From: a virus
Lineage: Duplodnaviria > Heunggongvirae > Uroviricota > Caudoviricetes
Reading direction: 5' to 3' (one strand)
IMG/VR virus record: IMGVR_UViG_2548876964_000023
Length of the DNA stretch: 16,522 nucleotides
In this document: positions 1 to 16,522 of the stretch, one piece after another
How the letters are laid out: the number at the start of each line of letters is the position of its first letter
Position numbering within the stretch: the first letter of the stretch is position 1
Notes under the pieces: model-generated
What the model was told of the DNA's origin: nothing
What the model saw: the letters and a program-made list of their open reading frames with translations, nothing else
Databases searched by the model: none
Program-made: the position numbers and the translations under genes

Positions 1-100
1 TGTTGAATGACGCCCATACCACGTCGTTATACAATTCAATAACTGGCTCAATTATTTTTCCGATTATCCAGACTAGGATTAACGGGGATATCGGTATCAT
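1..100 (-). CDS. Possible small hydrophobic protein, partial (runs off the window start); translation from ATG at 100-98 reads MIPISPLILVWIIGKIIEPVIELYNDVVWASFN...
   Basis: Open frame on the minus strand from an ATG to the window edge, continuing the minus-strand phage operon. No clear Shine-Dalgarno. Weak call. Confidence 0.2.
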   Translation of the reverse strand, partial: MIPISPLILVWIIGKIIEPVIELYNDVVWASFN

Positions 101-212
101 CAACACGATAAACAGAATGAGAAACAGAAATTCTGTTGTTCTACTCTTTCGCGGATATTTTTTCTAAATAATGTGACCATTCATTACCGCCCTTTCGGGC
201 GGCCTCCTGACA

Positions 213-425
213 TTAATCGTTGTGATAACTCATAGCTTCATTTGCAGCATCAACTGGATCAACCTCCCTCCAGCAATAATTTGGGTCGGCTCCTTCAGGC
301 GTCCACGGTTCTAATTCATTTTTTGCCGCATTCTCATCGCCAGTAATTTTAAAAATCTGCTCAGAGAATTTTCTTGCCCACTCGTTATATTTTTCCGCAT
401 TAATGGCTTTCTGTGTATTTAACAT
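213..425 (-). CDS. Hypothetical prophage protein (70 aa)
   Basis: ORF with a GGAGG Shine-Dalgarno about 9 nt upstream of the ATG (revcomp of 430-445); same orientation as the early-right operon. Confidence 0.6.
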   Translation of the reverse strand: MLNTQKAINAEKYNEWARKFSEQIFKITGDENAAKNELEPWTPEGADPNYCWREVDPVDAANEAMSYHND

Positions 426-475
426 AAATACACCTCCAGTTAAGGATTAGATTTTATTTACAGCGCTAAATTTAT

Positions 476-832
476 TTATTCAGTTCTGGATTTTGTCACC
501 CTGCGTATCCGCGCTTTCGCGTTACGCTCAATCTGAATTAACTTTTCTATATTTTTCCGCCTTTCCTGTTCCTCCTGGCGCAATAGCTTTACATCATCTG
601 CCAGCCTAGTTTCTCTTTTCGCCACAGAGAGCATCCAGTCAAATGGCTCCACAACTGCACCGCAGATTTTACAGCGGACCTGACGCTCTTTTTCGTCAAC
701 CCGGACAGAGGCGTGATGACAATATGGTCTTTCCGATGGCTCATAAAGAAAATTAACCTGATTACGAGGGTCATCCTCTTTTACCGGAAATAAAACGATA
801 TTGCTTAACTCATCTTCTGGTTTTATTTCCAT
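476..832 (-). CDS. Hypothetical prophage protein with a Cys cluster (C-x17-C-x2-C, zinc-ribbon-like) and a basic C-terminus
   Basis: ORF with an AAGGAGAGGAG Shine-Dalgarno immediately upstream; overlaps the upstream gene by 23 nt, as is typical of phage operons. Confidence 0.6.
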   Translation of the reverse strand: MEIKPEDELSNIVLFPVKEDDPRNQVNFLYEPSERPYCHHASVRVDEKERQVRCKICGAVVEPFDWMLSVAKRETRLADDVKLLRQEEQERRKNIEKLIQIERNAKARIRRVTKSRTE

Positions 833-1271
833 GCTCCTCTCCTTTGATGCGAATGCCAGCGACGCGTAATGCGTGTTCTAGGTCAATCAGGTAAAGCCAA
901 CTGCCATTTTCTTTAGGTATCATGACATGTCGCTCATCTGCATTTATCGGGTGTCCATATCGAAGGTCGTAGCGAGTCGGTAATTGAACTTCCCGCGCAT
1001 CCAGTTCAGCAATACGCTTGCTCCCATCAGAGATAACGCCTTCGTAATACTCACGCTGCTCGTTGAGTTGTGATTTTGCTTCTTCCAGTCCATCCAGCAA
1101 ACCAGCGATAATATCCGCTTCCCGATGACGGATATGACGCTTAAACGCAGCAAGAGCCGCATCACAATCCCGTTCAGCATTTGGGCTGTCCGGGGTAGCC
1201 TGATACCACGCCAGCGTCGACTGATAGTTTTGTGCTGCCTCACGAAGCGCCTCATAGTTAACCTCTCTCAT
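810..1271 (-). CDS. Hypothetical prophage protein (153 aa)
   Basis: ATG preceded by AGGAGG at about 8 nt; ATGA stop/start overlap with the upstream gene (1268-1271). Confidence 0.6.
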   Translation of the reverse strand: MREVNYEALREAAQNYQSTLAWYQATPDSPNAERDCDAALAAFKRHIRHREADIIAGLLDGLEEAKSQLNEQREYYEGVISDGSKRIAELDAREVQLPTRYDLRYGHPINADERHVMIPKENGSWLYLIDLEHALRVAGIRIKGEEHGNKTRR

Positions 1272-1564
1272 TGAGCCACCTCCTGATAAATCACCGCATG
1301 CCCCAGTCTCTCCGCCAGTGCCAGCTCTGCCTTAGCGCCCGCTGACCGCTGCCAGCCATTCAGCATGTAAATCGCATCCACACAACGAATCATTGCCATG
1401 CAAATATCCATGTAGTGCGGCTGTGTCAGCCCGTCCGGAAGTACTGCCGGGTTTAAGACGGTATGCCCTTCCCGTTTCAGTTCCTCTTCCACCTTGTGAA
1501 ATGCCTCACGGTTGAAATTTTCATATCCCGTCATTGGACCGGCAATATAAACTCTCACCCTCAC
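1268..1564 (-). CDS. DUF4406-like / nucleoside 2-deoxyribosyltransferase-like small protein (98 aa)
   Basis: GTG start with AGGAGG 8 nt upstream; N-terminal motif V-Y-I-A-G-P-M-T-G, recalled as characteristic of the DUF4406 / deoxyribosyltransferase-like fold. Family assignment is from memory, not a search. Confidence 0.55.
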   Translation of the reverse strand: MRVRVYIAGPMTGYENFNREAFHKVEEELKREGHTVLNPAVLPDGLTQPHYMDICMAMIRCVDAIYMLNGWQRSAGAKAELALAERLGHAVIYQEVAQ

Positions 1565-1983
1565 TCCATCACCTCCTGAAAGTTTCCCCGATAGAACGCC
1601 AGCACACGCTGCATAACTTCGCTCCTCCTGCTCTCACGACAAATTATGTTCTGGTGCCTGTCGTAGCGGCGTATTTCGCCGTCTGGTAACGACCAGATAA
1701 GGTCCGGATCAACCACTGCAGGTTTCTTCAGCTTTGCCCTTGAGAGCTTTTTACGGGTATTTTGCCAGTCCTTACGCGCCTGTTCAGACGGGAATAACCC
1801 GTAACCAGAGTTGTATACATCGCCACTGGCAACCAGCTCTCTGGCCAGAACGCTCATCAGATATCTTGTTGCCCCAGTTTTAGCTTCCAGTTGTCGTAAC
1901 GTCTCGCGCCCACTCTGGCGTACGAGTTCAAGAACCTGCCCTTTAATTTTTTCCCGCTCTTCTTGTGTAAAAACTTTTGCCAC
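1561..1983 (-). CDS. Hypothetical prophage protein (140 aa)
   Basis: GTG start with AGGAGG about 6 nt upstream; GTGA overlap with the downstream gene; lies between the replication gene and the small-gene cluster. Confidence 0.6.
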   Translation of the reverse strand: MAKVFTQEEREKIKGQVLELVRQSGRETLRQLEAKTGATRYLMSVLARELVASGDVYNSGYGLFPSEQARKDWQNTRKKLSRAKLKKPAVVDPDLIWSLPDGEIRRYDRHQNIICRESRRSEVMQRVLAFYRGNFQEVME

Positions 1984-2023
1984 AAGCCCTCCTGAAAATT
2001 ACCTCATGACCAGAAATTAACAC

Positions 2024-3094
2024 TTACCCCCTGAAGCCCGGCGGAATTTCGTTATCCGGTTCAGAAATATGATTCACACAACGCTGGTTGTTCGTGCCGC
2101 TTACCGGGAGCAACCAGGGGTTCTCAAAATTCCGGTCCGGTCCAAAAAACGTCGTCGCTCGCTGAACAAATTCCGTTCCCGTTTTCCCGGTAGCCGCCAA
2201 GTATCTTGCGTAACGCCTCACGCCATCCAGCATGGCCTCTGGTGGCACCCCCTCGCGTAATCTGGCCTTCCAGGCACTGAAAGCGGATTTCTTCGGGTTT
2301 GCCCCAGCACGCAACGGGTACTCCCGCCAGACCTGTTCGAACACATCCGGATAATCCACTCGTCCCACAGACTGACCGGTGTTTTCCGGGACTACCCGAT
2401 CGGCTTCCCGCTGAATGGCGGAATCGGCTTCAGGCTGCTGAAGTTGGTGTGATTGCTCCTGCCTTGCGGTCATCACCTGCTGCACAGCGCCCGAATCGGC
2501 TTTCAGCGCATACGCTGAATCGGCTTCCGGTGTCGTGCCTGCTGGCTGACCAGGATTGACGGTCTGAACATCCCCTGCCTGGTTCGTGGCGTTTTTTACG
2601 CCATGGACCATAGTGTTTTGATCTTCTTGATCTGTATCTTTATCTGTATCTTTATCTGTCGTGACTCGTCGTGACATGTGCGTGACATTTCGTGACTCGC
2701 CGTGACAATCGCCATTTTGTTCCCGCTTTCTTTCCCTCTCTCGCTGCGCCCTCTTGCGCTCTGCCGGAGATTTTGCGGTTTGCGAAATATTGCCGTTGTC
2801 CTCTTTCAGCACCTGGCGTTTTTCCCATCCAGTGATTAAATCACCATCAAGTACCCGCCCCTGCATCGTCTGCAAAATTGAATCAATTACCTCTTCTGTC
2901 ACGTCGAGCGCACTTGCCAAATCTTCTGTCGTGACATCAATGTGACCTCGCGTGACATTTCGTGACGCGCTCACCAGGAGGTGGATATACACTGCCATCA
3001 CTGTTGCAATTGGCTGCCCTGACACCCTGGCAATTGTTCGCCACTTAGGGTCATTTGGCATGTCATGCCATAATCTGAGCCAGGCGTTAGCCAT
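2024..3094 (-). CDS. Phage replication initiation / replisome-organizer protein (lambda O-like), with an internal acidic TDKD repeat linker
   Basis: N-terminus (M)ANAWLRLWHDMPNDPKWRTIARVSG resembles the N-terminal domain of phage replisome organizers. Position after the Cro-like and CII-like genes matches lambda O. Two iteron arrays lie inside the gene. Start may be GTG 3100 or ATG 3094 (GAGG upstream). Confidence 0.7.
   Translation of the reverse strand: MANAWLRLWHDMPNDPKWRTIARVSGQPIATVMAVYIHLLVSASRNVTRGHIDVTTEDLASALDVTEEVIDSILQTMQGRVLDGDLITGWEKRQVLKEDNGNISQTAKSPAERKRAQRERERKREQNGDCHGESRNVTHMSRRVTTDKDTDKDTDQEDQNTMVHGVKNATNQAGDVQTVNPGQPAGTTPEADSAYALKADSGAVQQVMTARQEQSHQLQQPEADSAIQREADRVVPENTGQSVGRVDYPDVFEQVWREYPLRAGANPKKSAFSAWKARLREGVPPEAMLDGVRRYARYLAATGKTGTEFVQRATTFFGPDRNFENPWLLPVSGTNNQRCVNHISEPDNEIPPGFRG
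2631..2706. repeat. Origin-like repeat block inside the replication gene: tandem 12-bp TCTGTATCTTTA x2, then five CGTGAC iterons at 10-11 bp spacing (2660, 2670, 2681, 2691, 2701)
   Basis: Direct repeats read from the sequence; helical-turn phasing is typical of initiator-binding iterons. Confidence 0.55.
2898..2966. repeat. Second iteron cluster: CGTGAC/TGTGAC at 2930, 2941, 2951, 2961 plus an inverted copy GTCACG at 2898; GCGTGACATTTCGTGAC is duplicated from 2680-2696
   Basis: Direct and inverted repeats read from the sequence. Confidence 0.5.
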
Positions 3095-3165
3095 ACTCAC
3101 CTCTTCTGATACCGAATCTTTTTACTCACGAGTTGCCGGAAGCGATTCGATACGGCTATTGTCAG

Positions 3166-3591
3166 TCAATGTACTGCCACAGCATTTCCTGCCGGGCCAC
3201 CACGGTTCATCTGATTGAAACCGGCGATTGCCACTGCGACAAAATCATCAGCGTCTCTCACCAGTCGCTCCCGCGTCTCCACCAGCTCCCGAAAATAAGC
3301 TGAACTGTGGCTGCGCATTCTGGCCACCAGCAAAGGTGGCATTGCCTTTTCGATCGCTGGTAACAACGCCTGAATTTTTTCAACTGCATCAGGGGTGTCT
3401 TTCTCTACCCAGCGGAAAATTTTCTGGGTATTGCGAGCCAGGGCTTCCGGATGGCTGTCGTCATACAGTTCAGGAAACGTCATACCCAACTCAAAATAAG
3501 CCTGGGTTATTCCAGCTGCTGGAACTTTTTCGCCATCAGGACGCGCCCAGGCATTCATCGCCATGCGGATGTGTTCATGCTTGATTTTCAT
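3166..3591 (-). CDS. YdaT-like (CII-like) prophage regulatory protein (141 aa)
   Basis: N-terminus MKIKHEH... and size match my recollection of the Rac YdaT family; sits immediately downstream of the Cro-like gene with a 17-nt overlap; AGGAG Shine-Dalgarno. Confidence 0.6.
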   Translation of the reverse strand: MKIKHEHIRMAMNAWARPDGEKVPAAGITQAYFELGMTFPELYDDSHPEALARNTQKIFRWVEKDTPDAVEKIQALLPAIEKAMPPLLVARMRSHSSAYFRELVETRERLVRDADDFVAVAIAGFNQMNRGGPAGNAVAVH

Positions 3592-3856
3592 GAATCAAGC
3601 TCCTAGTAAGTGGTTGTGTTAACGTTTTGGTATCTTCCAGCTCGGGCCAAATATTCATCCAATCAAAAGGCCTTAGTTGCTGACGTGTAACTTCACCATT
3701 ACTGGCTCGCTCAATAAGGACACATAACGATGCCCCTAACATTTGACCTTTACTCAATGCCTTTCTTAGATAACCGATGCTAGTACCACACTCACATGCA
3801 AACATACGCTGTTCATCTGACGAAAGAGAATTGAGAAATATTCTTAATTCTTCCAT
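3575..3856 (-). CDS. Cro/YdaS-like HTH transcriptional regulator (93 aa), functional analogue of DicC
   Basis: HTH-like segment CGTSIGYLRKALSKGQ...; AAGGAG Shine-Dalgarno 6-7 nt upstream; divergent from the repressor gene across an operator-containing intergenic region. Confidence 0.65.
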   Translation of the reverse strand: MEELRIFLNSLSSDEQRMFACECGTSIGYLRKALSKGQMLGASLCVLIERASNGEVTRQQLRPFDWMNIWPELEDTKTLTQPLTRSLIHENQA

Positions 3857-3885
3857 AGCTACTCCTTAGTAAACACAGCAAGAAT

Positions 3886-3920
3886 ACCCACAGGTAAACA
3901 AAAGTCAATACCCTTGGGTT
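3886..3920. promoter_or_regulatory. Operator-like pair between the cro-like and repressor genes: TACCCACAGGTA (3886-3897) and TACCCTTGGGTT (3909-3920), centres 23 bp apart
   Basis: Imperfect inverted repeats sharing the consensus TACCC-NN-GGGTA with the perfect palindromes at 4418-4455. Confidence 0.5.
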
Positions 3921-3955
3921 GTTTACCTTGCGGTAATCGCATCTATTATTTACCT

Positions 3956-4375
3956 ATGGACAAATATGAATTTAGACGACAACAACTCATCAAAATTCGT
4001 GATGAGAAATGCGATGGTAAAGCGGTTAACGTGGCCAGAAAGATCGGTCGCGAGCCTTCTTATGTATCAAGAATGTTGTACCCAGAGGGGAAAAAAGGAA
4101 AAAAACGGATCGCTGATGATATGGTGGAGATTATAGAAGAGTCCTTTGGGTTACCCCGGGGATGGATGGATGGTATCGTTTCATCATCAACGAACACAGC
4201 CTCCAATTATGAAACAAGGGTTCTAACGCCACGACAACGTATTTTTTTAGATCTCTTAGACGAACTGCCAGAAAGTGAAGCGGATAACTTATTAAAAACT
4301 CTTGAAGAGAAAAAACAGTATTACAATATGATCTACGAAGAAATCCGTAAAAAGAAAGCACAAAACGCATCATAA
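3956..4375 (+). CDS. DicA-like prophage repressor (HTH, no peptidase domain); probably translated from a leaderless mRNA
   Basis: Divergent from the cro-like gene. C-terminal LTPRQRIFLDLLDELPESEADNLL resembles my recollection of DicA (…LSPKELELLELFNALPESEQD…). TATTAT at 3944-3949 ends 6 nt before the ATG and there is no Shine-Dalgarno. The TTG at 3914 given in the ORF track is rejected as the start. Confidence 0.65.
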   Translation: MDKYEFRRQQLIKIRDEKCDGKAVNVARKIGREPSYVSRMLYPEGKKGKKRIADDMVEIIEESFGLPRGWMDGIVSSSTNTASNYETRVLTPRQRIFLDLLDELPESEADNLLKTLEEKKQYYNMIYEEIRKKKAQNAS

Positions 4376-4417
4376 CTCACCAAACAACCAGTCACCAGTT
4401 AAGACACATCAAAAAAT

Positions 4418-4455
4418 TACCCATGGGTATTTACTTTTTAAATACCCATGGGTAT
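4418..4455. promoter_or_regulatory. Two perfect palindromic operator-like sites, TACCCATGGGTA at 4418-4429 and ATACCCATGGGTAT at 4442-4455, centres 25 bp apart, upstream of the ydfA-dicF-dicB operon
   Basis: Perfect palindromes read from the sequence; position is analogous to lambda OL/pL. Confidence 0.55.
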
Positions 4456-4640
4456 CCTTCCTTTCATACCAACCCACCCCGTCCCACAGAACGCAGGGCA
4501 ATACTTCGAGTTACCAGGCAGTGGTCAGGGGGTAAGTAGCCAGCCCGAGGCGTAAGAACATGACGGCAGGGTTCAACTTTAATAACTATGCAGCAGGTTT
4601 TTGTTCCGCTACCCCGGCGTTAAGGGGAAATGAGGTCAGC

Positions 4641-4793
4641 ATGGATACTATCGATCTTGGCAACAGCGAATCTCTGGTATGCGGCGTGTTTCCCAACCAG
4701 GACGGTACGTTTACCGCGATGACGTATACCAAAAGTAAAACGTTTAAAACCGAAGCTGGCGCGCATCGCTGGTTAGCAAGAAACTCCGACTGA
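4641..4793 (+). CDS. ydfA: YdfA/YdaF-family small prophage protein (51 aa)
   Basis: MDTIDLGNSESLVCGVFPNQDGTFTAMTYTKSKTFKTEAG... matches my recollection of Qin YdfA; GAGG 7 nt upstream of ATG 4641. The longer ORF from 4560 is rejected. Confidence 0.6.
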   Translation: MDTIDLGNSESLVCGVFPNQDGTFTAMTYTKSKTFKTEAGAHRWLARNSD

Positions 4794-4804
4794 TGAGGTT
4801 GACG

Positions 4805-5443
4805 ATGGAATTTAAAGATTTACCTCCTTCAATCCAGGAGATTGCAGCACACACACTTCGTCATCGTCTGAACGAACTTGAATTGGAATCGGTAACGAAA
4901 AAAGACACTGATAATATGGCTCGTAATGTGCGCGATGCGTTTACCGGATTGTATTTCTGTGCGTCTATAAATAAACACGACTCAGAGAGTGTGGCAAATA
5001 AAATTGCAGAAACGACAGCGCAAAACATCAATACGAAACCAACGGAAGAAGAAATTGATCAGTTTGCTCATGATGCTGGTTTAAAAAACAAGAAAGAAAA
5101 ATCGCCATATGCGGGGAACATGTTTGTTTATGACAATCTCATCAGAATTCGTGGCGAAATTCCGGCGGAATACCTGGCAAGAGTCCATCAGGCATTGCTT
5201 AAAAATTTGGAAACAGAATTATTTGATGGCAACACTAACGGTTTCTTCATGGTATCAGGCCTTGATAAAGACTGGGATGCAGAAAAACGCTGGAATGTTG
5301 CTACATGGTTATTCAGTAACAGAGCCGCTGCACTGGAAGCTTCGGCATGTATTTGCGGCCTGTTCTTAACAGACCACAAATATAATCTGGATGTGTACAG
5401 TTATATTTACGCTGAACACGGTCCACTCTGGATTGACTGGTAA
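4805..5443 (+). CDS. Hypothetical prophage protein (213 aa)
   Basis: ORF with GAGG 6 nt upstream of ATG 4805 (alternative ATG at 4793 overlaps the ydfA stop as TGATG). No recognisable family. Confidence 0.6.
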   Translation: MEFKDLPPSIQEIAAHTLRHRLNELELESVTKKDTDNMARNVRDAFTGLYFCASINKHDSESVANKIAETTAQNINTKPTEEEIDQFAHDAGLKNKKEKSPYAGNMFVYDNLIRIRGEIPAEYLARVHQALLKNLETELFDGNTNGFFMVSGLDKDWDAEKRWNVATWLFSNRAAALEASACICGLFLTDHKYNLDVYSYIYAEHGPLWIDW

Positions 5444-5653
5444 TTATAAGGAAACACCAGCAGGGCCGCGGCGACCAACAGAACGATTAAAATCAATAAT
5501 GCCATTATAAAGGACATTATTTAATTTATCGTCGAATGCTGATTCTGTGAGCCTCAACTCTGAATGAGTTTTTAATAACCCTGATTGCCTGAGTTGATTT
5601 ACCAGGCATTCAATCTGTTTTTCAATAAGCGGATTTCTTTTTTTGTTTGGCAT
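5444..5653 (-). CDS. Hypothetical small protein (70 aa), convergent with the preceding gene
   Basis: ATG at 5653 preceded by GGAGGA at 5 nt; the stop abuts the stop of the plus-strand gene. Confidence 0.45.
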   Translation of the reverse strand: MPNKKRNPLIEKQIECLVNQLRQSGLLKTHSELRLTESAFDDKLNNVLYNGIIDFNRSVGRRGPAGVSL

Positions 5654-5990
5654 TTTATCCTCCATTGAGGTTCTGGGTTAAAAATGGAGACCAACACGCT
5701 GTCACGTGTGGTCGTGCGCCGGACACGGATAAGAATCCGGTACTGACAGTTTACTGAAAGGATATTTCCCTGAAAAGTCAGGGCATAACGCGAAAGCGTA
5801 CGGCGAAGCTCTTTCCCTTAGAAGGCTTGTCGTTAGATTTCTTCGAACGTGCGCTTCCGGTTGTGGCACTCCGCGAAATGGCGCGGCGGTAAGTATGGCG
5901 GGGTTATTCCTTCCCCGTTGAGGACACCGGGTTGTCAGGTTGACCATACGCTTAAGTGACAACCCCGCTGCAACGCCCTCTGTTATCAAT

Positions 5991-6046
5991 TTTCTGGTGA
6001 CGTTTGGCGGTATCAGTTTTACTCCGTGGCTGCTCTGCCGCCCTTT
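5991..6046 (+). ncRNA. dicF: DicF small RNA (Hfq-dependent sRNA that inhibits ftsZ translation), ending in an intrinsic terminator
   Basis: TTTCTGGTGACGTTTGGCGGTATCAGTTTTACTCCGTGGCTGCTCTGCCGCCC followed by TTTTT; near-identical to the DicF sequence as I remember it, and located immediately upstream of dicB as in Qin. Confidence 0.7.
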
Positions 6047-6223
6047 TTAAAGTGAATTTTGTGATGCGGTGAATGCGGCTAAGCGCACGCGGAACAGTTA
6101 AAACAAGCGGTCTTTTACGGGCGTAACGGGAATGCTCTGTATCCGGCGTTAATTGTTAACTGGTTAACGTCACCTGGAGGCACCAGGCACTGCATCACAA
6201 AATTCATTGTTGAGGACGCGATA

Positions 6224-6412
6224 ATGGAAACGTTATTACCAAACGTTAATACGTCTGAAGGTTGTTTTGAAATTGGTGTCACTATCAGTAACCCTGTATT
6301 TACTGAAGATGCCATTAACAAGAGAAAACACGAACGGGAGCTATTAAATAAAATATGCATTCTTTCAATGCTGGCCCGTTTACGTCCGATACAAAAAGGA
6401 TGCTGGCAATGA
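6224..6412 (+). CDS. dicB: Cell-division inhibitor DicB (62 aa)
   Basis: METLLPNVNTSEGCFEIGVTISNPVFTEDAINKRK... matches recalled DicB; GAGGA 7 nt upstream; ATGA overlap with the next gene. Confidence 0.85.
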   Translation: METLLPNVNTSEGCFEIGVTISNPVFTEDAINKRKHERELLNKICILSMLARLRPIQKGCWQ

Positions 6413-6600
6413 ATACAGCATTTGCACTTGTTCTGACAGTTTTTCTTGTTTCCGGAGAGCCAGTTGATATTGCAGTCAGTGTTCACAGGACAATGCAGGA
6501 GTGTGTAACTGCAGCAACCGAACAGAAAATTCCCGGTAACTGTTACCCGGTCGATAAAGTTATTCACCAGGATAATAACGAAATCCCGGCAGGTCTTTAA
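6409..6600 (+). CDS. ydfD: YdfD-like small membrane/lysis protein (63 aa)
   Basis: MNTAFALVLTVFLVSGEPVD... matches recalled Qin YdfD; hydrophobic N-terminus; translationally coupled to dicB; AAGGA upstream. Confidence 0.8.
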   Translation: MNTAFALVLTVFLVSGEPVDIAVSVHRTMQECVTAATEQKIPGNCYPVDKVIHQDNNEIPAGL

Positions 6601-6692
6601 AACAGTTCCGTAATAAACATCCGATTTCATTCTTATATGCCAGCAATGGCAGGGATTTGTTCACCCTTAAATCTGTAATGAGGTAAAACAAA

Positions 6693-7637
6693 ATGAGTAA
6701 AGTCTTTATTTGCGCCGCCATTCCGGACGAACAGGCAATAAAGGAAGAAGGTGCAGTCGCTGTAGCCACTGCCATTGAAGCCGGTGATGAATGTCGCGCC
6801 CGCGCAAAATTTCACTGGCAATTCCTGGAACATTATCCGGCTGCTCAGGACTGCGCTTATAAATTTATTGTCTGCGAGGATAAACCTGGCATACCCCGCC
6901 CTGCCCTCGATTCATGGGATGCTGAATATATGCAGGAAAACCGCTGGGATGAGGAGTCTGCTTCTTTTGTCCCGGTTGAGACTGAATCCTATCCGATGAA
7001 CGTCACTTTTGACAAGCTGGCCCCTGAAGTACAGAACGCTGTCATGGTTAAGTTCGACACATGTGAAAACATCACCGTTGATATGGTTATTAGCGCACAG
7101 GAATTGTTGCAGGAAGACATGGCAACATTCGACGGACATATCGTTGAAGCGTTGATGAAAATGCCAGAAGTTAACACCATGTATCCGGAGCTTAAGTTGC
7201 ACGCCATTGGGTGGGTTAAGCATAAATGTATTCCTGGTGCTAAATGGCCCGAAATTCAGGCAGAGATGCGCATCTGGAAAAAACGTCGCGAAGGTGAACG
7301 CAAGGAAACCGGAAAATACACGTCTGTTGTTGATCTCGCCCGCGCCAGAGCCAATCAACAGTACACTGAAAATTCAACAGGAAAAATCAGCCCGGTCATT
7401 GCTGCCATTCATCGCGAATACAAGCAGACATGGAAAACACTGGATGACGAACTGGCCTACGCTCTCTGGCCTGGTGATGTGGATGCCGGAAACATTGACG
7501 GCAGCATCCATCGCTGGGCAAAAAATGAAGTTATCGACAACGGCCGCGAAGACTGGAAGCGTATCTCGGCATCAATGCGCAAACAGCCTGATGCCCTTCG
7601 CTACGACCGCCAGACTATTTTTTGGCCTTGTCCGTGA
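6693..7637 (+). CDS. YdfE-like prophage protein (314 aa)
   Basis: ORF with GAGG 9 nt upstream; sits where ydfE lies in Qin (dicB-ydfD-ydfE-int). Assigned by synteny, not by sequence recognition. Confidence 0.65.
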   Translation: MSKVFICAAIPDEQAIKEEGAVAVATAIEAGDECRARAKFHWQFLEHYPAAQDCAYKFIVCEDKPGIPRPALDSWDAEYMQENRWDEESASFVPVETESYPMNVTFDKLAPEVQNAVMVKFDTCENITVDMVISAQELLQEDMATFDGHIVEALMKMPEVNTMYPELKLHAIGWVKHKCIPGAKWPEIQAEMRIWKKRREGERKETGKYTSVVDLARARANQQYTENSTGKISPVIAAIHREYKQTWKTLDDELAYALWPGDVDAGNIDGSIHRWAKNEVIDNGREDWKRISASMRKQPDALRYDRQTIFWPCP

Positions 7638-7665
7638 ACGTCCGATCGACATTCACAAAGACCCT

Positions 7666-16522: not shown

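Follow-up and report, generated by a model that had tools for sequence, protein, structure and literature searches.

A probable theta-type replication origin inside the gene of its own initiator in a lambdoid prophage

The initiator gene and its protein

The DNA analysed here (hereafter the window) is a stretch of 16,522 nucleotides from an integrated lambdoid prophage. The minus strand of positions 2024–3094 encodes a protein of 356 amino acids (ATG at 3092–3094, stop at 2024–2026), and all of the repeat elements described below lie within this gene. The ends of the open reading frame are those of the RefSeq CDS WP_001262389.1, and the initiator is 98–99% identical in seven deposited phage genomes. 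It belongs to phrog_3729, 'replication initiation protein' (E 2e-257), and stands in an operon of the order cro, cII-like, initiator. The original prediction called the gene 'O-like', which is right in so far as it encodes a replication initiator, but the gene shows no sequence relationship to lambda O.

The protein is predicted to consist of a winged-helix N-domain (aa 1–95), a basic helix (aa 110–127), a disordered linker (aa 128–205) and a C-domain with a DnaT-like tail, the C-domain being variable among homologues. In the AlphaFold2 model, residues 11–90 have pLDDT >90, and the N-domain is confidently predicted to be a winged helix. The full-length model gave no significant fold match in the PDB or in a viral structure library, where it found generic winged-helix regulators only (MarR, ArsR, GntR, Rex). 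These matches support the predicted fold class, with no closer relative among them.

Two phased repeat arrays

Nine of the ten exact copies of CGTGAC in the window lie in the initiator gene, within 310 bp. The tenth, on the minus strand at 5701, is the sole copy elsewhere in the 16.5 kb. Most of the copies fall into two arrays, referred to here as A and B, both read on the minus strand. Array A (2930–2966) has four sense-strand units with 10–11 bp phasing, at gene nt 129, 139, 149 and 160. Exact CGTGAC is found at plus-strand 2930, 2951 and 2961, and a one-mismatch TGTGAC at 2941, the degenerate GTCACA of gene nt 149, makes the phased fourth unit. This array codes for the end of helix 29–45 and for loop 46–55 (ASRNVTRGHIDVT). 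Array B (2660–2706) starts 260 bp downstream of array A and has five GTCACG units at gene nt 389, 399, 409, 420 and 430, seen as CGTGAC at plus-strand 2660, 2670, 2681, 2691 and 2701 with spacings of 10, 11, 10 and 10 bp. It covers codons 130–145, in the disordered linker, so that, by the AlphaFold2 model, each array falls in DNA that codes for a loop or for disordered protein. The remaining copy is a single inverted hexamer (2898–2903, GTCACG on the plus strand), which is CGTGAC on the sense strand at gene nt 192–197 and codes for the turn of the helix-turn-helix, D64-V65-T66. The 17-mer GCGTGACATTTCGTGAC occurs at both 2680 and 2950. The two clusters that had been predicted, five copies at 2660–2706 and a second group at 2898–2966, were verified in their coordinates, spacings and inverted copy; the shared 17-mer, a tandem 12-mer and the repeated peptides SRNVT and TDKD were likewise confirmed.

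SRNVT and TDKD each occur twice in the translation, and it had been suggested that the DNA repeats force these motifs on the protein. The peptides are indeed repeated, but the hexamer copies fall in every one of the three reading frames and are far more numerous than the protein needs; in 5000 synonymous-codon resamplings that kept the protein unchanged, CGTGAC was expected 1.31 ± 1.03 times, with a maximum of 6, against the 9 observed. The spread over all frames marks it as a repeat of the DNA and not of the peptide. A contrasting case is found in the same gene, where TCGGCTT at 2400, 2424, 2496 and 2520 stays in frame, with spacings of 24, 72 and 24, as a peptide repeat would behave. The window showed no other repeat cluster that might act as an origin.

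The A-rich tract and the neighbouring palindrome

Next to array B lies a purine-biased, A-rich tract (2613–2659, minus strand; gene nt 436–482) with the sense sequence AGATAAAGATACAGATAAAGATACAGATCAAGAAGATCAAAACAC and a GC content of 30%, compared with 54% for the gene. It marks where the N module of the gene meets the C module, and is a likely candidate for a DNA-unwinding element. It includes the tandem 12-mer TCTGTATCTTTA at 2631 and 2643, which the proposed repeat-finder analysis recovered and lengthened: Tandem Repeats Finder extends it to 2625–2659, with period 12, 2.9 copies and 95% matches. The 12-mer had been presented as a prelude to the iterons. It is present, but it is no side feature: the best-conserved DNA element of the family includes it.

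In 48 of 52 homologues, the lowest GC content of the whole gene begins between −10 and +40 nt from where array B ends, and GC in the homologous tracts is 0.36, compared with 0.56 for the genes (p = 3.5e-10). The motif AGATA[AC] occurs 46.5 times per kb in the tract and 0.17 times per kb elsewhere, and GATA[AC]A is approximately 270-fold enriched. Codon choice maintains the motif even where the gene has 58–68% GC, and the Asp codons GAT and GAC are used in the ratio 157:13 in the tract compared with 433:554 elsewhere. Most copies of GATA[AC]A (88%) are in one frame, encoding Asp-Lys, and part of the conservation of the tract could therefore be at the peptide level.

An imperfect palindrome with 13-nt arms and a 5-nt loop (2580–2610) borders the C-terminal end of the tract. 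It goes with the C-domain module, and not with the conserved N module. It scores as terminator-like on the plus strand, antisense to the gene, and was the sole scorer in a search of the region for internal promoters and terminators, whose counts equalled those in shuffled sequence; candidates of this kind were rejected. Neither the DnaA box TTWTNCACA nor the IHF consensus WATCAANNNNTTR has a match within 2400–3100. No DnaA box is essential in lambda ori, and host-factor sites are not universal in origins.

Conservation across homologues

An unbiased scan of 60 homologues drawn from many genera found the two-array layout in about 50, each with 5–9 phased copies; among 368 control windows from the same loci, the best count was never more than 2. 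The first array lies at approximately +130–165 nt of the gene and the second at approximately +340–450 nt, 190–270 bp beyond the first. The second array is followed by the most AT-rich stretch of the gene, with GATA[AC]A repeats. The array A positions 129, 139, 149 and 160 are identical in Pseudomonas, Aeromonas, Bordetella, Serratia and other genera. Many genes with the same hexamer (GTCACG) also have the inverted copy at nt 192, and genes with the hexamer GCAACG have inverted GCAACG copies at nt 171/201.

In 23 genes with a mean nucleotide identity of 70%, third-codon positions within the hexamers are 0.93 conserved, compared with 0.54 elsewhere (p = 4e-6). Together with the codon choice in the tract, this shows that selection acts on the DNA itself. 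At shallow depth no added constraint is visible: among 29 E. coli haplotypes, from a viral-contig scan with the N-domain alignment that yielded near-identical E. coli copies only, 4 of 32 variable sites fall in the hexamers, which span 11.5% of the length.

Absence of the repeats from homologues would count against an origin, as had been noted at the outset; the arrays are carried by the great majority, and a minority lacks clear ones. Homologues L113, L115 and L125 keep the tract with at most 1–2 degenerate units, and the homologue from Microcystis phage L005 has neither arrays nor tract.

Hexamer classes and natural recombinants

Six classes of hexamer were found, all of the form NNNACG: GTCACG, GTAACG, GTGACG, GCAACG, CGAACG and GGAACG. 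The hexamer varies with the lineage of the N-domain, and within any one gene the two arrays always share it. Because array A lies inside the coding sequence of the N-domain, it is physically bound to be inherited along with that domain, and the independent evidence is the match between A and B combined with the position of array B in the linker. Pseudomonas alone carries three of the classes, which makes a host protein unlikely as the binder. Natural recombinants in E. coli exchange the C-domain at the A-rich tract, with junctions at gene nt 459–507, and the arrays travel with the N-domain. An unrelated N-half (L148) has a repeat of its own, AAGGGGCTT, in the same two-array layout.

Array A encodes the loop of the winged-helix domain with the greatest divergence between hexamer classes. 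Outside this loop, no residue sorted cleanly by hexamer class, including those in the helices of the helix-turn-helix. This raises the speculative idea, to which we give only an outside chance, that the loop helps to read the variable first three bases of NNNACG, so that the site and its reader would occupy the same nucleotides. If so, a concerted change of the repeats, by slippage or gene conversion, would shift site and specificity together, offering a one-step route to new and mutually orthogonal pairs of origin and initiator, and explaining the existence of at least six hexamer classes beside a single invariant unwinding tract.

A candidate origin and other explanations

We propose that positions 2613–2966 form a theta-type replication origin, consisting of iterons and a DNA-unwinding element, inside the coding sequence of its own initiator, and we put the probability of this at roughly 80%. 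An origin within its own initiator gene had been predicted from the window alone. The layout in most of the homologues, the co-variation of hexamer and N-domain, the conservation of third positions (93% vs 54%), and the location of the A-rich tract at the place of the lambda and SPP1 unwinding elements lend it strong support. The unusual part of the arrangement is array A, which lies within the coding sequence of the DNA-binding domain.

The winged-helix N-domain would bind the GTCACG units, which are one helical turn apart and hence all face the same side of the DNA. We infer that the two arrays fill cooperatively, possibly with a bridge between them, that the DNA is distorted, and that the GATA[AC]A tract opens. 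The initiator may hold one strand of the tract in a sequence-specific manner, as plasmid Rep proteins do in the loop-back model, because it is the sequence of the tract that is conserved and not its AT content alone. The interchangeable C-domain would then recruit the helicase-loading machinery, in this case maybe by means of the DnaT-like tail. Two further findings count against the origin: the gene following the initiator is a DUF977 gene, with no helicase loader gene there within the window, and the putative recognition helix of the initiator is acidic and is variable within one hexamer class. It is worth adding that two Pseudomonas 'plasmids' of 50.9 kb that carry the initiator gene resemble phage episomes, which is suggestive but not decisive as a sign of autonomous replication.

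Plasmid initiators commonly autoregulate through their iterons, and the arrays might likewise be regulatory sites, bound by the initiator or a different phage protein either to block transcription of the gene or to couple copies in the manner of plasmid copy control, with replication starting elsewhere. The early position of array A at gene nt 129, within the sequence coding for the DNA-binding domain, would suit such a role, lambda and SPP1 having no repeats there, and the few homologues without arrays indicate that the gene does not depend strictly on them. Against this, in 48 of 52 genes array B leads directly into the AT minimum, the grammar of iterons plus unwinding element known from defined origins, and it does so at the same place in the gene as in lambda and SPP1; the window showed no alternative origin-like repeat cluster. 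Regulation is also compatible with an origin, since array A could serve both roles; as the whole explanation, we consider it unlikely.

Two further proposals are less probable still. That the repeats are a by-product of the SRNVT and TDKD repeats in the protein, or of intragenic duplication, and have no function as DNA, draws on the existence of the repeated peptides, the predominance of the Asp-Lys frame among the GATA[AC]A copies, and the disordered, low-complexity nature of the linker. It is nevertheless very improbable, given that the hexamers occupy all three frames at a phasing of 10–11 bp that is not a multiple of 3, unlike the in-frame TCGGCTT repeat, that synonymous resampling never reached their observed number, and that third-codon positions and the choice of Asp, Thr and Lys codons are constrained far beyond the needs of the protein. 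Least credible of all is an action either in the mRNA, as RNA structure or a protein-binding site, or as a parC-type partition centromere, in which a ParR-like protein would bind phased 11-bp repeats. The direct copies are all on the sense strand and the one inverted copy could pair with them, and parC of plasmid R1 has two sets of phased short repeats. A function in RNA was rejected, as the sense transcript of 2600–2980 folds no better than shuffled sequence (z = −0.19) and the region matches no Rfam family; moreover, a spacing of one helical turn has no rationale in RNA. There are no partition genes to accompany a centromere, and the element is an integrated prophage.

Distribution and significance

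Of 5,426 complete E. coli genomes, about 1,650 carry the initiator gene over 80% or more of its length. Temperate phages of Pseudomonas, Aeromonas, Bordetella, Burkholderia, Ralstonia and others have it as well. In RefSeq the protein mostly goes by the name 'hypothetical protein', the open reading frame is uncalled in both Pseudomonas records examined (phage phi1 and the plasmid-labelled CP137943), and no origin is annotated in any record examined. Searches of the literature on the motifs, on iterons in replisome-organizer genes and on the replication unit ('Eru') of Stx phages found no description of this origin; subscription journals were mostly outside the search, and an older description is possible. 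The intragenic arrangement itself is known from lambda and SPP1, and for the widespread initiator family described here it seems to be undescribed. A textbook arrangement is thus extended to another family, and nothing is overturned.

An annotation rule for origins in this initiator family would be a pair of phased NNNACG arrays with a GATA[AC]A tract after them. Synonymous recoding or codon optimisation of the initiator gene would destroy the cis-acting element. The hexamer classes offer natural, possibly orthogonal, pairs of initiator and iteron for compatible replicons, and the tract, being conserved across all of the classes, is a test case for sequence-specific reading of unwinding elements.

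Comparison with known origins

The original prediction placed the probable origin within its own initiator gene as in lambda, and the comparison of positions agrees with this. The iterons of lambda lie at nt 349–433 of gene O with the GC minimum at nt 436, compared with nt 389–435 and nt 440 here. In both cases the origin, a putative one in the present gene, occupies the linker-coding middle of the initiator gene and is followed by a sense-strand, purine-biased, A-rich tract and then by a palindrome, which in lambda ori likewise lies beyond the A-rich tract. The operon order cro, cII-like, initiator is also shared. In lambda O, iteron binding belongs to the N-domain and contact with the helicase loader to the C-domain, and the halves behave as modules in recombination. 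However, judged by its sequence, the initiator is not a lambda O homologue: it has no match to Pfam Phage_rep_O even at E ≤ 10, and the family profile has no similarity to the lambda O sequence (hhalign probability 0.06%), a single-sequence template making this a weak test. Lambda has four dyad-symmetric iterons of 18 bp, 20–24 bp apart, whereas here there are asymmetric units of 6–7 bp at 10–11 bp, in two arrays 260 bp apart, and lambda has no repeats at the early position of array A. Unlike in lambda, the initiator is not followed in the window by a P-like or DnaC-like gene.

The oriL of phage SPP1 is documented as functioning within gene 38, which encodes the replisome organizer G38P (PMC5737612, PMC6316719), and both the binding of G38P to the repeats and initiator-dependent replication of the segment have been shown (PMC5737612). 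Gene 38 has 11-bp-phased repeats at nt 357–410 and its GC minimum at nt 412. As is proposed for the present gene, the origin lies inside the initiator gene just past the N-terminal DNA-binding domain, with direct repeats about one turn apart and then an AT minimum that serves as the unwinding element. Neither protein has an AAA+ domain, and helicase loader and helicase are recruited afterwards, as would also be the case here. There is a weak, sub-threshold resemblance between the N-domain and SPP1-type replisome organizers. The N-domain aligns over the full profile length but scores below threshold, both against Pfam PF09681 Phage_rep_org_N (E 0.01, 16.2 bits compared with a cut-off of 23.3) and against TIGR01714 (E 0.015, 15.5 bits compared with 49.8). 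The initiator matches PHROG 'replisome organizer' families with E 6.6e-6 and 1e-4, and NCBI labels many of the homologues 'phage replisome organizer'. The family profile showed no similarity to the G38P sequence (probability 0.1%), again a weak test with a single-sequence template. SPP1 differs in having no second array in the coding sequence of the N-domain, a distant second origin, oriR, being present instead. Its repeats are of two alternating box types, compared with one hexamer here, and in place of GATA[AC]A the AT-rich tract has (AACAATGAT)n. SPP1 infects Firmicutes (Bacillus), whereas the present family has Proteobacteria as hosts.

Iteron plasmids such as RK2 (TrfA) and F (RepE) have iterons of 17–22 bp in non-coding DNA, usually with DnaA boxes, in contrast to the short coding repeats found here, which lack DnaA-box and IHF consensus sequences. 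Plasmid Rep proteins have two winged-helix domains, and no structural match of the initiator to Rep was found in the PDB or the viral structure library. In the loop-back model for plasmids, winged-helix initiators bind direct repeats beside an AT-rich element that has short repeats of its own, and capture one of its strands in a sequence-specific manner (PMC10602881). Strand capture of this kind would be a possible reason why the sequence GATA[AC]A, and not AT content alone, is conserved in the present family.

The initiator gene and its product

The repeats lie within the initiator gene, at 2024–3094 on the minus strand, which encodes a protein of 356 residues (gene nucleotides are counted from its start; window position = 3095 − gene nt). 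Its neighbourhood is that of a lambdoid or Rac-type early operon, with a divergent repressor gene (3914–4375) and, on the minus strand, a Cro/YdaS-like gene (3575–3856), a CII/YdaT-like gene (3166–3591), the initiator gene, and past it the DUF977, DUF4406 and Ead/Ea22 genes. The original prediction called the gene O-like. It is indeed a replication initiator, matching phrog_3729 'replication initiation protein' from end to end (E 2e-257), but has no detectable relation to lambda O, whose Pfam family gave no match even at E ≤ 10. No Pfam family matches at E ≤ 0.01; Phage_rep_org_N (SPP1-type) aligns over the full length but below threshold (E 0.01). Profile comparison with G38P and with lambda O, using one sequence per template, found no similarity. 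The gene occurs at 98–99% identity in seven deposited E. coli phage genomes, and at least 80% of its length is found in 1,647 of 5,426 complete E. coli genomes, where it is mostly annotated 'hypothetical protein'.

An AlphaFold2 model, with 56 homologues as input, confidently predicts a winged helix for residues 1–95 (N-domain), with helices at 3–14, 16–25 and 29–45, a loop (46–55), a helix-turn-helix (56–77) and a β-hairpin (78–87). Beyond it are a basic helix (110–127), a disordered linker (128–205) and a helical C-domain modelled with moderate confidence. Fold searches with the model returned only generic winged-helix regulators, none significant. The C-terminal 24 residues (codons 333–356, window 2027–2098) show similarity to the C-terminal end of host DnaT, a primosomal protein (PDB 6aep, 2ru8 and 9zbt, E 0.003–0.07; NCBIfam NF002770, E 7e-4). 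Since DUF977 comes next and the window has no P-like or DnaC-like helicase loader downstream, the phage may borrow the replication-restart primosome of its host.

Phased repeats

Five exact copies of CGTGAC are found on the plus strand at 2660, 2670, 2681, 2691 and 2701 (array B, gene nt 389–435), with the spacing of 10–11 bp originally described for 2660–2706. The second cluster that had been claimed is also present, with exact plus-strand copies at 2930, 2951 and 2961 (array A, gene nt 129–165, codons 43–55) and an inverted copy at 2898 (gene nt 192–197); a copy with one mismatch at 2941 completes the phasing (2930/2941/2951/2961). Outside these clusters there is a single further exact CGTGAC in the 16.5-kb window. 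The 17-mer common to both clusters (2680 and 2950), the tandem 12-mer (2631 and 2643; 2625–2659 according to Tandem Repeats Finder) and the peptides SRNVT and TDKD, each occurring twice, are likewise as predicted. Array A encodes a helix end and a surface loop, the inverted copy encodes the turn of the helix-turn-helix, and array B and the A-rich tract beside it (2613–2659, gene nt 436–482) encode disordered linker. The DNA elements thus occupy the parts of the protein most tolerant of sequence constraint.

Repeats within a coding sequence might simply stem from peptide repeats. This is contradicted by two tests. When synonymous codons were resampled with the protein held fixed (5000 trials), 1.3 ± 1.0 copies of CGTGAC were expected and the maximum was 6, against 9 observed; and the copies in the gene are spread over all three reading frames. 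The repeats are therefore far beyond chance, and belong to the DNA rather than to the peptide. The same gene provides a contrast: TCGGCTT occurs at 2400, 2424, 2496 and 2520, as part of a 35-nt direct repeat (2400–2434 and 2496–2530, 74% identical), and its spacings of 24, 72 and 24 are multiples of 3, so that repeated (E/K)ADS peptides are encoded in a disordered region. This family (2400–2526) is a true peptide repeat, and behaves as one would.

Conservation among homologues

About 60 diverse homologues were collected by tblastn of the N-domain against phage genomes and by scanning a single genome for each bacterial species. Arrays were sought with no preset motif, as the strand-specific hexamer with most copies having a neighbour at 10–11 bp. 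Absence of the repeats from homologues would have spoken against the prediction; about 50 of the approximately 60 have 5–9 phased copies in two arrays, at about +130–165 and +340–450 nt, while control windows from the same loci (n = 368) never exceeded a phased count of 2. A few homologues have no arrays.

The hexamer varies with the lineage of the N-domain, in the common form NNNACG, and within any one gene both arrays always carry the identical hexamer. GTCACG is found in E. coli, Shigella, E. albertii, Serratia, Rahnella, Bordetella, Aquitalea, Chromobacterium, Acidovorax, Pseudomonas and Aeromonas; GTAACG in Pantoea, Enterobacter, Marinobacter and Sphingomonas; GTGACG in two Pseudomonas genomes and one unclassified Pseudomonadota MAG; GCAACG in Ralstonia phage Hennie, Cupriavidus and Burkholderia; CGAACG(C) in many beta- and alphaproteobacteria; and GGAACG in Novosphingobium. 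Three classes occur in Pseudomonas alone, which speaks against binding by a host protein, and the genes flanking the initiator differ among E. coli, Pseudomonas and Aeromonas phages of one class, which leaves the N-domain as the only shared candidate. Its putative recognition helix is acidic and varies inside one class; the loop that differs between classes is the one encoded by array A. Array A, lying within the coding sequence of the N-domain, is bound to be inherited with it.

Conservation at third-codon positions, measured over 23 ungapped GTCACG-class genes with a mean pairwise nucleotide identity of 0.70, is 0.93 inside hexamers and 0.54 elsewhere (p = 4e-6). No extra constraint on the hexamers was seen in E. 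coli polymorphism at the available depth. Array copy number changes in steps of 21 nt, equal to two units and to seven codons, as in E. albertii L088 and E. coli L147. One reading frame of GTAACG would give a TAA stop, and two arrays of this class (L107, L109) are spaced by 21 bp, preserving the frame.

It is worth adding that in L126 (Serratia) and L136 (Pantoea), at gene nt ~320–470, the same N-domain is fused to a segment bearing a GIY-YIG-like motif (YVYYV...GISxNPWAR), with 3–4 ACTACG repeats 9–11 bp apart and neither array A nor the GATA tract described below. The initiator frame is unannotated in Pseudomonas phage phi1 (L001, KT887557, 2501–3400) and in CP137943 (L151, ~4001–4900). CP137943 and CP124671, which carry the same initiator gene, were deposited as 50.9-kb circular P. 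aeruginosa plasmids; CP137943, the one examined, resembles a phage episome, without any recognised plasmid replicon.

The A-rich tract

In 48 of 52 genes, the 40-nt stretch with the lowest GC of the entire gene starts between −10 and +40 nt from the end of array B (median +3). The tract has a GC content of 0.36, compared with 0.56 for the genes (p = 3.5e-10), and 70% of its sense strand is purine. It consists of (AGATAA/AGATAC/AGAGAA)n in all hexamer classes, in hosts of 42% to 68% GC, and the 12-mer of the original prediction is part of it. AGATA[AC] has a density of 46.5 per kb in the tract and 0.17 per kb in the rest of the genes. Because about 88% of these copies read in the Asp-Lys frame, conservation of the peptide could play a part. 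Codon choice is nevertheless skewed: Asp GAT:GAC is 157:13 within the tract and 433:554 elsewhere (odds ratio 15, p = 7e-36), with odds ratios of 16 (p = 6e-35) for Thr ACA and 3.9 for Lys AAA and no skew for Glu GAA/GAG. There is thus constraint at the DNA level, selection favouring the GATA[A/C]A sequence itself, beyond mere AT content.

Several sequences adjoin the tract. In the window there is an imperfect palindrome (2580–2610) with 13-nt arms around a 5-nt loop and, on the plus strand, a T-run after it; it scores like a terminator on the gene's antisense strand and sits in the exchangeable C-module. Three genes of different hexamer classes (L089, L103, L131) have a hairpin-like CCnACC-TCACTACGTTC-GGTnGG right after the tract, and several others have CCCCCCTTnCCCCCC at that place. 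These latter sequences may be DNA elements, or common C-domains may start with them.

Module exchange

Partial BLAST hits to the gene end at 2619–2637, a break that two E. coli recombinants explain. In L147 the N-half and both GTCACG arrays are retained; divergence sets in at gene nt ~459, within the tract, and the gene continues into a DnaT-domain C-half (PF17948) with a P-like gene next. In L148 (E. coli 2009C_3996, reverse strand of 1499–2614), conversely, the N-half bears no detectable resemblance to this family, and the gene re-enters the C-half of the window at nt ~477–507, with a DnaC-like gene next. It has its own 9-mer, AAGGGGCTT, at gene nt +185/196 and +441/452/463, phased at 11 bp in two arrays 256 bp apart and followed by a (CAGGAA)n tract. 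The GATA motif thus belongs to the present N-domain family. N-domain, arrays and tract are thus inherited as a unit, with exchange at the tract. Lambdoid O genes show the same module-exchange behaviour. Since L148 combines two arrays with an unrelated N-half, this design may hold more widely among enterobacterial prophage initiators.

Proposed mechanism

On the basis of the anatomy, its conservation, the co-variation of the hexamers and the DNA-level selection that we observe, we propose that the winged-helix N-domain would bind the hexamers along one face of the helix. Arrays A and B would be filled cooperatively, and may be bridged over ~25 helical turns. Melting of the GATA[A/C]A tract would follow, and one strand of it may be captured in a sequence-specific way, as in the loop-back model, in which TrfA and RepE hold their own unwinding elements in this way (PMC10602881). 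The exchangeable C-domain would recruit the helicase machinery.

The arrays might instead be purely regulatory, serving autoregulation or the pairing of copies. This is possible for array A, but leaves the combination of iterons and unwinding element at array B unexplained. Action at the RNA level is unsupported, the fold z being −0.19 with no Rfam match in the region. With no partition genes present and the element integrated as a prophage, a partition centromere is unlikely.

Other features of the window

A DicF antisense sRNA (5992–6043, plus strand; Rfam RF00039, 75 bits) lies in the early-left region, a placement that parallels Qin/Kim-type E. coli prophages. A frame with an integrase C-terminal domain (7207–9081) lies beside tRNA-Ser(CGA) (9134–9223, minus strand), and a P4-type integrase (10404–11744) beside tRNA-Asn(GTT) (10215–10290), with an mtfA-like M90 peptidase (9278–10114) between the two integrase genes; 7207–11744 looks like a prophage end abutting a second integrated island. 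A SMODS nucleotidyltransferase gene (12768–13763) is followed by a SMODS-associated 4TM effector split over two frames (13767–14039 and 14098–14433), which looks like a CBASS-like defence pair (12768–14433) with a disrupted effector. A shufflon-type PilV-like gene (Shufflon_N, 14794–16170, minus strand) adjoins a transposase fragment with rve integrase-core domains (16136–16501, minus strand).

Comparison with known origins

For lambda, an initiator gene that contains iterons and an unwinding element is textbook knowledge, and for SPP1 it is established. No description of such an origin was found for this initiator family in the literature, coverage of which was incomplete. Three features could be called variant: the two arrays, one of them in the DNA-binding-domain coding sequence; the NNNACG series of specificity classes; and the sequence-conserved GATA[A/C]A tract. 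For the specialist, the proposed origin holds little surprise in outline; its details are what is of interest.

The original prediction placed the origin within its own initiator gene, as in lambda. The conserved layout, the co-variation and the lambda-like position support this, although the initiator is not lambda O. In lambda gene O, four 18-bp dyad-symmetric iterons (gene nt 349–433) are followed by a GC minimum at 436 and then a palindrome past the AT-rich region. In SPP1 gene 38, direct repeats phased at 11 bp (gene nt 357–410) precede a GC minimum at 412; here G38P binds oriL, a 356-bp segment that suffices for initiator-dependent replication in vitro (PMC5737612; PMC6316719). In the present gene, array B (gene nt 389–435) is followed by a GC minimum at 440 and, just past the tract, by the palindrome at 2580–2610, paralleling that of lambda. 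Unlike both lambda and SPP1, it has a second, upstream array in the sequence coding for the DNA-binding domain.

Follow-up and report, generated by a model that had tools for sequence, protein, structure and literature searches.

Which protein reads the short palindromes that flank a small repressor gene in IMG/VR record IMGVR_UViG_2548876964_000023, and would one protein govern both the divergent early genes and an operon for inhibitors of cell division? The window, i.e., the whole 16,522-nucleotide stretch analysed, had been given a preliminary description in which four TACCC-NN-GGGTA sites bracketed the repressor gene in the manner of lambda OL and OR, and a DicA-like repressor acted through one half-site on both operons. 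The answer favoured here, to which we attach a probability of about 0.87, is that a degraded lambdoid prophage has its immunity region, or lysis-lysogeny switch, here, and that its 139-residue repressor most likely binds five palindromes as a dimer.

Genes, candidate promoters and palindromes

The gene context first proposed, a divergent cro-like gene, the repressor gene and then ydfA-dicF-dicB, is confirmed by open reading frames, Pfam, Rfam and RefSeq annotation, and is as follows.

3166-3591, minus strand: cII-like (YdaT-type) gene, downstream of the cro-like gene; Pfam YdaT_toxin, E = 7.3e-10; PHROG 163 'CII-like transcriptional activator', E = 3.4e-45
3575-3856, minus strand: cro-like (YdaS-type) gene, divergent from the repressor gene; PHROG 35 'transcriptional repressor'
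3956-4375, plus strand: repressor gene, 139 aa; PHROG 5736 'transcriptional regulator', E = 4.7e-70
4464-4640, plus strand: 5' leader of the ydfA operon, common to all immunity alleles and the start of the cargo module, from inter-allele homology
4641-4793, plus strand: ydfA (DUF1391), first gene of the PL-like operon; Pfam DUF1391, E = 6.5e-28, and RefSeq annotation
5992-6043, plus strand: DicF small RNA; Rfam RF00039, 75 bits against a gathering score of 48
6224-6412, plus strand: dicB, cell-division inhibitor gene; RefSeq annotation of the 100% identical locus of E. coli E2863

For the cro-like product the Pfam YdaS_toxin match is 25.9 bits, which is under the cut-off. RefSeq labels the repressor a 'hypothetical protein'. 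Between ydfA and dicF there is also a minus-strand ORF at 5444-5665.

How many palindromes are there, and what do they share? Direct reading and a pattern scan place the four sites of the preliminary description, one of them shifted, and raise the total to five, three OR-like and two OL-like; the fifth, at 3924-3935, had been overlooked. The two perfect palindromes were exactly where they had been said to be (4418-4429 and 4442-4455), the core of the second, 4443-4454, sitting inside ATACCCATGGGTAT at 4442-4455, and both lie 43-79 bp past the repressor stop codon. As for the two imperfect copies, 3909-3920 was correct and the other, given as 3886-3897, is one base to the left. The proposed half-site TACCC proved one base too long: only TACC and GGTA are conserved as arms, and the candidate operator in its conserved form is wTACC-N4-GGTAw, with a variable central 4 bp. 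The operators (no strand given) and the putative promoters that they overlap or abut are these.

3881-3908, minus strand: PR-like promoter for the cro-like, cII-like and replication genes; -35 TTGACT, 16-nt spacer, -10 TATTCT; 9/12 in the scan
3885-3896: OR1-like operator TACCCACAGGTA; exact TACC-N4-GGTA, within the spacer, and into the -10, of the leftward PR-like promoter
3909-3920: OR2-like operator TACCCTTGGGTT; one mismatch to TACC-N4-GGTA, abutting the PR-like -35 and just upstream of the PRM-like -35
3922-3949, plus strand: PRM-like promoter of the repressor gene; -35 TTTACC, 16-nt spacer, -10 TATTAT; 9/12 in the scan
3924-3935: OR3-like operator TACCTTGCGGTA; exact TACC-N4-GGTA, over the PRM-like -35 and spacer
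4418-4429: OL2-like operator TACCCATGGGTA; perfect palindrome and exact match, abutting the PL-like -35
4430-4458, plus strand: PL-like promoter (dicBp equivalent); -35 TTTACT, 17-nt spacer, -10 TATCCT; 8/12, by eye
4443-4454: OL1-like operator TACCCATGGGTA; perfect palindrome and exact match, over the PL-like spacer and -10

The threshold of the promoter scan was 9/12 matches, so that the PL-like promoter, at 8/12, falls below it and was not called. Other alleles have stronger promoters at an equal distance from the shared leader, e.g., TTGACA-17-TATAGT in the RacR allele, and inter-allele homology restarts at ~4464 (RacR allele) or ~4474 (alleles L002 and L003), 6-16 nt past the -10. The PRM-like promoter ends 6 nt before the repressor ATG, which implies a leaderless repressor mRNA; those of lambda cI and of paaR2 are leaderless (PMC8630535).

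Would transcription from the PL-like promoter reach the division inhibitors? Read-through to dicB is plausible because no terminator-like site is predicted on the plus strand between 4600 and DicF's own terminator (6026-6041). The leader was also considered as a structured RNA, either a put/nut-like element or a riboswitch, and this was set aside as 4464-4645 folds no better than shuffles (z = +0.81). A permissive Rfam search of 4380-4700 gave no bacterial or phage family. The same search returned spurious microRNA-hairpin matches on 4418-4454 and a weak TLS-PK6 match at 4548-4580.

Conservation of the sites and the DNA-binding domain

Do related prophages carry the same motif? The scan of related loci (~20 genera, Enterobacterales to Burkholderiales) that the preliminary description had called for finds it at -72/-47/-32 before homologous repressor genes in 23-24 loci and in phage mEp043, the density in those positions being 9.4 per kb against 0.54 per kb elsewhere in 23 loci. 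Counted from the repressor ATG, an OR1-equivalent stands at -72 to -75 in 23/23 loci, an OR2-equivalent at -47 to -50 in 15, its last position always T or C, and an OR3-equivalent at -32 to -35 in 20; the downstream pair, spaced 25-26 bp, is present in 14/23 genomic loci and in mEp043. A position matrix from these sites is partly circular because they were collected by pattern, and an unbiased MAFFT alignment of 18 intergenic regions removes that concern for the OR sites, not for the OL sites. Its invariant columns are exactly at the TACC/GTA arms and the -35 element: TACC and G-TA of the OR1-like site, CAATACC of the OR2-like and TTAC of the OR3-like, this last being the most variable site, with the right-arm G changed to A in L031 and L033. 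GTCAAT, the reverse complement of the PR-like -35, is kept across the repressor-homolog loci in the MAFFT alignment, and a TAGAAT-like hexamer is at constant distance from the repressor ATG. Among prophages with the same allele, substitutions fall in the central 4 bp, and in the OR2-like and OL1-like sites they are in the central bases only.

Is the repressor DicA-like, as had been proposed? This holds for its C-terminal ~50 residues, but not for its DNA-binding domain, which is unrelated to DicA's. The NCBIfam DicA model (NF007257) gives 24.1 bits against a curated cut-off of 101, the match being confined to residues 84-136, and in BLASTP against K-12 DicA only 46 C-terminal residues align, with 33% identity. 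The layout is an N-terminal helix-turn-helix (~1-75), a disordered linker (76-87) and a DicA-type C-terminal helical domain (~88-139). Pfam has no family for the protein and no helix-turn-helix model at E <= 0.01, and the N-terminal domain is likewise left unassigned by the whole-protein NCBIfam match and by a PDB sequence search. The one suggestion from the last, ADAR1 Z-alpha (E = 0.075), was weak and non-significant, and was dropped in favour of fold comparison. An AlphaFold model (pLDDT 85 overall, >90 over residues 1-70) has helices at 3-18, 23-30, 34-40 and 54-63 and a C-terminus of two helices; its N-terminal part can be fitted, over 66-73 residues and to within 2.1-3.5 A, onto C.Esp1396I, NHTF and lambda repressor, and the domain is confidently modelled as a helix-turn-helix of XRE/Cro-CI type. 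Across 28 homologs helix 3 (PSYVSRM) varies little or not at all. The Pfam search finds no S24 peptidase domain (PF00717) in the repressor; homologs of the N-terminal domain that bear PF00717 are 220-240 residues long, and S24-type CI repressors, e.g., mEp043 cI, share the DNA-binding domain.

Phage mEp043 is informative in that its cI (NC_019706, gp50) has only residues 1-86 in common with the window repressor, at 65% identity and with an identical helix 3, and then an S24-type C-terminus. Its TACC-N4-GGTA sites are at -72/-47/-32, the same offsets as in the window, a 25-bp-spaced pair brackets the annotated 'putative PL' upstream of gene N, and its Cro is 73% identical. It differs in that the S24 (LexA-type) C-terminal domain predicts SOS inducibility and in that its PL operon starts with antiterminator N, not with ydfA-dicB; it is a functional lambdoid phage whose operators are candidates too. 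The converse is provided by the L003 repressor, which has the C-terminal domain alone in common with the window repressor and lacks any such site within 795 bp. This is a double dissociation, N-terminal-only relatives keeping the operators and C-terminal-only relatives not: operator identity tracks the N-terminal helix-turn-helix domain and not the DicA-like C-terminal domain. Four other immunity alleles (RacR type, LexA type and two HTH types) lie between the same ydaT and ydfA-leader flanks; they and Qin DicA have repeated palindromes of their own in both intergenic regions, and the layout in the other alleles is that of the window: operator, -35, operator, -10.

Several features by which lambdoid immunity regions are recognised are found together: divergent repressor and cro-like genes, the latter followed by a cII-like gene, a repeated operator-like palindrome over both divergent promoters with a second cluster at the predicted PL, and, on sequence comparison, allele-specific palindromes that co-vary with the repressor's DNA-binding domain. 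On comparative grounds a lambda-like OR/OL arrangement is supported, and the geometry suggested at the outset gains from the conserved offsets, the domain dissociation, the palindromes of other alleles and the promoter overlap. That a single repressor would serve both the cro-side operon and the ydfA-dicF-dicB operon, as was also suggested, is favoured by the presence of the same motif at both and by the same comparative support.

How might such a switch work? From the positions of the sites we infer that a repressor dimer would bind through its N-terminal helix-turn-helix to the 12-16 bp palindromes wTACC-N4-GGTAw. Occupancy of OR1, in the spacer and -10, and of OR2, abutting the -35, would turn off the cro-like, cII-like and replication genes. 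From OR2, whose centre lies ~41 bp before the repressor ATG, the protein could also activate its own promoter, as lambda repressor does from that position. At high repressor level OR3, over the -35 of the repressor promoter, would give autorepression, the repressor mRNA itself being probably leaderless. Beyond the gene, a putative rightward promoter has OL2 hard against its -35 and OL1 across its -10, and its transcript would run through ydfA to dicF and dicB; with OL sites there, the same repressor would keep the division inhibitors switched off. All these sites probably serve the Cro-like protein as well. Since the C-terminus is of DicA type and has no S24 peptidase domain, release is expected via an antirepressor or a Cro/repressor flip of the switch, not RecA-mediated cleavage.

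A tentative extension, which we would sooner doubt than adopt, also concerns mEp043-type phages. Given the identical recognition helix and operator arms and the non-cleavable DicA-type C-terminus, the degraded prophage could be a constitutive SOS-proof immunity determinant against such phages, their Cro could derepress the resident dicF and dicB, and the perfect 37-bp OL palindrome may double as a terminator of the repressor transcript.

Alternative readings of the palindromes

Could 4418-4454 be in the first place an intrinsic terminator, perhaps one working in both directions, at which the repressor transcript stops and by which the dicB operon is insulated from read-through, its palindromic halves being incidental? 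A terminator scan flags it on both strands (16-bp stem, 5-nt loop, T-rich tails), and the RNA hairpin is stable, at -24.5 kcal/mol with z = -6.3. There is no other hairpin from the repressor stop to this point, a stretch in which alleles L005 and L002 have a separate one, and two substitutions in same-allele variants retain pairing via G-U on the plus strand. However, a hairpin of this sort arises from any two identical palindromes and calls for no selection of its own, and the plus-strand tail that follows it, UCCUUCCUUU, makes a poor U-tract. Across 13 related loci the arms are kept, the centres are non-complementary between sites and the hairpin is at -5 to -19 kcal/mol; because it is not conserved among related loci, a terminator role would be at most secondary. 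Left unexplained would be the three upstream copies of the motif, the fixed 25-bp spacing around the -35 and the co-variation with the DNA-binding domain. As the primary function, termination is unlikely, and binding by the repressor is the reading that we keep.

A different question is whether the sites are read by the Cro-like (YdaS-type) protein, or by some other factor encoded in the module, instead of by the 139-residue protein. In every lambdoid switch that has been characterised, as far as is known, Cro works from the repressor's own operators, so Cro binding is more likely an addition to repressor binding than an alternative to it. The cro-like gene does travel with the operators, its homologs (42-73% identity) adjoining the repressor homolog in 19/23 genomic loci and in mEp043, and with cro-like gene and repressor domain co-inherited in most loci, comparison alone cannot say which protein constrains each site. 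YdaS and PaaR2, moreover, both footprint the same region in CP-933P (PMC8630535). Against exclusive reading by Cro, five Klebsiella loci keep the repressor-upstream sites and the downstream pair, yet have no Cro homolog in the fetched flanks. The cII-like YdaT was considered as the binding protein and excluded, being nearly identical, in the conserved flank, across alleles whose palindromes differ. That the sites belong to another protein of the module to the exclusion of the repressor is thus very improbable, and the repressor remains our candidate.

There remains the matter of whether the palindromes are there by chance. Exact TACC-N4-GGTA occurs four times in the window, always inside 3885-4454 (570 bp), against the 0.12 that shuffles lead one to expect in the whole window, and 0/200 shuffles reach four; allowing up to one mismatch there are 12 against 3.55 expected, a number likewise reached by 0/200. 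The narrower TACCC-NN-GGGTA, with up to two mismatches, is less distinctive (9 against 3.9 expected, 6/200 shuffles reaching 9). For comparison with the host, 100 kb from the same chromosome, taken as two 50-kb stretches, have no exact copy and 26 one-mismatch copies, and in those 100 kb no two sites with up to one mismatch are within 30 bp of one another. With no exact copy there, the motif is neither a generic palindrome of this genome nor one of restriction-site type, a possibility that the preliminary description had itself raised as fatal. An origin as NcoI sites (CCATGG) was dropped as the central bases differ among homologs. That the palindromes are chance or generic sequence of no regulatory role, e.g., NcoI-site-containing repeats, can draw on CCATGG in both perfect copies and on the weak enrichment of the narrower pattern, but it is refuted by the clustering, the host scan, the footprint in related loci and the alignment, homologs keeping the arms and varying the centre so that CCATGG is not the conserved part, and its likelihood is negligible.

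Significance and relation to known switches

What is gained is a concrete candidate operator, wTACC-N4-GGTAw, and a five-site map that would be assigned to a repressor hitherto annotated as hypothetical, in an allele carried by ~821/5426 complete E. coli genomes (~15%). An N-terminal domain for which Pfam has no model would define an immunity group from Enterobacterales to Burkholderiales and Xanthomonadales, with operator arms and geometry unchanged, and it offers a clean case of domain shuffling, one specificity domain being joined either to an SOS-cleavable S24 domain or to one of DicA type. The prediction that follows concerns what controls dicF and dicB in these strains, and which superinfecting phages are excluded or engage in cross-talk. 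A full-text literature search for the operator strings and for mEp043 operators found no paper describing these operators.

In lambda, where OR and OL are bound by CI and Cro, the repressor and cro genes diverge from a region with three sites, and there are more at a promoter past the repressor gene. The window is alike in its three intergenic sites, in having its putative OL-side promoter beyond the repressor gene and pointing the same way, in adjacent sites ~24-25 bp apart, in an OR2 so positioned that it might activate PRM and, as predicted, in a leaderless repressor mRNA. It differs in having two OL sites against lambda's three, operators of 12-16 bp with TACC arms against 17 bp, OR2 and OR3 15 bp apart, an OR-OL distance of ~0.5 kb against 2.4 kb, and a repressor without lambda's cleavable S24 domain. 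The sites of phage 933W are reportedly split, in an account credited to Tyler et al. 2004, three at OR and two at OL. The 933W repressor has five natural binding sites in all (PMC3317979), the same number as here, with a different 15-bp consensus operator; its N-terminal domain is not homologous, tblastn among 36 phage records giving no match to 933W. The best whole-chain structural match is Rep of Salmonella phage SPC32H (PDB 5d50/5d4z; Foldseek E = 8e-4), also a short repressor with an N-terminal helix-turn-helix and a helical C-terminal domain, which is inactivated by an antirepressor and not cleaved; its sequence identity with the window repressor is 16-24%.

CP-933P of E. coli O157:H7 is also cryptic and lambdoid, and its cro and cII genes are of ydaS and ydaT type. 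There PaaR2 and YdaS protect OR in footprints and also regulate a PL, and the switch has been shown to be bistable; it has a leaderless repressor mRNA, PRM, PR and a repressor-regulated PL with operators, and the window is predicted to be alike (PMC8630535). Unlike the window, CP-933P has the repeat consensus GTTTAGTAA, with OR made up of four inverted repeats and OL of three sites, and its repressor is co-transcribed with a ParE toxin-antitoxin pair that is absent from the window.

With Qin the resemblance extends to the cargo. According to PMC10448788, which cites Bejar et al. 1988, DicA represses dicBp through operators at the equivalent position (for Qin see also PMC3441716). In dicA-dicC-dicBp, as in the window, divergent cro-like and repressor genes are followed, directly past the repressor, by a promoter (in the window a putative one) for ydfA...dicF-dicB, one operator coming before the -35 and the other occupying the spacer and -10; DicA, like the window repressor, is short, lacks an S24 domain and has the homologous C-terminal segment (33% over 46 residues). 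Its N-terminal DNA-binding domain, however, is unrelated, its operator Oc is TTGTTAGTCATAACTAACAA, the Qin intergenic regions have no TACC-N4-GGTA, and the leader before ydfA is shorter in Qin than in the window. Only the present recognition sequence appears to be undescribed; the architecture is already established for Qin DicA/dicBp and for CP-933P, and the accepted picture of lambdoid switches is unchanged.

Candidate operators around the repressor gene

Over a 1.5-kb query (3400-4900) the window is 100% identical to a prophage of E. coli E2863 that adjoins tRNA-Ser and mtfA.

Genes and putative promoters of the locus
2024-3100, minus strand: replication-initiator-like ORF
3166-3591, minus strand: cII-like ydaT gene
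3575-3856, minus strand: cro-like gene, ydaS type
3908-3881, leftward: PR-like promoter, TTGACT-16-TATTCT (promoter scan)
3922-3949, rightward: PRM-like promoter, TTTACC-16-TATTAT (promoter scan)
3956-4375, plus strand: repressor gene, 139 residues (RefSeq label 'hypothetical protein')
4430-4458, plus strand: PL-like promoter, TTTACT-17-TATCCT (by eye; 8/12 consensus, below the scan threshold)
4641-4793, plus strand: ydfA
4793-5443, plus strand: 216-residue ORF
5992-6043: DicF RNA (Rfam, 75 bits)
6224-6412: dicB

Between the 216-residue ORF and dicF, a minus-strand ORF (5444-5665) with its own promoter-like site (5681-5652) replaces the ydfB-ydfC arrangement of K-12, and could lead to convergent transcription inside the PL-like operon. 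The prophage end (window ~6693-9080; 9294-11681 in the fetched E2863 locus, L001) holds, beside tRNA-Ser, exonuclease and integrase pseudogenes that overlap by 27 nt in RefSeq, so the prophage is degraded at that end. There are tRNAs at 9137-9223 (minus) and 10215-10287 (plus), and a second integrase gene follows tRNA-Asn.

The preliminary description had four TACCC-NN-GGGTA sites bracketing the repressor gene. By sequence reading and pattern scan, the perfect palindromes downstream of the gene are indeed there (TACCCATGGGTA at 4418-4429 and 4443-4454, here OL2 and OL1), as is the imperfect site at 3909-3920 (TACCCTTGGGTT, OR2); the other imperfect site is present as TACCCACAGGTA (OR1) but lies one base further left, at 3885-3896, and while all four exist a fifth, TACCTTGCGGTA at 3924-3935 (OR3), had been overlooked. 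It is the motif itself that did not survive: the conserved form is wTACC-N4-GGTAw, as the arms are constant and the central four bases differ freely among loci and among same-allele E. coli prophages, with which a position matrix agrees (fixed arms, free centre), though in a partly circular manner as its sites were gathered by pattern.

Could this simply be a generic palindrome? The arms-only pattern TACC-N4-GGTA has four exact matches in the window, all within 3885-4454, where shuffling leads to an expectation of 0.12 and none of 200 shuffles reaches four. Two samples of 50 kb each from the same chromosome have no exact site, and nowhere in them do two near-sites fall within 30 bp. The sites are thus genuinely clustered, and palindromes of this form are not common in the genome.

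Immunity alleles and the footprint across genera

Among 5426 complete E. coli genomes, 4358 have sequence that matches parts of the 1.5-kb query, and only 821 match at least 80% of it; the other matching genomes retain the flank with ydaT and the leader of ydfA, with a different repressor/cro cassette between them. Four such alleles were fetched (a LexA-type CI, a RacR type and two with further HTH repressors) and compared together with Qin dicA-dicC of K-12. Each has its own palindromes, for instance TAGGCATAGCCTA (RacR) and TGTTAGTCATGGCTAA (DicA), in the stretch from the repressor stop codon to the shared leader and again between the divergent genes. Each also has a -35/-10 pair at nearly equal distance from that leader; one palindrome abuts the -35 and another occupies the spacer and -10. 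As these elements are allele-specific and inter-allele homology restarts 6-16 nt past the -10, approximately at the expected transcription start, promoter and operators are part of the immunity cassette, and the leader that is transcribed is part of the cargo. The leader, of ~180 nt (4464-4640) from the PL-like promoter to ydfA, is common to all alleles examined and very widespread in E. coli; its folding is not unusual (z = +0.8), it matches no Rfam family, and an in-frame ATG at 4560 would lengthen ydfA to 77 residues. The window allele is also found, operator pair kept, with the Rac-type cargo ydaF-sieB-kilR. At the locus from E. coli strain 10035210-2 (L033, 2058-4223) the allele, operator pair and first ~100 nt of leader are followed by that cargo in place of ydfA-dicF-dicB, so the cassette is wired there to another cell-division inhibitor.

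A scan of one genome per species found repressor relatives at 23 loci, among them loci in Yersinia, Arsenophonus, Edwardsiella, Klebsiella, Brenneria, Leclercia, Aeromonas, Paraburkholderia, Herbaspirillum, Alcaligenes and Stenotrophomonas, the similarity of these relatives to the window repressor being mostly within their first 72-100 residues. Relative to the start codon, TACC-N4-GGTA stands at -72, -47 and -32 in almost all 23 (window: -71, -47, -32). Over the 250 bp that precede the gene there are 9.4 sites per kb, versus 0.54 per kb elsewhere in the same loci. A MAFFT alignment of 18 intergenic regions, for which the pattern was not an input, is invariant at TACC and G-TA in site 1, at CAATACC, where the leftward -35 runs into the left arm of site 2, at TTAC in site 3, and at the ATG. 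The downstream pair is 25-26 bp apart in 14 of the 23, with a TTGAC/TTTAC-like hexamer right after its first site. In mEp043 (L030), a functional lambdoid phage, the upstream sites are at -72/-47/-32 and the downstream pair (3596, 3621) brackets an annotated 'putative PL' (3608-3636) that precedes the antiterminator gene, N.

The repressor and the Cro-like protein

What reads the sites? The repressor is, as judged from its sequence, a domain chimera. The earlier epithet 'DicA-like' holds for residues 84-136, which match the NCBIfam DicA model, at 24 bits against a cut-off of 101, the C-terminal part having 33% identity to K-12 DicA; residues 1-75, which fall in no Pfam family, relate instead to S24-type CI, with 40-85% identity to the N-termini of many 220-240-residue S24-peptidase (LexA-family) CI repressors. 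When window 3956-4375 is compared with L030 2501-3187 and with 2023-2442 of another immunity allele, L003, the mEp043 cI has only the N-terminal part in common (residues 1-86, 65% identity, with no difference in helix 3) and its operators are the same, whereas the L003 repressor has only the C-terminal part in common and has no TACC-N4-GGTA site in 795 bp. Operator identity thus tracks the N-terminal domain and, with the N-terminal HTH found in S24-type CIs (that of mEp043, for example) and the C-terminal ~50 residues in DicA-type proteins, the same specificity domain comes with two induction-sensing modules. An AlphaFold model (pLDDT 85) has a four-helix N-terminal domain, a disordered linker (76-87) and a C-terminal helical hairpin. 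The first of these can be superposed at 2-3.5 A on helix-turn-helix proteins of the XRE type; over the whole chain, the best structural match is Rep of Salmonella phage SPC32H, a repressor controlled by an antirepressor. Across 28 homologs, helix 3 (PSYVSRM) and the basic loop after it vary little or not at all.

Within the repressor gene, 4087-4106 has A6 and A7 runs (GGGGAAAAAAGGAAAAAAAC) encoding KKGKK. In five database proteins (P0005, P0009, P0013, P0016, P0019) the +1-frame ORF 3966-4136 (MNLDDNNSSKFVM...) is fused to the repressor frame near these runs, reflecting either frameshifted repressor alleles or homopolymer sequencing errors.

The Cro-like gene is co-inherited with the N-terminal domain (42-73% identity in 19 genomic loci, 73% in mEp043). 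In lambda, Cro uses the same operator sites as the repressor, and by analogy with it and with CP-933P the Cro here probably shares the predicted sites. Five Klebsiella loci (L010, L012, L014, L015, L016) with S24-type repressor homologs have, around positions 1430-1500 and +900 to +980, sites at -73 and -33 and the downstream pair, but no middle site, and a search within 1.5 kb upstream found no Cro homolog; the module layout there is different, and that the sites are kept argues that the repressor alone suffices to maintain them.

Predicted regulation and known systems

OR1 lies within the spacer and -10 of the PR-like promoter, OR2 abuts its -35 and is just upstream of the PRM-like -35, which OR3 covers. 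At the PL-like promoter, OL2 lies on the flank and OL1 overlaps. Only 6 nt separate the end of the PRM-like -10, TATTAT, from the repressor ATG, and a Shine-Dalgarno sequence is missing (3944-3958), which suggests that the repressor mRNA is probably leaderless, as is that of lambda cI; a TATTAT-like hexamer at equal distance from the ATG is conserved in 18 related loci. The mRNA of paaR2 is also leaderless (PMC8630535). The repressor would turn off the PR-like and PL-like promoters and autoregulate via OR2 and OR3. As it has no S24 domain, it would have to be relieved by an antirepressor or by flipping of the Cro/repressor switch, as has been demonstrated for DicA (PMC10448788). On the plus strand no terminator-like site is predicted ahead of DicF's own terminator, so that a transcript from ~4465 could reach dicF and dicB, with the minus-strand ORF 5444-5665 intervening on its path.

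The OL pair may, in a secondary role, also be a terminator. With their flanks the two identical palindromes form a hairpin (16-bp stem, -24.5 kcal/mol, z = -6.3) that a simple scan finds terminator-like on both strands, but a hairpin is inevitable wherever two identical palindromes occur, and the plus-strand U-tract is poor. No other hairpin follows the repressor gene in the window allele (4376-4417, stop codon to operator pair), other alleles have a hairpin terminator at the equivalent place (for instance L005 2545-2578 and L002 2677-2693), and same-allele substitutions retain G-U pairing on the plus strand; in related loci, however, it is the arms that are conserved, the centres not being mutually complementary (-5 to -19 kcal/mol), and a terminator leaves unexplained the upstream sites and the co-variation with the protein domain. 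The lambda-like OR/OL geometry first proposed, with its extension to the dicB operon, is supported, with the corrections made here, by the allele comparison, the cross-genus footprint and that co-variation, for sites that are predicted.

How much of this is new? Qin dicA-dicC resembles a lambdoid immunity locus (PMC10448788; PMC3441716), and dicBp, which lies ahead of ydfA as the counterpart of PL, is repressed by DicA (PMC10448788, citing Bejar et al. 1988; PMC3441716). For RacR, several operators are known in the racR-ydaS region (PMC11879457). In CP-933P, OR is footprinted by PaaR2 and YdaS, which also regulate a PL (PMC8630535), and the repressor of phage 933W has five natural sites (PMC3317979). 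A literature search that covered few subscription journals found no description of TACC-N4-GGTA specificity. The operator of that form, the five-site map and the Pfam-invisible domain predicted to read them appear to be undescribed, within an OR/OL architecture which, dicB control included, is already established in known systems.

Follow-up and report, generated by a model that had tools for sequence, protein, structure and literature searches.

Which prophage carries the dicF-like sequence at positions 5991-6600 of the stretch of DNA analysed here (16,522 nucleotides, hereafter the window), are its genes intact, and how would their expression be controlled? A preliminary description, drawn up from the sequence alone, had placed the small RNA DicF and the genes dicB and ydfD here, downstream of a DicA-like repressor, in a relative of the Qin prophage inserted at serU. 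We consider it highly probable that a defective lambdoid prophage, integrated in the 3' end of serU, here carries a dicBF-type host-takeover module (DicF, DicB and YdfD) as part of its early-left (PL-type) operon. Our confidence is very high for the identity of the three elements, and moderate to high for the regulatory model of the operon, which is drawn by analogy.

DicF, DicB and YdfD compared with K-12

The module comprises the following features.

5854-5990, + strand: 5' part of the 190-nt DicF precursor (identity to K-12)
5991-6043, + strand: DicF small RNA, 53 nt (Rfam RF00039, fold, terminator-like site)
6044-6223, + strand: spacer between dicF and dicB with the dicB leader, within the conserved block
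6224-6412, + strand: dicB, MinC-dependent division inhibitor, 62 aa (Pfam, NCBIfam, K-12 identity)
6409-6600, + strand: ydfD (DUF1482), lysis protein homologue, 63 aa (Pfam, K-12 identity)

The Rfam match to RF00039 lies at 5992-6043 (+ strand), covers model positions 1-52 of 52 and scores 75 bits against a gathering score of 48 (E = 2.6 × 10−15; K-12 DicF scores 76.7 bits); DicF and two tRNAs are the only Rfam families above threshold in the window. Comparison with Qin of K-12 shows that 57 of the 58 nucleotides across 5991-6048 are identical, in agreement with the single mismatch noted in the preliminary description, whose end point for DicF, 6046, falls inside the U-run of the terminator. 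The sole difference is a G for A at window position 6029, that is, DicF nucleotide 39. The terminator hairpin spans 6006-6042 and is followed by the U-run to 6048, and the terminator scan reported a terminator-like site at 6026-6041. In the predicted minimum-free-energy fold, nucleotides 1-15 are unpaired and a hairpin of nucleotides 16-52 is followed by UUUUU; the G at nucleotide 39 turns a U-A pair of this hairpin into a U-G pair. The DicF-ftsZ duplex, computed with RNAduplex on the K-12 ftsZ leader (-60 to +30) and not on the ftsZ of the source strain, has a predicted energy of -38.5 kcal/mol with both alleles, and nucleotide 39 is unpaired there, in an internal loop. Nucleotides 1-38 are identical to K-12, including the 5' part that is used in xylR pairing (PMC5069750). 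The substitution at nucleotide 39 looks tolerable in these predicted structures. The exact allele with G at this position is the best match in 493 RefSeq records, O157:H7 and O145 among them, and other DicF alleles are the best match in 3318.

Conservation extends to both sides of DicF. The 190-nt stretch that ends at the DicF 3' end is identical to K-12 at 187 of 190 positions and is predicted to fold with a long-range duplex; in K-12, DicF is processed through RNase III as well as RNase E, and RNase III gives rise to a 190-nt DicF species (PMC10448788). The spacer at 6044-6223 gives a full-length match to the Rfam family STnc100 that is below threshold (34.7 bits vs. a gathering score of 47), and the Qin spacer of K-12 gives the same match (34.4 bits).

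DicB matches Pfam PF05358 with 127.4 bits (cutoff 27) and NCBIfam NF049927 with 132.7 bits (cutoff 100), in both cases over positions 1-62 of 62, and YdfD matches Pfam PF07358 (DUF1482) with 88 bits (cutoff 25); in the NCBIfam search with YdfD, no model matched. With 55 of 62 residues of DicB and 59 of 63 residues of YdfD identical to the K-12 proteins, both genes are present and intact, as had been proposed. The DicB substitutions fall at positions 2, 36, 47, 55, 56, 57 and 61. Four of the seven lie at 55-61, within the last eight residues, which are dispensable (PMC4967827); the N-terminus reads METLLP, with K2E present and L5 kept, and it has been reported that L5 is critical for activity and that residue 2 must be present, its type not being critical (PMC4967827). 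YdfD, the lysis activity of which needs intact termini (PMC8835842), retains N2, L63 and both cysteines and has a hydrophobic segment at its N-terminus. Judged by the positions that they affect, the substitutions in DicB and in YdfD look tolerable. Functional equivalence of this YdfD to that of K-12 is assumed here, because the PGAP label of the allele is only 'DUF1482 family protein' and not 'lysis protein YdfD'. The ATG of ydfD overlaps the dicB stop codon (ATGA, 4 nt), the same arrangement as in K-12. Overall, alignment to the Qin sequences gives differences of 1 nucleotide in dicF, 7 amino acids in DicB and 4 in YdfD, with no disrupted frame and no loss of the terminator, which establishes the homology to Qin dicF, dicB and ydfD. 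The coordinates in the preliminary description proved correct.

The module is widespread. It was found in 4,667 of 5,426 complete E. coli genomes (86%), at a median of two places per genome and up to nine, as well as in 59 phage records; the closest relatives of the window carry 4-5 copies. In EHEC, multiple dicF copies occur in several prophage contexts (PMC5069750), with four copies in each of Sakai and 86-24, and the EHEC expansion has been reviewed (PMC7873438). As in these closest relatives, dicF/dicBF is multicopy in O157:H7, where the copies lie in CP-933O/M/P and the Sakai prophages; unlike those, the present copy lies in the serU prophage of an O111/bovine lineage.

A defective prophage at serU

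Downstream of ydfD, the element ends in three further features.

6693-8316, + strand: exonuclease (RecE/ydfE-type) pseudogene (PHROGs, tblastn, PGAP partial)
8317-9081, + strand: 3' fragment of a tyrosine integrase gene (Pfam Phage_integrase; PGAP 'missing N-terminus')
9134-9223, - strand: serU, tRNA-Ser (CGA) (ARAGORN and Rfam)

The 3' end of serU faces the integrase remnant, at a distance of 52 nt from the integrase stop codon, and the 3' 62 nt of the tRNA gene (9134-9195) form the attachment core at attR. Strain E2863 has a copy of these 62 nt, identical at 60 positions, about 50 kb off and next to yodB; the evidence for attL comes from that strain, since the window does not extend to the attL of its own genome. 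The element adjoins serU, mtfA and asnT, the junction of integrase and serU was found in 1,144 of 5,426 genomes, and in genomes with an empty serU site, the match to the window starts only at about 9118. The abutting integrase remnant, the att repeat in E2863 and the empty-site genomes confirm the placement of the prophage at serU and not at the Qin site, which in K-12 is beside rspB (flanked by rspB and ynfA).

Over positions 2026-16522, the window shares 99.9% identity with EHEC genomes of serotypes O111:H8 and O111:H-, as well as with bovine isolates, E2863 among them. Positions 1-2400 match a different prophage, and no complete RefSeq E. coli genome contains the whole window in one piece. 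By nucleotide identity, the host of the serU prophage is E. coli of the O111 EHEC/bovine lineage. Between its repeats, the serU prophage of E2863 carries lambdoid head, tail and lysis genes and the effector gene nleC, together with insertions of IS1203 and the IS66 family; its tape-measure gene is frameshifted.

The serU prophage of strain GPEC1185 is of the same immunity type, and its exonuclease gene is full-length; it also has a DUF4224 excisionase-like gene and an integrase gene of ~350 codons. Comparison with it reveals a 1,368-bp deletion at 8317-8319 in the window. This deletion takes out ~280 C-terminal exonuclease codons, the DUF4224 excisionase-like gene and 87 N-terminal integrase codons, and it joins the rest of the integrase gene, truncated at the 5' end, to the exonuclease gene with its frameshift. 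The exonuclease frame is shifted by an extra T at 7618 (relative to strain E2863): its phrog_2081-type match covers phrog_2082 positions 1-310 and resumes from 309 onward in another frame, and a tblastn search with the 823-aa exonuclease of phage Tritos shows that the gene breaks off after about residue 546 of 823. The integrase fragment lacks about 87 N-terminal codons, a truncation sized against the GPEC1185 serU prophage; the Tritos integrase gave no tblastn match to the remnant. Since the deletion and the frameshift hit the exonuclease, excisionase-like and integrase genes, the serU element is, on its gene content, a defective, grounded lambdoid prophage. As read from these genes, 'intact' is a term that applies to dicF, dicB and ydfD only, the downstream exonuclease and integrase genes being degraded.

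The element resembles Qin in gene order and strands (repressor, promoter, ydfA-type gene, dicF, dicB, ydfD, exonuclease, integrase; in K-12, dicA/dicC, ydfABC, dicF, dicB, ydfD, ydfE and intQ), and in Qin, too, the exonuclease gene is truncated and the integrase gene broken. The decay is independent in the two elements, with a deletion and a frameshift here vs. an IS2 insertion in Qin. Compared with the Qin region of a K-12-derived genome, homology is confined to 4603-4786 and to a block from 5713; this block is 92.7% identical at the DNA level over 5713-6700 and continues into the exonuclease gene to about 7459. Such restricted homology (4603-4786 and 5713-6700) agrees with the lambdoid mosaicism proposed at the outset. 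The two prophages are unlike in their operators, in the cro-like gene and at the N-terminus of the repressor, and Qin ydfB and ydfC are replaced in the window by a 212-aa gene and, on the opposite strand, a 69-aa gene. What the window contains is thus a Qin-like module, as distinct from Qin itself.

Among temperate phage records that carry the module (others are mEp460_ev081, PhiR42_1 and vB_EcoS-640R1), Tritos (OV696610.1) has a CI of 139 aa, three small genes in the ydfA/B/C position, an annotated DicF, dicB and ydfD, followed by the 823-aa exonuclease, an excisionase and an integrase. Its sequence is 93.7% identical to window positions 5713-6700, and homology extends to 8316 at 92.1%. The exonuclease, excisionase and integrase genes are complete in Tritos, whereas those of the window are degraded or lost. 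Tritos CI has the same position and length as the repressor of the window, and 41 of 139 residues coincide in an ungapped comparison, mostly in the C-terminal third; its N-terminal two-thirds are unlike the window repressor.

Immunity region and early-left operon

From 3166 to 9081, the genes are arranged as is standard for the early region of lambdoid phages. Upstream of the module, the following features were identified.

3166-3591, - strand: CII-like gene, YdaT family (Pfam, PHROGs, identity to K-12 YdaT)
3575-3856, - strand: Cro-like gene, distant YdaS-type helix-turn-helix protein (Pfam, PHROGs, K-12 YdaS)
3885-3935, no strand: cluster of OR-type operators, flanked by the divergently oriented cro-like and repressor genes (repeats, inverted repeats)
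3956-4375, + strand: prophage repressor, 139 aa, CI/DicA analogue (PHROGs, position)
4418-4454, no strand: OL-type operators immediately downstream of the repressor gene, the perfect 12-bp palindrome TACCCATGGGTA twice, 25 bp apart
4430-4458, + strand: putative early-left promoter, dicBp equivalent (read from sequence)
4465-4640, + strand: operon leader (Rac identity, genome counts)
4641-4793, + strand: ydfA/ydaF-type gene (DUF1391), first gene of the operon (Pfam DUF1391, 96.6 bits)
4805-5443, + strand: 212-aa gene of unknown function, ydfB/ydfC position (phrog_2151, full length, E = 2.5 × 10−147)
5444-5653, - strand: 69-aa gene of unknown function, lying inside the operon but on the opposite strand (phrog_4274, E = 1.2 × 10−51)

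The repressor matches phrog_5736 ('transcriptional regulator') over residues 1-139 (E = 4.7 × 10−70); against Pfam it had no hit, and no S24 peptidase or autocleavage domain was detected. The designation 'DicA-like' stands for the C-terminal ~46 aa (33% identity, E = 1 × 10−7) and fails for the remainder of the protein: the NCBIfam DicA model gave 24 bits against a cutoff of 101, in the C-terminal part only, and full membership of the DicA family was rejected. The helix-turn-helix of the repressor had also been likened to Rac, which we could not substantiate, as BLASTP against RacR gave E = 2.7 without a meaningful alignment; between RacR and the window repressor there is no similarity that could be detected. 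With a different repressor N-terminus and different operators, the immunity specificity does differ from that of Qin (DicA/DicC), as had been suggested.

The likeness to Rac on the other side of the repressor is one of families, and distant. The CII-like protein exceeds the cutoff of Pfam YdaT_toxin (39.6 bits vs. 21), matches phrog_163 ('CII-like activator', E = 3.4 × 10−45) and is 33% identical to K-12 YdaT over its full length (E = 2 × 10−16), so the proposed YdaT-type cII is upheld. For the YdaS-type cro the match is weak: 25.9 bits on Pfam YdaS_toxin, below the cutoff of 30, and 39% identity to K-12 YdaS over 44 aa, beside a match to phrog_35 with E = 2.4 × 10−23. A closer relationship is seen in the operon leader, positions 4465-4628 of which share 86.6% identity with K-12 Rac sequence downstream of racR; the leader together with the ydfA/ydaF-type gene (4465-4774) shows about 86% identity to Rac. 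On these comparisons, 'Rac-like' holds for the cro/cII families and the operon leader, not for the repressor. The division inhibitor of Rac is KilR, where the present module has DicF and DicB; KilR of Rac and Kil of lambda are also FtsZ inhibitors expressed from early-left operons.

The OR-type cluster contains TACCCACAGGTA at 3885, TACCCTTGGGTT at 3909 and TACCTTGCGGTA at 3924, which correspond to repeat families D1/D3 and inverted repeats I1-I3 and amount to two TACC-N4-GGTA sites and one imperfect site; promoter-like sites at 3908-3881 (- strand) and 3922-3949 (+ strand) overlap it. In the 16.5-kb window, the motif TACC-N4-GGTA occurs at four sites, all within 3885-4454, vs. 0.12 expected by chance, in contrast to the TGTTAG-type repeats around Qin dicA. 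From this placement of the motif, we infer that the repressor binds the OR- and OL-type operators. The terminator scan had listed a 'terminator' at 4418-4454, which we rejected as the two operator palindromes able to pair together; the sub-threshold Rfam hits to mir-2041 and SSRC8_2 at the same positions were likewise discarded as palindrome artefacts. The immunity cassette and its operators are intact. The cassette left of 4465 is whole in only 822 of the 5,426 genomes. We know of no characterisation of this immunity type (a 139-aa repressor without a detected autocleavage domain and 12-bp TACC-N4-GGTA operators), and a non-exhaustive literature search found no published description of its operator and promoter layout.

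Just downstream of the repressor gene, the sequence TTTACT, 17 nt, TATCCT (4430-4458) agrees with the promoter consensus at 8 of 12 positions; it was not listed by the promoter scan, the threshold of which was 9 of 12. The two TACCCATGGGTA operators overlap this candidate, and its putative start near 4465 falls on a mosaic boundary, where the leader that is shared with Rac begins (the leader segment 4465-4560 is present in 3,659 of 5,426 genomes). We infer that 4430-4458 is the promoter of the dicF operon. The ydfA/ydaF-type gene that follows the leader is 90.8% identical to K-12 ydfA at the DNA level. The 212-aa and the 69-aa proteins had no match in Pfam, NCBIfam or PADLOC and belong only to PHROGs families of unknown function. 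An anti-phage defence role was considered for the 212-aa, 69-aa, YdfA-like, DicB, YdfD and repressor proteins and set aside, none of them having a PADLOC hit.

Expression of the module and its significance

Under the proposed model, the 139-aa repressor would, in the lysogen, occupy the two TACCCATGGGTA operators and keep the operon off. If repression were lifted, a transcript would run from near 4465 through the ydfA-like gene and the 212-aa gene, from which RNase III and RNase E would release DicF, the 3' end of DicF being formed by its own terminator; read-through of this terminator would allow DicB and YdfD to be translated. With Hfq, DicF would block translation of ftsZ, DicB would render MinC active against FtsZ rings, and YdfD would inhibit IspG and cause lysis, the expected net effects being filamentation and toxicity. 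By analogy with K-12, filamentation on derepression, as anticipated in the preliminary description, can reasonably be expected. The repressor has no detected autocleavage domain, and derepression would therefore probably occur through an antirepressor or a stochastic switch, as in Qin. In K-12, DicA represses dicBp, the operon has no internal promoter, and both the Rem antirepressor and stochastic switching have been described (PMC10448788).

The prophage around the module is decaying: a frameshift and a truncation affect the exonuclease gene, the excisionase-like gene is gone, the integrase gene has lost its 5' part, and the E2863 copy has insertions of IS1203 and the IS66 family and a frameshift in its tape-measure gene. 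Such a state would suit a silent relic, in which the module is carried along without meaningful expression or present function, and so would the tight repression of the K-12 operon in standard conditions (PMC10448788); yet DicF accumulates in stationary phase in K-12 from a prophage as defective as the one at serU (PMC10448788). A relic is also at odds with the state of the module itself, as nothing is disrupted in the three genes, the DicF terminator or the precursor region, all near-identical to functional K-12 alleles, and the immunity cassette and operators that would control them are preserved as well. Presence in 86% of genomes, often in several copies, and recurrence of the exact DicF allele in 493 records fit poorly with neutral decay, and we regard a silent relic as very unlikely.

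Transcription of dicF, dicB and ydfD from a promoter of their own inside 5654-5990, with the opposite-strand gene at 5444-5653 breaking the operon, is in our view highly improbable. That gene does lie between the ydfA-like gene and dicF and has a promoter-like site of its own (5681-5652, - strand), and PMC10448788 mentions that a promoter upstream of dicB had been reported in older work. The scan, however, returned no promoter-like site on the + strand in 5654-6223, and the region is 92.7% identical to K-12, where an internal promoter was seen neither by primer extension nor on Northern blots and the 190-nt species is accounted for by RNase III cleavage (PMC10448788). In favour of the early-left operon, the terminator scan listed no intrinsic-terminator-like site on the + strand between 4455 and the DicF terminator (6026). 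Within the preferred reading, a single early-left operon controlled from 4430-4458, the opposite-strand 69-aa gene and its promoter-like site (5444-5681), situated between promoter and dicF, could interfere with read-through.

The module itself is already known and its context ordinary, because it occurs in 4,667 of 5,426 genomes, in isolated phages and in several published prophage contexts; the finding has little importance beyond correct annotation, and only the operator and promoter layout of this immunity type is mildly new. DicF is unannotated in the RefSeq records of the closest relatives and should be added. The layout of operators and promoter offers a testable handle on the control of this copy, which is relevant to DicF dosage in O111 EHEC. 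A further possibility, which we consider rather unlikely, is that the immunity cassette places this copy of DicF, DicB and YdfD under an induction signal of its own (e.g., a specific antirepressor), unlike the other dicF copies of the genome. If this were true, several prophage switches, each independent of the others, would set the DicF dosage and, through it, cell division and possibly the expression of pchA/LEE virulence functions.

Left end of the window and the exonuclease-integrase fusion

As a single piece, the window was absent from every complete RefSeq E. coli genome searched. Positions 2026-16522 are 99.9% identical to the serU prophage found in O111 and bovine strains, and positions 1-2400 match, at 100%, a different prophage that these strains carry near 1.1 Mb. 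The window and the near-identical bovine isolate E2863 differ at 19 bases, 15 of which are clustered in 2036-2807, within the replication-organiser gene. Judged from these matches, the left-end join looks like recombination of two resident prophages in the replication gene that they have in common, or else like an artefact of assembly.

With E2863 as the reference, an additional T at 7618 causes a frameshift in the exonuclease gene. A 1,368-bp deletion at 8317-8319 joins this gene to the integrase gene, also removes a DUF4224 excisionase-like gene, and results in a chimeric reading frame:

7207-9081, exonuclease-integrase ORF of 624 codons

The asnT island and the serU prophage of E2863

Beyond asnT, the window contains a second island (10215-16522), with the following gene content according to the annotation of E2863:

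10215-10290, asnT, followed by the island
~10470-11744, P4-type integrase gene
within the island, hypothetical genes
~13767-14683, three S-4TM 'pore-forming effector' ORFs
~14794-16101, pilV shufflon adhesin pseudogene

The three S-4TM ORFs are apparently one gene in pieces. In E2863, the pilV pseudogene is followed by a copy of IS1203, whereas the window has no such copy; in other strains (locus L008), the same asnT site is instead occupied by the yersiniabactin island. Outside the window, in the serU prophage of E2863, the gene for a type III effector, nleC, adjoins the tail-fibre genes, and an IS66-family element has the phage tRNA genes to one side and the SASA esterase gene to the other (observations from 13187-14173 and 39339-47057 of the E2863 locus L006). 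In Stx phages, the latter interval is the position of the stx genes.

Mosaic units and leaders of the dicF operon

The leader 3' of the putative early-left promoter (4465-4628) is a separate mosaic unit, with 86.6% identity to Rac sequence downstream of racR; its segment 4465-4560 was found in 3659 of 5426 genomes, irrespective of immunity type. No Rfam family matched the leader, for which conceivable roles include, for example, an RNA element or a termination-control site. Further along the operon, ydfB and ydfC are replaced by two genes:

4805-5443, + strand, phrog_2151 gene (212 aa)
5444-5653, - strand, phrog_4274 gene (69 aa), with its own promoter-like site

Neither protein had any Pfam, NCBIfam or PADLOC match. 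The phrog_4274 gene lies within the dicF operon on the opposite strand, and could act as a modulator of read-through.

In the records of relatives (e.g., NZ_AP018802.1 2463306-2463363), no RefSeq feature underlies the exact DicF match (annotation 'none'), so that these genomes lack an annotated DicF. STnc100, an Rfam family for a candidate sRNA of Salmonella, matched the stretch comprising the dicF-dicB spacer and the leader of dicB (6041-6256, + strand) over its full length, with a score below threshold (34.7 bits vs. a gathering score of 47, E = 3.8e-5), and the K-12 Qin region (L002 6142-6351) gave the same match at 34.4 bits. On this sequence similarity, the dicB leader may have its counterpart in Salmonella in STnc100.
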